Part shown: positions 1 to 64,000 of the stretch, piece after piece
How the letters are laid out: every line of letters begins with the position of its first letter
How positions within the stretch are numbered: position 1 is the stretch's first letter
Virus record (IMG/VR): IMGVR_UViG_3300047560_000348
Span: 4,136-68,135 of that record
DNA: 64,000 bases
Origin: a virus
Lineage: Duplodnaviria; Caudoviricetes
Strand: one strand, 5' to 3'
Made by a program: the position numbers and the translations under genes
The notes under the pieces: model-generated
Database searches by the model: none
What the model was told of the DNA's origin: nothing
Seen by the model: only the letters and a program-made list of their open reading frames with translations

Positions 1-1
1 C

Positions 2-1399
2 TGCTTCTAGCCTAAGTCTTTCTGCCTCTGCTCTTGCTGCAGCTTCTGCTGCCAATCTAGCTTGTTCTGCAGCTATAGCAGCTTGTCTAGCAGCCTCTTC
101 TGCTGCTGATTGCTGTGCAATAACAGTAGACAGATTGCTAACTGATCCACTTGCACTTTGAACTGCTGAAACTGCAATTGCTGACAAGTTAATAGCTGTT
201 GTTATTGCCTGATTGGCATCTTGGATTGCAATTTCCTGTTCAGCCTGTGCTGACACGACTGCTTCTTCTGCAATGGCAACTTCCGATGTAGCTAAAGATA
301 CCTGATCTAATGATTGATTTTCAATTTGAATTAAGCTATTTAATAATGTATTGCTGGACTGTAGTTGACTATTTGCATCTGCTAAATTTTGAACTTGTTG
401 CTGTGTAGGGCTTGAGGTAGTTGTAGAAAAAGCTGTTGCAGGAACTATTGACCAACTACCACCCTGAGTCCACATAAGATTAACATTGGCACCACCGCCA
501 TTTTCATAATAGTATAGTGTCATTGGAATTGGCTCACCAGCCTGTACATTATAGGTGATTGCTGTTCCTCCGCCACCCTTGTCATACCAGTCATTAATAA
601 CTGTTTGTCCATTTAGTTTTAGGATAACGCCATCATCTGCTGGAGCATAAAGACCAACTGTTCCAGTATATTGAGATGTAATATTACCACTAAACTTAAC
701 AATAAAGTCTTCTGCTATCAAGTTAAAAGCTGCTCCACTACCCCAGTTAAAGTTAATCTGAGTTACAGTAGTTGTATATATTGGTGATCTACCAATCTGT
801 TCTGGAAGTGGTGGGGCATTGTTGTATCCACTCATATTATAAATTTCTGCCTTAAGGCCAGAGGATAACCCTATTGTTTGATTAATAGCAGTCTGTACCG
901 ATTGAACATTTTGAATATCTGTTGCAACCACAACTTCTTGTGCATCAACGTTGGCAGATGCTTCTGCTAGGTCTGCTGTAGCATTTACTAGGTTTTCCTG
1001 GGCATTATCTAAATTCGATTCTGCCTGAGTTACTGTTGCTGTAGCACCATCTACTACAGAAATCTTAATGTTGGCTTGCTCTACAGCTGTCTCTGCAGAA
1101 TCTACTGCATTAGCAGCAACCTCGATTGCCTGTGTCGCTGTAGTAATTGCTGTAGAAATTATTTCTGTTACTGAGACTGACCCTGAGCTCTGTACCGCTG
1201 ATTCCATATTTTGAGAAACAACCACTAAGTCAGCATTAGCTGTTTGTAATTGTACAACTACTGTTGCTAGATCGCCCTCTTGAACAACGGTTACGGTAGC
1301 AGAATTTACCACTTCATCAGCTGATGCAGTAGCAAGTGGCCATAGAGTCATGACTCCAGTTAGCGTAAGTAAGGCAAATATTGCCCAAGACTTCTTCAA
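2..1399 (-). CDS. Secreted protein: signal peptide, Ala/Val/Gln-rich coiled coil, PA14 domain, second coiled coil (3'-partial, runs off the window; absent from the ORF track)
   Basis: Manual translation: AAAGGAG RBS, TTG start at 1399, MKKSWAIFALLTLTGVMTLWPLATASA|DE signal peptide; PA14-like motifs QINFNWGSG, DFIVKFSG, ADDGVILKLNGQTVINDW, YYENGGGA; frame open to the window edge. Confidence 0.8.
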   Translation of the reverse strand, partial: MKKSWAIFALLTLTGVMTLWPLATASADEVVNSATVTVVQEGDLATVVVQLQTANADLVVVSQNMESAVQSSGSVSVTEIISTAITTATQAIEVAANAVDSAETAVEQANIKISVVDGATATVTQAESNLDNAQENLVNATADLAEASANVDAQEVVVATDIQNVQSVQTAINQTIGLSSGLKAEIYNMSGYNNAPPLPEQIGRSPIYTTTVTQINFNWGSGAAFNLIAEDFIVKFSGNITSQYTGTVGLYAPADDGVILKLNGQTVINDWYDKGGGGTAITYNVQAGEPIPMTLYYYENGGGANVNLMWTQGGSWSIVPATAFSTTTSSPTQQQVQNLADANSQLQSSNTLLNSLIQIENQSLDQVSLATSEVAIAEEAVVSAQAEQEIAIQDANQAITTAINLSAIAVSAVQSASGSVSNLSTVIAQQSAAEEAARQAAIAAEQARLAAEAAARAEAERLRLEA

Positions 1400-1459
1400 A
1401 GTAGGGGTCTCCTTTGTAGGGTTAAGAAGCTTAACAATCTAATTATACACCATTTTGAC

Positions 1460-1488
1460 AAAAGAAAAGGCCCCTCCGAAGAGGGGCC
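1460..1488 (-). terminator. Rho-independent terminator after nrdF
   Basis: Minus strand GGCCCCTC-TTCG-GAGGGGCC followed by TTTTCTTTT. Confidence 0.9.
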
Positions 1489-1501
1489 AAATCAGATAAC
1501 T

Positions 1502-4582
<3,081 letters not shown>

Positions 4583-4590
<8 letters not shown>

Positions 4591-4984
4591 TTATCTCATC
4601 CAACCTATTCGTTACTCGTTGTACATCTTCTGATGTACCAAAGATTTCTACCTTTGCAATGACTGGTACTCCAGTCTTTTGAGATATCATTTCTGCTGCT
4701 TTACAGAAATGTTCTCCAAAATTTGTGTTACCAAGACCTATTATACCAACTAATTTTGATCTGTTCTCTGGTATGTTTAAAAATTTTCTAACTGATTTAG
4801 GGATTGCTGTCTTATCACTTCCACCACCGTATGTTGGAACAAATAATACATATTTAAAATCAATAATCATTGGGTTGTTATCATCCCACATTATGGGAAT
4901 CCTTGTTGCGTTATCTGTTATCTTTTCTACAAACTTTTTAGTATTTCCAGAATGGTTAGAGAAATACACAATACCCACAGACAT
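4583..4984 (-). CDS. nrdI: NrdI flavodoxin-like protein
   Basis: [30 protein letters not shown]; immediately upstream of nrdE. Confidence 0.95.
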
Positions 4985-5014
4985 CTACTTTACTCCTGAT
5001 TATTAGACAAGTAA

Positions 5015-5038
5015 GGGGAGAGATTTTACTCTCTCCCC
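5015..5038 (-). terminator. Stem-loop between the secreted-protein gene and nrdI (weak terminator or RNA-stabilising hairpin)
   Basis: Minus strand GGGGAGAGA-GTAAAA-TCTCTCCCC; weak U tract (TTACTTGT). Confidence 0.55.
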
Positions 5039-5057
5039 CTACAAGTCATTGCTTTAA

Positions 5058-6056
5058 TTACTTAAGTGTTGCAACCTTAGCCTTTGGGAACTTCTTGTTC
5101 CACTTTGCAGCAAGTGCATTGTACTTTGCCTTTGCAGACGCAGTGTTCTTAGCTTCAGCGATAGCCTTTGCCTTCTCAAGCTCAAGCTCTGCCTTTACCT
5201 TTGCAAGTTCTGCCTTAGTTGCATCGTGTGCAACCTTCTCTGCAGCAAGTTCTGCAGTCTTAGCAGTTACTTCTGATGCAAGGTCACGAACTGTAACATC
5301 AGCAATACGAACCGCAACAGGTGTTGCTAGTCCAGTTACAGCAGATGCTACAGTTGCAGTTGCAAGCAGACGAACAGTTCCTGAAGCAGGAAGTGTAATG
5401 TCCTTGGTCTTTGTGCCAAGAGTTGCAGTTGCAGTGTCTGTAGTTAGAGCGAATGTCTCGTTTGTAGTTGCTGTAGTAACCTGAAGGTTAATGGTTGCAC
5501 CACCCTTAGCATTACCAAATACATCCACACCACGAACGGTTGCAGTGTATACAGTACCAGCAGCACCAGTTGCAGATCCAGCAAGTTCAATTGCGTTCAA
5601 TGCACCAGCAGTACCCTGGAAGTAGTAAGTAGTTGTGTTTCCACCAACAGTTACTGCAACAGAACCAACTGCTGTAGTAGTAGTGAATACATAAAGGTCA
5701 GCAGATGTACCTGTACCAGTTGAAACAGATACAGATGATGTGCCTGCAGCAGCAGTTACTGGAGAACCAGAAGCAGCAAGTGCAGTAACGATCTTACCGT
5801 TAGTTGCGACAGCAGAAACAGTAGTTCCAGTGTCAAGGCCTGTTAGGGCAATCTTTAGTGCGTCTGCAGCATCTACAGAGTTATCTGCAGGAACTGGTAG
5901 AGCGACTGGTGCTGAAATAGCAGTACCGCCAGTAGCAGCTGAACCGCCAACTGTTAGAGCAGTAGATACTGCAGCACTTGCAGGTGTTGCGATTACTGAT
6001 GTTGCAAGGGCAGTGGCTGCAACCAATGCGAATGCGATCTTCTTAATTGAAGTCAT
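5058..6056 (-). CDS. Secreted Ala/Thr-rich beta-sandwich (Ig-like) surface protein with a C-terminal coiled coil and basic tail
   Basis: Signal peptide MTSIKKIAFALVAATALATSVIATPASA; Thr/Ala/Val-rich strands including a DVFGN motif; heptad C-terminus ending KYNALAAKWNKKFPKAKVATLK. Confidence 0.7.
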   Translation of the reverse strand: MTSIKKIAFALVAATALATSVIATPASAAVSTALTVGGSAATGGTAISAPVALPVPADNSVDAADALKIALTGLDTGTTVSAVATNGKIVTALAASGSPVTAAAGTSSVSVSTGTGTSADLYVFTTTTAVGSVAVTVGGNTTTYYFQGTAGALNAIELAGSATGAAGTVYTATVRGVDVFGNAKGGATINLQVTTATTNETFALTTDTATATLGTKTKDITLPASGTVRLLATATVASAVTGLATPVAVRIADVTVRDLASEVTAKTAELAAEKVAHDATKAELAKVKAELELEKAKAIAEAKNTASAKAKYNALAAKWNKKFPKAKVATLK

Positions 6057-6076
6057 ATATATATTTCCTTTTCTTG

Positions 6077-7855
6077 TTATATTAGTTTTAATCTATCCAA
6101 GTAGTCTTTAACTTCTTTTGGCATAGGTTTATATTGTATCACACTATCTTTTGCCTTGTCAAGTTCCGACTTGGGTCTATCTCTGAATGTATGGATCTCT
6201 ACCTCAAGGTTAAGGTCCCTTGGGGTGTGACTTATAGCACCAAAAACAGAACCACACACAGCGTCAGCCAAGTCCTTTGAGAGTTTACGTGGGTGGTCTA
6301 CATTCTTTCCATTTTTGGTAATTTTTAGTTCTGTTAGTTCTTCGAACAAAAGTTCGATTGCTGGCATTGCGAGTCTATCTTCATAAATAAGCATAGCCAT
6401 ATCTTCGTAGTGTTTCTTACCCACAGAAACGGTGTCGGTTCTCATACCCACTTCTGCAAGCTCTTTCTGAATATCAAATGACTGCCAGCGGTCAAATGAT
6501 ACCAAACCTATATTAAATCCAAGTCTTCTTAAATTTTGAATCCATTGCTTTACTTCTGACAGGTCAACAGGGCCTTCTGTCTTTGGTTCCCACCAAGCAA
6601 CGGCATCAACAATAACTACTGGAGAAATTTGTTGATAATCTTTAATTACCTGAACATTAACCCATTTATCAACATGGGCAATTGCGACTGCACACTTGTC
6701 ATGTCTCTGTGCAAGGTCAGCATGAACATAGTATATCTTATCTGGGTCAGGAGTAAAAGATGGTTCAAATCTTCTAAACTGATCCAGAGGATTTCTAATG
6801 CTCATAGATGACCTTACCTTGTCACGCTGTCTGAAGAATGTATCAGTCATATATGTTGGAATACATGCAAAACGCTGCATCGCATCTCCCATATCTGTAA
6901 AGAATGCAAGCTTAAAGTCATCAATCTTTCTAGTTGGATTAACTACCCAAGTTGGTCTCTTTAGAGCAAATACATTAGGATACTTATAGCTAACAATTTC
7001 ATCTTCATCCCACTCAATTTCTAGACTATTACCCTCTGCATCCTCTGGAATATCTGGGTTAAGAATAAACTTATGAGTCTTGTGTATAACTTCTTTTTCA
7101 GCAATTACTCCATCATAGTGTGTGGAGATAAAGTCTCCTGGAAAACGTGGGAAGGATAGCAGTGCTACCTTTCCTAAGTCTGGGAAGCGAGAGTCTACTG
7201 ATGCACGGAACGCTTTATAGATGTTGTCCGCTGTTTTACCTTGATCATTTCCAGTTGCAATCTCAGTAGCGAAACCAGAAATCTCGTCAAGCACCGCAAG
7301 GATAAGGTTGAGCCCTTCGTGAGATTCTCTTTCTGAATGTCCTGAATATACTGTAATTGATTCATCAAACTCAATAGATTCTGCTTTTGCGTTGAACTTG
7401 CCAATAAACCAGGGAGATTTTTCAATCTTGGTCTTAAAGCCTTTAAAGAATACGTTCTTCGCCTGCTGAGCGTTGATCGCAACGTTAATGATATCAATGG
7501 CATCCCCAGGAGGTTTACCAAAATAACGAGCAGGCTCTTTAAGGCATAGAAGTTTATACACAATGTAAGCACATGCAACTGTCGAAGTGAAGTCTTTACC
7601 AGACCCCTTACCAAGCTGAAGGATGACTTCATTCTTGGTGTATTTCTTATAGTATCTTGTTCCATCTGTTTCTCCCATTAAATCAATGAGGTCCTCTAGT
7701 TTATAGATTTGACTCATTGCCTCGACAATGTCATACTGAACATCTGACAGTCTAGGCTGGTTTAGGTAATCTTCCCCCTCAACAAATGTACGTGCATCTA
7801 CGGGAGTTTCCCTAAAATTATCAGACTTAAGTGCATCTAAAAAATCATCGAACAT
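6077..7855 (-). CDS. terL: Terminase large subunit
   Basis: Walker A GKGSGKD, Walker B LAVLDE, nuclease motifs HADLAQRHD, FDRWQS and VDHP..SKDLADA. Confidence 0.9.
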   Translation of the reverse strand: MFDDFLDALKSDNFRETPVDARTFVEGEDYLNQPRLSDVQYDIVEAMSQIYKLEDLIDLMGETDGTRYYKKYTKNEVILQLGKGSGKDFTSTVACAYIVYKLLCLKEPARYFGKPPGDAIDIINVAINAQQAKNVFFKGFKTKIEKSPWFIGKFNAKAESIEFDESITVYSGHSERESHEGLNLILAVLDEISGFATEIATGNDQGKTADNIYKAFRASVDSRFPDLGKVALLSFPRFPGDFISTHYDGVIAEKEVIHKTHKFILNPDIPEDAEGNSLEIEWDEDEIVSYKYPNVFALKRPTWVVNPTRKIDDFKLAFFTDMGDAMQRFACIPTYMTDTFFRQRDKVRSSMSIRNPLDQFRRFEPSFTPDPDKIYYVHADLAQRHDKCAVAIAHVDKWVNVQVIKDYQQISPVVIVDAVAWWEPKTEGPVDLSEVKQWIQNLRRLGFNIGLVSFDRWQSFDIQKELAEVGMRTDTVSVGKKHYEDMAMLIYEDRLAMPAIELLFEELTELKITKNGKNVDHPRKLSKDLADAVCGSVFGAISHTPRDLNLEVEIHTFRDRPKSELDKAKDSVIQYKPMPKEVKDYLDRLKLI

Positions 7856-8381
7856 CGTTATTCACTATCGTAATTGTTTCTGACGAATTCTTGCTAATTC
7901 TAGAAAGTCTACGCATAATTTCATCACGGATTTCTGGATATTCAGACGCAATGTCTTTTAGGATTTGGATAAGTGCTTCTTGTCTCTCCTCGATGGCAAT
8001 CATCTCTTCTGCAAGCTCTTTATTTTCTAATAGTCCTGCTTTTTGTAGCATATCAATACGTGTCTTCTCAAGGTCCATAACAAGCTTAATACCCTGAGTC
8101 TTTGCAGCCAGGTTTGCTGTTGTCGTTGCCTCATCAATTACTTCGTAGGCTTTTGAGATTAGCTTGCTATAGTGGGTGTCAGCACCAACCAAAGCCTCTT
8201 TAGCACGTGCACGGATAGCAGCATTGTCTGCAGCCATCTGTCGCCACTCACTAATGTATGCCACAACTGTCTGCCTTGGCATAGCAAGTTCTTTAGAAAT
8301 CTGTGTTGGATCGCTACCAGCAAGGTATTTTTCTACTACCTTGTTTACACTATCCAAATGCTCAATTAGTTTATCTTCCAT
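7845..8381 (-). CDS. Putative terminase small subunit / HTH protein (likely start MEDKL at 8381)
   Basis: N-terminal HTH-like segment (PTQISKELAMPRQTVVAYISEW) plus coiled coil; overlaps the terL start. Confidence 0.6.
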   Translation of the reverse strand: MEDKLIEHLDSVNKVVEKYLAGSDPTQISKELAMPRQTVVAYISEWRQMAADNAAIRARAKEALVGADTHYSKLISKAYEVIDEATTTANLAAKTQGIKLVMDLEKTRIDMLQKAGLLENKELAEEMIAIEERQEALIQILKDIASEYPEIRDEIMRRLSRISKNSSETITIVNNDVR

Positions 8382-9117
8382 ACTTAAAAGCACTCTCCAT
8401 TCGCTCTTTAATTTTAGCAATAGCTTCTGGTGATTGCAACTGCTCTTCTGTTGGTGCAAATAATGCTCTTGTGGTTAATCCAGAAACATTCTCTACTGGT
8501 ACATAATAAAATAATGCTAGGCTTTCTCTGTTTACCCCAGCTGGAGCATGACATGCATCATCTGCAGGTAGGCCATGCCAAAAGTTTTGATCTGTCTCAA
8601 ATACCACAGCACGATTAAATACTGGGTCTACATCAAAAATCTTTTCTTTTGGCTGACCGTTCTCATCATCCCAAAACTCTAACTGGCCACCATACTCTGG
8701 TTTCCAATCTGGATTAGTATAAACAATAATGTTTAGCTTACGTCTTAGCCCTAGCTTTGGGTGTAGGTCAGCATCCTTGTGTAGGTTTAGCCTTCCATTG
8801 TGTGCGTGTAAATGCATACCACCTGCATGCAAGCCATAATCTGCAATTAGGCCATTGATTCCAGTCATGCCCTCAAGTTGATCTACGAAGTCTTGAGACG
8901 ACAGATGAAACATAGCACGATAAATGCTTCCTGGATACCAGTCCCAGTGTGTGGACAATCTTTTTTGTTCAAACTCAGTGTGGTTACGAGTCAGCCATCT
9001 TTCATCATCGAAGTCATAAAAGTCTTCATTGATTGCCGTAATAGTGGCATCATCAAAGAAGTCATCAATAATCCAAACATTAGTTGGATACGACTTGTGC
9101 TGTATTCTTTCGTACAC
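8371..9117 (-). CDS. 2OG-Fe(II) oxygenase (prolyl-hydroxylase-like)
   Basis: LNLHKD (HxD), RKLNIIVY, YGGQLEFW, FNRAVVF, WHG, RESLALFYY. Confidence 0.85.
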   Translation of the reverse strand: MYERIQHKSYPTNVWIIDDFFDDATITAINEDFYDFDDERWLTRNHTEFEQKRLSTHWDWYPGSIYRAMFHLSSQDFVDQLEGMTGINGLIADYGLHAGGMHLHAHNGRLNLHKDADLHPKLGLRRKLNIIVYTNPDWKPEYGGQLEFWDDENGQPKEKIFDVDPVFNRAVVFETDQNFWHGLPADDACHAPAGVNRESLALFYYVPVENVSGLTTRALFAPTEEQLQSPEAIAKIKERMESAFKYGR

Positions 9118-9388
9118 CTCGTTTGCCCTTCTGTGGAATTCTCTTTACCCTGCCCATATCAAATGACCTATATGAATGAGACATACCTCGATGGATTTCG
9201 AAGCAGTCTACCCATTTTGAGCCAGTCTCCTTGTTGGTAACAATAGCATCAAATTTAAACTTGAGGCCATATTCTCCACTAATCTTAATTATATCACCAC
9301 GGTTAATCTCAAACCCATTAACCTCCATTGAGAACTCTCTAGAAAATTTAGTCTCTAGTGGTTCTACAAAAGCTTTCTTACGTGCCAA
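9080..9388 (-). CDS. Hypothetical protein (small, basic, beta-rich)
   Basis: 102-aa ORF with TTG start abutting the upstream stop; no motif recognised. Confidence 0.6.
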   Translation of the reverse strand: MARKKAFVEPLETKFSREFSMEVNGFEINRGDIIKISGEYGLKFKFDAIVTNKETGSKWVDCFEIHRGMSHSYRSFDMGRVKRIPQKGKRGVRKNTAQVVSN

Positions 9389-9625
9389 CTAAAACTCACC
9401 CTTAATACGCTTAATTTCGTCCTGAATGTAGAAGATTGCTTTCTCAAGATCTTCGATGTGCTTCTCTTCACTCTTAATACCAGCTCGCCAAATATATTTC
9501 ATGGCATTTCCTAGATTGAAATTCATATGCCTTGTTATTTGTAAGGCTTCGATACCGCTTGGGTGGCTGGTATAGTGCGTTGGATGATTTACTTGATCTA
9601 CTGTGATCTTTAACTTATTACTCAT
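9389..9625 (-). CDS. DUF3310 (SaV-like) family protein
   Basis: DQVNHPTHY, FNLGNAMKYIWRAG.K, EDLEKAIFY signature. Confidence 0.85.
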   Translation of the reverse strand: MSNKLKITVDQVNHPTHYTSHPSGIEALQITRHMNFNLGNAMKYIWRAGIKSEEKHIEDLEKAIFYIQDEIKRIKGEF

Positions 9626-9774
9626 CGCTTACTCTTTCTTAGTCCAAATTTAGCTAAATAAACATAAATAGTTTCCATACTAACACCGCATTCTTTAGCA
9701 ATGTCCTCTGGTGATTTTCTGTCTACGAGAAATCTCTTTCTCAACCACGTCTCATTAGTATACAGCTTTGCCAT
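9622..9774 (-). CDS. 50-aa HTH DNA-binding protein (absent from the ORF track)
   Basis: Manual translation MAKLYTNETWLRKRFLVDRKSPEDIAKECGVSMETIYVYLAKFGLRKSKR; TAATG and ATGA overlaps with both neighbours. Confidence 0.8.
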   Translation of the reverse strand: MAKLYTNETWLRKRFLVDRKSPEDIAKECGVSMETIYVYLAKFGLRKSKR

Positions 9775-10352
9775 TAGTTTGTCAACCTGTCCCAGTTATT
9801 TATAGCATAATGCCCAATGCCAATAGCGTCAGCAACGTCAGGATCGTTGACCACCCTATCATATTGAATATTAATATAATTAATAGTCTTTTCTTTTCTG
9901 AGATTTCTCTCATGTGTCTTATACCATGACTCAGACTTGCCAGGATATTCTTTACGTACTTCAAGTTTTTCTTCCTTAGTCAACTTCTTATTGCCAATAT
10001 AATTCTGCCATGTAATTGGGGCTACCGACTTTATTATAGATACCCCAGAAAGACCTGCAGCACCCAGCAGTGCACCCTGTACAAGTGCTAGGTCTGCAGC
10101 AGTCTTTGGACTATTCATAAATACAGTATGCTCAATGACAATTGCATCTATAGACTGATAGACATCTAGGAATCCCTTAGTCTTTTTGCAGGCATCAATG
10201 ACTTTATCGTAAGTTGTTATTCCTGTGTATTTTATTTTTCCAAAAGAAACTAATTCTTTTGAGTCAAATAAAGAGAATGCTAAGCTAGATGTACTAGCAT
10301 CAATTGCCAGGATTCTCTTCGGTTTCCCAATTAATGATGCTAGATTTCCCAT
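9774..10352 (-). CDS. RuvC-like Holliday junction resolvase
   Basis: ILAIDAST, IVIEH and DVADAIGIG catalytic pattern. Confidence 0.8.
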   Translation of the reverse strand: MGNLASLIGKPKRILAIDASTSSLAFSLFDSKELVSFGKIKYTGITTYDKVIDACKKTKGFLDVYQSIDAIVIEHTVFMNSPKTAADLALVQGALLGAAGLSGVSIIKSVAPITWQNYIGNKKLTKEEKLEVRKEYPGKSESWYKTHERNLRKEKTINYINIQYDRVVNDPDVADAIGIGHYAINNWDRLTN

Positions 10353-10623
10353 TAACTATTCCTTTTATTTGTCTTAAAACTTTATTAACTTCTTTTGGAT
10401 CTACGATACAAGATTCACAAACTTTTTCATCATTATATATTGACAATATAGAGTTGCAAATTTTACACTTGCGATCTCTATTTTTGCGTCTTTCTCTGCG
10501 TGTCTGTTCATACCTAGCTGCAATCTTTTCTTTAGTTGCTGCGTCTCTGCAGGCTACAGAACAATATATCTGATAAGAAGTTTTAGGTTTAAACTGTGTG
10601 TCACACCATTGGCAATGTTTCAT
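10300..10623 (-). CDS. Cys-rich zinc-finger protein (likely start MKHCQWC at 10623)
   Basis: CQWC, YCSVAC, CKIC, CESC. Confidence 0.7.
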   Translation of the reverse strand: MKHCQWCDTQFKPKTSYQIYCSVACRDAATKEKIAARYEQTRRERRKNRDRKCKICNSILSIYNDEKVCESCIVDPKEVNKVLRQIKGIVNGKSSIINWETEENPGN

Positions 10624-11434
10624 CGATTGGCTCCAAGGACTTAATCTTAATATCTCCCTTGCCAACCTCTGCACATGTAGCCTTTAGAGGACATGTCTTA
10701 CAGATTTTTGAATTAGATCGATAGTTCTTTTCAGGCATTGTTCTATCTGCCCATGCCTTACGAACTGTTCGCATCCAATCAAATGCGTTGTTTACCCACG
10801 ATACATAATAGCTGCCTGGTTTTACTTCAATAGGAAATAGAATCAGGTCATGGTTATTCTTATTCTCATATATAAGAACTCCCCTAGACTTGCCAAGAAT
10901 CTTCATATAGATAAGAATCTGTACAAGGTGGCCAGTCTTAGGCTTACCTGCAGTCTTTCTATACTCAAATCCCTCATTTGGCATTGTCTTAATTTCACCA
11001 ACAAGTTCTTCATCGTTCCAAAGTACCATCGCATCACCATATCCAAAAATAGGTGGGTCCTGGCTGGTGATCTTGAACTCAGTTGTCTCATTGCCATTAT
11101 CGTCTACAAACTTCTTGGCAATACCAGATTTCATCATGGCACTCTGGATTCTATCATGAGATAGAGTTCCAGCTGTCATGTTTGCTACACCATATGGGTC
11201 AGCAAAGTCTTCGAAGTTACCTCCATCAAATGCCAAGTACCAATAGCGTGGACACTCTCCATGAGAATACGCAATAGTGCTTGGTGCAAAGGTCTTCTTC
11301 TTTTGATACTTAGTTTCTCTACCAACAAGATACCCAGAATTTAGCTTCTGAATAAATTGCTCGTGATTAATAAAAGTATTGTCTTTGTCAGTTAATTTTC
11401 TTTCCATTACCTGACTCAATAAATTTTTAGCCAT
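10601..11434 (-). CDS. Cas4-like PD-(D/E)xK exonuclease
   Basis: CPRYWY, GTLSH, GYGD, GEIKT, QILIYM and C-terminal CKTCPLKATC (four-Cys Fe-S pattern). Confidence 0.85.
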   Translation of the reverse strand: MAKNLLSQVMERKLTDKDNTFINHEQFIQKLNSGYLVGRETKYQKKKTFAPSTIAYSHGECPRYWYLAFDGGNFEDFADPYGVANMTAGTLSHDRIQSAMMKSGIAKKFVDDNGNETTEFKITSQDPPIFGYGDAMVLWNDEELVGEIKTMPNEGFEYRKTAGKPKTGHLVQILIYMKILGKSRGVLIYENKNNHDLILFPIEVKPGSYYVSWVNNAFDWMRTVRKAWADRTMPEKNYRSNSKICKTCPLKATCAEVGKGDIKIKSLEPIDETLPMV

Positions 11435-11441
11435 AATACCA

Positions 11442-11744
11442 CTAGCGAGTTATGTACTTTAGAGCAGCAACCAAATTATTGATTGATTCTGCAGCAGTAA
11501 AGTACAAGTTTTTCTTCGCTCTATCTCCCTTATCTACGTTAGCCATCCAGGTTGCTTTAAAAGACATTTTAGCAGCAATTGCCTGTAGGCGTACGATCTC
11601 AATTGTTGCGACATTCAGAGGAATGTCTGGTTTAACTATTAATTTTGCAATAAATGTAAGTGCTGTAGTTAGCTCTTCATCTTGCATATAATCAGCAATG
11701 TCCGCTAGGCCATTGATCATGTCTAGTGTTGTTTCATTACTCAT
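11442..11744 (-). CDS. Hypothetical helical protein
   Basis: 100-aa ORF in operon context. Confidence 0.65.
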   Translation of the reverse strand: MSNETTLDMINGLADIADYMQDEELTTALTFIAKLIVKPDIPLNVATIEIVRLQAIAAKMSFKATWMANVDKGDRAKKNLYFTAAESINNLVAALKYITR

Positions 11745-12546
11745 TCACAAAGCCTGCAATCTCATTTTGTGGAATGCCAGCCTCAAGTCCCATAGCGTTA
11801 TAGATATCCCATGCTGCAATCATCTTTGGATGTGCAGCGACTTCTTTTCCATAAGCCTCTCTGCCCTCGAAATTCAGTTGTCCATCAATAGGATTGTCCA
11901 TGCCAGTCCATCTATAGTTTGTTACTGGACAGTAATCAAAGCTTACAATCTCGCAGAACTCTCCATCTTTCCACTTACGCTTTGGTCTCCAGTGAACCTG
12001 ATTAACAGCACTAAAGATAATGGCATCGCCCTTCTTAAGGTTATACTCTTTATCGTCTACCCACAAAGTCCAGTCTTCGATGTTCTGGTCAAGGCAGTAG
12101 TTAAATGTTACCAGATTCTCGTCTGCATCCAGATGTGGTGGAAGTGATGGTGCATTCTTTCCATCACCATACTTCATGTTATAGTCGATATAGTTAAAGT
12201 GTGTCAACCTAATTGGGTCCTGGTGCAAAGGCTTTGCATATGTATCCATCGTTTGCTCAATTGATGGTGGACATAGGAACTCGATCAGGAGTCTGGACAT
12301 GTGAATAATCTTTTTTGGATGAAAGCGTGACTGTCCGTAATACTGTTCCTGAGAACCTGGCATTGCATAGTATGAGTTATCATACATTAGCTGCCTGTTC
12401 TTTTCAATTACATTACGTAATTCTGCCACCTGATCATCTGAGAATGGCTTCTCAATATAGATTGGTAGTGCTTTGTTATATTTATCAAAATCCGTTAGCC
12501 ATTTATGCATGGGTGCTGGATTGTATGGTCTTTGGTTATTAATCAT
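11737..12546 (-). CDS. Putative 2OG-Fe(II) oxygenase
   Basis: LPPHLD (HxD), WTLWVD, LKKGDAIIF, QVHWRP. Confidence 0.75.
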   Translation of the reverse strand: MINNQRPYNPAPMHKWLTDFDKYNKALPIYIEKPFSDDQVAELRNVIEKNRQLMYDNSYYAMPGSQEQYYGQSRFHPKKIIHMSRLLIEFLCPPSIEQTMDTYAKPLHQDPIRLTHFNYIDYNMKYGDGKNAPSLPPHLDADENLVTFNYCLDQNIEDWTLWVDDKEYNLKKGDAIIFSAVNQVHWRPKRKWKDGEFCEIVSFDYCPVTNYRWTGMDNPIDGQLNFEGREAYGKEVAAHPKMIAAWDIYNAMGLEAGIPQNEIAGFVNE

Positions 12547-13109
12547 AAGTATTTGTACTCCTCTTTGTTACCATTATACACGAAATAGAAGAATAGCATA
12601 GCTACCTTTTCTCCATCATTAAAAGTTTTTGCTGGTCTACCATGTAGTTGATTGTAAGGCTCAAACACAAGGGCATCATTATCCCTAAGTATTACCTCTC
12701 TGCTATCTTCATCTAAAATTAATGGCCACTCAGTATTCGCCTCTAGCTGATAGTCAACTAAAAGATTGTCTGCTTTGTCTTTATGTACATATAGAACTGG
12801 TTTGCCGTGTGCTTTAGAATACTCTGTATATGCTAATGATAATGGCTTCCCAATGCCCCAATGTTCTGGCACCTTAGATTGAATTGTTTTAACTATATTA
12901 TCTGGTATATCTGAACCAGTAATATCGATAATTATTTTACCAAGAGTTTTATTATTAATCGTATACTCAAATGTGTGGTATTGGTTTACCTCAGCATCTT
13001 CAAGGGATACCATCTTTCGAGTTGCTTTTTCATTAGCAAAAAAATCCTTTAACTGTGCAATCTCTTCAGGACTGAACAGGTTACGAATAACTAAATCATT
13101 CATTGCCAT
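12543..13109 (-). CDS. Putative 2OG-Fe(II) oxygenase, paralog of 11737..12546
   Basis: LYVHKD (HxD), WPLILD, LRDNDALVF, QLHGRP. Confidence 0.72.
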   Translation of the reverse strand: MAMNDLVIRNLFSPEEIAQLKDFFANEKATRKMVSLEDAEVNQYHTFEYTINNKTLGKIIIDITGSDIPDNIVKTIQSKVPEHWGIGKPLSLAYTEYSKAHGKPVLYVHKDKADNLLVDYQLEANTEWPLILDEDSREVILRDNDALVFEPYNQLHGRPAKTFNDGEKVAMLFFYFVYNGNKEEYKYL

Positions 13110-13386
13110 CCTCCATTATTTGCTCCAATAAAGATAACTCAATAACTGCTAGGCGTGTTTTTGTGCCTTCGCTACCCAAGACAATGAAGATGGCAGGATC
13201 GTTTCCATTTTTAATGGCATCAGTACTTGCCTTAGCCCAAACATCTTTATTGATTGTGAAAGATTTTCCAACCTCTTTAAAATCAACAGTAAAGTTTTTC
13301 CATGTAGCATCACCTTTGTGGGTATTCCTACCAGAATTCTTGTGCTGCTTGGCACCAATTCGCTTGCTCTCGCCTCGTTCACTCAT
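13096..13386 (-). CDS. Small PD-(D/E)xK endonuclease / resolvase-like protein
   Basis: NSGR..KGDA....VDFKE motif. Confidence 0.6.
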   Translation of the reverse strand: MSERGESKRIGAKQHKNSGRNTHKGDATWKNFTVDFKEVGKSFTINKDVWAKASTDAIKNGNDPAIFIVLGSEGTKTRLAVIELSLLEQIMEDGNE

Positions 13387-13549
13387 AGTCTTTTTTCGTT
13401 TTCTTCTTGTATATTATAACACGAGTCAGGTGCTTCTGAGAACACATCCAGCTAACTTCATATGTCTCTGGGTATAACCTCATGCTTTTTACGTTTTCTT
13501 TACAGGTATGACACAAGAACTCTCCAGCATAAACAGAATATTTAGCCAT
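13379..13549 (-). CDS. 56-aa zinc-ribbon-like protein (absent from the ORF track)
   Basis: Manual translation MAKYSVYAGEFLCHTCKENVKSMRLYPETYEVSWMCSQKHLTRVIIYKKKTKKDYE; fills the gap with overlaps at both ends. Confidence 0.72.
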   Translation of the reverse strand: MAKYSVYAGEFLCHTCKENVKSMRLYPETYEVSWMCSQKHLTRVIIYKKKTKKDYE

Positions 13550-14555
13550 TAAGTTTTGCCTTAAGTGAATCTTGTAGGTCTAGATCTTCCTTTACTCTAG
13601 CTACAAAAGCCTCTCTACCCTGGATCTTTGTACCGTCTTCTAGTTGATACCAGGCTCCTGTACGTGATACAAGGCCTACTGATTCTGCTGTGTCAACAAG
13701 ATCACCAATACTGTCAACGCCAAGGTCATCACCTCTAAAATAGAAGTCATACTCGCCACCCTGGAAAGCAGGAGAAGTCTTAGAGAACTGTAGGTCCCAA
13801 CGAACTTTTCTGCCAATCTTTTCTTCAATGAGTTTATCTCCGACACTAATCTTCCCCTTAATTGCTTGATTGTCTGATTCAGATGAGAACAGTCTAATAA
13901 TTGTGGATGAATAGAACTTGACAGACGTTCCACCTGTTGGTTGCTGGCTGGTATACATTGCACTAATGTTATTTCTAGACTGACTAATAAAGATAAGCAG
14001 TGTTGGCTTTACCTTGTTATTAGCATAGTTAAGCATCTTAACTGCATTGCTAAAGTCACGTGCCTCTGCACCAATCTGCTTAGTATTTTCTAACTGCTTA
14101 AGCTCATCAGAGTCTTTTTCAAAATAGATTGCAGGAAGCAAAGATGTGATAGAGTCAACAACGATGATGTCTACTCCTGCTTCCATTAGCTGTACACCAA
14201 CATCTACCATGTCATTGATTGTACGTGCCTGAGAGACAATTAGCTTAGATGTATCTACACCCAGACGCTCTGCCCACGACTTATCGTATGACATCTCAGC
14301 ATCGATCCACGCACAAATTTTTCCTTCTTTTTGTGCAAGAGCAATAGTCTGTAGACATACTGATGACTTGGCTGATGACTTTGATCCCCAAATTAGTACC
14401 TGGCGACCATATGGCAATCCACCATTAAGTGCCCTATTCAAGCCAAAGCTTGGTGTTGGTTGAAATTCGGTTTCAGGAACTGAGTCACCAACCATAATAT
14501 TTTTACGTAGTTTTGGATTTAGTTGTGCCAAAACGTCTTCTACAGTTACTGCCAT
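13542..14555 (-). CDS. recA: RecA/UvsX-like recombinase
   Basis: GGLPYGR, Walker A GSKSSAKS, WIDAE, IIVVDS, FISQ.R, GG..KFYSS, GAWY. Confidence 0.9.
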   Translation of the reverse strand: MAVTVEDVLAQLNPKLRKNIMVGDSVPETEFQPTPSFGLNRALNGGLPYGRQVLIWGSKSSAKSSVCLQTIALAQKEGKICAWIDAEMSYDKSWAERLGVDTSKLIVSQARTINDMVDVGVQLMEAGVDIIVVDSITSLLPAIYFEKDSDELKQLENTKQIGAEARDFSNAVKMLNYANNKVKPTLLIFISQSRNNISAMYTSQQPTGGTSVKFYSSTIIRLFSSESDNQAIKGKISVGDKLIEEKIGRKVRWDLQFSKTSPAFQGGEYDFYFRGDDLGVDSIGDLVDTAESVGLVSRTGAWYQLEDGTKIQGREAFVARVKEDLDLQDSLKAKLNG

Positions 14556-14782
14556 TATTCAGATACCTCTAAAGCTTTCAGCTTATCAATCTTAAATCCA
14601 GACCATACATCATCATCAGTTTCTACAATTGGTGCTGCCCTGAATCCCTTTTCAACAAACTTTGCAAGTTCTTCTGGGTAATCAGCAAATGGTCTTACCT
14701 CATAATCGATTCCTGCGTTATCCAAAAACTTCTTTGTTTGGTCACACTGAACACAATTTACATTTGTATATACTTTAATCAT
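14555..14782 (-). CDS. nrdH: NrdH-redoxin
   Basis: VYT..CVQC, GFRAAPIV, WSGF. Confidence 0.9.
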   Translation of the reverse strand: MIKVYTNVNCVQCDQTKKFLDNAGIDYEVRPFADYPEELAKFVEKGFRAAPIVETDDDVWSGFKIDKLKALEVSE

Positions 14783-15108
14783 TAGAATTTTACACCGTGT
14801 CTTTCTGGTCTGGTTTTATTAAAGTTAGTTTTCTTTTCCATAGCATAATCTAGAGAAGTCTTAGTATACCCGTTTTCTACAAGTCCTGCATACAGGTCAA
14901 AAGTACGGATGAGGATATCTGCCATTTCGTCAGCGATCTGGTCTTCCCCCTTGTCTTTGCGAATAGCTTCCATTACCTCTACAGCCTCTGACACAATCAT
15001 CATCAACTGTTTGGTAATAAAGATATCATCTACATCTTCAGGCCAAAAACCTTTTGCTACGGCAGTCTTGTGTAGCTCTTCTGCCCAATCATCAAATTGC
15101 ATGTACAT
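14782..15108 (-). CDS. MazG-like nucleotide pyrophosphohydrolase
   Basis: SEAVEVMEAIRK, DEMADILIR, N..RP..HG. Confidence 0.82.
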   Translation of the reverse strand: MYMQFDDWAEELHKTAVAKGFWPEDVDDIFITKQLMMIVSEAVEVMEAIRKDKGEDQIADEMADILIRTFDLYAGLVENGYTKTSLDYAMEKKTNFNKTRPERHGVKF

Positions 15109-18100
15109 CCTCCATAATTACTGTTCCATCCTTGGTCTTACCCAAATCAAATTTATATGCAGACCCTTCTTGAATCTTCATATATGCTTTAGCATATGCT
15201 GTAGGGAAAACTGTCACTGGGTGAAGCTCTCTAGCAGCATCTGCCAATGTAAGTGTTGCCATCTTCTTGCCAGCCTTTGTGATGCGTGACTTGAACGATA
15301 CAACAAATAGTTCTTCTTCTTTATATGGCAACTGCTTGTAGTTGAGATATTTTACAAGTGCCGAATCAACTTTACCAATCTCATCAATCTGGATGGCCTC
15401 AGTAATGCGATTATCGCTAGCCAGAATAAGATATGTCTTTCCAGTTTCGATTGTAGATTGTTCATCATCGAATATGCCTACGCTTCCTGTTTTGTCTAGT
15501 AGTTCAACACGAGACCATCCTTTACCACGCTTGATAGACTTGACCATTCCCATTAGGATAAATGACCCCTTCTCTTCAAACTCTTCTACCTCGTTAATAA
15601 AGGCATGATAGTGCTGTGGTACTGAAATGTTAAATTCTGGTAGGTTTAGATACTCGTACAGGTTCTCACGAATCTCATCATCGTTTCTAGGCTGATCTTG
15701 GAATGTTGCTGCACCCACTACCCTCATTGCCTGTAGTGCACGACTGTTAACTCCATTGCCCTTGCCAAATGTAAACTCTTCCAACTCCTTGTATGAGCTA
15801 AATGGACGGGCAGCCATATACTTGGATGCAATGTTATCAGATATATACTTGATCCCAGTCAGTCCAAAACGAATGCCCTTGCCCTCAATCTTGAAGTCAG
15901 CATCTGAGTCATTGACGTGTGGCAGCTTGATGGAGATACCCATACGCTTAGTCTCAATCAAATACTCTGTACGTGCATCCTTATCCTTTTCATTCTTAAG
16001 AATCGAGTACATAAATTCTAGAGGATAGTGATACTTTAGCCATGCTGTCCAATATGAAAGCGTTGAATAGGCCACAGCGTGAGACTTATTGAAAGAGTAT
16101 CCAGCATGTGCCTCAAAGTCTGTCCATAGGTCTTCAGCAACGTTTGGCGATAGGAATCGTGATGCACCTTTAACGAACTTGTCCTTAAACTGGTCGAACT
16201 CCTTGGCATCCTTCTTCTTACCAATGATCTTACGAACCTTGTCAGCCTCAGCCATTGTCATACCGCCAAGCTCTGTACAGGCCTGCATAACCTGTTCCTG
16301 ATATAGAATACATCCATAGGTTTCTGCAGTAAATGACTTCATAACTTGGTGCTTATAATCAATGTTTTGACGACCTTGCTTACGAGCAATGTAGTCTTTA
16401 CCAATGGTGTTAGCAGCACCTGGGCGAACCAGAGCGTTAGAAGCAGCAAGCTCTGCTAGGTTCTTTACACCCATTTTAACTAGTAGATTGGTATACGGAG
16501 TAGCTTCACACTGGAATACACCCTTAGTATAGCCATCAGAAAGCATGCGATATACATTGGCATCTTCCATATCAACAGATAGCAAGTCAATCTTTTTGTC
16601 GTGACGTTCTTCGATAATATTGAGCGTATCCTTGAGTACAGACAAAGTTTTTAGACCAAGTGCATCAATCTTAATTAGACCAATACGCTCTGCCTCTTCC
16701 ATGTCTACCGCCACAACTGGAATACGCTCCTTGTTTCCTGGAGACGTACGAGTTTCTAGTGGAGCAAACTTAAAGATAGGTTGCTTAGATGTTACAACAC
16801 CTGCAGCGTGAATACCAGTACCACGAATTCGTCCACGAAGAAGATCTCCATAGGTTTCAATCTCAGGATACTTTTCACGGAACCATGCTGACTGCTTTGA
16901 AGAGCAGTAGTCATCCCAGTCATCAACAACCTTTAGTACCTTGTTTACATCTGCCAATGGCACATTAAGTGTACGTGCAATGTCACGAACCATACCCTTG
17001 CCACGGAACTGCAAGAATGTTGCAATAGATGCTACGTGCTTATACTGACGAACAAGATAGTCTTTTACCTCTTCACGGCGTGAGTCTTGAATATCTGTAT
17101 CGATATCTGGGAAGTCATTACGCTCTGGGTTAATAAATCGGAAGAACAATAGACCATGTTCAATTGGATCAATATCGGTAATACCAAGTGCATAACAAAG
17201 CAATGAACCAGCAGCAGAACCACGACCTGGCCCCACCATGATGCCTTCTTTCTTTGCCCATGCAATCATAGAACGTACTACAAGGAAGTATGGGCCAAAG
17301 TTCTTTGCTTCGATTACTTCTAGCTCTTCATCTAGACGTGACAGATACTCTTCTGTCTCAATGCCACGATCTTTTAGGCCAGCAAGAGCAAGCTCACGCA
17401 ACTCCTGATTTGGATTCTGATACTGTACAGGAAGAAGGTCTTGGTGGTCTTTAATCTTATAGTCTTCTACCTTGTTAACAATCTCACGAGTAGCCTCGTA
17501 CATATCTTCACGGTCAATGCCCTGTGCCTTCATAGCATTATGCATTTCTTCATCAGATAACAGATGAATCTCAAACTTGTTAAATGACATCTGACGGTCA
17601 GCACCATACAGGTAGTCAAGACGGTCCATTAGGTTGTCATACTTCTTAGAACCATCATAGGTTGCACCCTTCTCAACCTTATTAGAGTAAGAGTTAAGAA
17701 TCAGCTTTAGTTCTTGAATCTCTTTCTGTGATGGGTCAGAGTGGTGGCAGTCTGGAGTTACAACTGGCTTTACGCCAAACTCATCTGCCAGATCTAGGAG
17801 AGCCTTATTAATCTCTGGTGGGTTGTGTGGCATTACCTCGATGTAGTAGTCATCTCCAAAGATTTTCTTACATTTCTGAATGTGCTCTTTTGCATACGCA
17901 AACTCATTGGCTTCTATGGCCTTTGCAAGTACTCCAGACAAACATCCAGATGTAATAATTAGTCCATCTTTATACTGTTCTAGGATATCCCAGTCAATAC
18001 GTGGCTTCTTATAAAAACCCTCTGTCCAAGCAATCTCATTTAGCTTATTAAGGTTCTGCAAACCCTTAGAGTTCTTGGCAATAATAATTAGGTGATTGTA

Positions 18101-18367
18101 GTTAAGATCAAGAGGGTCATTCTTTTCCTTCTTATCTGTGTGATCAAAGCGGTCCTTTGTGATGTACCCCTCGATACCCAAGATTGGCTTGATTCCTGCT
18201 TCTTTAGCAGCACGATACATTTCACGGTGTCCAGATAGACTTCCGTGGTCAGTGATTGCAATTGCTGGCATTCCCAGCTCTACGGCACGGTCCACATATT
18301 CCTGTGGTGTTGCAATTCCGTCAAATAGTGAGTAGTGTGTGTGGACGTGTAGACCAGCGTAACTCAT
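15092..18367 (-). CDS. dnaE: DNA polymerase III alpha subunit (DnaE-type)
   Basis: PHP motifs HVHTHYSLFDG and ITDHG; GPGRGSAAGS, FPDIDTD, HAAGVV, YSFNKSHAVAY; C-terminal OB folds; no intein. Confidence 0.96.
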   Translation of the reverse strand: MSYAGLHVHTHYSLFDGIATPQEYVDRAVELGMPAIAITDHGSLSGHREMYRAAKEAGIKPILGIEGYITKDRFDHTDKKEKNDPLDLNYNHLIIIAKNSKGLQNLNKLNEIAWTEGFYKKPRIDWDILEQYKDGLIITSGCLSGVLAKAIEANEFAYAKEHIQKCKKIFGDDYYIEVMPHNPPEINKALLDLADEFGVKPVVTPDCHHSDPSQKEIQELKLILNSYSNKVEKGATYDGSKKYDNLMDRLDYLYGADRQMSFNKFEIHLLSDEEMHNAMKAQGIDREDMYEATREIVNKVEDYKIKDHQDLLPVQYQNPNQELRELALAGLKDRGIETEEYLSRLDEELEVIEAKNFGPYFLVVRSMIAWAKKEGIMVGPGRGSAAGSLLCYALGITDIDPIEHGLLFFRFINPERNDFPDIDTDIQDSRREEVKDYLVRQYKHVASIATFLQFRGKGMVRDIARTLNVPLADVNKVLKVVDDWDDYCSSKQSAWFREKYPEIETYGDLLRGRIRGTGIHAAGVVTSKQPIFKFAPLETRTSPGNKERIPVVAVDMEEAERIGLIKIDALGLKTLSVLKDTLNIIEERHDKKIDLLSVDMEDANVYRMLSDGYTKGVFQCEATPYTNLLVKMGVKNLAELAASNALVRPGAANTIGKDYIARKQGRQNIDYKHQVMKSFTAETYGCILYQEQVMQACTELGGMTMAEADKVRKIIGKKKDAKEFDQFKDKFVKGASRFLSPNVAEDLWTDFEAHAGYSFNKSHAVAYSTLSYWTAWLKYHYPLEFMYSILKNEKDKDARTEYLIETKRMGISIKLPHVNDSDADFKIEGKGIRFGLTGIKYISDNIASKYMAARPFSSYKELEEFTFGKGNGVNSRALQAMRVVGAATFQDQPRNDDEIRENLYEYLNLPEFNISVPQHYHAFINEVEEFEEKGSFILMGMVKSIKRGKGWSRVELLDKTGSVGIFDDEQSTIETGKTYLILASDNRITEAIQIDEIGKVDSALVKYLNYKQLPYKEEELFVVSFKSRITKAGKKMATLTLADAARELHPVTVFPTAYAKAYMKIQEGSAYKFDLGKTKDGTVIMEDVHAI

Positions 18368-18410
18368 TTAATTCCTTTTCTGTATATAGTATTGTTTTTA
18401 AAGTAGGATG

Positions 18411-18436
18411 AAATGGGGGCAGCCGAAGCCACCCCC
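18411..18436 (-). terminator. Hairpin / terminator after the SSB gene
   Basis: Minus strand GGGGGTGGC-TTCG-GCTGCCCCC followed by ATTT. Confidence 0.7.
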
Positions 18437-18449
18437 AAATCAAACTTAA

Positions 18450-19103
18450 TTACCAATCGATGTTGGTTGATGTTACAGACGGAGTGTCAAAACCAAAGTA
18501 GAAAGCTTCCTGCTCTGGGTAAGGCACTTCACGTACAACCTTCTCAAGGTTGTGGAATTCAAATTCGCCCCACTTGAATGGCTCTGAATCTGGCTTGGTA
18601 GGAAGAAGTGTATAGTTGGTCTCAGTTCCCTGACCATTACGCTTTAGCTTCCACTCAAGATTTGATACTGAACCAGTCTCTAGTGCGTACTCACGAATTG
18701 TGTTGAATGCTGACTGCTTGGTAACGCCCTGTGACCAAACTGCAATGTATGGTGCCTCTAGGCCATCGTCAACAAGTACGTTGCAATAGAAGCGAAGCTT
18801 TGAACGCCATCCAGCCTTTGGCTCCTTACGAGCCATTTCACATGCAAAGCAGCGACCTTCAGTTTCCATGGTACAAGCAGCCATACGCTTGTAGTCCTTT
18901 GGATTGGTGTGCTGTGCAATAACTACTGAAAGGCCACGTGCCTCATCGTAGTGTGCTGAATCAGAGTCTAGCTCCTCAACGAAACGGATCTTAGCAGCCT
19001 GACCATCTGCAAGCTTGACCCAACGAACCTTTGTTCCTGTACCTTCGAATTTTGGCTTATCAAGGATTGCATTGATATCCTTTAGCCCTTTAATTACACC
19101 CAT
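18450..19103 (-). CDS. Single-stranded DNA-binding protein (gp32-like)
   Basis: H..C..CFAC Zn motif, KRNGQG.ETNY, acidic/aromatic C-terminus (NIDW); lies between primase and polymerase. Confidence 0.7.
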   Translation of the reverse strand: MGVIKGLKDINAILDKPKFEGTGTKVRWVKLADGQAAKIRFVEELDSDSAHYDEARGLSVVIAQHTNPKDYKRMAACTMETEGRCFACEMARKEPKAGWRSKLRFYCNVLVDDGLEAPYIAVWSQGVTKQSAFNTIREYALETGSVSNLEWKLKRNGQGTETNYTLLPTKPDSEPFKWGEFEFHNLEKVVREVPYPEQEAFYFGFDTPSVTSTNIDW

Positions 19104-19131
19104 GGTGTTCTCCTTATTGTTGTTTGTTGTA

Positions 19132-20043
19132 TTATTGTAGCATGGCCATTATTGATTTGTCAAATGACATATCTAGCCTTTTTATGTCTTCATCGTTCAT
19201 ATCTCCAATGTCCTTGTACTTGCTATCTAGCTTGATTACAGTGACCATAGATTTAAGATTTTCAACAATCTTATTTTTCATATTGCCACCTGCCTCATCG
19301 TTATCAGCAATTACAAATACTGAATTGAAGTATTTGCGAAGAAGTTCTATTTGTTTAGTTGACACATTAGCACCAAGAGTAGCAACTGCAGGAAGACCAA
19401 CCTGATCTAAACGAATTGCATCAAATGATGACTCGACAACATATACCCTATTAGATGTTTTTACTCTGTGTAGGTTAAACAAAACTTTTGATTTTGGAAG
19501 TCCAGGCGTATTTTTAAAATCCTTGCCCTCAATAGATCTGCCAACAAATCCAACTTCCATTCCATCTGGTGCAGAGACTGGGATCGTTACCATGTCTTGC
19601 TTCTCTGAGAATCCAAGCATAAACTTTTTTACTGAAGATTCAGTTATTGAACGACCTGCAAAATACTGCATTGCTCTATGTGAATCCAAAGCTTGTATGT
19701 TTAGTCTCTTAATTAGCACCTGATCATATTGAATATAATCTGGAACCATAATCAACTTTTTCTCGATGTCTGTAGTGATTGATGATAGACCTTCTCTTGA
19801 CTTAATAAAACGAGCAGATTCAAAGTAGGTTCTTCCAGTAGTGTGCATAACAAGTTCTACCAAGTCAGCAATGTGGTGGCAAGAAAAACAGAAAAACTTT
19901 CCTGTATTCTTATCAACTTCTCCTGCTGGAGTTCTATTATTAGCATGGAATGGACAGAAAATAATATAGTCTGTGTCAACCTCTTTTTCGATGGTTAGCC
20001 CAGAACCAATTAAAACCTTCTTAATCTGATCAGTAGTGTACAT
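19132..20043 (-). CDS. dnaG: DNA primase (CHC2 zinc finger plus TOPRIM)
   Basis: CPFH..CFSC, GFVGR, VVESSFD, ADNDEAG, KDIGD. Confidence 0.9.
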   Translation of the reverse strand: MYTTDQIKKVLIGSGLTIEKEVDTDYIIFCPFHANNRTPAGEVDKNTGKFFCFSCHHIADLVELVMHTTGRTYFESARFIKSREGLSSITTDIEKKLIMVPDYIQYDQVLIKRLNIQALDSHRAMQYFAGRSITESSVKKFMLGFSEKQDMVTIPVSAPDGMEVGFVGRSIEGKDFKNTPGLPKSKVLFNLHRVKTSNRVYVVESSFDAIRLDQVGLPAVATLGANVSTKQIELLRKYFNSVFVIADNDEAGGNMKNKIVENLKSMVTVIKLDSKYKDIGDMNDEDIKRLDMSFDKSIMAMLQ

Positions 20044-21263
20044 TACTTATCCTCAAAGTCCTTGTACTTGTAGTATCCCTTGTCAAAATCAGCCTGTACC
20101 AAAAACTCACCCATAAATCCATTACGGTTCTTGCGGAATACGCACTCAATAATATCAGAGTTTGTTCCACGGCCAAGAGCAAGCACCCAGTCAGCATCGT
20201 ATGCAATCTGACGAGACCAAGCAGTTTGACCAAGAGTAGGAACAGTATCAAGCTTTGTAACATCATCAGGAGTAGCAGATGAAATTGCAATGATTGGGAC
20301 CTCTTCAGCAATAGCCATCAGCTTTAGTTCACGAGAAAGGTTCTTCATGCGTACTGTTTCATTATCTGACTTCTGATTTGGACTCATCAACTGTAGGTAG
20401 TCAACGACAACGAAGTCTGGCTTATACTGATCAATCTTTCCACGAAGAACAGATGGTGTAACTTCTCCACCTGAGTCATTAGAAATAATGTGGAATTCTG
20501 GCTTGCCTTGAAGTGCCTTCTTATGCCACATCTTCAAGTCTTCAATCTCAATCTGTCCAGATGAAAGCTTTCTATGTGACCACAGGCCATCTCCCATAAT
20601 AGCGAATACACGGTTACGAACTTCTGTCTCACTCATTTCAAGTGATACGATCATTGGGGACTTACCCTGCTTCCATGCCTGTACCGCAAAATATAGCGAT
20701 AGCCATGACTTACCAATACCTGGGTATGCAAGCATTACCCCAAGCTGTCCTGGCATAATTCCAGCAGGAAGATAGTTGTCAAATCCTGGTAGACCAGTCT
20801 TGATTCCAGATAGACCTAGCTCTGCTTGCTTCTTTACATTTTCATAGTAAGCAATGGCTGACTCTAAATCTGTTGCATCAATGTCACGGATAGCAGCTGT
20901 ATTCTTGCGTAGCTCTGATGTCTTAGAGATAATGGCCTCTAGTGCCTCTACACCTTTATCTGCCTGCACATCTGCTGCAGCAGTACGAAGAATATCCTTT
21001 AGGCTATCAGTCATATACTCTGACTGTAATTCTTCTAGGTGGTGCTTTGTTGCACCAACACCTTCTACTGGAGAGAAGTCTCTAAACTTTTCTACAACCA
21101 AAGATACTGGTGGGACTGAAGCATTCTGCTCAAAATATAGACGAAGAAAGTTCCAGATATCCTTATGTGTCTTTAGAATGTTTTCTACGTTTGCCTGTAG
21201 AAGAACATGCATCTGCTTATCTGCAAGTACGGCTGATATTACTTTTGCTTCTGTATTATTCAC
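20043..21263 (-). CDS. dnaB: Replicative DnaB-like helicase
   Basis: AYPGIGKS, SLEMS, VVVDYLQLM, IAYDAD, KNRNG. Confidence 0.92.
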   Translation of the reverse strand: MNNTEAKVISAVLADKQMHVLLQANVENILKTHKDIWNFLRLYFEQNASVPPVSLVVEKFRDFSPVEGVGATKHHLEELQSEYMTDSLKDILRTAAADVQADKGVEALEAIISKTSELRKNTAAIRDIDATDLESAIAYYENVKKQAELGLSGIKTGLPGFDNYLPAGIMPGQLGVMLAYPGIGKSWLSLYFAVQAWKQGKSPMIVSLEMSETEVRNRVFAIMGDGLWSHRKLSSGQIEIEDLKMWHKKALQGKPEFHIISNDSGGEVTPSVLRGKIDQYKPDFVVVDYLQLMSPNQKSDNETVRMKNLSRELKLMAIAEEVPIIAISSATPDDVTKLDTVPTLGQTAWSRQIAYDADWVLALGRGTNSDIIECVFRKNRNGFMGEFLVQADFDKGYYKYKDFEDK

Positions 21264-21564
21264 TTAGCCACTTCCTTGCCATTTCTCTTCGTTGTTTTCT
21301 TTCTTGTGCGTCTATTTTATGTTGCTCTTGTTTGTCAATTATATCATGTGCATAATTTGCAAAATATTTCCATGTTGGGTTTTGTGCAACAGAAAAATAA
21401 TATTCTAGTAAATCATAACATGCTGGCATGCCGTACGACTCAATGAGTGCATCAGCAGCCCATTGCTCTACATTCAGATTCAGTGTAGGCTTTTGCTCAA
21501 ATCGCTGTGTGTGCAATTTTGAGTAACGACTGAGCAAAGCCATTCGGTCTTTGCGTTCAGCCAT
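21256..21564 (-). CDS. Hypothetical protein upstream of the helicase (possible loader/initiator accessory)
   Basis: 102-aa ORF overlapping the dnaB start; function inferred from position only. Confidence 0.55.
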   Translation of the reverse strand: MAERKDRMALLSRYSKLHTQRFEQKPTLNLNVEQWAADALIESYGMPACYDLLEYYFSVAQNPTWKYFANYAHDIIDKQEQHKIDAQERKQRREMARKWLSE

Positions 21565-21767
21565 TATTCGACTTCAGACTTTGCTTCTGTAACTTTTTCA
21601 GCAAGCTTCGTCTCTACAAAAGAGTAGACACGATCAAAAGCCTCGTTAATAGTTTCGCTCTCACGCTTGTTATCAATAACGTTAAGGTCAATCCTTAGCG
21701 ACTGGAAGTTTCCCAGATTTAGGGTGTAACCAAGAGTTACACCAACTTTAGTGTTTTCGTTTTCCAT
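21564..21767 (-). CDS. Hypothetical protein
   Basis: 67-aa ORF with AAGGAAAA RBS; TLNLGNFQSLRID motif. Confidence 0.65.
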   Translation of the reverse strand: MENENTKVGVTLGYTLNLGNFQSLRIDLNVIDNKRESETINEAFDRVYSFVETKLAEKVTEAKSEVE

Positions 21768-21781
21768 ACCCGTTTTCCTTA

Positions 21782-22354
21782 CTAGATTGATTCAGACCAG
21801 ACTGGAATGAATCTGCCATCTTCTGTTTTTGTATATGTAAGTATACCATCTCCCATACGCCTTGTCAACTCTTGGCGTGTTGGTGTGATGTTATTCGTTA
21901 CAAGCTTATCTTTCCTTGGTTGCCCAATATGATATGAAGCCAGTATATCACGAAGTGCAAAAACTTGCGACTCCGAATAGTAAGACCTGACTTGCCAACC
22001 AGTCTCTCCGCCCTTCTGAGAGCCCATAGCAGGCGGAACGATGCCTCTTCTAACCAATGATGGCATATACTTTTTATGACGATTAACTAAACTAGCAGTC
22101 TCGCCAACAGTAAATGCTCTTTCTCTTTTGGTTTTAAAATCACTAATTAAACAACTTTCAATCTGATCTTTTGTAATGTTATAAACAGACATAATGCCAT
22201 CAGATCTATTTAGGTGGTGTGCTCTAACTAAATCTCCATTTAAAAAGAATACTTTTTTACTTCCAGGAATAACAGGAGCATTGTTATATTCTTCTCTTGT
22301 TAAAGCCCCATACCTCTTTTTGGGCCTATCCATTTTAGTTTGGAATTCCGACAA
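21782..22354 (-). CDS. Putative DNA-binding protein (MerR-like winged HTH region); start may be 22333
   Basis: FTVGETASLVNRH....RSYYSESQV resembles a MerR/excisionase-type HTH. Confidence 0.5.
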   Translation of the reverse strand: MSEFQTKMDRPKKRYGALTREEYNNAPVIPGSKKVFFLNGDLVRAHHLNRSDGIMSVYNITKDQIESCLISDFKTKRERAFTVGETASLVNRHKKYMPSLVRRGIVPPAMGSQKGGETGWQVRSYYSESQVFALRDILASYHIGQPRKDKLVTNNITPTRQELTRRMGDGILTYTKTEDGRFIPVWSESI

Positions 22355-22781
22355 TAATAACGTTTACACCAATGGCAAAATTACCACCAGTGGAAAAGCT
22401 GACAACACCAGTTACCTTGCTTTTTGAAATAGTCTTGATAACAACGCTAACACCAGTTCCAGAAGAGCTACCAGTAATGGCTACTGGAGTTGCTGTAATT
22501 ATTGGTGGATACTTAAAGTCTGGCGGAAAGTCAATGGTCCATTCTTTTTCTTGGTTAGCAGTAACAGTGCCACTGAATACATCGGTATATGCACCAATGA
22601 TTCTAGCCTCTGATGTCTTGATTGACTGCTTACCTACTGACTTTGTGTCTACTGTCAAGTATTGCATGGTAGACGTTGCAGCAATTCTATCTGACAGGTC
22701 ATTGACAGCCTTAGCAATCTCTAGCAAATAGGTTGCATCAATTGGCTGGCCTGCACTTGGTGTTCTTAATATATTTGCCAT
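22335..22781 (-). CDS. Virion structural protein, C-terminal H-type-lectin/gp53-like beta domain
   Basis: IDFPPDFKYPPIITAT...VNVIIVG pattern; last gene of the tail module. Confidence 0.5.
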   Translation of the reverse strand: MANILRTPSAGQPIDATYLLEIAKAVNDLSDRIAATSTMQYLTVDTKSVGKQSIKTSEARIIGAYTDVFSGTVTANQEKEWTIDFPPDFKYPPIITATPVAITGSSSGTGVSVVIKTISKSKVTGVVSFSTGGNFAIGVNVIIVGIPN

Positions 22782-22799
22782 GTTTTTCTCCTTATAAGA

Positions 22800-23225
22800 T
22801 TATACCAGATTAATGGTAGATGTCAAGGCTACCAGCAAACTATTGGAAATTTCGTGAGAGGAAGTGTTTGACTGTACCCTGACGACTGCCGTAGATGACC
22901 AATTGGCTTCTGGCACAATAATTGAATAGTTTGTGGCCATTGTCGATCCAGCATAAGTAAATGTTTCGCTTGACCCATATTTAACAAAAACATCGTATAG
23001 GTTTGCGTTTGATGGTTGCCAAACAACAGACAAAATCTTAGTAGTAGAGCTGTAGGATGGAACAATCGCAGACGAGGCAACTGACACATTTTTAACTACT
23101 TCAGTAGTAGACCAATCAGATGCTTTAGTTCTATCAGCAATGAGTCTATATTTAATTAAAAATGAGTTATCTGAAGTTGGACTAGGAAGCTGACCTTTTG
23201 GTATAACTATTTTCTTATTAGCCAT
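22800..23225 (-). CDS. Putative minor tail protein (FN3-like)
   Basis: Beta-rich, VVW...YDVFV...VRVQ pattern; tail-module context. Confidence 0.45.
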   Translation of the reverse strand: MANKKIVIPKGQLPSPTSDNSFLIKYRLIADRTKASDWSTTEVVKNVSVASSAIVPSYSSTTKILSVVWQPSNANLYDVFVKYGSSETFTYAGSTMATNYSIIVPEANWSSTAVVRVQSNTSSHEISNSLLVALTSTINLV

Positions 23226-24631
23226 TATGTATCAAATCCAAATCTAAATTCAATAGAGTTGGTTGTGTTGGCAAGCTTTTTGATTGTAACTCCATTGACA
23301 GTCTTCACAACAGCATATCCAGTAAGTCCATATATAGCACTATCAGAAGAAACATTTTCAAGTCTTAGTGCATCTAGGGCAACATAGAAATCTTCTGTCT
23401 TTTCTCCTGCCTGATTTATAACGTTTATGTATACAGATACAGAGCTTACCTTATTCCATGCAAATCTTGAGTCATTCTTCTTCAATTCACTCAATGATTT
23501 TTTCAAAACAATATATCTATTTGATTGAAGATTTAGCATTGGATCGTCTACTGTATTTTCTGCAACATAGTCTAATGTTCCAATGTATCCATCTGATGTA
23601 ATAAAATCCATAGAAATCAGAATACGAGCAGGTGGTGTAGATGATGTTCCAAGTCTGCTCAAAACTGAGAATGCTAATCTTAGTTCATCGGATGGTGAGT
23701 TTTTATCAAAACCAAGAGATAGGCCATTAAGCTTTATATGAGGGCTTGATGCATTCTTAGTAAGAACTTTTGTCCCAGTGTTGTATGTAATTGTAGATGT
23801 ATTTCCACGAACTGCAATAATGTTATTTAAAAATCTGCAAGTCTCGTGTCTATTAACTCTTGCGATATTGCTAAAAATGTGATTGTCTGAATTTGTGTGA
23901 AGCACGTAGCAGTCTTTGCCATTATAAGTGCCATCAATATTTCCAGCTTCATTACTTGCATCTAACTTTGAATATACTACTGGAATTGATTCTGAACCTG
24001 TTGTAGATTCATATACCCAGTTTTCAGACTGAGAGAATGCAAATATATTTTTGCTATCTTGAGAACCTGCATCAGGGTTAGATACTGCTGGATAAAGACC
24101 AATCTCTGTTATCTCATATCTTTCTTCTGTTGGAAGATCAGCAGATAGAACAATGCTAGTATAGTAAGATGTCACCGTGCCTGGTAACGGTAGCTGTGGA
24201 CCTGAGTATCCAGTATTTTTCTTAATAGTAAATGATGTGCTACTTTTGGAGACAATAATTGCATCCACGACATTAAATCTTGTATCTGCAACCCCAGTTA
24301 CGTTAACTCTATCTCCTACCTCAAATGGTAGTGACTGTGGGGTTCCACCAGAGATATACTCGTATGTAATGCTGCTTCCATTTACGGATATCATATTGAT
24401 TGGCGATGTAGCGTTGACATCTGTTAGGAATCCTCTAGACTTAATCGGAAGTCTGAGCATCTCAAACTCTAAAGACTTAGCTGCTCTTTGCTCAGCAATG
24501 TTGGCGTATGTAATATCGTCTGTGGTTGAGTATGGTCTTTGTCCACAGCCAATAGCAATATGCGAAGCATATGAGTTTGTTTGTCCTATCAAGTATTTTG
24601 ATAGAATAGTTTGTCCTTTATTTGTAAGCAT
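23225..24631 (-). CDS. Putative minor tail / baseplate protein
   Basis: MLTNKG..ILSKYL, HIAIGCG and YEITEIGLY resemble tail-collar/baseplate fibre N-termini. Confidence 0.55.
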   Translation of the reverse strand: MLTNKGQTILSKYLIGQTNSYASHIAIGCGQRPYSTTDDITYANIAEQRAAKSLEFEMLRLPIKSRGFLTDVNATSPINMISVNGSSITYEYISGGTPQSLPFEVGDRVNVTGVADTRFNVVDAIIVSKSSTSFTIKKNTGYSGPQLPLPGTVTSYYTSIVLSADLPTEERYEITEIGLYPAVSNPDAGSQDSKNIFAFSQSENWVYESTTGSESIPVVYSKLDASNEAGNIDGTYNGKDCYVLHTNSDNHIFSNIARVNRHETCRFLNNIIAVRGNTSTITYNTGTKVLTKNASSPHIKLNGLSLGFDKNSPSDELRLAFSVLSRLGTSSTPPARILISMDFITSDGYIGTLDYVAENTVDDPMLNLQSNRYIVLKKSLSELKKNDSRFAWNKVSSVSVYINVINQAGEKTEDFYVALDALRLENVSSDSAIYGLTGYAVVKTVNGVTIKKLANTTNSIEFRFGFDT

Positions 24632-24640
24632 AATTTTCCT

Positions 24641-25723
24641 CTAGTATATTATATCACTAACAGCACCAACCTGGAAAGATACCTCTAGCTGATATGAGCT
24701 ATCTACTCCAGATAATTCTACCACCAAATCGCCATTACTATTTAAATAAACATTTCTATTCATACCGCTTGGATCGTCTGTAGATTCTGGGACATACTGG
24801 TACCTCTTTAATGGAAACTGGCTAAATACGTCTTCTGATGTTTGGGTAAGTGATTGAAGATTTGCACCGCCAGAAATAGTGGTAACTCTTGACATATTAG
24901 ATATTTGCTGATATGATAGCTCAGCACCATCGACCAAGTCATGTCTAGCTATATTCAAAATTTCAGTTCCACCAATATCCTCAAACAGCAAGTCTGTCAT
25001 AAGTTCTACTGGAAATGCCTCATCACTTATCATTAGCAAGTCTGGAGTTGCAGGTTTTGTGTCTGGCTTTGGAGATCCCGAACCAGCAGATGGTGGAGTA
25101 TATGGAACTGCATCAATTACTGGAATTTCAACTTCTGGGATTTCTACTACTGGTGGTGGTGTTACTACTGGTTTTTTGGTAGTTGTTTTCTTGGGAGCTG
25201 TCTTTTTGGTAGTTGTTTTTTTAGTAGTTGCTTTTGGTTTAGTAGGAGGCTTCATCCTTTCCACTCTATCTGGGGATGGCTTTTGCTTTATTGGCTTTTT
25301 GTCAGCCTTTGCATTTTTTTGAGCCTGAGATAGATTAAGCTGAGACTGATACACATAATTCTCTAATGTTGATGGAATCTTGCCACCATTTTTCTTTGCA
25401 GCATTAGCAGCAATTTTTTTAGCGTTTGACAAATCCATTTGCTTTTGATATACAAAGTTATCTAGAGTTGAGGATTTTCCAGAGGTTGCTACTGGTTTCT
25501 TTTTTACAACAGGTGCTTTTGCAGCACCAGCAGTAGACATATTATTTGGCAAAAAGTTGCCCACTGGTCTAAATGTTGGAGCTAGAAATGGTGAAGCAAT
25601 AGACTGTGTAACTTTTGGTGCCACAACCTTTGTCGCTACTGGTGCCTTTGCAGCAATTGGCTTTGCAGCAGGTGCTGGAGATGGCTTTGGAGTAGGTGTT
25701 GATTTGGGAGCTGGTTTAGCCAT
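24641..25723 (-). CDS. Tail-module protein with a Pro/Lys/Ala/Thr low-complexity N-terminus and a globular acidic C-terminus
   Basis: KP/TTKK repeats over roughly the first 220 aa; C-terminal LLFEDIGGTEI..IARHD.VDG. Confidence 0.6.
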   Translation of the reverse strand: MAKPAPKSTPTPKPSPAPAAKPIAAKAPVATKVVAPKVTQSIASPFLAPTFRPVGNFLPNNMSTAGAAKAPVVKKKPVATSGKSSTLDNFVYQKQMDLSNAKKIAANAAKKNGGKIPSTLENYVYQSQLNLSQAQKNAKADKKPIKQKPSPDRVERMKPPTKPKATTKKTTTKKTAPKKTTTKKPVVTPPPVVEIPEVEIPVIDAVPYTPPSAGSGSPKPDTKPATPDLLMISDEAFPVELMTDLLFEDIGGTEILNIARHDLVDGAELSYQQISNMSRVTTISGGANLQSLTQTSEDVFSQFPLKRYQYVPESTDDPSGMNRNVYLNSNGDLVVELSGVDSSYQLEVSFQVGAVSDIIY

Positions 25724-28700
25724 TATTCTGTAACCTCACTAAGATAAATAATTGATGATGGTCCATCTACGCCTCTTTGGTACTCACATGAATAAACAAC
25801 GAATCTCTTATTTCTATCAACAATCTGATCTATATTATTTTCTGTCCAGAGAATCTGTACGATATCACCCAACTGCAATACTCCACCACCAAATACACTG
25901 ACACCAACAGACTTTCTTGGCTTCATCACCTTATTGATCATCCATTCCATCAGACTATTTGCAGAAGCAGCATTCTGGATATACTTGGCATTAATCGAAA
26001 ATTCTAAATTACCATATGATTTTCTGCTTGCTTTAATTGAGTAAGATGTTTTGCTAGCCTTTACTGGTGACTTTAGTGGATTCTTATTTAGTTGGTCAAC
26101 GTTAGATAGGTCTGAGTTAAGATTAAAGAAGTCATCAACTGTTAGTTTTCTGTCTGAATTTTGAGTAAAGGTTACACCCTGGATTCTCAAGTAATTACCA
26201 GTAGTTTCGTCCAGGCTGATTACAGTATCTGTGTTGTTAAATACTATGAAGTCTGCACCATATGCTGTTGGGGTAAATCCAGAAACTGTGTACCCCTTTT
26301 GTCTAGTGAATGTTGGTGCAATCTTAGCATTGAGTGCTGGCCATGCCTTATCATATTTAATATTAAAATATGCAGCCTCACGCATGATAGTTCCAAATTC
26401 ATCAAAGTATATGTCATGTCCTGCACCAGATCCACTGCTTATGTCAGACAGGTATGTTTGTTGGATTGCACCACTAAGAGAATATTTTCTAAGTGCATCA
26501 TCAGCTGATACATTATTAATTCCAAAAATTGATGACTGTACTGGTGTTGAAAGCGATGCAGTTGAATCATCGATTGTACGCTTTTTGAGTGCATATACGT
26601 TTTCAAACATCGCCTTACTAGTTCCTCTAATGAAAGGTGCAAAAGATGTATATTCTGGAAGTGGATTCTCGTCATCTACCACAGCAACTGATCTATTATT
26701 GATGTAAAGGTAAAAACGCTTTGACCCATTACCAAGTGTTTCGTGTTCTATAGATAGGTCGTATATTGTTGGGTTATCTTCTCCATATACCCTGCTTTGA
26801 CCAACAAACATTCCAGTGTCTACAAGAATATTTGCAATACCGCCCCATAGCTTAATGGGTACAGCATTGCCACTGCCATCAGACTTAATCTTATAGAAGA
26901 TAACATCGTTAAACACAACATTTGTTGATGTCACCTCTCCAGTATCTGGGTCAGTTGTTGTGTTCGTCACACTGTCATTTGTTAGTGCACATAACTCAAA
27001 GTAATATCCATTGTTAGTTTCTTTATTCAAAAGGACAGCGATACCTGCTGAAGCTCCACCAGTTTTTCCATTATCGTAGTATCCCATAGACCCTGTTGGA
27101 GACTGCTTCTTTTGTTTTCCATCTTCATACTGACCAACAATTCTTAGTCTAGTACCATAGTGAGCGTATACTTGAGAAAGTGTTTTTGGAACGTAGGATA
27201 GATAATCTTGAGCCATAATATCTGATGCAAATGATGGACCAGTCATTACTAATGCTGATGACTGAACTGTTCCAATTTCTGTATTTTGTAGAGCAGCTAC
27301 CTGAGCATCAGTTTTGTCTGTACCACCCATAGAGTTCTTTATAATTCCAGCCCTTAGTGCACTTGATACAGTTGAGTTTGCAACTCCTGCATTTCCAACT
27401 TGTGCAGCAACAGAAGCTGTTTTTGCATTTTTAGGATCAAAGTTAAGGGTAGTGTTTAGTGATACCTTACATCCTCTTGTTGGATTTACAGACTGACTTG
27501 ACCATTCTAGTGCAAGTCCAGCATTGTGTGTAACTGGCTCTAATACCCCAGCTGAATTACGTTGACCTGTATTAAATTGCATTCTTCCATGCTTGTTAAC
27601 TGGACCGTTCTTGAATACTGTCACTCCATTTACTTCTTCATAGAATGGCTCACAGTAGATTCTCACTAGCCCTGTTGGAAACATTGACTTTGCAAACTTG
27701 ACATCTTGGAAATAGTCGGAGTATTCCTGTGCACTCTGAATCCAAACATTGCCTGGACCATTTGGTATTGAGTATTGTACTGCATCATATCTTATAACTT
27801 CACCGTTTGCATAAAAATATCCATTATATCTAGATAGGAAGTAAACTCCCTCTCCTAAGTCCATCGTGTTATTTTTGATTTCTCCACCAATAACTTCTGG
27901 AAGTTGAGAAGATAGTGCAGAGTTTAGTGGTACTGCAGATAGAGTGTAGTTTGATGCATTGCTAACTTGACCAGTTTGTGTCTTTGTATTTTGATCTCCA
28001 GCAGCTTCCCAAAGCAAAACTGGCTTATATATCCAGGTTTTGTTACGATCTAAAAGCATTGCTTGTTTCAATGAACCATATGATCTTTGAATATATTTTT
28101 CTTGATAACTAATAGATCCATTATTGAATACTTTACTATCTTGTGTAGAAATGCTTTCAATATTTGCTGAAATAGCATCTGTCTTTTCTCCACTCAAAAT
28201 AAAATCTGTAGGTCTTTGGGCGGTTGTTGGCATCATGTAGTTTTTACTCATGATAATAAAATCATTTTCTTCATTAAAGAACATTGCTGCCTGTGCAGAA
28301 ATTGCTAAATCTTGTAATGTCTGTAGGACAGATGATTCTGGATTTGTATAAAAGTATGGAATGGTGATCTCTGTTTCACCAGATGTTCTGTAGAATTTAT
28401 AGTTTGTAAAGCCAATTGAATCTAGCAAAGTCGTGACTGCAACACTAAAGCTAACATCTACCATCATTAATTCTGGACATGATGTTTGTTCCATTAGGTG
28501 TGTTAGGTCTCTTAACTCAATAGATACGTCTCTGTTACCGCCAGATATTGCTGGTCGTGTAGATGAGTACAAAGTTTTAATTGGAATCATATATTGATTT
28601 CCATCGCTATCTGACATCTGCTCATAGAACATAAATTTTATGTTTTGTGCAATAAAGTTTTTAATAACGCTTTTTGGATTATTTTCATTAAATGTTTGAC

Positions 28701-30021
28701 TATAGTCAAAAAGTTTAACAGAGCCAGTACCTGCTAGCAGTTGTCCAACTGGCATTCCAGATGCTCCCAAATCAGATAACGATTTGGTAACGCTATAGTC
28801 TGTAACCATATCTGTCATTTCTGCAACAAGTCTTGGCGACATTTCAATTAGGTCAAACGATGACCCATCAGTATTCATTGTTTCAACAACAACCCTGAGA
28901 CCAGAAATATTTACAAATTTTTCATACTGCTTTAGTCCAGTAAGTGTGTTTATAAAATAATCTGGATTTGATAGCTTATCGAGTACATTTCTGTAATCAA
29001 CTACACCGTCTAGTAGTGACCATTCGTACTGTGCATCATATCCTATGAAAGCTGATCCATTAAATATATATAAAGTACCCTTAGAGGTTTCTGTTGGCTT
29101 AAGTAGGTATGCTGAACCAACAACATCATTGTTAGGAAGCATTTCAACTGTCTTAATTATTCTTTTAAAATTGAATGTATTCTTAAAGTTATTTGGAACT
29201 TTTAGGCCATATGCAATTTCTACATTTCCATCTGGACCAATGATTGGACGATTTCCAGATCTAACATCTGTTGATGAAAATGATATAGCGTCTTTCCATA
29301 CAGAATCTTCTAGATATTGAATCCTCCATGTTGCTGGAGTTTGTGAATTTTGATATCCAAAAAATGGGTCAGAAAATTGTGAACCAGTAGATGAGTAGAA
29401 TGGACCGTTGTTTTTAGAACCAACGTGTGTCTGCATCTTTACAACAATTCTGTTGGTTGGAACAGCATCCTTGTATACAATAAATGGGCAGGCATCATCA
29501 ATACCGTAGCCACCTGCTGGCAAACTATAAGATATACCCTTAGCTAGTCCAGACTCATATCTGTATGATGTCCAATACTTAAACTTGTCTTTTCTTGTTG
29601 CAACATAGTACCTAGGTCTACTTGCAACATCTTTAGATGAGTACCCCCAGAATTTTGTTAGTCTGGCTTTATTTATTCCTGAACGTGGTCTATACTTGCC
29701 AAAACATTCCTCTAGAGAAAATAGATTTTTCATGTTTTCATCTACTGATGTAAATTGTTGTGGCTGGTTGGAATCATCATATCCATTGTCTAAAGTTACA
29801 TCTGACTGTGTTGCCCCTGTATAATAGTTGCCTTGGTCATATCTGTCATAGGTTGATGGTAAAGTTGAATAGATTGAGTTTAATGCTTTTCTATATCTGT
29901 AATTACCAATTGCATCAAAGTTTTCTGCAATATTCATATTCCATTCAGCAAGGATTATTGGCTTAACGTCAATAGAAGAAGCTGTCTGTAGGTAATTTAC
30001 TAATGTCTGATTGCCAAACAT
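25723..30021 (-). CDS. Large minor tail (tail tip / hub) protein
   Basis: 1432 aa, second gene after the tape measure; C-terminal LQLGDIVQI hub-type motif. Confidence 0.7.
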   Translation of the reverse strand: MFGNQTLVNYLQTASSIDVKPIILAEWNMNIAENFDAIGNYRYRKALNSIYSTLPSTYDRYDQGNYYTGATQSDVTLDNGYDDSNQPQQFTSVDENMKNLFSLEECFGKYRPRSGINKARLTKFWGYSSKDVASRPRYYVATRKDKFKYWTSYRYESGLAKGISYSLPAGGYGIDDACPFIVYKDAVPTNRIVVKMQTHVGSKNNGPFYSSTGSQFSDPFFGYQNSQTPATWRIQYLEDSVWKDAISFSSTDVRSGNRPIIGPDGNVEIAYGLKVPNNFKNTFNFKRIIKTVEMLPNNDVVGSAYLLKPTETSKGTLYIFNGSAFIGYDAQYEWSLLDGVVDYRNVLDKLSNPDYFINTLTGLKQYEKFVNISGLRVVVETMNTDGSSFDLIEMSPRLVAEMTDMVTDYSVTKSLSDLGASGMPVGQLLAGTGSVKLFDYSQTFNENNPKSVIKNFIAQNIKFMFYEQMSDSDGNQYMIPIKTLYSSTRPAISGGNRDVSIELRDLTHLMEQTSCPELMMVDVSFSVAVTTLLDSIGFTNYKFYRTSGETEITIPYFYTNPESSVLQTLQDLAISAQAAMFFNEENDFIIMSKNYMMPTTAQRPTDFILSGEKTDAISANIESISTQDSKVFNNGSISYQEKYIQRSYGSLKQAMLLDRNKTWIYKPVLLWEAAGDQNTKTQTGQVSNASNYTLSAVPLNSALSSQLPEVIGGEIKNNTMDLGEGVYFLSRYNGYFYANGEVIRYDAVQYSIPNGPGNVWIQSAQEYSDYFQDVKFAKSMFPTGLVRIYCEPFYEEVNGVTVFKNGPVNKHGRMQFNTGQRNSAGVLEPVTHNAGLALEWSSQSVNPTRGCKVSLNTTLNFDPKNAKTASVAAQVGNAGVANSTVSSALRAGIIKNSMGGTDKTDAQVAALQNTEIGTVQSSALVMTGPSFASDIMAQDYLSYVPKTLSQVYAHYGTRLRIVGQYEDGKQKKQSPTGSMGYYDNGKTGGASAGIAVLLNKETNNGYYFELCALTNDSVTNTTTDPDTGEVTSTNVVFNDVIFYKIKSDGSGNAVPIKLWGGIANILVDTGMFVGQSRVYGEDNPTIYDLSIEHETLGNGSKRFYLYINNRSVAVVDDENPLPEYTSFAPFIRGTSKAMFENVYALKKRTIDDSTASLSTPVQSSIFGINNVSADDALRKYSLSGAIQQTYLSDISSGSGAGHDIYFDEFGTIMREAAYFNIKYDKAWPALNAKIAPTFTRQKGYTVSGFTPTAYGADFIVFNNTDTVISLDETTGNYLRIQGVTFTQNSDRKLTVDDFFNLNSDLSNVDQLNKNPLKSPVKASKTSYSIKASRKSYGNLEFSINAKYIQNAASANSLMEWMINKVMKPRKSVGVSVFGGGVLQLGDIVQILWTENNIDQIVDRNKRFVVYSCEYQRGVDGPSSIIYLSEVTE

Positions 30022-30660
30022 TTAAACCTCTTCCAGCGTTATGCTTACATTCCATAGATCGTGTGTTGATCCACCACGTTTCACAACATCGTAGTCAAAG
30101 GATGATATGAACATTTCCATGGCTTGAGGATATTCTCCTAAGCGTTGGAACCTAAACTGATCCTTTGCAAATTCATTATATTTATCATAGGACAGGTATA
30201 CCCAGAAAGATCCAGTGTGGTTCTGATACCAGTCAAGCATATCTACTCCACCTGCACCTCCATCAGTTGTATACTGTGATGATGGATCTGTCAATGTTGT
30301 TTTACCAGTAGTGGCATTAAACTGTGGATAAGTCGCAAACCCTCTAGATGGCACTAAATCCCAAGAAGTAGATATTGTGAACTTGTCTGCAGTATGATAT
30401 GAACGCATCTGTCCATTAATCATTCTTTTACGTGTTTCAATTCTTTGTGGCTTAAACTGCAATGGCTTTCTATTATCATCAGTAAGAATTAGAAATTGAT
30501 TCTGCAACTCTGTAGCTGTCAACGCTGGCACTGAGTCATTCATTTCTAGACCGTATGGAACATATTGGCCATTAACAATGGTTGGTGCTTGTTCTGACCA
30601 CATCATTGCGTGTGGTCTAGTATACGTTCTTCTACCCTGCAGGTATGCTTGCGTTGCCAT
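30022..30660 (-). CDS. Distal-tail-like minor tail protein
   Basis: Directly after the tape measure; RIETRKRMINGQMRSYH, ends WNVSITLEEV. Confidence 0.6.
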   Translation of the reverse strand: MATQAYLQGRRTYTRPHAMMWSEQAPTIVNGQYVPYGLEMNDSVPALTATELQNQFLILTDDNRKPLQFKPQRIETRKRMINGQMRSYHTADKFTISTSWDLVPSRGFATYPQFNATTGKTTLTDPSSQYTTDGGAGGVDMLDWYQNHTGSFWVYLSYDKYNEFAKDQFRFQRLGEYPQAMEMFISSFDYDVVKRGGSTHDLWNVSITLEEV

Positions 30661-31814
30661 TAAATTCTAACTCCTCTTACCCTCTGTGACTCTACTGTTC
30701 TTAGCTTATCCATAACAACCTTAGCAATTTCATTTGGATTAGCATCAGACTTAACATTTACACTTAGCGTATAATTATTATACACTGAAGACGAGCCTGA
30801 TTCAGTAGTTTGTCCAGAAGGACCAATGTTTACATTTGGCTTAGGAAGAACCTTGAATGATGGAGAGCCAACATTTGGACTAAAGCTTCCATCGTTAATT
30901 GCAGACAGTAGTCCTGAGCCATACTTGCTTACAGCATCCTTATTTACAACATACTCTCCTGGAGTTAACATTGAAGGAACTGTGTCTGTATTTCCAGCAC
31001 CAGGAACTCTACCACCAGAGTTAAGCTTCATTGCTGACACTACTCGGCTACCCAAACCAGAAACTAGTGCAGATGCTGGAACACCTGCAGGAAGTTGTGG
31101 GCTTACGGGTTGAACAAGCTTATCAACACTTGTTCCAGAAGCAGCAGCGATACCAGCAATTGTTGTTGTATTTACTGTAGTTGGAATACCTCTCCAGTCA
31201 ACTGCGGTTGGAGTTGGTGTTGTTGTGGTAGTAGTTGGCTTGGTTGTTGTGGTACTTGTGCTAGGTGCTGGAGCAACTGCAGTAACATTTCCTGGCTTTG
31301 AGCCAAGTTTTGCATAAGCAGCAAGCAATTTAGTAACAGATCCAAATGCATTATCAATTGCAGTCTTAAAGTTGTTTGTATTTACTCTAGCAAGGTCAAT
31401 TTCGCTCTTAATTGCAGCCCATTGTGCTGCAGTCTTTCCAAGCACAGTGATTCTATCAATTTCTCCCTGCTTTTCAAGATCAAGAAGTCTTAATCTTTCA
31501 TTTGCTGGAGCAAGCTGTTCTTGTTCAATAGTAAATATTTGTTTCTTCAGGTCAAGGATAGAAGCTTCTAGGGTTTCTCTAGTTCTTCCCTGGCTGTCTG
31601 TAACAGATCCAAGCTCTTGCTCCTTAGCAGTATCTAGAGCATCTCTTTGCGACTGCATTGCAGCAGCAGCAGAGCCTGCCTGTGACTCTTGAATAGCTCT
31701 AGCTGCAGCAGCAATATCACCTTGAGTTAGAGCATCTGCAATTGTAAGCTGAGACTTTTGCTGCCTAATAATTTCTTCATTAACTTTTTGAATCTTATCA
31801 AGAGCTTTAGTTCC
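30660..31814 (-). CDS. C-terminal part of the tape measure protein in the -1 frame (ORF-track start 31658 is internal)
   Basis: Frame open from 31814 (TKALDKIQKVNEEIIRQQKSQLTIADALTQGDIAAAARA...); carries the GG.VPG.G..DTVPSMLTPGEYVV motif also present in the upstream part. Confidence 0.75.
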   Translation of the reverse strand, partial: GTKALDKIQKVNEEIIRQQKSQLTIADALTQGDIAAAARAIQESQAGSAAAAMQSQRDALDTAKEQELGSVTDSQGRTRETLEASILDLKKQIFTIEQEQLAPANERLRLLDLEKQGEIDRITVLGKTAAQWAAIKSEIDLARVNTNNFKTAIDNAFGSVTKLLAAYAKLGSKPGNVTAVAPAPSTSTTTTKPTTTTTTPTPTAVDWRGIPTTVNTTTIAGIAAASGTSVDKLVQPVSPQLPAGVPASALVSGLGSRVVSAMKLNSGGRVPGAGNTDTVPSMLTPGEYVVNKDAVSKYGSGLLSAINDGSFSPNVGSPSFKVLPKPNVNIGPSGQTTESGSSSVYNNYTLSVNVKSDANPNEIAKVVMDKLRTVESQRVRGVRI

Positions 31815-34800
31815 TCATATCTCTTGTTGATTTCATCTTCTTTCCAAGAAATTTCTTGTAGGCCAGCTTCGTAACCTTGAATTTGATAATTAATCTTAGC
31901 AATGTCTTCTTCTGCCTGCTTGACAATATCCTTGTCATTCTTCATCTTGGCATCGTACTTGATTTCAATTGCTTCTTTTTGTGCAGTAAATGCTTCTTGT
32001 ACCTTACCGTAAGCTTCATCAATCTTAGCCTGCATGCCTTCTGGGGTAGACATTTCAATTTCAAGCTTGATCTTTGCTTGTTCACGAACCTTTGCTAGTG
32101 CTGCAGCAAACTGTTCTGCACCAATCTTGCCACTTGCAAATGCAAACATAAAATCTTCATTACCAAGCAATGCCTGAATCTCTTCTAGGCTTGCTCCCAT
32201 TGCTGTCAGCTTTGATGTAACTGTTAGCTGATCCTTCATTGCCTTAGTAGCATCATCCATGTTTCTGCTGAATGTTGTCCAAGAGTTAGCCTTTAGTTGC
32301 TTTTCAAGCTCTTTAATCTTGTCAACGATCTGCTTGATCTGTCCCTTGGTTTTTGCTGCTGCAAGCCCAGCTGCAATAGTTGCATCATTAGCATACTTCC
32401 AAGATGTTGCAATACTTAGCCCAGCAGTCTTTAGTTTGCTGTAAGCTGTCATCAAATTCTTTGATTCTTTAATCTGACTCTTTAGTGAGTCAATAGCGTC
32501 CTTAAAAGGATTCTCTTTGCTTCCACCAGATGATGCATTAATTTTTGCTAATGTTGCCAGCTGATTCTTTAATTGAGCTACCTGATCTGCTGCAAGTCCT
32601 GCTGCAACTGCAGCTTGAACAGAGGCATCACCCATTAGTGATACTGCATCTGCTGCAGCAAAACCAGCCTTAACAAGACCATAGTATGTATCAATTTGTG
32701 CCTGGTTATTTGCAATAAGGTCCTGCATTCCAGCCTTAGCTTCTGCTGATGCATCAGATTTATTCTTGGCATCTTGTGCAGCCTGTGCTGCATAGAGAGC
32801 ATCTGTTAATTCTTTTGTAGTAACCGTTTGGCTGTTAATTTTCTTTTCTAGTTCAGGAGAGATGTTTCCAGATAGGGCTAGCTTGAGTAGCAAGATTTGC
32901 TTACCTGCATCGCTAGTCTTCTTAATCATGTCTGGAAGTTTTCCTCCAACTTCCTTTGCAATTGCACTAATTGCATTACCCTTGGCAGCACCCTTAAGCT
33001 TGTTCAAAGGATTGATAAGACCTTCAATACCCTTCTTATATGTTGCTAAAGCATTCTTGTCTTTGCTTGTGTCAAACTGGTTCTTTAGTGCTTGAGCACC
33101 ACCCTTTACCTGACCAGCAAGCAGTGCCTCTGATCTTCTAGTCTCTGTGCTTCTAAGATCCATACCAGCCATGCTGCCACCACGACCATAGTACATGTAC
33201 CCAGAAGACATACCAGAAGAAGCACCAAGTTGTCCACCACCATACAAAGATGCTCCCTGTCCAGATACAGTCTTATCTTTTGCTGCTGTCTTTCCATATG
33301 CATCTACTGTTTTAGAAATACCATCACCAAGTGCTTGTACGTTATCCGCATTTGGCTTAAACATATTTCCAATAATTTCTTTACCAACATTAATCTTTTT
33401 TAACTTTGGATCGTCTGCTGCATCAATTAGGGTCTGAATAAAAGCAGTTGTCATTTCTTCTGTAGAGCCACTGAGGGCTTGCTTCCTTGCCTCAGACTGA
33501 AGGGCTGCCATTGCCTGCTGCTTACTTCCACCCTTAAGACCATTAATTTCTGCCTCATAGTCTGAAGCAAATGACTTTAGCTTGTCAGCACGTGTGTCGC
33601 CTTCGTATTGACTTAATCCCTTATCCTGTGCCTTTTGTTGCTGAGCACTTTGATATCCTCCACCAATCATTCCGCCAAAATCAGTGTCAGCTGCAAAAGC
33701 TATACCAAAGTCAGAAGCAAATTTATTTAGCTTTTCTGAAGCAATATTAGCTGCATCACCAAGACCAGTAATCTTTTGTTCTTGCTCTTTTGCAAGATTC
33801 ATTAGCCATGAAATACCTTCAAATGCTGCTATTGCAACACCAATCCATCCTGCTAACTTGAAGAACTTAGGGGCTAGCTCAAAGATTCCCTTTCCAAGCT
33901 GGCCAATACCTTTAAAGATTCCATTGTTCTTAAACATTCCTGCAACATCTAGTCCACCTAGTCCACCCATAAAGTTTTGAATGCCCTTGAGTTGTGACAG
34001 CTGACTCCAAGCAGCAGAAAGACCAAATGCAATATTTGAAAGATTTGTTAGGGCAGCTCCAGTTGATCCAAGATCTACACCAAACATCTGCATGCCAAGG
34101 CTAACTGTGCTTATGATTCCAGAGAAGCCCATGATCTTTCCGTTAAGACCACTAAAAGTTTTTGCTAGTCTAGAACTTTCTTGAGATGCTTCCTTTGTTC
34201 CCACTCCAAGCTTAGCCTGTACACCAGAAGGAATGTTTTCAACACTGCCAAACTTTCTTCTAGCTGCTTTAAGTGCTGGAGTAATCTCTGCATTTCCATA
34301 TAGGGATGCTCTTGAAGCAGCACCTCTAGCAAGTGCATCTCCAGCCTGTTCACCAACAGCTTGTGCATCATCAATTTTAGATTTGGCTCCGTCAAGATAT
34401 CCTTGTCCAGAGTTTTCTCCAAGCACATGTGCTTCTCTTGATGGTGATGCTTGGTCTGTTACCTTTACAACACCATCGTGGAATCCTTGCATAATGCTTT
34501 CTGGAATGTCAATGCCAAGCTTTCTAGCTTCTTGTTCAAGCATTGCAAGACGCTTAACAGCATCTCCTTCTTGAATAATCGCATCTGAAATGCTTGCATC
34601 AATCTTTCTGATTTCATCGAATACCTTGACTTGAGCATCAGAGAAGTATCTTCTTGAAACATCTGACCATGGAGACTTTTCTGGTGTTTCAGAGTATGCA
34701 ACTCCAGCACTATAGTTCTTTGTTCTCTGGGTTGAGCCCTTATAGAATGGTGATGCAGACGATCTATCTGTAATTCCTAGTCGAGTAATCTCTCCATTCT

Positions 34801-37555
34801 TACCCCTCTTTTCTGATGCAAATCCAGAAATTTGAGATAGCTCATCATAGGCCTTCTTGAGATTCTTGTTGCCGTTAGAAACTGTTTCGTATGCTTTTTG
34901 TATTACTGAGTCTAGGTCTTCTCCAGTCATCAGGACTTCGTCACCAAACTCTGAAAGTCCCTTGTCTACTTCATCTGCCAATTCTTTAAGTAGAGACTTA
35001 ATCTCTTCATCAGCTACACCGTTTTTCTTTAGCTGAGCAGCCATTGCACCATGTGCAGCACCTCTAGATTTGCCGAACTCATCCTTAACAGCTTTGGCTT
35101 CTATGCCTCCACCCTTGCCAGATTGTCCAAAAAGGTTATTTAGCTTGCTAGACATATTTACAACACGGTTGTCGTAAGCCTGGAATACGTGATCAAGAAC
35201 TTGATCGAATGTCATTCCTAGATGTCTTGCCTGTTCTTCAAGCTTTGCGGTTATTGTTTCAAATAGCTTGCTGCCCTGTTGTGCAGTAGATAATAACTCT
35301 GCACCAGTTCTTTGCTGGAAGCCAGAGAAGTGTGCCTGCTGATATCCAGATGATGCTGTTCTTTGGTGTCTTCCACCATCGCCTGCAACACCCTGATTAG
35401 CATATCCAGGAACTTGAATCTTTTGTCCAGTCAACAATGCATCAACAACTGCTGGGTTGTCCTTAACAGTTTCTACTGAAAGAACTACCTCACCATTAGA
35501 TAGGTTTGCAGGAATAGCATCATCTTTTGGACCACCAGGACCCTTAACTACAATTCCACCATCTGCAAAGTTTTGGGCTTTTCTATTGCCTGCAGCCCTA
35601 ACTCCACCCATACGTGATTGTGCAACTACAGCTCTTTCTGTAGCAATTCTTAGCTGGTCAATTGCTGCAGCTTCTGAGGTAAAGGTTTGAATAAGCTTTG
35701 AGTGAACTTGATCAAGAGAAGCAGCAACTGTTGCAGCCTCAAGCTGCTCAGTTGACATATACTGGGTTTGCTCTCCAAGATCGTTAGTGTCTGACTTAAG
35801 TCCTAGAATGCGTTGTCTTAAGAATAGGAAACCCTTCATAGCATTTGCGAGGGCGTTAGCAATCAAACCGAATGTCATAATAAATACTGGTGCTAGACCA
35901 CCTACCACACCAACAAGAATAGTAACAAATCTCTTAGAACCATCTGACATATTATTAAACAAGTCAAGAATCTTTGTTCCAAAATCGATTAGTGGAGTTA
36001 CCATCTTCATGAACTCTTCACCGACAGGTGCCATAGAGGCTTTAAACTTTTCGATTGATTGCTGGAACTTATATAGAGGTGAATTCTCTACTTGTTGTAA
36101 TTCTTTTCTAGACATAGCTGCAAGCTGAGCAGCTGACATCTGACTTAACTCAAGTGCTCTAGATGCTTGAGTTCCATCTTTAGAAATATTTTGAAGCAGT
36201 GTAGAGATACGAGCAAACTGGAATTTACCAAACATCTTCTCAATTGCTTGGGCTCTTGTTGTAGGGTCTAGGGTATCTAATGCTTTAGAGAAGTCTCTTA
36301 CAAGTCCAGAAACATTACCCTGATTTTTTGAAATTAAATCTTTTAGATTAATTCCATAATTCATAAGCATGGCAGAAGATGCTTTAGTTGGGTTAATAAG
36401 AGATGCAATACCAGACTTTAGAGCGTTTGCACCTTCAGATGCATTGATTCCACCCTCTTTCATGGCAGTCATAAATACTGCAAGGTCTTCAACATCTCCA
36501 CCAAGTTGCTTAATTACTGGACCAGCTTTAGGGATAGCAACTGTTAGGTCTTCAATAGATAGTACAGTTTGGTTTTCAACAGCGTTAAGGTAGTCAACTT
36601 TTCTAGCAAGATTTTCTGTGCTGTATCCAAATGTATTGGTAAGTGTAATAGTTGTTTCTAATGCCTGCTGTTGGTCTACCCCACCAAGTACTGACAAGGT
36701 GCTTGCTTGAGATATCTGACCAAGAAGGTCTGCACCAGTCTTACCCATAGCAGCAGCTTTACCAGCAAGCTCCATGGTATCTTTGAGTGCAACTCCATAC
36801 TTTGTAAACTCTAGACCAAGTCTTTGAATCTGCTTGATCATGCCCTCTGTTTCGGCATTTGAAGTTGTTGCATCTCCATAAACACGTCTAAACTTAATGG
36901 CTGCTTCTTCCATCTCTTTGTACATCTGAGCAGCCTTGCTTCCAAAGATTGAGAGTGGAATTGTAAAACCAACCATAAGCTGACGACCAGCCCACTGTGT
37001 ATTCTTACCAAAGTTAAGAAGTTGTGTAGAACCTTGCTTTAGAATCTGGTTAAATATTTGTGTACGCTGGGCAGCAATTTGAGTTTTTGTTCCAAGATTC
37101 TCCATGTCAAGAGCGAGTGGTCTAATAGCAATTGCTTTAAGAGCACCCTGAGCATCACGACCAAGGGATACGTATTGTGTCTGTAGGTCTTTTACACGTT
37201 CACGTGCAACCTTGTTTATTGTTTCAAACTCAGACTGGAAGTACTTTGAAAATGACTTGCTGGCACCCATTCCGTAACGGAAATATTCGCCAAGAGAAAG
37301 TTTATTCTTTTCTAGTGATCTAGTAAAGTAATCAGCTGTTGATGAGATTTCTTTAATGCTTGCAGAAAACTTTCCTGTAGCATTGATGTCATCAATAAAT
37401 GCTTTTTGTAAATTTTTGGCAGCTAAAACGTTTGCTCTAGAAGATGCTGCCATCTCCTTTTGAAAAGCTGATATCTGTGACTGCAGTGCCTTAATAGACG
37501 CTACAGCACTAGCGGTATCAATATTAACATTTATATTTGATTGGATATCAGCCAT
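31727..37555 (-). CDS. Tape measure protein (main part, frameshifted near 31812)
   Basis: 1942 aa, helical and Ala-rich; TP901-type core (LNAVENQT..SIEDL...GGINASEGANALKS); follows the tail chaperones. Confidence 0.9.
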   Translation of the reverse strand: MADIQSNINVNIDTASAVASIKALQSQISAFQKEMAASSRANVLAAKNLQKAFIDDINATGKFSASIKEISSTADYFTRSLEKNKLSLGEYFRYGMGASKSFSKYFQSEFETINKVARERVKDLQTQYVSLGRDAQGALKAIAIRPLALDMENLGTKTQIAAQRTQIFNQILKQGSTQLLNFGKNTQWAGRQLMVGFTIPLSIFGSKAAQMYKEMEEAAIKFRRVYGDATTSNAETEGMIKQIQRLGLEFTKYGVALKDTMELAGKAAAMGKTGADLLGQISQASTLSVLGGVDQQQALETTITLTNTFGYSTENLARKVDYLNAVENQTVLSIEDLTVAIPKAGPVIKQLGGDVEDLAVFMTAMKEGGINASEGANALKSGIASLINPTKASSAMLMNYGINLKDLISKNQGNVSGLVRDFSKALDTLDPTTRAQAIEKMFGKFQFARISTLLQNISKDGTQASRALELSQMSAAQLAAMSRKELQQVENSPLYKFQQSIEKFKASMAPVGEEFMKMVTPLIDFGTKILDLFNNMSDGSKRFVTILVGVVGGLAPVFIMTFGLIANALANAMKGFLFLRQRILGLKSDTNDLGEQTQYMSTEQLEAATVAASLDQVHSKLIQTFTSEAAAIDQLRIATERAVVAQSRMGGVRAAGNRKAQNFADGGIVVKGPGGPKDDAIPANLSNGEVVLSVETVKDNPAVVDALLTGQKIQVPGYANQGVAGDGGRHQRTASSGYQQAHFSGFQQRTGAELLSTAQQGSKLFETITAKLEEQARHLGMTFDQVLDHVFQAYDNRVVNMSSKLNNLFGQSGKGGGIEAKAVKDEFGKSRGAAHGAMAAQLKKNGVADEEIKSLLKELADEVDKGLSEFGDEVLMTGEDLDSVIQKAYETVSNGNKNLKKAYDELSQISGFASEKRGKNGEITRLGITDRSSASPFYKGSTQRTKNYSAGVAYSETPEKSPWSDVSRRYFSDAQVKVFDEIRKIDASISDAIIQEGDAVKRLAMLEQEARKLGIDIPESIMQGFHDGVVKVTDQASPSREAHVLGENSGQGYLDGAKSKIDDAQAVGEQAGDALARGAASRASLYGNAEITPALKAARRKFGSVENIPSGVQAKLGVGTKEASQESSRLAKTFSGLNGKIMGFSGIISTVSLGMQMFGVDLGSTGAALTNLSNIAFGLSAAWSQLSQLKGIQNFMGGLGGLDVAGMFKNNGIFKGIGQLGKGIFELAPKFFKLAGWIGVAIAAFEGISWLMNLAKEQEQKITGLGDAANIASEKLNKFASDFGIAFAADTDFGGMIGGGYQSAQQQKAQDKGLSQYEGDTRADKLKSFASDYEAEINGLKGGSKQQAMAALQSEARKQALSGSTEEMTTAFIQTLIDAADDPKLKKINVGKEIIGNMFKPNADNVQALGDGISKTVDAYGKTAAKDKTVSGQGASLYGGGQLGASSGMSSGYMYYGRGGSMAGMDLRSTETRRSEALLAGQVKGGAQALKNQFDTSKDKNALATYKKGIEGLINPLNKLKGAAKGNAISAIAKEVGGKLPDMIKKTSDAGKQILLLKLALSGNISPELEKKINSQTVTTKELTDALYAAQAAQDAKNKSDASAEAKAGMQDLIANNQAQIDTYYGLVKAGFAAADAVSLMGDASVQAAVAAGLAADQVAQLKNQLATLAKINASSGGSKENPFKDAIDSLKSQIKESKNLMTAYSKLKTAGLSIATSWKYANDATIAAGLAAAKTKGQIKQIVDKIKELEKQLKANSWTTFSRNMDDATKAMKDQLTVTSKLTAMGASLEEIQALLGNEDFMFAFASGKIGAEQFAAALAKVREQAKIKLEIEMSTPEGMQAKIDEAYGKVQEAFTAQKEAIEIKYDAKMKNDKDIVKQAEEDIAKINYQIQGYEAGLQEISWKEDEINKRYEELKLLIRFKKLMKKLLGSKSLSLQLQML

Positions 37556-37573
37556 TCAAACGAAGCTCCTCTA

Positions 37574-37876
37574 TTACTGAAGCCCTGTAAAGCCCTGTTC
37601 TGCCAGGTTTGATCCAGAAGCCTCTTCGATAATTCTGTAGACTGTAGGCAAGTCAATGTTATCTTCAAGCTTTGCCTTGTCATCTGCAATCTCTGGTGCA
37701 TACTGTTGCATTGCAATCTGTACGCATTCCATTAGCAAATCCATAGACTTACCGTTGTCGTCTGCCACCTTTGGCAGTCCTTCAAACTTTTTCATGAACT
37801 GTCTAAGTAGCGAAACCTTTAGTGGTCTAATGGCTACTTCAGTTCCATCGATGAGTGTGATTTTGTTATCTGACAC
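37574..37876 (-). CDS. Tail assembly chaperone, short (G-like)
   Basis: AGGAGG RBS and GTG start; lies between major tail and tape measure; homologous to the N-terminus of 37926..38621. Confidence 0.7.
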   Translation of the reverse strand: MSDNKITLIDGTEVAIRPLKVSLLRQFMKKFEGLPKVADDNGKSMDLLMECVQIAMQQYAPEIADDKAKLEDNIDLPTVYRIIEEASGSNLAEQGFTGLQ

Positions 37877-37906
37877 TGTTCCTCCTAAGAACTTTTTGAT
37901 TATTTT

Positions 37907-37915
37907 ATTATATCA
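37907..37915 (-). promoter_or_regulatory. Extended -10 promoter TGATATAAT
   Basis: Intergenic copy of the recurring TGnTA(T/C/A)A(A/C)T motif. Confidence 0.65.
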
Positions 37916-37925
37916 TACAAAGGCA

Positions 37926-38621
37926 TTAATTTTGGCGTAAATCTTCATAGTCAAGACCCATACCAATGCCAAATCCAGCCTTGTTTGCATTTACTCCTTG
38001 ATATGCAAGTATATCATTTTCATTGGTAGCTTGTCCACCACTAAATACCCTTGCCTTCATGGCTTCCCAAGGATCTTGCTCTTTTCTGCCAGTTTGTTCG
38101 TCCAAGTCAACACCCTGCAACGCAGCCAAGAATTTTTGCTCGTCATACTCTTTGTTTCTCTTGGCATCAAGAATTGCTATTAGTTCTGGCATAGAGATGG
38201 AGGATTCTAGTTCTTCATAGTCGGTCCAAATTCCAAGCATAAATGCCTCTGATTCTAAGGAAACCAAATCAAGCGAATCCCACTTGTTTCCTTCTTCGTC
38301 ATTACTTGCTTGCTCACTAACTTCTACATCATTATCTTCAATGTTAATATTGGCAGCAAACCTAAGTGCACCATACAGATTTTCCATGTCGAAGTTATCT
38401 TCAATATCTTGTATTGACACCAGTTCTGGACAAAATTCCTTCATGGCTATTCTGACACATTCACAAACAAAAGATAGGGCTTGGTCATCGTCCTGAGACG
38501 ATTTGATAAATTGGAATGCATCCATAAATTCTCTAAGGTATTTAAGCTTTAATGGTTTAACATTAATAATCTTACCATTGATAGTTTCTACATACCCTGT
38601 TTTATACACCTGAGTTGCCAT
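37926..38621 (-). CDS. Tail assembly chaperone, long (GT-like)
   Basis: G-like N-terminal domain, acidic linker, C-terminal domain (LGIWTDYEELESSISMPEL...FLAALQGVDL). Confidence 0.7.
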   Translation of the reverse strand: MATQVYKTGYVETINGKIINVKPLKLKYLREFMDAFQFIKSSQDDDQALSFVCECVRIAMKEFCPELVSIQDIEDNFDMENLYGALRFAANINIEDNDVEVSEQASNDEEGNKWDSLDLVSLESEAFMLGIWTDYEELESSISMPELIAILDAKRNKEYDEQKFLAALQGVDLDEQTGRKEQDPWEAMKARVFSGGQATNENDILAYQGVNANKAGFGIGMGLDYEDLRQN

Positions 38622-38628
38622 ATCTAAT

Positions 38629-38637
38629 ATTATAGCA
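38629..38637 (-). promoter_or_regulatory. Extended -10 promoter TGCTATAAT, probably driving a leaderless mRNA
   Basis: 7 nt upstream of ATG 38621 with no Shine-Dalgarno. Confidence 0.65.
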
Positions 38638-38674
38638 AAAAAAGCAAAACCGCCCAGAGGTTTTCTGAGCGGTT
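38637..38674 (-). terminator. Rho-independent terminator after the major tail gene
   Basis: Minus strand AACCGCTCAGA-AAACC-TCTGGGCGGTT followed by TTGCTTTTTTT. Confidence 0.8.
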
Positions 38675-38700
38675 AGCTTTTTACTGTATTAAGTTATATT

Positions 38701-39330
38701 TTAGTATGTACGATCAACGATCTTACCGTATGATCCGCTGTTGTTTGGAAGCAAGCGGAATGATACTTGGAATTCAGTTGCTGCGTCACGCTTGGCTGCT
38801 ACTGTAACGCTATCGATTGATAGTGCACGGTATGCAACGTATACTCTTTCCTCATTTGCAGCACAGTCTCCTGTACCAGGACCAACAGCGATGAGACCAC
38901 GCTCTACTGGACATTCACCGATGTCACCAGCAGATAGGTTCAAAGTCTGTGTTCCAGTACCAGAAGTAAGGTTTGTACCCTTGCTTGCAAGCGAGAACAA
39001 GAGATTCTCAAGTGTGGCCTCAGCAAATGTGGTGTTAAGGTTGACCTTCATGCCTTGCTTAAATAGCTTGGCAGCGTCAAGAACCTGGTCCACTGAAACT
39101 TCTGCGAAGTCAGGCTGGAACTGGAGTTCAAGACCGTTTGTTGTGTAACCTACGTTACGGAAGCCTTCACCGTCTCCACCTACGCCATTGTCAGAAAGGG
39201 TATCCTTGAAGGATGTTCCTGAGCTAGGGAATGTAGGAGTTAGAGAGTCTGTAAGCTCGCCGTCCTCGTAAGTCCAAAGTGCAGCTGCACCAACGATGAT
39301 GTTAGCACTTGTACCACGTGTGTATGCCAT
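38701..39330 (-). CDS. Major tail (tube) protein
   Basis: NIIVGAA, VGYTTNGLEL, V.VDQ..D, TFAEATLENL; strong RBS and downstream terminator; precedes chaperones and tape measure. Confidence 0.82.
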   Translation of the reverse strand: MAYTRGTSANIIVGAAALWTYEDGELTDSLTPTFPSSGTSFKDTLSDNGVGGDGEGFRNVGYTTNGLELQFQPDFAEVSVDQVLDAAKLFKQGMKVNLNTTFAEATLENLLFSLASKGTNLTSGTGTQTLNLSAGDIGECPVERGLIAVGPGTGDCAANEERVYVAYRALSIDSVTVAAKRDAATEFQVSFRLLPNNSGSYGKIVDRTY

Positions 39331-39407
39331 ATTTTTTCACCTCTTTTGTATTGAATCAATAGGCGGTTTGTTTCCTCGTTATAAGTATACCGCCCTTTTA
39401 AACTAAA

Positions 39408-39956
39408 CTAACATTTGTGCCAGTCGTAGTCTATTACTATCTTATTTCCAGCATAGGTTCTTGCTGTACCAAAGTCGATAATGTCTCTGGTTTCTTGGAT
39501 CTGATATACCCTCATTCTGTGGAAAAATACTGGTTCCAGGGGTGTGCCAGCTGCATCTACTAGTGGCTGTTGGCTAGACTGTTTTGCCCTAATCCACTCA
39601 TTTAGCTCTTGTGCTGATTCGTCTTCTCTATCCAGGAAATCTTGTATCTTTTGAGTTGCCTCAATAATAAATACCACTGGTTCTGATCCAGTAGCATAGA
39701 AGTAGTAAAGTAATTGTTCTGATTTGATATGAGGAAATGGAGATCTTCTCATCTTTAGCATTCTGTCATATACAGCAAATTTGCCTTCGTTGGCTGGGAA
39801 CTGCTCAGTTAGGTCATCGATAGCAGTTGGGCTTGTTGGGAAAAATGGAAATGTGTAGTCTCCAGAAAATCCATCTAGTGGATTATCTTTAAAATAACTA
39901 GTTACCTTTTCCTGTAGGTATGCATTAATAAATGCTGGTGGATACTCTATTGCCAT
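39408..39956 (-). CDS. Putative tail terminator / completion protein
   Basis: Position directly upstream of the major tail gene. Confidence 0.5.
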   Translation of the reverse strand: MAIEYPPAFINAYLQEKVTSYFKDNPLDGFSGDYTFPFFPTSPTAIDDLTEQFPANEGKFAVYDRMLKMRRSPFPHIKSEQLLYYFYATGSEPVVFIIEATQKIQDFLDREDESAQELNEWIRAKQSSQQPLVDAAGTPLEPVFFHRMRVYQIQETRDIIDFGTARTYAGNKIVIDYDWHKC

Positions 39957-40627
39957 TATTCAAATACACCTGCCTTAACTATCCATTGGTATCCTGTTGA
40001 ATACCCTGCTGATCTACCTCTTGCTGCTCCTGCTGCTAGATTTTGCTTATAAGCAACTGGAGAGGATAGGTATGCTGATAGACCACTACGGTCCAAATAT
40101 GATTGTGAAAAATATTGCATAAAAGAATCTACTGCACGTGCAAAGCCACCCTGAACTTCTTGACCACCAGGGTTGTTAATGGTAACTGGCTTTTGTGTAA
40201 AAACTGTTTCTCCATTTTGCTCAAAAACAAGAACTTTTTTCTTTGGTCTAATTGTTACAGGAGATCCATCTTCCATGATCTTAGCTTTGTTGTAGAATGG
40301 TGTTCTGGAGCCATTCTTGACTGATACAGACTGTCTAAATGTGCTACCTAAAGATATTCCATTACCAGCAACAAAATATTCTAAATCAAACAATCTAGCA
40401 TCTGGGCTACCAGTCTGATTCCATTCATATACATGGTGAAGCATTTCATGGTCAACTCTAGCCATACTGTCAATATATTGCTTCATTACATCAATAACAG
40501 ACTTGCCAAAGTTCTTATAGAATTCTGTTTTGCCAGATTCGATGCCCTGCAGATATCCCAAAGAGTATTGGATTACATTGTCCATTTCTTTTTGAAACTG
40601 CTTCTGATCAAAGGATATAGATATCAT
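39956..40627 (-). CDS. Putative neck / tail-completion protein
   Basis: Head-tail region synteny; VTIRPK..VLVF...VF..PV.I.NPG motif. Confidence 0.5.
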   Translation of the reverse strand: MISISFDQKQFQKEMDNVIQYSLGYLQGIESGKTEFYKNFGKSVIDVMKQYIDSMARVDHEMLHHVYEWNQTGSPDARLFDLEYFVAGNGISLGSTFRQSVSVKNGSRTPFYNKAKIMEDGSPVTIRPKKKVLVFEQNGETVFTQKPVTINNPGGQEVQGGFARAVDSFMQYFSQSYLDRSGLSAYLSSPVAYKQNLAAGAARGRSAGYSTGYQWIVKAGVFE

Positions 40628-41073
40628 ACATCAACGCCCTGGTTCTCTGATCTTCTAAGAACAACCTTGAAAAATTCCACCTTGCCAAATGGCCCCATTA
40701 CTGGTTCGTGAGATGCTACTTCAAATATTGTAGCTTTGCCATTCCTAACTCCAGATGTTTCCATATAGATCTGATTACAGCTAGCATCCTTAACGTTGCT
40801 GACAACAATGTTTGTTATTGCAGTTCCTGACTCTTGTAAAGAAATTCTTAAATCTGTCTTAACTCTACCTACCAAGATTATATCTTTGTTAATATTAACA
40901 TTTGGAATTACTTCTTCTTTGGCAGATGCTCCTGCTGGACCCAAAAAGCAAGCAATAGTCTTATTGTGAATCCAGTGCTTTTTGACTTGACCATAGGCAC
41001 CTTGTTCGACATTGGGATAAAATATATCCGCTGTCATTGGATACATGAAGTCTGTTGATTCACATGTAGGCAT
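40624..41073 (-). CDS. Putative head-closure (stopper) protein
   Basis: Beta-rich 149 aa following the adaptor. Confidence 0.5.
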   Translation of the reverse strand: MPTCESTDFMYPMTADIFYPNVEQGAYGQVKKHWIHNKTIACFLGPAGASAKEEVIPNVNINKDIILVGRVKTDLRISLQESGTAITNIVVSNVKDASCNQIYMETSGVRNGKATIFEVASHEPVMGPFGKVEFFKVVLRRSENQGVDV

Positions 41074-41981
41074 TACAGGACTCCGACTTTGATGATAGGT
41101 TTCTTATACTTATCAAGTATCTTGTCTACCACCATGTTTCCAGTGCCCTCCAACATAGATTTATCAAACTGAATCTTAAACTGTGTGGAATCATATGATG
41201 CAACATACTTTTCATAGTAATCTAACTTGCCACACTTAATATCTTCTATAAGCATCTTTGTAGCTGCTTCAACGTCTGGTGGGATAGCTCTATAGCCTTC
41301 ATCTAGAACAAATAGATAATCTGCTCCCTTTGCAAATGTTCCATAATTTCTTGCATCATAAACATAATCTCCTTGTGCCATAGGCAAAGATATAGCTTGT
41401 GAAGTAATTAGGTTTGCATTACCAGTCCATTCTTTTACAATAGCAGAGTTGTCTAATGTAACTTTAAATGTGTAAGCATTTGTTTCTGGTGTATCAATAT
41501 CAAAAATTAAAACATTGTTTTCGTATACCTTTAGTACACGGTTTGCATCTTTCCATACTGGCATGTAATCAAGGCCATTTCCAACTACCTGATAAATTGA
41601 CTTGTGATTATAAAAACCATCGCCCATGTATGTGTCAATGAGTGAACGTGCAATTAGTTCATAGGTCTTGTACTGTGACTTTTCTGATGCTGTCTCACCT
41701 AGCTTTGATGGATCAGTATATGGCCTGACGATGTCCAGGTTTTCTTCATAAATAATGTGTTCATGTTCTGCATCATAAAATCTTACCAAGAAGATTCTAT
41801 CGAACTGTACCTTGCTTAATGGCAGTGTATAGCTTACAACGCCATTGGCATCTGAAGTAATTGTGGTTTCTTCTATCGAGTGGTCCACCAAATCCTCAAC
41901 ATAAAGAATGTACGAGTAATTAGCGTCTGGCAAATTCCATGTTGTGGTTAGTGGATATGGTGGAACCCTCAATATTTCCAT
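41073..41981 (-). CDS. Head-to-tail adaptor
   Basis: ARSLIDTY, GYRAIPPDVEAAT, TGN.VVDKILDKY. Confidence 0.7.
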   Translation of the reverse strand: MEILRVPPYPLTTTWNLPDANYSYILYVEDLVDHSIEETTITSDANGVVSYTLPLSKVQFDRIFLVRFYDAEHEHIIYEENLDIVRPYTDPSKLGETASEKSQYKTYELIARSLIDTYMGDGFYNHKSIYQVVGNGLDYMPVWKDANRVLKVYENNVLIFDIDTPETNAYTFKVTLDNSAIVKEWTGNANLITSQAISLPMAQGDYVYDARNYGTFAKGADYLFVLDEGYRAIPPDVEAATKMLIEDIKCGKLDYYEKYVASYDSTQFKIQFDKSMLEGTGNMVVDKILDKYKKPIIKVGVL

Positions 41982-41982
41982 G

Positions 41983-42456
41983 TTACTTTAGGAACTCCCT
42001 AGCAACTTCATCAGCACTTGCTTCTCTGACGTGGCTGCGAGTTAGCCACTTTGCAGCAGCTTCCTTTGATACGATATTGTATCCAAGTGAAACTCTACCT
42101 ACACCGTCCCAGAAAACGTTACGTGATGAATAGATTGCAACGTCATCATTCTTAATTTCTGATGATGACTTCTTTGGTTCTTTCTTAACCTTTGGAGCAG
42201 CCTTAGTGGTGGTTGCACCAATAACGCCATTAGCAACTTCGCCCATGATCTGTGCTTCTGCTTTTGACTTACCTTGGTCGTTAGTAATTGTATTTGAATC
42301 CTCTTTAACTGGCTCTGCTTCTACAGGCTTGACCTCTTCAAGGAGTGGGGCTGCAATTTCTTCAGCCTTGTCTTCTGCAACAATTTCTTCAGCAGGTGTT
42401 TCCTTGACAATGTCTTCAGCTTCAGGGATCACATCATTTGTAGTTTCTTCAGACAT
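41983..42456 (-). CDS. Hypothetical protein with an acidic disordered N-terminus
   Basis: AAGGAGG RBS; lies between capsid and adaptor. Confidence 0.65.
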   Translation of the reverse strand: MSEETTNDVIPEAEDIVKETPAEEIVAEDKAEEIAAPLLEEVKPVEAEPVKEDSNTITNDQGKSKAEAQIMGEVANGVIGATTTKAAPKVKKEPKKSSSEIKNDDVAIYSSRNVFWDGVGRVSLGYNIVSKEAAAKWLTRSHVREASADEVAREFLK

Positions 42457-42498
42457 AATTCCTCCTTAGTTGTCTAGTTATATTATAACATTATATAT

Positions 42499-42533
42499 AA
42501 GATAAGGGGCAGGAGCTTGGATGCCCCTGCCCC
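42499..42533 (-). terminator. Terminator after the major capsid gene
   Basis: Minus strand GGGGCAGGGGC-ATCCAA-GCTCCTGCCCC followed by TTATCTT. Confidence 0.7.
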
Positions 42534-42554
42534 CTAAAAGGTACTGTTTACAGA

Positions 42555-43685
42555 TTATGCATCTGCAGCAGCGTCTGCGAACGCAATAGCGTCCTGCTCT
42601 TCCCACTGAATACCAAAGCGAACGAATACGGTGTATTCAATTGTGTCCTTCTTTGGCTTGTATTCACGGTTAACAGTGATGTCTCTCTGGAAACCCCAAA
42701 CACGGTTAGATGGGAATGTAAGGTCAACGTAACCTTCTGGGTAGTAAGGAACTTCCTGTACGTCAATTCCTAGAACACGAGTTGTACGTGCTCCACCGAA
42801 AGTCTGACCATTACCATCAAGGTATGCCTGACGGTTTGCAGGTGTACCAGCAGGTGTACCAGCAAATGCTTCAGCAATAGCGTCAGCAAGGGTACCATTG
42901 TGCTTTACGATACCAGCAAATGCGTCTGTACCAGCGTAGAACTTAAGGTTGTTCTTAAGTGCACGGTACTTACGTGGCATAGCAAGGATGATCTTCTGCA
43001 TAACTTCTGGAGTCCATGCATTGTCAGCTACTGTAACAACTGCTTCGTGAGCATCGCCATCAGTCTTAACCTTGTTAACAAAACCGTTCATGATCGACAG
43101 GAAGTTACCTGTGTCACCGTCACCGTTAATAGCAAGATCTTCGATGTCATTTGCAAAAGCATTTGTCATAAGACGTACTAGGTGATCCTCAAGAGCACCA
43201 CCTTCAATACCGTCTTCGAGAGCTTCAGCAGATACTTCCCAGTCAAGACGAATCTTCTTGGTTGTAAGTTCTACCTTTGAGAATGTAGCACCAGCGTTGG
43301 TGTAGTCACCGTTAGCCTGTGAAGCAGCACGAATAACACGCTCACCCACGTTAACCTTTTCAAGTTCCATGGTGTTAGCTTTCATTGTTACTCTGCGACC
43401 ATCCTTAGCAAGAACAGTTGCGTCCCAGACATAATCAATAAATCTGCGAGCTTGTTCAGGACGAAGAATACCACTGCCTGCATCACCTGAAGGATTTACG
43501 GCATTTGGTCCAGTTGTTAGACCATAGTTAGCTGTTGGGATATTTCCAACTGCACCACCAGTAGCGTAGTTACCAGGGATAGCAGCACCAGCTGTTGAAC
43601 CTGAAGCGAAAGCACCTTCTCCGTTAAAAAGACCAGAGTCATTGCCTGCAGCATCAGGGTTGTTTTTCTTAATTTCTTCCGACAT
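42555..43685 (-). CDS. Major capsid protein (HK97 fold)
   Basis: GIL.PEQARRFID, VELTTKKIRL.WEVS.E.LED.IEG, EDLAINGD; AGGAGGTG RBS; follows the protease. Confidence 0.9.
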   Translation of the reverse strand: MSEEIKKNNPDAAGNDSGLFNGEGAFASGSTAGAAIPGNYATGGAVGNIPTANYGLTTGPNAVNPSGDAGSGILRPEQARRFIDYVWDATVLAKDGRRVTMKANTMELEKVNVGERVIRAASQANGDYTNAGATFSKVELTTKKIRLDWEVSAEALEDGIEGGALEDHLVRLMTNAFANDIEDLAINGDGDTGNFLSIMNGFVNKVKTDGDAHEAVVTVADNAWTPEVMQKIILAMPRKYRALKNNLKFYAGTDAFAGIVKHNGTLADAIAEAFAGTPAGTPANRQAYLDGNGQTFGGARTTRVLGIDVQEVPYYPEGYVDLTFPSNRVWGFQRDITVNREYKPKKDTIEYTVFVRFGIQWEEQDAIAFADAAADA

Positions 43686-43706
43686 ATTGTCACCTCCTAA
43701 GTGATA

Positions 43707-45005
43707 TTACTTAAATAGATCGGCAGTTTTGAGGAAACGTCCGCCCCATATGGATTTTTCAACCTGTGTCTCAGGCTGTTCCTGAACAATCTCTCCGAGA
43801 TCGCCAGACTTGCGGAAAGCGGTGTCTGCTTCTACTGCATCTACTCTCTTTCCAAACTCATCAAATGTACCTTTGGCAGAAGCAACTTCGTGCTTAACTG
43901 TCTCAAGTGATTTGTTCAATGAAGAAATTTCATCCTGCATTGACTTTACTGTTGATACTAGATCGCTAAAGGCTGATGTCACTGTATCCTTCATGTCAGC
44001 AATTGACTTTGAAAGATCTTCGGCATCGTCTGATTTCTTAGCCTTGTCTTCTGCTTCTTCGTCAGCTGGTGTTTCGCCAGCATCCTCAGCAGGTGTCTCC
44101 TCATCTGCATGTGGCTTCATAGCCTTTTCTGCATTTTCCTCATCGGGAGTAGACTCAGCTTTTGCCTCTGGAGCGACCTCAGCTTCAACAACTACAGCTG
44201 CAGTTTCTTCAACTACATCTGCTTTTTCCATGTTGTCTTCAGTCATAGGACTTGCCTCCTTTGTCATCTTAGCAGTATTAATGCCTTTAGCACTATCAAC
44301 TAAGAACTTTATCATTTCTGTTTTTTCGTCATCATTCTTTTCAACGAAACCTATATTTTTCATTGGCTTTCCATCGACAGGGCTAACCTCTGATTCTTCA
44401 GTTGAAATTTTAACGATTCCAGATTGTTCATCATAGAAAACGTTTTCAACTGAAACTTCTGATAGGGGTCCAGACACGACTGTCTTGCCATCAACTTTCT
44501 GAACAGATAAAATGTTAGCAAATTGATTAGCAGGATTGTCAACGAGTGAAAGTTCTACTAGGTCGTAGTCCTTAATAATTCTAATTGGGCGATCAGCCTT
44601 TGTATCATAGCCATCGTCCCACTTGTTCATTCTACCGCCAATTGAAAAACCTGAAAGGGTGCCATCAAGGACCTTTTCCCAAGTGTCCTGAGCACCCTTT
44701 GATACATATACAGAAACGTAGATTCCAGAATAAACCTTCTTGGTATCTGGATCAAAATACTTATCCTCTTTGAAAGCGACCATCTTGCCAACTGCAAGAG
44801 GTTCATGCATTTCACGGATGTTGCCACGGAATCGTGAGAAGGCACTAAGAGATGCTTCTGGAGTAACGATGTCATCTTGCTTATCAACATTGTCTAATGT
44901 TGCAAAACCAGATACAATACGCTTTTCTTGATCCACTTTTGAAAGTGGCATCGATAGCCGAATGTCTTCACCTTCGGTAGACCAGTGTGCCTTTGATATA
45001 CTCAT
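43707..45005 (-). CDS. Prohead protease fused to an acidic coiled-coil scaffold
   Basis: IVSGFA, IREMH, GFSIGG, ELSLVDNPAN (HK97-type protease); acidic and coiled-coil C-terminal half. Confidence 0.88.
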   Translation of the reverse strand: MSISKAHWSTEGEDIRLSMPLSKVDQEKRIVSGFATLDNVDKQDDIVTPEASLSAFSRFRGNIREMHEPLAVGKMVAFKEDKYFDPDTKKVYSGIYVSVYVSKGAQDTWEKVLDGTLSGFSIGGRMNKWDDGYDTKADRPIRIIKDYDLVELSLVDNPANQFANILSVQKVDGKTVVSGPLSEVSVENVFYDEQSGIVKISTEESEVSPVDGKPMKNIGFVEKNDDEKTEMIKFLVDSAKGINTAKMTKEASPMTEDNMEKADVVEETAAVVVEAEVAPEAKAESTPDEENAEKAMKPHADEETPAEDAGETPADEEAEDKAKKSDDAEDLSKSIADMKDTVTSAFSDLVSTVKSMQDEISSLNKSLETVKHEVASAKGTFDEFGKRVDAVEADTAFRKSGDLGEIVQEQPETQVEKSIWGGRFLKTADLFK

Positions 45006-45078
45006 ACTATATTATATTATAGAGCCCTTTTTATACATTTTGATATATTTTAAGCTATGTAGCTAATTATATCATAAT

Positions 45079-46719
45079 TTATGCTGTTGCTCTTCCTTCA
45101 CCTTTTGGATTTCTTCCAGATACGGTACTCGTACTATCAGAGTTATTATTTGTTCTTTCTGCATCTCTCTGTCTATCAGCAGTTGAATTTGCAGCATCTT
45201 GTGGCTTTATCTGCATTGGCTTATTACCTTCTCCGTCAGGTCTAGGTGGCATTCCAAGCATTTCTCTTGCCTCATCTGGAGTAATGACCTGATTCTTTAC
45301 ATATCTTTCAATAATCTGAGACTGTGCAATTTCGTCAGTTAGGGTAAGCTCATTAAACTTAAAATCAACGATGTCTGTTTTTTCGTGAATAATTCTATTG
45401 ATCATTTTTGCAAGGTTAGACTGAGCAGGTCTAGACACTTGCTCCTTAAATGTTCTATCTTGTGCAAGGGCAGCAGCGACAGCTGATGAATCCCCACCAC
45501 CAAGCTTTGATAGCGGAACTTGATGTGCTACAAGAATATCGTCACGGTTACGAATACGATATTCATTAAATGATGCTTCCTGAGTTCCATTCTCCACAGC
45601 TTCCATCTTGAACTCAACCTTATTGGTATCTGAATCTCCAGGAAGTGGGATGTATAGGGTTCTGTGGTTTGACCCCTTTAGGCTGGTCTGTAAGAATCTA
45701 AACATCTTATCTTCTGCGTCTTCTGAAAGCTTTGCACCCTTCAGCGTAACGACATAGCGTGGAACGCCCTTGTTTCCAAAGTAGTCAATGTTGTACTGAG
45801 ATGCTAGCTGATCTCCATAAAGAGATGAAATTGCAGACATAATATCTGGTACACCATAGAATGAATTTAGTGGAGAATATTCCTTATAGTGCAAAATCTC
45901 GTTAGGTCTTGGGTCAGCAGTGATTGGGTTTGGATTCTTTGCACCAAAGTTTCTAAAGTAAACAACACGATTACCAATAATCTGAAGGTAGCCATCTTTC
46001 ATTCTGCGTACACGAATAGTTGTAGCAGGAATATGGCCTACATAACCAATCTCACCCTTAACAGTTCTACCAATTTCAAGATATCCATTTCCAGTTGCCT
46101 GGACATCTGTATAAAACTTTTCTAGGACATGTGTAAATGACTCATCTGAATTTAAAGATTCTAGCCAATCTCTTAGCTCAACCTTTGTTCTTTCAATTCT
46201 CTTTTTTGCCTTCTCTATTGCACTCTCATTAGTAGCAGCATCCAAAGAAAGCATTGTACGCTTTGACATCTCAAAGTCGTAGCCTAGTCCAACAATATTT
46301 TCTACCTTAGCGTCAATTGCTGCGTGGTTGGCAAATGATGTATCGTAGTAGTTTGCAAGTTCATAAAGGTTCCATGGAGGAGTAATGACATCAAACATGC
46401 CATATCCATTTCTATATACTCTACCTGGATTGATTTCTTTAGAACGTGCTTCATCTCTACCAGTTCTTACTGCAAGTGCACTGTCTTGATACCCTGGATC
46501 TGTCAGGTCATAGTTTGGTGACACAACTCGTGTCTCAAGTAGGTCATCTGCTTTGTTGATACGCTCTGTTCTGCGTTTAAAGTTTTTGTCTAAACCTTGA
46601 TATAGCTTAAGGGTGGACCAATCATTTAGGAATGGGTCTTGTGCTTTAAAAAGATCTTCTTTAACCTCATTCTCAGAGATATTTGCATTGATGTAGATTG
46701 GTCCATTGTCTTCTGACAT
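45079..46719 (-). CDS. Portal protein
   Basis: TGNGYLEI.R, EILH.K, YGVPD, YFGNKGVP, ITPDEARE. Confidence 0.9.
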   Translation of the reverse strand: MSEDNGPIYINANISENEVKEDLFKAQDPFLNDWSTLKLYQGLDKNFKRRTERINKADDLLETRVVSPNYDLTDPGYQDSALAVRTGRDEARSKEINPGRVYRNGYGMFDVITPPWNLYELANYYDTSFANHAAIDAKVENIVGLGYDFEMSKRTMLSLDAATNESAIEKAKKRIERTKVELRDWLESLNSDESFTHVLEKFYTDVQATGNGYLEIGRTVKGEIGYVGHIPATTIRVRRMKDGYLQIIGNRVVYFRNFGAKNPNPITADPRPNEILHYKEYSPLNSFYGVPDIMSAISSLYGDQLASQYNIDYFGNKGVPRYVVTLKGAKLSEDAEDKMFRFLQTSLKGSNHRTLYIPLPGDSDTNKVEFKMEAVENGTQEASFNEYRIRNRDDILVAHQVPLSKLGGGDSSAVAAALAQDRTFKEQVSRPAQSNLAKMINRIIHEKTDIVDFKFNELTLTDEIAQSQIIERYVKNQVITPDEAREMLGMPPRPDGEGNKPMQIKPQDAANSTADRQRDAERTNNNSDSTSTVSGRNPKGEGRATA

Positions 46720-47105
46720 TATTCTTCGTCTCCATAAAGTTCTAGGGTTTTCTTAGCTGCCTGAACTGCACCCAGGTCATTTAAGTTAGGAATTAGGCCC
46801 TGGTTCATTCTCTCTACCTGTTCAGCATAGACTTCATCAGATACTCTTTCTAGTCCTGGAACAAAAACACATTCGCCTTCTCCATCATCGCCATAGTGTA
46901 CTGCAGCATCTCTAAGTTTTTTAATCTGTGCTAGGTCACCTTTATTTGACGGTATGTTCAGGACGTTGCCCTCTCCGTCAGTAAACCATTTCCCATCAGA
47001 CTTTTTGTAGACATACAGACCCCAGTCATACATCTTATCGATGACTTGACGGCGAACGTTATTTACAAGGGGCTTTCCAGTTTTTTGACTAATTAAAGAA
47101 TCCAT
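46719..47105 (-). CDS. Hypothetical protein upstream of portal (likely start 47105)
   Basis: TAATG overlap with the portal start; ATG 47105 lies 7 nt downstream of TGGTATACT. Confidence 0.65.
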   Translation of the reverse strand: MDSLISQKTGKPLVNNVRRQVIDKMYDWGLYVYKKSDGKWFTDGEGNVLNIPSNKGDLAQIKKLRDAAVHYGDDGEGECVFVPGLERVSDEVYAEQVERMNQGLIPNLNDLGAVQAAKKTLELYGDEE

Positions 47106-47123
47106 AACCATTAGTATACCATA

Positions 47124-50100
47124 TTATGCAATATTAACAGTCGTATTTACCACGTTGTCGTTATTGACAACCCTAAATCTGTACCTATTTGCCCTAATGG
47201 TTGATTTGTCATCTATGACAAGCTTTGTGGATCCAACGTAAGAGTTATAAATATCTGCTGGATCAACTCCATAGAAGCTTTGGGTAGCTAGGACTAGAGC
47301 TTCAAACCACTTAAAGTTGCCCTCCCAATATCTCCAGTCATATTCCAATCTTCCAGATTCCTTGACACCTAGCCAGCTTCTTGTAGCGATTTCTAGGACT
47401 TCTGCCAATCTGCTTGATGTATAAAAAGATATATTATTAAACATCATTGGACCATTAATTCTTAATGCTGCCGTATTCAGTGAGGAATCAATCTGATTGC
47501 TAAAGTAGATGCCAAGGGCTGACCACTGTTTTAGCGAGATAACTGGCTCTCTAACAATTTTTCCGTTAAGGTAGAAGGCAATTCCAGATTCAAGCTGTCC
47601 AGTTTTCATATTAATACAGAAAATCTTTCCTCGCTTTCCATCCTTATGAACTGCCTGAACAAAGAATCTTAGATGCGTAGTATCACTTTCAATCTCAAAG
47701 ATCTCTGTTGGAGAGTATGGGAAGTATTGCAAATCATACTTCATGAAACCCTGCAAGGCAATAACTCGATATAAGTCAACCTTATTAACATTGATTGGAA
47801 TCTCAATTCCTCTGTTGACTTCTCTATCCATTGTCCCAAACACACGAATACCACTATTTTGATTCAAATATAGGTGCGGTGTGCTGCCCTTGTAAATTGA
47901 AAAAGGATTTTTCTTTTTGAAATCATAATAATATCTATTCTTTGCATATGGGTATATGTCTACAGCATTTCTTGTCCCAATTGGTGTTTCTGAAGTTTCA
48001 TTTAATGACATAGATGAAATGGCTAGGTTTGCAATAGATACTGGTCGATCAACTACATTATCATTAATTATTTTAATCTCAACAAACATTGAGAGTGAAT
48101 TAAAGTCTACATTGGCTGGTGGATAAATAATTGAGTTGTCTACAATTTCATATTTTGTGTTTATCCACTCTGCCCCTGGCTCAATAATAGATTCGTCATC
48201 TAGTTTTGAGTAGTTTGTATAGTATGAGTCAGAGTTTGAGTATCCACTGTTATTTTCTTTAAAGTATATGTATGTCTTTGCTAGGTATCCATCAGTGTCT
48301 AGCTTATAAGAATTCTTAGTATTTTCTGCAAGATCAGCATAGTCGTTGTATCCAGTAAATAGTGGATTGTCTAGATCAGCATAAGTCCTTGATGCTGGTA
48401 CTGAGAATTCATTTTTTAGCTGATTATATGTCCATCCATCTCCGTTAGTTATGACTTTTACTAGCTTGTTTGGTGCTGGAATATCTACATTTATTTGAAG
48501 AAAGTCTAGGTCATATTTCTGATAACCATCTTGGTCTGTAATGTTTTTTGCAAAATACGACAAAGGCAAACCTGATGTCCATGAACCTGATGATGAAACC
48601 ACTAGATCAATAGCGTTGTTAATTTCTAAGAATTTAACACTATAGCTTGCTGTACCAGATAGAACCTGTGTAGTTGCAAAATTGGCAACATTTCCACCAT
48701 CCCATATAAATTGCCAAAATGTAGTATTGTAGTACTCAGCATCAGCATATCCTTCAGCGTCAGAAATATCATCAGTTCCAAAAATCAGACCTCTGCTATT
48801 AAATGATGATGCGAACTCTTCTATGGAATATTCATTGAATAGGCCAAATGCATAGATATTTCCTGTATATGTGTCAGAGTTTCCAGATCCACCAATCTTA
48901 ACAGAAAGGGATGATGCTTTAGCAAAAAATCTTTCTACCTGATAGCCATAGCCTTTTGATAGCTTGTTGAAGTTTATACCAACAGTATAGATTTCTCCAC
49001 CTATAAATGGTGATGAGGTTGTTACTGATGTATATACCCCACTAATTGTCAATCCATAATTGATGTATCCATCTTTTTTAAAGATGTCAAAACTATCTCC
49101 AGTATTTTTATCAGAAAGTGTAATCAGCATTTCTTTTTCTGTGCTATTGTCAAGATCTTTAAAGGTTGCATAGACACCACTAAATGTTCCAGATATATTT
49201 TTTGATGCATCTGAAATGTTTATGAAAGAGTTTTCTGGAAGTCTTATATATGAGTCATCCTCGTTCTGATAAGCAATTGCAGATGATAAAATTTCTTGCT
49301 CTGAAACATTACCAACTATTGATGGCTTTTCTGGAACTATATTCTTGAGTGACTTATTATCAAATGTCAAATTGTTTATTTTTCCAGCTGACCACTGTGA
49401 ATGTTTTGGATAAGAGTAATTGTTTGCATATTTTGCAAATGAATAGTCAATATTAACGCTTGAGCCTCCATACTGAAGATTCAACGATTCTGGATTTTGA
49501 ATTGCTTGGCCATATACCCAGTGTTTTTTAGCTATTGTGTTATTAAACAAATAGCCATACAAAGATATACAATCCATCTCAAATGGATGTATCTCCTGAC
49601 TTCCATATATGGCCACCCAGTCTGTACTCTTTTGATCAACTGTCATATCTGGGTAAATAATTGTAGACTGATCTATTGTAAGGTCAATAACTGATTCACC
49701 ATTTAAAAATAGAACTGCTCTTGATGCAGAAACTGATAGATTGACAAGCATTGGTCTAAACCATTCACCAACGTAATAAGTTTTAGAATATTTTCCAATC
49801 TTTAATGTTATAAATTCTTGATCAATATATATTCCCGAATTATTTCCAACTGGACCAATAATCTTGTATGGTGCTGAATTTGTTGGCAATGCTCTGAGCC
49901 AAAATTCTAATGTATAGTCTCTATATTGTCCAGATTTATTTAAAAATCCATTAGCTGGTAGCAAAGCTTTTACTGATTGAGTATCTGAAACTGTTACTGA
50001 GCTTTGTGATCCGAAAACCAAAGGAATAGAATCTGAAGAAAGACCTAGACGATTGCTATCTACTAATACATAACCATTTCCATCTATAGCACATGAATTT

Positions 50101-50774
50101 GAAAGAATTAAACATCTTTGCTCATTTACTACCCCATAAATATTTTCTGGAATAGCGAATGGAGTTAATCCCGTAGTTGATGAGTTAAATGATTCTGACC
50201 ATTGTCCAGTTGACACACCATTAATAAAGAAAGACGAAGAGTTGTCTGGATCTTCAATATATTCAAAAGCAATATCTATTGAATAGTCAGTATCCATACC
50301 TTCTGGTAAATCAAATGTTTCAGATATAAACATCCACTTACCAGGAATAACTCCAGAAAATCTTTTATTTACATAGTTTGACCCAAATGATGGATCTTCA
50401 TAGGCATATCCAATCGATATAGCAATAGATGATTTTGGAGCACAGTTGACAAAAGCACCAATTGTAATAGTTGAAAGGTCTTGATTGATGTGTGAAAACT
50501 TACCAACTGCTGGGCTAATGATGTGAACCTTTTGTACGTTCTGGTTATTAAATCTACCAACAGTTAAAACATAACAATCCTCATTAGCTAGAGGACTATC
50601 TATGTTATTATTTTTGACCAATGTAAATGATTCTGCACCAACACCCCAAGTATTAAGATCTCTTAATGTTGGTCCAACAAGATCTACATACGACAAATCG
50701 TCATCTAGCGACCATAGTGAAATGGGGTTATCGGCTAATATTTTAGACGCATACTGATTTAATGAACTAGGCAT
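47124..50774 (-). CDS. Large virion-associated protein with concanavalin/LamG-like and CBM-like domains
   Basis: YASKILADNPISLWSLDD, YTLEFWLR, LFLNGE..I and MDCISLY are LamG-type patterns. Confidence 0.6.
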   Translation of the reverse strand: MPSSLNQYASKILADNPISLWSLDDDLSYVDLVGPTLRDLNTWGVGAESFTLVKNNNIDSPLANEDCYVLTVGRFNNQNVQKVHIISPAVGKFSHINQDLSTITIGAFVNCAPKSSIAISIGYAYEDPSFGSNYVNKRFSGVIPGKWMFISETFDLPEGMDTDYSIDIAFEYIEDPDNSSSFFINGVSTGQWSESFNSSTTGLTPFAIPENIYGVVNEQRCLILSNSCAIDGNGYVLVDSNRLGLSSDSIPLVFGSQSSVTVSDTQSVKALLPANGFLNKSGQYRDYTLEFWLRALPTNSAPYKIIGPVGNNSGIYIDQEFITLKIGKYSKTYYVGEWFRPMLVNLSVSASRAVLFLNGESVIDLTIDQSTIIYPDMTVDQKSTDWVAIYGSQEIHPFEMDCISLYGYLFNNTIAKKHWVYGQAIQNPESLNLQYGGSSVNIDYSFAKYANNYSYPKHSQWSAGKINNLTFDNKSLKNIVPEKPSIVGNVSEQEILSSAIAYQNEDDSYIRLPENSFINISDASKNISGTFSGVYATFKDLDNSTEKEMLITLSDKNTGDSFDIFKKDGYINYGLTISGVYTSVTTSSPFIGGEIYTVGINFNKLSKGYGYQVERFFAKASSLSVKIGGSGNSDTYTGNIYAFGLFNEYSIEEFASSFNSRGLIFGTDDISDAEGYADAEYYNTTFWQFIWDGGNVANFATTQVLSGTASYSVKFLEINNAIDLVVSSSGSWTSGLPLSYFAKNITDQDGYQKYDLDFLQINVDIPAPNKLVKVITNGDGWTYNQLKNEFSVPASRTYADLDNPLFTGYNDYADLAENTKNSYKLDTDGYLAKTYIYFKENNSGYSNSDSYYTNYSKLDDESIIEPGAEWINTKYEIVDNSIIYPPANVDFNSLSMFVEIKIINDNVVDRPVSIANLAISSMSLNETSETPIGTRNAVDIYPYAKNRYYYDFKKKNPFSIYKGSTPHLYLNQNSGIRVFGTMDREVNRGIEIPINVNKVDLYRVIALQGFMKYDLQYFPYSPTEIFEIESDTTHLRFFVQAVHKDGKRGKIFCINMKTGQLESGIAFYLNGKIVREPVISLKQWSALGIYFSNQIDSSLNTAALRINGPMMFNNISFYTSSRLAEVLEIATRSWLGVKESGRLEYDWRYWEGNFKWFEALVLATQSFYGVDPADIYNSYVGSTKLVIDDKSTIRANRYRFRVVNNDNVVNTTVNIA

Positions 50775-50796
50775 AAGTTTCTCCTAGTATATTTTA

Positions 50797-51336
50797 TCAT
50801 ACTATACGTGTAAACCAGCGTGGAGTTGTATATCTGATACCTTCTGCAATTGGCTTGACTCCATGGATATATCTTGGATTATCTGGAAAGGTTAGCAGAT
50901 CTCCAGGTTGTGGTTTATGAGAAATATCATATTCTGGGAAATAGATATCTCCACCAGTATAGTCGTTATTTATATAGATAAGTGTAGCAATATCATTTGG
51001 CTTACTTGCATCATAGTGCTCATGCATACCCCACCCAGACTCAAACCTAGCTATGTGTGACATTGCTGGCTCAAATGGCTTGAATTCGCCTCCATAATGC
51101 TCTACGACAAAGTCATAGACTTTCTTGCCCCATTCTGTCACCAGTGCCCTTACAGCCTGTGTGTCAACGTCATCCTTCTTGAATACATTGACGGTAAACT
51201 CTTTTTCTCCATTACCATACTCATCAAATTCGCCATCATTCTTTCTTGAGTATGCATCAATAATTTCTATGACATCTGCTGGCATAAAACCTGGAATGTA
51301 ATGAATCTGAGACTTCAATTCTTCTTTTGTCATCAT
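50797..51336 (-). CDS. 2OG-Fe(II) oxygenase, prolyl-4-hydroxylase-like
   Basis: MHEHYD (HxD), IYINNDYTGGDIYF, PGDLLTFP, HGV, GIRYT. Confidence 0.9.
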   Translation of the reverse strand: MMTKEELKSQIHYIPGFMPADVIEIIDAYSRKNDGEFDEYGNGEKEFTVNVFKKDDVDTQAVRALVTEWGKKVYDFVVEHYGGEFKPFEPAMSHIARFESGWGMHEHYDASKPNDIATLIYINNDYTGGDIYFPEYDISHKPQPGDLLTFPDNPRYIHGVKPIAEGIRYTTPRWFTRIV

Positions 51337-51494
51337 CTAAACCTATCTTCTGGTGAGTGTTTTGGCATGTTGTCAGCACCGCATTTTGTACAAGTAAGCT
51401 TTATAATTCCAGTAACTGGACATTCATTACCACGAACTACCTCATGACCTAGTATTTGACACTTTTTAGCTATTAGCCATTTATAGAATCCCAT
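51333..51494 (-). CDS. 53-aa Cys/His-rich (putative Zn-binding) mini-protein (absent from the ORF track)
   Basis: Manual translation MGFYKWLIAKKCQILGHEVVRGNECPVTGIIKLTCTKCGADNMPKHSPEDRFR; GAGG RBS; ATGA overlap with the next gene. Confidence 0.72.
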   Translation of the reverse strand: MGFYKWLIAKKCQILGHEVVRGNECPVTGIIKLTCTKCGADNMPKHSPEDRFR

Positions 51495-51507
51495 TAGTTG
51501 TGCCTCA

Positions 51508-52173
51508 TCATATTAGTGGTACCCAATGTTGAGACACTCCTCCGCCATCTTGAATTGATTCTACAACTCTTGTATCATATGCCAGAGTTATTCTCTTTTT
51601 GTTTGAATCGCCCCAGTGACCACGAGCATGCTTATGGCCAGTTTCCGACAAAATGGCTCTATTGTTTTTATTTTCATTTCTAAATGGTGTTACACCATTG
51701 ATTCTATAATGTGTTGTTGATGGCTCTGCATTGATGCAATAATATCCGTGAATATCTGGCATTCCCATACCACCAGAGTGTTCGTGTAGGTTTGGCTCAA
51801 TGTGGTATGTTTCATACTCTTCTAAAGAACAATCATCTGCGTCTTCAACGTTAATCCAACCTTGAACATAGTATTCCATTTCATCAAAATCTTTACCATA
51901 ATGGTCACATGCCTCTTTAGCCATATCTCTTACTGCTGCATAAAGCTTTCTAATTACCTTATGCTGCATTTGAAAAATATTATAGTTGCTTAAAAGTCTA
52001 GTGGTGAGGCATCCATGATTTTCTGCCTTAATGCTTTGTGCATACTCTTTTGTAATACCTGGCAATTCGCCATCTAACATCTTCTGTTCTACGACAATAC
52101 AGAAATCATAAAAATCTTCCAAGTCATTGTCAGATATATCTAGGTATCTTTCAAAGAATTTGTGCTCTGCCAT
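51508..52173 (-). CDS. Putative DSBH Fe(II) oxygenase (TIGR02466-like), paralog 3
   Basis: HKFFERYLD, QGWIN, HEH, HGYYCINAEPS, NKNNR, SETGHKH, RITLAYD, QHWVPL. Confidence 0.68.
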   Translation of the reverse strand: MAEHKFFERYLDISDNDLEDFYDFCIVVEQKMLDGELPGITKEYAQSIKAENHGCLTTRLLSNYNIFQMQHKVIRKLYAAVRDMAKEACDHYGKDFDEMEYYVQGWINVEDADDCSLEEYETYHIEPNLHEHSGGMGMPDIHGYYCINAEPSTTHYRINGVTPFRNENKNNRAILSETGHKHARGHWGDSNKKRITLAYDTRVVESIQDGGGVSQHWVPLI

Positions 52174-52174
52174 A

Positions 52175-52837
52175 TTAATTTCCTAACTTGATCCAGTGAT
52201 CCCCAACAAATGCTGTCTTAACCATTGATGGGTTTTTTGGACTTATGTCATAGGCAATGGTGATTCTATTGCCATCCCAGTTCCAGTTTTCAATCGCATG
52301 TGGGTGACCAGTTTCCGATAAAACTAGTCTATTGTTTTTATTTACATTTTCAAACAACTTATTAACATCTCTATTGATGTGATAGAACGTTGATGATGGT
52401 TCTGCATTCACACAGTAGTAACCATGGAATACTGGTGCCCCAGTTCCATGCATGTGATCGTGGAACCACTCTGGATGACCTAGAGGAGACTCTCCACCAT
52501 AAACAGATTTTTCATTAATATTAAACCATCCACAAATATAGTAATCAGCAGCATCAAAATCAATGCCATAGTACTCACATGCTTCTTTAGTTGTCTCTAG
52601 TAGTCCTAAATATAGCTTTTTAATTGCTGGATGATCCCAGGTGAATATGTTGTAATAATCACCAAGCATGGTTGTCAGTGCGTCTCCACGCTGGTGCTTT
52701 TCATCAAATACGTCTTTTGGTGCATTGATGCCATTCGCATAAATAAAATCTCTTTTATCGACAAGGTATGCCGTTAACTCTGATAAATCATTGTCTAGGT
52801 ATCTATCAAAAAACTTATGCGATGGCTTCTCAATCAT
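52175..52837 (-). CDS. Putative DSBH Fe(II) oxygenase (TIGR02466-like), paralog 2 (true start MIEKP at 52837)
   Basis: HKFFDRYLD, GWFNIN, HDH, HGYYCVNAEPS, SETGHPH, RITIAYD; ATGA overlap with the upstream stop. Confidence 0.68.
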   Translation of the reverse strand: MIEKPSHKFFDRYLDNDLSELTAYLVDKRDFIYANGINAPKDVFDEKHQRGDALTTMLGDYYNIFTWDHPAIKKLYLGLLETTKEACEYYGIDFDAADYYICGWFNINEKSVYGGESPLGHPEWFHDHMHGTGAPVFHGYYCVNAEPSSTFYHINRDVNKLFENVNKNNRLVLSETGHPHAIENWNWDGNRITIAYDISPKNPSMVKTAFVGDHWIKLGN

Positions 52838-53511
52838 GCTAGTGGGATCCAGTGCTGTTCTGCATTGTGTCCACCACGCTGTAGGTATCTGAATGGTGTT
52901 ACATCGTAAGCAACAGTAATTCTGTCGCCTTCCCAGTCCCATTCGCCCTGTGAGTGTGGGTGGCCCATTTCTGAAAGAACCAATCTGTTGTTCTTATTAA
53001 TGTTTTCTTTTTCTTCGTCAAAACACATGTAGTATGTTGAAGATGGCTCTGCGTTTACACAGTAGTAACCATGGAAATCTGGTGCCCCTGGACCACCGTG
53101 TTCATGCCAGCCAAGTTTACCTTGGCCTGCGTGGTTAATATTAAACCATCCTTGAATCATGAACTGCTCTTTTTCAAAGTCAAGCTCATAATATTCACAT
53201 GCTTCACGAACCAGCTGACCGATTCCCTTGTACAACTTATAGATTCCGTCAATGTGGAACTGGAATACATTGTATTGTCTCCACTTCATAGTGGAAATAC
53301 TGCCAGACTCTTTCCATACTTCAAATGGACTGACTGGCGTTACCCCAGCAAGTTTGGCATTTTCAATTAGTTCGTATCTAATTTTTAGCTCTTTTGCCAG
53401 CTCATCTAGATCGTTATCTAGGAATGCCTCAAAGAATTTATGAGGCTTTGTGCTTGCACTTGTACTTCTAAGTGTCGTTTGGTCTTTATACGACATACCC
53501 ATATTGGACAT
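52834..53511 (-). CDS. Putative DSBH Fe(II) oxygenase (TIGR02466-like), paralog 1
   Basis: HKFFEAFLD, QGWFNIN, HEH, HGYYCVNAEPS, SEMGHPH, RITVAYD, QHWIPL. Confidence 0.68.
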   Translation of the reverse strand: MSNMGMSYKDQTTLRSTSASTKPHKFFEAFLDNDLDELAKELKIRYELIENAKLAGVTPVSPFEVWKESGSISTMKWRQYNVFQFHIDGIYKLYKGIGQLVREACEYYELDFEKEQFMIQGWFNINHAGQGKLGWHEHGGPGAPDFHGYYCVNAEPSSTYYMCFDEEKENINKNNRLVLSEMGHPHSQGEWDWEGDRITVAYDVTPFRYLQRGGHNAEQHWIPLA

Positions 53512-53545
53512 TTGTGAACTCCATTCTATGTCTCTTTTATAGATT

Positions 53546-53554
53546 AGTATACCA
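53546..53554 (-). promoter_or_regulatory. Extended -10 promoter TGGTATACT upstream of the oxygenase cluster
   Basis: Intergenic copy of the recurring motif; identical 9-mer at 47113..47121 and 21840..21848. Confidence 0.6.
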
Positions 53555-53565
53555 TAAGTGGCAGA

Positions 53566-53817
53566 CTATCTGAATGAGAATACTTTGAATGGAGAGAAGG
53601 TAAATACTCCAAATGGGGCAAAACCAAATACGCTAAAGAATCCAAAGGCTGGAGCAAAGCTAAATACGCTGAAGAATCCGAATACTGCAAAGAATCCGAA
53701 TACTGAAAAGAATCCGAATACTGAGAAGAAGTTGAATACTGAGAAGAAGTCAAAAACAGAGAAGAATCCGAATACTGAGAAGAAGTTGAATACTGAGAAG
53801 AATCCAAAAACGCTAAA
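53566..53817 (-). repeat. 18-bp coding tandem repeat array 1: 11 in-register hexapeptides plus 2 offset units
   Basis: Plus-strand unit approximately GAAGAATCCGAATACTGA; encodes FSVFGF, FSVFNF, FSVFDF, FAVFGF, APAFGF. Confidence 0.95.
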
Positions 53818-54417
53818 TGTTGTAATTGACGCAGATGTTCCAATAGCAGAGTTACCATTGCCATTGGTAGCATAAACATCATATGTCTGTGCAGTTCCAG
53901 CTTCTTGGTTTACGTTAACTGGGGAGGTAGAAGAATCTCCAGACTTACCATCACTAGATGTCCAGTGATAGTTAGTAATAGCTTTTCCACCATTATTAGT
54001 TGGTGCAGTCCAAGAAAGCTGGTCATATGCTTGACCAGTGCCAGAGTCTGGAGATAATACAGATACAGATGTTGGTGCATCTGGAACTGTTGTAATCAGC
54101 ACAGATGCTGAGGCAGCAGATGATCCAGATGTTCCAGAAGCATTTGTAGCAGTAACAGTAAATGTCACATTTGTATTAGATGGAATTCCAGTAACTGTAA
54201 TTGGAGATGAAGACCCAGTTGCAGTCTGCCCAGTTGAAGCAGTTACAGTATACGATGTTGCAACTGGAGAGTTAGCAGGTAGAGAAAAGCTAACTGATGC
54301 TGCACCATCGTTAAATGCTCTGCCAGTACCAATGTCTGTTGCTGAAACGCTTGTAGGTTCCATTGGTTGCAAAAAGTCATTGGCTTGCTGTGAGTGTCTA
54401 CCTGCTCTTTTGCTCAT
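53566..54417 (-). CDS. Protein with two FN3-like domains and a C-terminal Phe-rich hexapeptide array
   Basis: FN3 patterns SYTVT..SPITVTG..TFTVTATNASG and PDAPT..LSWTAP.NNGG.AITNY; tail (FSVFGF)n...VFSFR. Confidence 0.8.
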   Translation of the reverse strand: MSKRAGRHSQQANDFLQPMEPTSVSATDIGTGRAFNDGAASVSFSLPANSPVATSYTVTASTGQTATGSSSPITVTGIPSNTNVTFTVTATNASGTSGSSAASASVLITTVPDAPTSVSVLSPDSGTGQAYDQLSWTAPTNNGGKAITNYHWTSSDGKSGDSSTSPVNVNQEAGTAQTYDVYATNGNGNSAIGTSASITTFSVFGFFSVFNFFSVFGFFSVFDFFSVFNFFSVFGFFSVFGFFAVFGFFSVFSFAPAFGFFSVFGFAPFGVFTFSPFKVFSFR

Positions 54418-54442
54418 CTATTTTATCCTTATCTGTAAGTTC

Positions 54443-56194
54443 TTAGGCTGACAAGTCTCCGTAGACAACCCATGTGTTTGCTGCTCTCTTCATAAGAGTT
54501 GCAGAAGACCACTGAGTTCTCAACTTTAGACCTGGTGTTGCGTTTACAGTAACTCCACCTGCACCTGCAATTGTAACCTGTCCAGTAGAAGTCTGGAGGA
54601 TATCAAGAGTGGTTCCGATTGGGTAGTCTACTGATGAATCTGCTGGGATTGTTAGAGTTGTTGCTGAAGAGCTTCCAACTTCAATAAGTGTATCTCTTTC
54701 ATTAAGATTTGACAGTGTGTATGATGCTGTCTTTTGAGAGATTGTAGTGATAGATGGAACACCCTGCTTTGTCTGGATTCCGTCTGCAAATTCGACTCCA
54801 CCTAGCTTTAGGGTATCAAATGTTGCTGTTCCAAAGTCAACGTGGCTATCTGTTGGCTCAGCTGCACCAGAAACAAGCTTCCACTTTCCATCTGTTGCAT
54901 CACGAACAATACCTGTGTGGAAGTGTCCTGAGTTTGAGTCGCCATACGCACCAAAGATACCAATATCAAGAGTGTCTGTATCGTACTGCTCTGCAGCAAG
55001 GTAAATTAGTGAGTCTGTAACCTCAAGGTTGGTTGCATCTACTGTTGTGGTTGTTCCCTGTACTGTAAGGTTTCCTGTAATTGTCAAATTCTCAGCAGTT
55101 GCGTTACCAGTGATAGCTGGAGCAACCTTTGGAGCATATGTAGCTGCTGCTGAAGATTCTGCTGCTGTCTGTGCATTATCTGCCTTGGCCTGGGCACCTG
55201 TCTGTGTCTCTAGCTCTGCAGTATCTGCAATTCCGTGTACAGATGTTGTGTCTGAGTTGTGTGTTCCAACTGCATCATCTGCATATGTCTTTGTTGCCAA
55301 AGCTGCGGTATCTGAAATACCATGTACGTTTGTAGTGTCTGCATTGTGATCAGAAATTGCTCCTGATGCTGCATTGTCTGCATAAAGCTCAGTTGCTACT
55401 GTACCGTCAATTGCTACTGTAATCTTGTTAGTAGAGTCGTCATATGTGGCTGTAATGCCTGTACCGCCCTCTACTGCGTTACCAAGGGCATCTTGAGCAC
55501 GTTCAGTAGTGAAATATAGGTTTGCACCCTCTGCAACGTTATCTGTTGTAAGACCTGCAATATCTGATTCAATTCCAGACACAGTGGTGTTCAATGTATC
55601 AATTGCTGTTCCCTGTGTGCTATTTGTTGTCTCAATTGCTGCAACAGAATCAGACAAATCTGAAATATTTCCAGTGTGTGTTGCTAGGGTTGTCTGAATA
55701 GTTTGAACTGCAGAATCATTATTTGTCTGATATGTCTCTCTTGCAGATGTTTCTGTTGCAAGGTTTGTTGTGAGTGCTGTAATATCTGTATTAATATCTA
55801 CAATAGTCGCTGCTGTAGATGTTGACAAATCGCCAATATCAGCAGTTAGATCTGAAATAGCTGTAGTTAGTCCAGAAGCAAGCTCAGAAAGAGTGTCTAG
55901 CTCTGCAGGAGCTGACTGAATAATATTGCTTAGCTGAGAGATTGGAACCTGAGCGTTACCATCTAGTGTAGCAACACCATTAGCAGATGCCTTCTCTGCG
56001 TCCTTGACATATCCGCTAATGTCAAGATCATCAAAATTCTTAAAGTATGTTAGGCTGGTCCAAGCTGTTGTACCATCACCAATCTTAAATTGTCCAGAAT
56101 CGGACTCAAAGCCGATTTCACCAGCAGAGAGAATAGGGTTTGCAGCAGTCCATTGTGCTGCAGTACCTCTGCGTTGCTGCATTCTTGTTGCCAT
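54443..56194 (-). CDS. Fibre protein with an Mtd/hyaluronidase-type N-terminal domain, coiled-coil shaft and C-terminal GDLSA domain
   Basis: MQQRRGTAAQW..ANPIL..GEIGFE.D...FKIGDG...W..L.Y; AP.ELDTL.EL; C-terminal SYTL...QWSSATL.KRAANTWVVYGDLSA. Confidence 0.75.
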   Translation of the reverse strand: MATRMQQRRGTAAQWTAANPILSAGEIGFESDSGQFKIGDGTTAWTSLTYFKNFDDLDISGYVKDAEKASANGVATLDGNAQVPISQLSNIIQSAPAELDTLSELASGLTTAISDLTADIGDLSTSTAATIVDINTDITALTTNLATETSARETYQTNNDSAVQTIQTTLATHTGNISDLSDSVAAIETTNSTQGTAIDTLNTTVSGIESDIAGLTTDNVAEGANLYFTTERAQDALGNAVEGGTGITATYDDSTNKITVAIDGTVATELYADNAASGAISDHNADTTNVHGISDTAALATKTYADDAVGTHNSDTTSVHGIADTAELETQTGAQAKADNAQTAAESSAAATYAPKVAPAITGNATAENLTITGNLTVQGTTTTVDATNLEVTDSLIYLAAEQYDTDTLDIGIFGAYGDSNSGHFHTGIVRDATDGKWKLVSGAAEPTDSHVDFGTATFDTLKLGGVEFADGIQTKQGVPSITTISQKTASYTLSNLNERDTLIEVGSSSATTLTIPADSSVDYPIGTTLDILQTSTGQVTIAGAGGVTVNATPGLKLRTQWSSATLMKRAANTWVVYGDLSA

Positions 56195-56248
56195 GTATTT
56201 TCTCCTCTTTCAGGAATTTAATCCCTGATTTATATTATATCCTATGTT

Positions 56249-56710
56249 TTAGTTAAAATTATCAGATACTGATCCACCATCAAAGATTAGAGTGAACTCA
56301 GTTGATCCTGGGCTTCCGCCATCAATTCCACTTGACATAGGTGCTTGTGGTACTGAACCACCTTCACGGAAGGTAGTTGTAATTAATCCAGTACCGCCAA
56401 CAGAGGTATCGTGGATGTGTTGAGCCAAAGTTAATGTATCGTCAATAGTTGCAATAGTTGTCCAACCAGTATCTTCGTGGTAAATATTTACTCTCTTTGT
56501 TACTGTGTCATACCAGAATGCACCATTTGAAGGTGATGAAGGAGCAGTAGAGGCAACAGCAGCTCCGCCAGAATTAGCGTCAACGTATGCCTTAGTAGCT
56601 ACGTGAGTTGCATCTGTTGGATCGCTAGCAACGATGGGGCCACCAAAGACTCCACCTTCTGCTACCTGGATTCCGTTTTTTACCTTGAAATCCTTGTTTA
56701 CTGTTGCCAT
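56249..56710 (-). CDS. Small virion structural / fibre protein
   Basis: MATVNKDFKVKNG N-terminus shared with the neighbouring gene; ATKAYVD; APSSPSNGAFWYDT. Confidence 0.6.
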   Translation of the reverse strand: MATVNKDFKVKNGIQVAEGGVFGGPIVASDPTDATHVATKAYVDANSGGAAVASTAPSSPSNGAFWYDTVTKRVNIYHEDTGWTTIATIDDTLTLAQHIHDTSVGGTGLITTTFREGGSVPQAPMSSGIDGGSPGSTEFTLIFDGGSVSDNFN

Positions 56711-56726
56711 CTACTTACTCCTCTAA

Positions 56727-58358
56727 TTACTTAATGATTGTTCCAAATACAGTCACGACAGAGTTGTTGTTGGCTGTAGTGACACGAAGTCTTACATTAC
56801 CAGCATTAACATCTGCTGTGATAGTTGATGCAGAGCCATTCGTTCCAACAACAGCATATTCTGTAATTGCAATGTTGTCTGCAGAGTCAAGGGTAATCAT
56901 TACCTTTGATAGCTCTGTGTGTGAGCCATAGGCAACCTTTACTGTGTATTCTGCTGAACGGTATACAGCTGAGTCGAACTCGTGTGCTGTTACCTGGCTA
57001 GCTGTAGCAACTGTAGCCTGAGTAGCGACATTAGTAACAATGTTATTAAGGTCAATCTCAGTAAAGTTAGGAACTACTGCTTCAAGTGCTGTTACTGCAC
57101 GTTCGTTTGTGAAGTATAGGTTTGATCCCTCAGCAAGGTCAGATGTTGTAGAATCTGCTACACCATTTTCTGCTGCAATTGTAATACCATTGCCATCACC
57201 AGTAATAGTGATATTTGTTAGGTTGGCACTAGTTAGCAAGTCAGCAGCTGCTGTCTTTGCACGTGCATCTGTGAAGTATCTATTTACAGGAGCAAGAGTC
57301 TCTTCTGGGATATCATCAGTTGTAAGTGCATTGATTGCGTTATCTGTGTATGTGTTTGCGTTAGTTTCAGCTGTTGATGCTGAACCTGCTGCATCATAAT
57401 TTGTTGCAAGTCCGTCCGCATAGTCCTTTGCATTTTGCTCTGCAGTGTTTGCATATGTCTGTGCAGTTCCAGCTGCAGTAACGATTGCATCATTGTATGC
57501 TCCTGACGCTACTGAGTCTGCGTACTGCTTTGTTGCTGCTGCTAGAGCCTGTGTTGGGTCTGCTGCAAGAACAAGTTCTCCAGTCATTGTGTCGCCAGAT
57601 TTAGCTACTTTTTCACCAATTGATGTTCCAATTGTTGATGCAAAATTTGCGTCATCATTAATAGCTGCTGCAAGCTCATTTAGTGTATCTAGAAGAGCTG
57701 GAGCTGAGTCTACAAGATTTGCAACTGCTGTATCAGTATATCCATTTGCAGAAGCAATAGCATTGCTTTCAGCTGTTGCAGCTGCACCAGCAGCATCGTA
57801 GTTAACTGCAAGTCCATCTGCATATGCCTTAGCATTATTTTCTGCTGTTGTAGCAGATCCTGCTGCATCATAGTTGGTAGCTAGGCTATCTGCGTAACCT
57901 TGAGCTGCAGTCTGTGCTGCATTTGCCTTAGTTGTTGCATCATCAGAAGCTGTTGAAATTGCTTCTGACTTTGCTGTTGCAATATCAGTAGCTACTGCTG
58001 ACTGTGCACGTGAATTTGTAAAGTAAAGGTTTGTACCTTCTGCAAGATCATCAGTGTCATGGTTAGACAATGTTGAAACTGTACCAGTTACGTCACCAGT
58101 AAGGTTTCCTACTACGTTACCAGTTACATCGCCAATTAGATCTGCTGTAATTTCATTTGCTACAAAGTTACCATTACCGTCACGTTTTACGACAGTATTT
58201 GGTGTGTTCTCAGGGGTTGCTGTACCACCAATGAGATCAACGATGTAGTTTTGGTCTTCTTGCTTCTTAGTTAGAACGTCATAGTTATTGACGGTAGCTG
58301 TAGCACCTTCAACAACAAGACCACTCTTAACCTTAAAGTCTTTAGTGACTGTTGCCAT
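56727..58358 (-). CDS. Virion fibre protein with repeated (T)DDLAEG.NLYFT..RA and YAD.LA.NYDAAG units
   Basis: GDVTGNV repeats, APALLDTLNELAAA, C-terminal beta domain shared with 58377..58823. Confidence 0.7.
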   Translation of the reverse strand: MATVTKDFKVKSGLVVEGATATVNNYDVLTKKQEDQNYIVDLIGGTATPENTPNTVVKRDGNGNFVANEITADLIGDVTGNVVGNLTGDVTGTVSTLSNHDTDDLAEGTNLYFTNSRAQSAVATDIATAKSEAISTASDDATTKANAAQTAAQGYADSLATNYDAAGSATTAENNAKAYADGLAVNYDAAGAAATAESNAIASANGYTDTAVANLVDSAPALLDTLNELAAAINDDANFASTIGTSIGEKVAKSGDTMTGELVLAADPTQALAAATKQYADSVASGAYNDAIVTAAGTAQTYANTAEQNAKDYADGLATNYDAAGSASTAETNANTYTDNAINALTTDDIPEETLAPVNRYFTDARAKTAAADLLTSANLTNITITGDGNGITIAAENGVADSTTSDLAEGSNLYFTNERAVTALEAVVPNFTEIDLNNIVTNVATQATVATASQVTAHEFDSAVYRSAEYTVKVAYGSHTELSKVMITLDSADNIAITEYAVVGTNGSASTITADVNAGNVRLRVTTANNNSVVTVFGTIIK

Positions 58359-58376
58359 GTTGTTATCTCCTTGTTA

Positions 58377-58823
58377 TTACGCCTTAAGTCCCATACGTGC
58401 AAAACGTACGGTGACAGGTCGAATTATTGCGTCTGGTGTAACAATCAAACTGACTGTATCTCCAGAGCGAGAGACGCTAACGGTGCCCATATTCCCATCA
58501 TTGTCAATTGTTCCGTATTCTGTTACGCTAATATTATCTGCGTCACAAAGAACGGTCAACTCTGTTGCATAGAACTTGTTGTCTCCTTCAGAAATTTTTG
58601 AAATTGAGACAATGTACTTAATCATTCTCCATTGCGTAGCATCAAAGCTATCTACAATGGTTGAACTTTCAATTCCTGTAATCGTGTTCTCATTATTACC
58701 AAATGTACCAAGATCAGTTGCCTGAGCAGAGGTAGTGTCAATAAGAGAGTTATAGTCACTTTGAGTAGGACGATCTCCAGTCTCGAAAAGTGTCTTAACA
58801 TTAGGGATTGTAGTTCTAGCCAT
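58377..58823 (-). CDS. Virion structural protein
   Basis: N-terminal FETGDRPTQSDY..LIDT; C-terminal DSF...KY...TEYG domain. Confidence 0.6.
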   Translation of the reverse strand: MARTTIPNVKTLFETGDRPTQSDYNSLIDTTSAQATDLGTFGNNENTITGIESSTIVDSFDATQWRMIKYIVSISKISEGDNKFYATELTVLCDADNISVTEYGTIDNDGNMGTVSVSRSGDTVSLIVTPDAIIRPVTVRFARMGLKA

Positions 58824-58852
58824 GTTTATATTATACAGGATATTTACACATT

Positions 58853-59119
58853 TTAAAGAATGTAGTTGCTGTAGCCAATAACAGCCACACCAACAGAAGC
58901 AGGATTTGACCTATCATATCCTTTATTTCCAATAGCCGTTATTCTAACTTTAAAAGGAAGCTGTTCTACTATATCAATACGTGATATAAAGTTAACAGCA
59001 TTAGCATTAAAAAAGTTTTTTTGAGGGAATAGTGTTTGTACTTCAGCTATTGGGTTTAATGTTGACATACCCCAAAGATTAGGGGTCTTCAACTCATCTT
59101 TAATTAATACAAAAGCCAT
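58853..59119 (-). CDS. Hypothetical protein
   Basis: 88-aa ORF translationally coupled to the upstream gene. Confidence 0.55.
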   Translation of the reverse strand: MAFVLIKDELKTPNLWGMSTLNPIAEVQTLFPQKNFFNANAVNFISRIDIVEQLPFKVRITAIGNKGYDRSNPASVGVAVIGYSNYIL

Positions 59120-59520
59120 TATCGATCAGTTACCTCTGATATTACAGTCATGATTCCACGGCATACCGTCCAAACCACAACAGCATCAGAGAGCTGAACA
59201 TCGAAAACATCGTTTGATTGCAAAAGCTTACACTGAGCTGGAGTTATAGAAACTGTAAACTCGCCAGCGTTATCAAACTCTGACTGGCTTGGTGTAACTG
59301 AAAAAATTCTTTCTGTTCCACGTCTAAAATCTGCTTTGATTTCATAATCATTTGGAACAATTGGGTTTCCAGAATCATCTTCTACATAGCATCTAAATGC
59401 AGCGTAGTCTCCCTTAACTACCGTCCACCTAACAATTGGTGGGGTAGCTCCAACCTCAATCTCACCTGCAGTATTTACTGCCTGAGTGGAGGTAGTGGTA
59501 GTTGTACGTAGAACTGTCAT
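59119..59520 (-). CDS. BppU-N-like Ig-fold structural protein
   Basis: WTVVKGD...FDVQL...VWTV..G...DV pattern; paralog of 63517..63906. Confidence 0.55.
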   Translation of the reverse strand: MTVLRTTTTTSTQAVNTAGEIEVGATPPIVRWTVVKGDYAAFRCYVEDDSGNPIVPNDYEIKADFRRGTERIFSVTPSQSEFDNAGEFTVSITPAQCKLLQSNDVFDVQLSDAVVVWTVCRGIMTVISEVTDR

Positions 59521-59539
59521 AGTTTTATTATATCATTAA

Positions 59540-60055
59540 TTATGAGAGACCAAGCTTAACTGATCCCCAGGTGCCATCACCCTTTGCACCAACAACAATT
59601 ATTCCATTGGTTGCGTGTTTATAAATTACCATTGCCACTGCTGAGCCTGCATCCTCATTCCATTCATCTGTAAGACCTCCAGATGATGCAACAAATAATG
59701 GACTGCCATTATCGAATGAGGCTGTATTTACTGATGACACAACTCCAGCAACAACAGCAATTCCAACCGAATTATTTGCCATTGTAGCTTTTGCTAAGCC
59801 AATTACTGGACTTGTAGTAGAGCCGTTAGCATATGAAACTGTAACATTAGTTCCATCATGTCCAGTTATATATAGAGGGGTTCCTGCATCTAGTGACTGA
59901 CCAGAAGCATTTTTTACTGGTATGTCAACATAGGAAGCTTGGGGCAAGACGGTATCTAGCCTCTCTACTAGGCTCTTTATATCCCCATGAACATTTACAG
60001 CATCAACTGGCTGTGGAAATGGGAGTTGATATTTTGATGATTGACCGCTTGCCAT
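59540..60055 (-). CDS. Putative capsid decoration / fibre protein
   Basis: N-terminal LPFP..D.VNVHGDI..L; C-terminal GTPLYI..VIGLA..G..LFV..GGLT (DUF2190-like pattern). Confidence 0.45.
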   Translation of the reverse strand: MASGQSSKYQLPFPQPVDAVNVHGDIKSLVERLDTVLPQASYVDIPVKNASGQSLDAGTPLYITGHDGTNVTVSYANGSTTSPVIGLAKATMANNSVGIAVVAGVVSSVNTASFDNGSPLFVASSGGLTDEWNEDAGSAVAMVIYKHATNGIIVVGAKGDGTWGSVKLGLS

Positions 60056-60075
60056 ACTATAAATTATATCAGTAT

Positions 60076-60360
60076 TTATCTAAAACTAAACACAGTAAAC
60101 GCTGGTGTAAAGTTGAATACTGTAAAGAATCCAAATGTAGGTGTAAAGTTAAACACGTTAAAGAATCCGAAAGCTGGTGCAAAATTAAACACATTGAAAA
60201 AGCCAAATACGTTAAAGAATCCAAATACATTGAAGAATCCAAATACGCTAAAGAAATTGAATACGCTAAAAAAGTCAAAAACTGCAAAGAAGCCAAATAC
60301 GTTAAAGAAGTTAAAAACATTAAAGAAGTTGAATACGTTAAAGAATCCGAATACGCTGAA
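60076..60360 (-). repeat. 18-bp coding tandem repeat array 2: 14 in-register hexapeptides plus a terminal unit
   Basis: Plus-strand unit approximately AAAGAATCCAAATACGTT with many synonymous changes; encodes FNVFNF, FNVFGF, FAVFDF, APAFGF, TPTFGF. Confidence 0.95.
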
Positions 60361-60621
60361 TGCAGTAAAAGAGAATAGCCCAATAGTCAAATCTACTGGG
60401 GATTCATATTCTGTAAGAGTTTCTGCAGCTGGGTTTTGCTGGATAACGGTATTGTCTTTTGCCTGATCTGCAGGGTCTGTTAATGTTTGTGTTGTCTCTG
60501 TTCCAACAACCAAACCATCAGAAACAATTTGTTGTTCAGCATTTTGCTTGGTTAGGGTAAGGTAGTTTCCTACCGATTTCATCCCCTTTGAAGATGCCCA
60601 TAACCCGAATGAACCTAGCAT
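60076..60621 (-). CDS. PASTA-like domain protein with a C-terminal Phe-rich hexapeptide array
   Basis: VGNYLTLTKQNAEQQIVSDGLVVG...TVIQQNPAAET......VDLTI fits a PASTA fold; tail (FNVFNF/FNVFGF)n...VFSFR. Confidence 0.75.
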   Translation of the reverse strand: MLGSFGLWASSKGMKSVGNYLTLTKQNAEQQIVSDGLVVGTETTQTLTDPADQAKDNTVIQQNPAAETLTEYESPVDLTIGLFSFTAFSVFGFFNVFNFFNVFNFFNVFGFFAVFDFFSVFNFFSVFGFFNVFGFFNVFGFFNVFNFAPAFGFFNVFNFTPTFGFFTVFNFTPAFTVFSFR

Positions 60622-60629
60622 CTATAGCC

Positions 60630-61286
60630 CTATGCCGTCAAATCACCAATAAGCAACCACTCGTTATCCGCAATCTTAGTAAGAACTGCACCAGAATACT
60701 GTGCTGCAATTTTTCTATTATTATTCTTACTATTTAGAGTAACGTTAACAGTGTTTGGAGCAATAGAAACGGCACCAGTACCATATCTAATTATTTCAAC
60801 CTTTTGGCCAATCTTGAAAGAGTTAGAGGCATTTTCTGGGATATATACTGTAGTGCTTGATGAGTCATAAATCTTTAGGCTATTTCCTGCATCAGATGCT
60901 ACAAGTGTATATGCATTTGCTGTAGTAGAAACTGCAACTAGGATTGCAGAGTCATTTGATGAACGCCATCTTGTTCCGTCATAAAATTGAATATCGTTGA
61001 TTGTGTTACCAGATGCATCTTGTGCAACAAAGGCAACTAGACCAGTTACTGGAGATGTAAGTGCAGCATCACGTGCAATAGTGGTTGCAAAGTTATTAAT
61101 ACCTGCTTTATTTTTTACAACATCTTCAAAAGTTACTGGATCATTAAAGTTAGCTGTTCCTGCAAAGTCATGATCACCAGTCCACTGATAATCAGAGCTT
61201 GTGTTGGCAATACCAGCAATTGGTCTCCATGATGTGCCATCAAATAGATAAGCAACCTTTGGTTCTGTAGATATGCTATGTGTCAT
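60630..61286 (-). CDS. Short fibre protein with a C-terminal GDLTA domain (likely start MTHSI at 61286)
   Basis: AYTLVASDAG...IPENAS..F.IG...QYSGAVLTKIADNEWLLIGDLTA, homologous to the C-terminus of 54443..56194; TAATG overlap. Confidence 0.7.
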   Translation of the reverse strand: MTHSISTEPKVAYLFDGTSWRPIAGIANTSSDYQWTGDHDFAGTANFNDPVTFEDVVKNKAGINNFATTIARDAALTSPVTGLVAFVAQDASGNTINDIQFYDGTRWRSSNDSAILVAVSTTANAYTLVASDAGNSLKIYDSSSTTVYIPENASNSFKIGQKVEIIRYGTGAVSIAPNTVNVTLNSKNNNRKIAAQYSGAVLTKIADNEWLLIGDLTA

Positions 61287-61735
61287 TATGCTCCAACCTC
61301 TTTCCATTCTGTCCCACTGTAAACATATAGCTTAACTGGAGAAGAGTCTGAGTCTACCCATAGCATACCGCTTGAAATATTTGTCGTAGGAGCCGAAGCT
61401 TGATAAATTACTGCCTGTGGAAGTACAGCAGTAACCTGTGGGGTATCTGGCATCCAAATCTCTCCAGCAATTGGTGTAGCAGGCTCATCACCATATGTAA
61501 CACCAATTCCAAGATCTTGAAGTGTAGCAATTTCATCTTGCATTACTTGCAAGTATTTAGCAATAGATGGGTTTGGGATATTATTACGTGCACCCTCAGC
61601 TGCTGGATCAAAGGTTGTAGATCCATAAAGAAATAGTCTTAGGGCAGCCTGAATGTCAGCAGACTCGCTGTATGAAGGAATCTTAGTGTTAAAGATACCA
61701 GTACCGTTTGCTGTACCATCAATATTTTGTGCCAT
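61286..61735 (-). CDS. Virion structural / fibre protein
   Basis: TKIPSY...ADIQAALRL; P..P..GEIW and APT....GMLWVDSD fibre motifs. Confidence 0.55.
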   Translation of the reverse strand: MAQNIDGTANGTGIFNTKIPSYSESADIQAALRLFLYGSTTFDPAAEGARNNIPNPSIAKYLQVMQDEIATLQDLGIGVTYGDEPATPIAGEIWMPDTPQVTAVLPQAVIYQASAPTTNISSGMLWVDSDSSPVKLYVYSGTEWKEVGA

Positions 61736-61758
61736 TTATTTACCTCACTCAAATTAAA

Positions 61759-62343
61759 TTATATCACAGATATGGTTAGATAGACATCTTTTTCGCCATT
61801 TACCTGTGACCAAGAATCTCCATCAAACTCAGCAGCCTTGATAGAGATAGGCAAGGCAAGCATATTATTTATGTCTAATGTAACCTCAGATACCATTACA
61901 GAAGATGCTACTGGATTGGTTGACTTGAAAGTACACTGTACATGAAAGTTTTGTGCGGATATGGATCTTCCATCCGAATTTCCAAGTATTTGAGAAATTG
62001 GAATGTATACCCAAGTCTGCCCATCTGTAAAATCTTGAGCAATTAGCTGTTTTCTAAATACATCTGGTTCTAGCTTAAATACAGATGTCCATCTAGGTCC
62101 ACCAGGAGCGTAGACGTATTGGTAAACCATTTTATATTCATTATCTGACTGCAAAAGATTTACATACATGTCATATACTTTTGCCGTTTGTGGCAAGGAG
62201 ACAACTGTTGGCTTGCCCTGACCGTAAAAGAACATATTTCCACGATCACCTTTTGGACCAACGTCAAGGGATACCTGAACTGTTGAAGGTCCACCAAGAA
62301 TTGTTAATGTTTCAGATGATATCGTAGAGGTAATGTCTGCCAT
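61759..62343 (-). CDS. Virion structural protein with a short collagen-like stretch
   Basis: GPKGDRG, G.G.P....D.Y.N motif. Confidence 0.5.
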   Translation of the reverse strand: MADITSTISSETLTILGGPSTVQVSLDVGPKGDRGNMFFYGQGKPTVVSLPQTAKVYDMYVNLLQSDNEYKMVYQYVYAPGGPRWTSVFKLEPDVFRKQLIAQDFTDGQTWVYIPISQILGNSDGRSISAQNFHVQCTFKSTNPVASSVMVSEVTLDINNMLALPISIKAAEFDGDSWSQVNGEKDVYLTISVI

Positions 62344-62720
62344 TATACTTCTCCTGCAACATCTTCGGTAATCGTAATAGTTCCAGTAAGAAGAGTGTAA
62401 TTATATTCATAGTCAGTCAGGGTAGCATCTTTATTGATTTCAACATCGTATACGTATGTCTTTGATGCGTCCAATGCTTGTCCCTGTCCTGGCAAAATTG
62501 CACACTTAACATAGCTGATATTATTTGCAGAGTCAGATACGATTTCTGCATAGCCATTATATTTTATTGCACCTGCACCTCTTGATTCAGCAATGACAAA
62601 ACTTACTGAGTTGAATGTGCTTAGATCGTATGCTGCTCCAGAAGAATCTTTTGGGTAGATTCTAAATTCTAAAGTGTCTCCGCTGTAATAAGAAATATTA
62701 TATGTTCCTGGAAATGCCAT
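62343..62720 (-). CDS. BppU-N-like Ig-fold structural protein
   Basis: YNISYYSGDT, YDLS, YVYDVEI, TLLTGTITITEDV. Confidence 0.55.
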   Translation of the reverse strand: MAFPGTYNISYYSGDTLEFRIYPKDSSGAAYDLSTFNSVSFVIAESRGAGAIKYNGYAEIVSDSANNISYVKCAILPGQGQALDASKTYVYDVEINKDATLTDYEYNYTLLTGTITITEDVAGEV

Positions 62721-63520
62721 TATGATGCCCTCTCGTATGTTCCGCTGATATAGAAATAGTCAGATGTGGTCAAAACTTTTGGAGAGTTATAGTCCATATT
62801 ATACTCTTGATTTCCAGAACCATACTTTAGCTCTGCAACTGTAGTTCCTGGCTCTGCATCTAAGAAAACATTGTAGTGTGAACCATTAGCATGTAATCCA
62901 CCATCTCTAAAAATATAATCATCTGCTGGTGCAAATGGAAGGGTAACTGTATAAGCACCAGTTCCAAAGTTGCTAACATTTGTAAGAGTAAACTTCATTC
63001 TAAAATGAACCAAGTCTCCACTAAGCATATAGTGACCAGAAACAGGATTCGTTGTATATGTTAGACCAGTACCTGACCATGTTGGAGTCCAGGTACCCTT
63101 TGTTGGTGCACCGCTTGTTCCTGCTGGTCCTTGTTGTCCAGTGGCACCTGTTGCTCCAGTAGCACCAGTGGCACCAGTATCGCCTTTGTCGCCTTTTGCA
63201 CCAGTTGGTCCAACTAATGAAGCCAACCATTGTGATTCAGATCCTGTAAATCCATTTGAAATTGCAACTTGATATGCAGAAGCTCCGTTAAGACCTGCAG
63301 ATCCAGTCGAGCCTGTGGCTCCAGTATTACCTCTTGGCCCAACTAGAGAGGCAAGCCATTGTGCTTCTGAGCCTGAAAAACCATTTCCTACTGCAATCTG
63401 ATAAGCAGATGCACCTGCCAAGCCATTGTCGCCTGGGTCACCTTTGGGACCAATAGATCCAGCTTCTCCTCTGGATCCTGGAACACCTGGCATGGGAACA
63501 ACTTTAATTACTGTTGTCAT
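62720..63520 (-). CDS. Collagen-like fibre protein
   Basis: G-X-Y runs, two GASAYQ.A..NGF.GSE.QWLASL.GP units, C-terminal GTWTPT...ISGTYE domain. Confidence 0.82.
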   Translation of the reverse strand: MTTVIKVVPMPGVPGSRGEAGSIGPKGDPGDNGLAGASAYQIAVGNGFSGSEAQWLASLVGPRGNTGATGSTGSAGLNGASAYQVAISNGFTGSESQWLASLVGPTGAKGDKGDTGATGATGATGATGQQGPAGTSGAPTKGTWTPTWSGTGLTYTTNPVSGHYMLSGDLVHFRMKFTLTNVSNFGTGAYTVTLPFAPADDYIFRDGGLHANGSHYNVFLDAEPGTTVAELKYGSGNQEYNMDYNSPKVLTTSDYFYISGTYERAS

Positions 63521-63906
63521 AAAGACCCTCCGTATGTAACATCACCGATAACTACGATATTTCCAATTACTGGTGTCCAGATTGTGCCATCTGCCTTAGT
63601 TACTTGCAAATCGTATGATAGCTCAGCAACAACCATATTATGCCCAGTACCCCAAAGCTTGGTGACATCAGCTGGGGCTACTATTTCTACATAGCCAGGG
63701 TGTGCAACAACCGTTAGCTCATCGACAGTGTCTAGTTTTGGATCATAGGCACTGGATACGTAAGTCCAGCCTGTGGTGTCTATAAATGTTTTCTCATCAG
63801 CCTCAAGGAATTCTACGAGGATGTTAGAGGTATCTCCACGAACCACAGTCCATTTGTGGATAACTGGGTCTGCACCTATAGCTGGGTTATTGCAGTTTGT
63901 TGTCAT
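63517..63906 (-). CDS. BppU-N-like structural protein (likely start MTTNC at 63906)
   Basis: IGADPVIHKWTVVRGDT...YDLQV...WTPVIG.I.V.GDVT. Confidence 0.55.
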   Translation of the reverse strand: MTTNCNNPAIGADPVIHKWTVVRGDTSNILVEFLEADEKTFIDTTGWTYVSSAYDPKLDTVDELTVVAHPGYVEIVAPADVTKLWGTGHNMVVAELSYDLQVTKADGTIWTPVIGNIVVIGDVTYGGSL

Positions 63907-63935
63907 AGTGATTCCATTATACACCAAATAATGAT

Positions 63936-63991
63936 AAAAAAGACTAGTATCCAAGCGTGGTGGGTATGAGAGACAAACCTGGATACTAGCC
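63936..63991 (-). terminator. Long-loop hairpin with U tract (terminator or sRNA 3' end)
   Basis: Minus strand GGCTAGTATCCAGG-(22 nt)-CTTGGATACTAGTC followed by TTTTTT. Confidence 0.55.
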
Positions 63992-64000
63992 GTTTAAATT

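What the first reader, a model, noticed from the sequence alone, without database searches (positions are those of the whole stretch)
50797..54417. Candidate phage peptide-modification system: a Phe-rich repeat protein followed by four Fe(II) oxygenases and a Cys/His mini-protein
Seen in sequence: the FN3-like gene 53566..54417 ends in 83 aa of hexapeptide units (FSVFGF, FSVFNF, FSVFDF, FAVFGF, FSVFSF, APAFGF...VFSFR). Directly downstream is a tightly packed, partly ATGA-coupled block. It holds three mutually paralogous ~220-aa proteins sharing HKFF..LD, GW.N, HxH, HGYYC.NAEPS, SE.GH.H and RIT.AYD, a 53-aa CxxxxH/CP/CxxC protein, and an HxD...H...RxT prolyl-hydroxylase-like enzyme. Established knowledge: HxH/HxD...H...RxS/T is the DSBH Fe(II) oxygenase signature, and such enzymes hydroxylate Pro, Asp, Asn and aromatic residues in peptides. 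Repeated cores next to several paralogous oxidases is the layout of multi-core RiPP clusters. Inference: the repeat tail is the substrate, with diverged paralogs acting on different residues (Phe, Asn/Asp, Val, or Pro in the AP/SP/TP units). The product could be a chemically modified virion adhesin or released peptides. I do not recognise a described system of this form.
Basis: partly seen in the sequence, partly recalled or inferred. Interest (0 to 1): 0.9.

Follow-up and report, generated by a model that had tools for sequence, protein, structure and literature searches.

The report
Phage aromatic-repeat tail with matched oxygenases
An uncultured freshwater phage ends a fibre-region protein in a floppy tail that is nearly half phenylalanine and encodes four iron oxygenases right behind it, and in related phages the enzyme set changes with the kind of repeat, which makes the tail a testable candidate substrate although no chemistry is shown.

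Summary
On the minus strand lie, in order: a 283-aa FN3 protein whose last 83 residues hold 38 Phe, three paralogous 220-225-aa proteins, a 53-aa Cys/His protein, and a P4H-like 2OG oxygenase. Two gene pairs overlap by ATGA.

The paralogs have no Pfam or PHROG hit. A confident AF2 model (pLDDT 89.9) has the double-stranded beta-helix oxygenase fold. They keep HxH...H...RIT and sit next to PF13759.

Comparison across 116 distinct related loci shows several points.
- Every FN3 homolog carries an aromatic repeat tail, of seven types.
- The PF13759-like enzyme accompanies xVFxF, PFGF and YNF tails (61 of 61). It never accompanies PFF, PPYF or GAF tails (0 of 50), which instead have P4H copies and/or DUF6065.
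- P4H is absent from both Pro-free tail types.
- About half of the relatives add an intein/BIL domain behind the repeats.

This fits tail-tailoring cassettes. However, tail and enzymes are adjacent, so linkage alone could explain the match. Only 3 well-supported independent contrasts exist, distant homologs lack such neighbours, and no modification is shown. A RiPP reading is not supported.

The scan found this system before on other DNA (e1-5992273, e1-5909248). My results agree with those reports.

The parts
53566..54417 (-). FN3-type fibre-region protein, 283 aa, with a conserved N-terminal peptide and two FN3-like domains; carrier of the tail
   Evidence: ORF. Pfam fn3 1.1e-4, below the cut-off; homologs reach 2e-11. 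The query alignment A4 has 67% mean column identity, and a search with it found 557 relatives in viral contigs.
53569..53817 (-). Aromatic repeat tail, 83 aa, 46% Phe, hexapeptide units of type F-x-V-F-x-F, ending VFSFR; the candidate substrate
   Evidence: Composition. Repeat of 18 and 54 nt. The tail is present in every FN3 homolog examined (158 loci).
52834..53511 (-). PF13759-like 2OG-Fe(II) oxygenase paralog A (225 aa), the conserved first-position type
   Evidence: AF2 pLDDT 89.9. Foldseek hits 3bvc and 2rg4, then 2OG oxygenases. H136, H138, H147, H184, H186, R197 and T199 are invariant in 36 sequences. First-position copies are set apart from the others on the tree.
52175..52837 (-). 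Paralog B (220 aa), ATGA-coupled to A
   Evidence: 46% identity to A. Junction read. Motifs HDH126, HGYY138, GHPH177, RIT191.
51508..52173 (-). Paralog C (221 aa), 1 nt behind B
   Evidence: 41% identity to A. Junction read. Motifs HEH130, HGYY142, GHKH179, RIT194.
51333..51494 (-). 53-aa Cys/His protein (C12, H17, C25, C35, C38), probably zinc-binding; role unknown
   Evidence: ORF and residues. Homologs form cluster C4 in 34 loci. No family hit.
50797..51336 (-). Prolyl-hydroxylase-like 2OG-Fe(II) oxygenase (179 aa), ATGA-coupled to the mini gene
   Evidence: Pfam PF13640 7.3e-8, above the cut-off. PDB sequence hits: prolyl 3-hydroxylase 1 at 6.9e-5 and a chain named prolyl 4-hydroxylase alpha-subunit domain protein (3itq) at 1.2e-3. 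H107-x-D109, H158, R168.
60076..60621 (-). Second tail-bearing protein: PASTA-like domain plus a 99-aa Phe tail of the same type, also ending VFSFR; possible second substrate
   Evidence: ORF. Pfam PASTA 3.2e-5. The two tails align unit for unit at DNA level with 80% identity. The pairing is conserved in close relatives.

Best explanation
This is a tail-tailoring cassette in the fibre gene block of an uncultured freshwater siphovirus.

Shown:
- An FN3 protein, and a second PASTA-domain protein 6 kb upstream, end in a low-complexity tail that is about 46% Phe.
- Directly behind the FN3 gene, without a terminator-like site and partly translationally coupled, lie three diverged PF13759-like DSBH oxygenases and one prolyl-hydroxylase-like oxygenase.
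- In related phages the slot behind the tail gene always holds enzymes of protein-modifying families, and the set changes with the repeat type.

Inferred:
- The oxygenases use Fe(II), 2-oxoglutarate and O2 to hydroxylate side chains of the tail after translation.
- The P4H-like enzyme would act on the few AP/SP prolines. The three PF13759-like paralogs would act on different C-H positions of the F-x-V-F-x-F units, possibly beta-carbons of Asn/Asp, Val, Ser-flanked Phe or similar.
- This would make an otherwise extremely hydrophobic tail soluble or tune its stickiness for the host surface or for assembly.

Which residue is modified, and whether any is, is not shown.
For: (1) Fold and motifs. 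AF2 gives pLDDT 89.9 and pTM 0.88. Foldseek has 118 PDB matches at E<=1e-3. The top two are uncharacterised proteins 3bvc and 2rg4, followed by 2OG oxygenases including the peptide-modifying ThoJ and prolyl hydroxylases. HxH...H...RIT is invariant in 36 sequences. Atlas neighbours carry PF13759.

(2) Gene layout. There are two ATGA overlaps and gaps of 1 and 13 nt. No terminator-like site lies between the genes.

(3) Neighbourhood. An aromatic tail gene is found in 77 of 80 loci obtained through the oxygenase; the other 3 are cut off upstream.

(4) Co-variation on 116 distinct loci.
- PF13759-like enzyme: xVFxF 50/50, PFGF 9/9, YNF 2/2, PY 1/5, PFF 0/41, PPYF 0/4, GAF 0/5.
- In the 58 loci found through the FN3 domain alone, it is present in 4 of 4 loci with xVFxF/PFGF/YNF tails and 0 of 54 others.
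- P4H-like: PFF 41/41 (2-5 copies), PPYF 4/4, xVFxF 47/50, and 0/5 and 0/2 in the Pro-free GAF and YNF types.
- Pro fraction against P4H copies gives Spearman 0.69.

(5) On the FN3-domain tree the tail type changes at least 21 times and the enzyme set follows it, for example L005 against L235/L228/L229, and L051 against L209.

(6) The other slot families are protein-modifying kinds: Sulfotransfer_2 and Asp/Asn beta-hydroxylase.

(7) Paralog types A, B and C are old and kept apart. The first-position copies are separated from 54 later copies with 100% support.

(8) Precedent. PBCV-1 P4H hydroxylates that virus's Pro-Ala-Pro-Lys repeats (passage read in PMC3634087).
Against: - Tail and enzymes are adjacent. 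Exchange of the whole block by recombination in the conserved flanks (the FN3 domain on one side, the RNR or 1216-aa gene on the other) would give the same co-variation without any functional link.
- Only 3 independent contrasts rest on well-supported branches (8 on all branches). All go the same way, but p is 0.25.
- The 100% figures in the oxygenase-ascertained set hold by construction.
- Within types the Pro-P4H relation is +0.42 in xVFxF but -0.43 in PFF.
- PY tails contain Pro but have no P4H (0/5). The window's tail has only 3 Pro yet keeps a P4H.
- A class II ribonucleotide reductase sits in the same slot in 57 loci, so the slot also takes unrelated genes.
- Of 80 loci with distant homologs, 72 have no aromatic-repeat neighbour, and some lie beside psbA in cyanophage-like contigs.
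- PF13759 has no known activity (recalled).
- The metal site is HxH, not HxD/E, and its geometry was not checked in 3D.
- No mass or activity data exist.
Confidence: 0.45

Rival explanations
1. The oxygenases are auxiliary genes parked in a hyperplastic slot. They act on something other than the tail, such as host proteins (translation factors or ribosomal proteins) or small molecules. The match with tail type reflects only descent and linkage of neighbouring DNA.
For: - A class II RNR shares the slot in 57 loci.
- Distant family members occur singly in other phage types, some beside psbA, without repeat neighbours (72 of 80 loci).
- Foldseek viral matches are cyanophage proteins of unknown role.
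- A bacterial P4H that binds EF-Tu is among the fold matches (4iw3).
- The independent-contrast test is not significant.
Against: - The slot families are almost all protein-modifying kinds, and the set is specific to the tail type in 116 loci.
- P4H is missing exactly from the two Pro-free tail types.
- The genes sit inside the fibre gene block and are translationally coupled.
- The first-position paralog is 60-77% identical across the clade, as expected for a fixed partner.
Confidence: 0.3
2. The oxygenases modify other virion proteins. Candidates are the collagen-like fibre at 62720-63520 for the P4H-like enzyme, or the Mtd_N-type fibres at 54443-56194 and 56727-58358.
For: - A collagen-repeat protein lies in the same gene block (Pfam Collagen 3.9e-11).
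- By sequence the P4H-like enzyme's nearest solved relatives are prolyl 3-hydroxylase 1 and chains named prolyl 4-hydroxylase or procollagen-proline dioxygenase.
- The window's tail has only 3 Pro.
Against: - The enzyme set tracks the tail type, not the fibre genes, which are conserved across tail types.
- The collagen-like gene is 8 kb away and was outside most fetched loci, so its co-occurrence was not tested.
Confidence: 0.12
3. This is a multi-core RiPP cluster. The repeat tail is cut into modified peptides that are released.
For: Repeated cores lie next to several tailoring oxygenases. ThoJ, a RiPP hydroxylase (role recalled; the call lists it only as a non-heme monooxygenase), is among the fold matches.
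Against: - No protease, leader, recognition element or exporter is present in the block.
- The carrier is a folded FN3 protein conserved within a fibre block.
- In relatives the tail is followed by a self-cleaving BIL domain that would free the whole FN3-tail protein, not peptides.
Confidence: 0.03

Closest known systems
Chlorovirus PBCV-1 prolyl 4-hydroxylase with that virus's Pro-Ala-Pro-Lys repeat proteins
   Same: A virus encodes a 2OG oxygenase of the P4H kind together with its own repeat proteins that serve as substrates (passage in PMC3634087). The window's 179-aa enzyme is in the same Pfam family, PF13640.
   Different: Here the repeats are aromatic with few or no Pro. The dominant enzymes are PF13759-like and are not P4H. 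Enzymes and repeat gene form one coupled block whose content switches with repeat type. The host is bacterial. No activity is shown.
Pfam PF13759 (2OG-FeII_Oxy_5; structures 3bvc and 2rg4; many cyanophage '2OG-Fe(II) oxygenase' genes)
   Same: Best fold matches. Atlas neighbours carry PF13759. Distant relatives give sub-threshold PF13759 hits (4 of 10). That the HxH...H...R motif pattern is typical of the family is recalled.
   Different: The window's three proteins do not reach the Pfam threshold (no hit at E<=0.1). They form a large separate viral clade: 1351 proteins and 280 cluster representatives. No activity is known for the family, so nothing about the substrate can be borrowed from it.
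RiPP tailoring 2OG oxygenases (e.g. ThoJ of thioholgamide biosynthesis, PDB 6zyk)
   Same: DSBH enzymes that hydroxylate side chains of a ribosomal peptide encoded next to them. ThoJ is the fourth fold match (5.4e-5).
   Different: There is no leader peptide, protease or export. The substrate candidate stays attached to a structural protein. Identity to ThoJ is 8%.
Bacterial intein-like (BIL) domains and the BIL2 domain of Tetrahymena BUBL1
   Same: In about half of the relatives the repeats are followed in frame by a domain with this fold (Foldseek 3.3e-8; intein profile hit 8e-8). It has a Cys or Ser at its start and H-N near its end. BIL2 uses the thioester to ligate the upstream domain to a lysine (passage in PMC8616854).
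   Different: The window's own protein has no such domain. Whether the phage domains only cleave or also ligate is unknown.

Membership tests
2OG-Fe(II) oxygenase superfamily (paralogs A, B, C) | Double-stranded beta-helix (jelly-roll) core | tested here: met
   AF2 model of A has pLDDT 89.9 with eight strands in the C-terminal half. Foldseek gives probability 1.00 to 2OG oxygenases, with 118 PDB matches at E<=1e-3.
2OG-Fe(II) oxygenase superfamily (paralogs A, B, C) | Fe(II) facial triad HxD/E...H | tested here: inconclusive
   An HxH replaces HxD/E (H136, H138), and H184/H186 are candidates for the distal His. All are invariant in 36 sequences and in the wider family.
2OG-Fe(II) oxygenase superfamily (paralogs A, B, C) | Basic residue binding the C5 carboxylate of 2OG (RxS/T on the last core strand) | tested here: met
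   R197-I-T199 is invariant and kept in distant relatives. This rests on sequence only.
Pfam PF13759 2OG-FeII_Oxy_5 | Score above the Pfam gathering threshold (27 bits) | tested here: not met
   A, B and C have no hit at E<=0.1. Four of 10 distant relatives hit below the threshold, the best at 24.9 bits. The paralogs are therefore filed as PF13759-like, not as members.
Prolyl 4-hydroxylase-type oxygenase, PF13640 (gene 50797-51336) | Pfam threshold and HxD...H...R motif | tested here: met
   33.7 bits against a cut-off of 27. H107-x-D109, H158, R168. Prolyl hydroxylases are the nearest solved sequences. Prolyl specificity itself is not testable here.
RiPP biosynthetic cluster | Precursor with leader or follower and a protease or exporter that releases the modified core | tested here: not met
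   No protease, transporter or recognition-element family is found in the block or in the slot of 158 related loci. The carrier is a conserved FN3 protein.
Hint/BIL autoprocessing domain (relatives only) | Hint fold with N-terminal Cys/Ser and C-terminal His-Asn | tested here: met
   Met for relatives: A5 profile against inteins 8e-8, AF2 pLDDT 91.2, Foldseek BIL2 3.3e-8, termini seen. Absent from the window's protein, which ends VFSFR.

The most novel reading that the evidence does not exclude
Freshwater phages carry a modular system for chemically rewriting a disordered, FG-like aromatic tail on their fibre proteins. Each repeat type would come with its own enzyme kit: PF13759-like hydroxylases for F-x-V-F-x-F, stacks of prolyl hydroxylases plus DUF6065 for PFFPP, and sulfotransferases for Tyr-bearing repeats. 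In many members a BIL domain would then use a thioester to cleave off or covalently ligate the finished tail. This would give the long-unexplained 2OG oxygenases of aquatic phages their first substrate class and describe a new kind of virion adhesin.
Probability: 0.3. Interest if true: 0.9.

Novelty: new variant of a known kind. Interest (0 to 1): 0.7.

Why it matters
2OG-Fe(II) oxygenases are among the commonest unexplained genes of aquatic phages. PF13759-type enzymes have no known substrate (recalled; a search for the accession found only 3 papers, seen as listings only).

Here a large viral clade of such enzymes sits beside a defined, short, repetitive candidate substrate. The clade has 1351 proteins. 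The relatives fetched come from uncultured viral contigs, and the runs holding the window's stretch are labelled freshwater. Natural variation pairs enzyme kits with repeat types. The question can therefore be tested with a handful of co-expression and peptide assays.

If confirmed, it would show that phages post-translationally edit a disordered part of their host-contact apparatus. It would also add a BIL-domain processing step to virion assembly.

Tried and rejected
- **Phage isolate searches.** The block (blastn), paralog A, the FN3 domain and the 1216-aa protein (tblastn) all gave no match in 50,697 records. No cultured relative carries the module. The portal is 46% identical to that of Streptomyces phages (Stanwilliamsviridae), which have no oxygenase near the portal.
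- **PDB by sequence with the paralog profile.** Nothing meaningful was found (best E 0.18).
- **Complex prediction of paralog A with the tail (residues 186-283).** The verdict was 'no answer' (score 0.01 against a mark of 0.32). This is evidence neither way.
- **Pfam on the relatives' C-terminal domain.** Not detected (only Hom_end_hint at 0.025). A profile search against PDB and a fold search then settled it.
- **Extending the two-tail test through the PASTA carrier.** Only 10 loci were found, all close relatives, so the test has no power.
- **Paralog number against tail length within the xVFxF type.** No relation was found (Spearman 0.13).
- **The 138-aa protein of GAF-type loci.** BLAST single linkage first clustered it with the oxygenases. 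It fails the family HMM (4.8 bits), and the counts were redone with HMM-defined membership.
- **Genomes of 185,579 species.** Only 2 MAG contigs hold the family, which gives no host clue.
- **Sequencing runs.** Small shares in 15 runs were not used for habitat. Contigs of three RNA libraries from close relatives cover paralog A (3 of 3 runs), B (3 of 3; in one run only two short pieces) and C (1 of 3). DNA carry-over cannot be excluded, and the poorly covered repeat region proves nothing.
- **Promoter and terminator scan.** Counts are as in shuffles (49 against 48.1, 11 against 7.8).
- **Literature.** No paper was found on the tails, the cassette or DUF6065 in seven searches. Supplements were not opened.

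Full report
**What is in the window.** The window is part of a 68-kb viral record. It has the gene set of a long-tailed phage: portal, prohead protease, major capsid protein, a 1942-aa tape measure protein, a large DNA polymerase and a ribonucleotide reductase. Almost all genes are on the minus strand.

Upstream of the portal lies a block of fibre-like genes. Two proteins have the Mtd_N fibre N-terminus, and one is a collagen-repeat protein. Inside this block, read 5' to 3' on the minus strand, are the following genes:
- the FN3 protein (53566-54417);
- paralogs A (52834-53511), B (52175-52837) and C (51508-52173);
- a 53-aa Cys/His protein (51333-51494);
- a P4H-like protein (50797-51336);
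- then a 1216-aa protein of unknown family.

The junctions are ATGA (A/B), 1 nt (B/C), 13 nt with a GAGG (C/mini) and ATGA (mini/P4H). A 54-nt spacer separates the FN3 gene from A. No terminator-like site falls between the genes, and the promoter and terminator counts equal those of shuffles.

**The tail.** The last 83 residues of the FN3 protein hold 38 Phe, 12 Ser, 12 Val, 8 Gly and only 3 Pro. They are built from an 18-nt unit with a 54-nt super-period.

A second protein, 6 kb upstream (60076-60621), joins a PASTA-like domain (Pfam 3.2e-5) to a 99-aa tail of the same kind. The two tails align unit for unit at the DNA level, including the single Asp unit and the late Ala-Pro-Ala unit. Identity is 80%, with many third-position differences. 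They are therefore old copies kept by selection on the protein, not recent conversion. This lead came from an earlier first-reader note (e1-6253745), and I checked it here.

**The enzymes.** The 179-aa protein is a member of Pfam 2OG-FeII_Oxy_3 (7.3e-8, above the cut-off). Its motifs are H107-x-D109, H158 and R168. By sequence its nearest solved relatives are prolyl 3-hydroxylase 1 and chains named prolyl 4-hydroxylase.

Paralogs A, B and C have no hit in Pfam or PHROGs and none in the PDB by sequence. Several lines place them next to a known family:
- With an alignment of 36 family members, AlphaFold2 gives a confident model of A (pLDDT 89.9).
- Foldseek places the model in the double-stranded beta-helix oxygenases. 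The two best matches are uncharacterised proteins, 3bvc and 2rg4. They are followed by ThoJ, bacterial and HIF prolyl hydroxylases, AsqJ, CytC3 and others.
- In the viral structure library the best matches are uncharacterised cyanophage proteins and annotated 2OG oxygenases.
- The protein atlas puts A among viral clusters, of which several carry PF13759.
- Four of 10 distant relatives hit PF13759 just below its threshold.
- H136, H138, H147, H184, H186, R197 and T199 are invariant, and the HxH...H...RIT pattern persists in the wider family.

I therefore call them PF13759-like oxygenases, not members. The HxH metal site was not verified in 3D.

The family is large and viral:
- 1351 proteins at E<=1e-3, all named 'hypothetical' where named;
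- 280 cluster representatives;
- 426 stretches in viral contigs;
- only two MAG contigs among 185,579 species genomes.

**Context in relatives found through the oxygenase.** In the 80 best loci the gene order is conserved: fibre, 153-aa protein, fibre, FN3 protein, oxygenase(s), P4H, 1216-aa protein, 130-aa protein, portal. The family occurs in 1 copy (19 loci), 2 (51), 3 (9) or 4 (1) (the window's own four rows removed).

An aromatic repeat protein is found in 77 of the 80 loci. The 3 without it are cut off upstream.

On a tree of 114 distinct copies, the first-position copies are separated with 100% support from a set of 54 later-position copies. The window's B and C fall in different sub-groups of that set. 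The paralogs are therefore old and maintained, as expected if they do different jobs.

**An unexpected addition.** In about half of the relatives the repeats are followed, in frame, by a domain of about 165 aa. It begins with Cys (or Ser) and ends with His-Asn plus a few residues.

A profile of 18 such domains hits inteins in the PDB (Pho RadA intein 8e-8, a bacterial intein-like domain 2.8e-5). Its AF2 model (pLDDT 91.2) matches the BIL2 domain of Tetrahymena BUBL1, a Clostridium BIL domain, mini-inteins and the Hedgehog autoprocessing domain.

This result has two consequences. It proves that the aromatic frame is translated. It also shows that the C-terminus of the tail is processed through a thioester in those phages. 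BIL2 is known to use that chemistry to ligate the upstream domain to a lysine (passage read in PMC8616854). The window's protein lacks the domain and ends VFSFR.

**The reverse search.** All loci so far had been chosen through the oxygenase. I therefore searched with the FN3 N-terminal domain alone, which gave 557 relatives.

Among the best 80, only 14 have a PF13759-like gene within the roughly 4.8 kb held downstream. All of them, however, have an aromatic tail. The tails come in distinct kinds, here called xVFxF, PFGF, YNF, PFF (Pro-Phe-Phe), PPYF, GAF (Gly-Ala-Phe) and PY.

I clustered the genes of the slot behind the tail gene and named the clusters with Pfam:
- PF13640 P4H-like oxygenases (268 genes in 128 loci);
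- the PF13759-like family;
- DUF6065 (109 genes in 64 loci);
- a class II ribonucleotide reductase (57 loci);
- the small Cys protein (34 loci);
- Sulfotransfer_2 (27 loci);
- Asp/Asn beta-hydroxylase (7 loci);
- a weak GNAT-like family (9 loci), and a few unknowns.

**Co-variation.** The counts below are on 116 loci with distinct FN3 domains and with either the 1216-aa gene reached or at least 3 kb held downstream.

| Tail type | PF13759-like | P4H-like | DUF6065 |
|---|---|---|---|
| xVFxF | 50 of 50 | 47 of 50 | 1 of 50 |
| PFGF | 9 of 9 | 4 of 9 | 1 of 9 |
| YNF | 2 of 2 | 0 of 2 | 0 of 2 |
| PY | 1 of 5 | 0 of 5 | 4 of 5 |
| PFF | 0 of 41 | 41 of 41 (2 to 5 copies) | 41 of 41 |
| PPYF | 0 of 4 | 4 of 4 | 4 of 4 |
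| GAF | 0 of 5 | 0 of 5 | 5 of 5 |

The figures for loci found through the oxygenase hold by construction. The 58 loci found through the FN3 domain show the same split (4 of 4 against 0 of 54). Conversely, none of the 58 oxygenase-ascertained loci has a PFF, PPYF or GAF tail, although PFF is the commonest type in the other set.

The two tail types without proline have no P4H, and the most Pro-rich type has the most copies. Spearman correlation is 0.69 over all loci, but +0.42 within xVFxF and -0.43 within PFF. The counts in the PFF loci may be cut by the 5-kb flank.

On the tree of the FN3 domain the tail type needs at least 21 changes, and the enzyme set follows the tail, not the tree.

**Limits of that evidence.** The formal test of independent contrasts finds only 3 pairs on well-supported branches (8 on all branches). 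All go in the same direction, with p = 0.25.

More important, the tail is the 3' end of the FN3 gene and the enzymes start about 50 nt behind it. The flanks on both sides are conserved. Exchange of the whole block by homologous recombination would therefore move tail and enzymes together whether or not they interact.

Other points weigh against the reading:
- The slot also holds a ribonucleotide reductase.
- Of the 80 loci found with distant family members, 72 have no true aromatic-repeat neighbour: 69 have none at all and 3 have only spurious matches. The 8 that have one belong to this same clade. Several of the others lie beside psbA in cyanophage-like contigs.
- PY tails contain Pro without a P4H, and the window's tail keeps a P4H for only three prolines.

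The complex prediction gave no answer and is not counted either way.

**Other data.** Runs that hold the stretch are labelled freshwater metagenomes. The two full holders may be the source.

Contigs from three RNA libraries of close relatives cover paralog A (three runs), B (all three runs; in one only two short pieces) and C (one run). This shows that relatives are present in those libraries, not that the genes are transcribed.

A DNA-run relative has 603 extra letters between paralog C and the mini gene. That is the size of a fourth copy, as seen in locus L004.

**Verdict.** The cassette pattern strengthens it, but it remains an inference (confidence 0.45). The main rival is linkage without function (0.30). 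The RiPP framing should be dropped.

The closest known case is the PBCV-1 prolyl 4-hydroxylase with its Pro-rich repeat proteins (passage read in PMC3634087). I found no paper on the aromatic tails, their enzyme kits or the BIL ending in the searches.

The scan has met the same system before on other genomes. Two earlier follow-ups reached the same partly supported verdict (e1-5992273, e1-5909248). I read those notes only after my own analysis, and they agree with it.

Noticed in passing
L025:6711-7226 and 39 other distinct relatives (e.g. L036, L041, L064, L079): An intein/BIL-like autoprocessing domain follows the aromatic repeats in frame. It has a Cys or Ser at the junction and His-Asn near the end. 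The window's own protein lacks it. It may cleave off or ligate the tail.
   Followed up: yes
window 60076-60621 (-): A second protein (PASTA-like domain) carries the same kind of Phe tail and the same VFSFR end. The two tails align unit for unit at DNA level (80%). In close relatives the fine type of both tails matches within each genome.
   Followed up: yes
L166:5897-10432, L201:5721-7833, L174:6780-8447 and other FN3-ascertained loci: Phages with Pro-Phe-Phe tails carry 2-5 P4H-like genes plus two DUF6065 genes. Gly-Ala-Phe tails come with a GNAT-like gene, a 138-aa gene and DUF6065. PPYF tails come with a sulfotransferase-like gene.
   Followed up: partly
L025:7247-7945, L041:7224-7949, L054:7227-7943: A Sulfotransfer_2 gene is inserted between the FN3-BIL gene and the first oxygenase in 27 loci, although these tails hold almost no Tyr. 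Its target is unknown.
   Followed up: no
L025:9509-11539 and 56 other loci: A class II-like ribonucleotide reductase of about 676 aa sits in the same slot in relatives. In the window an RNR large subunit lies elsewhere (2476-4590).
   Followed up: no
L166:4989-5861, L181:4989-5942, L191: Some tails without a BIL domain end in short Cys-rich stretches behind a Gly-Gly, instead of the Phe-Arg end seen in the window.
   Followed up: no
window 62720-63520 (-): A collagen-repeat fibre protein (Pfam Collagen 3.9e-11) lies in the same gene block. It is a possible alternative substrate of the P4H-like enzyme.
   Followed up: partly
window 53544-53882 (-) and 53558-53875 (+): The repeat DNA is open in two further frames. 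These ORFs are by-products of the 18-nt repeat, not genes.
   Followed up: partly
window 50797-51336 (-): The best PHROG for the P4H-like protein (phrog_2297, 1.1e-15) is labelled 'DNA endonuclease'. This conflicts with the Pfam and PDB matches and looks like a wrong family label.
   Followed up: no
L255, L256: The only two cellular-genome hits of the oxygenase family are MAG contigs of 55 and 74 kb labelled Methylococcus and Flavobacterium. They are probably phage contigs binned by mistake.
   Followed up: no
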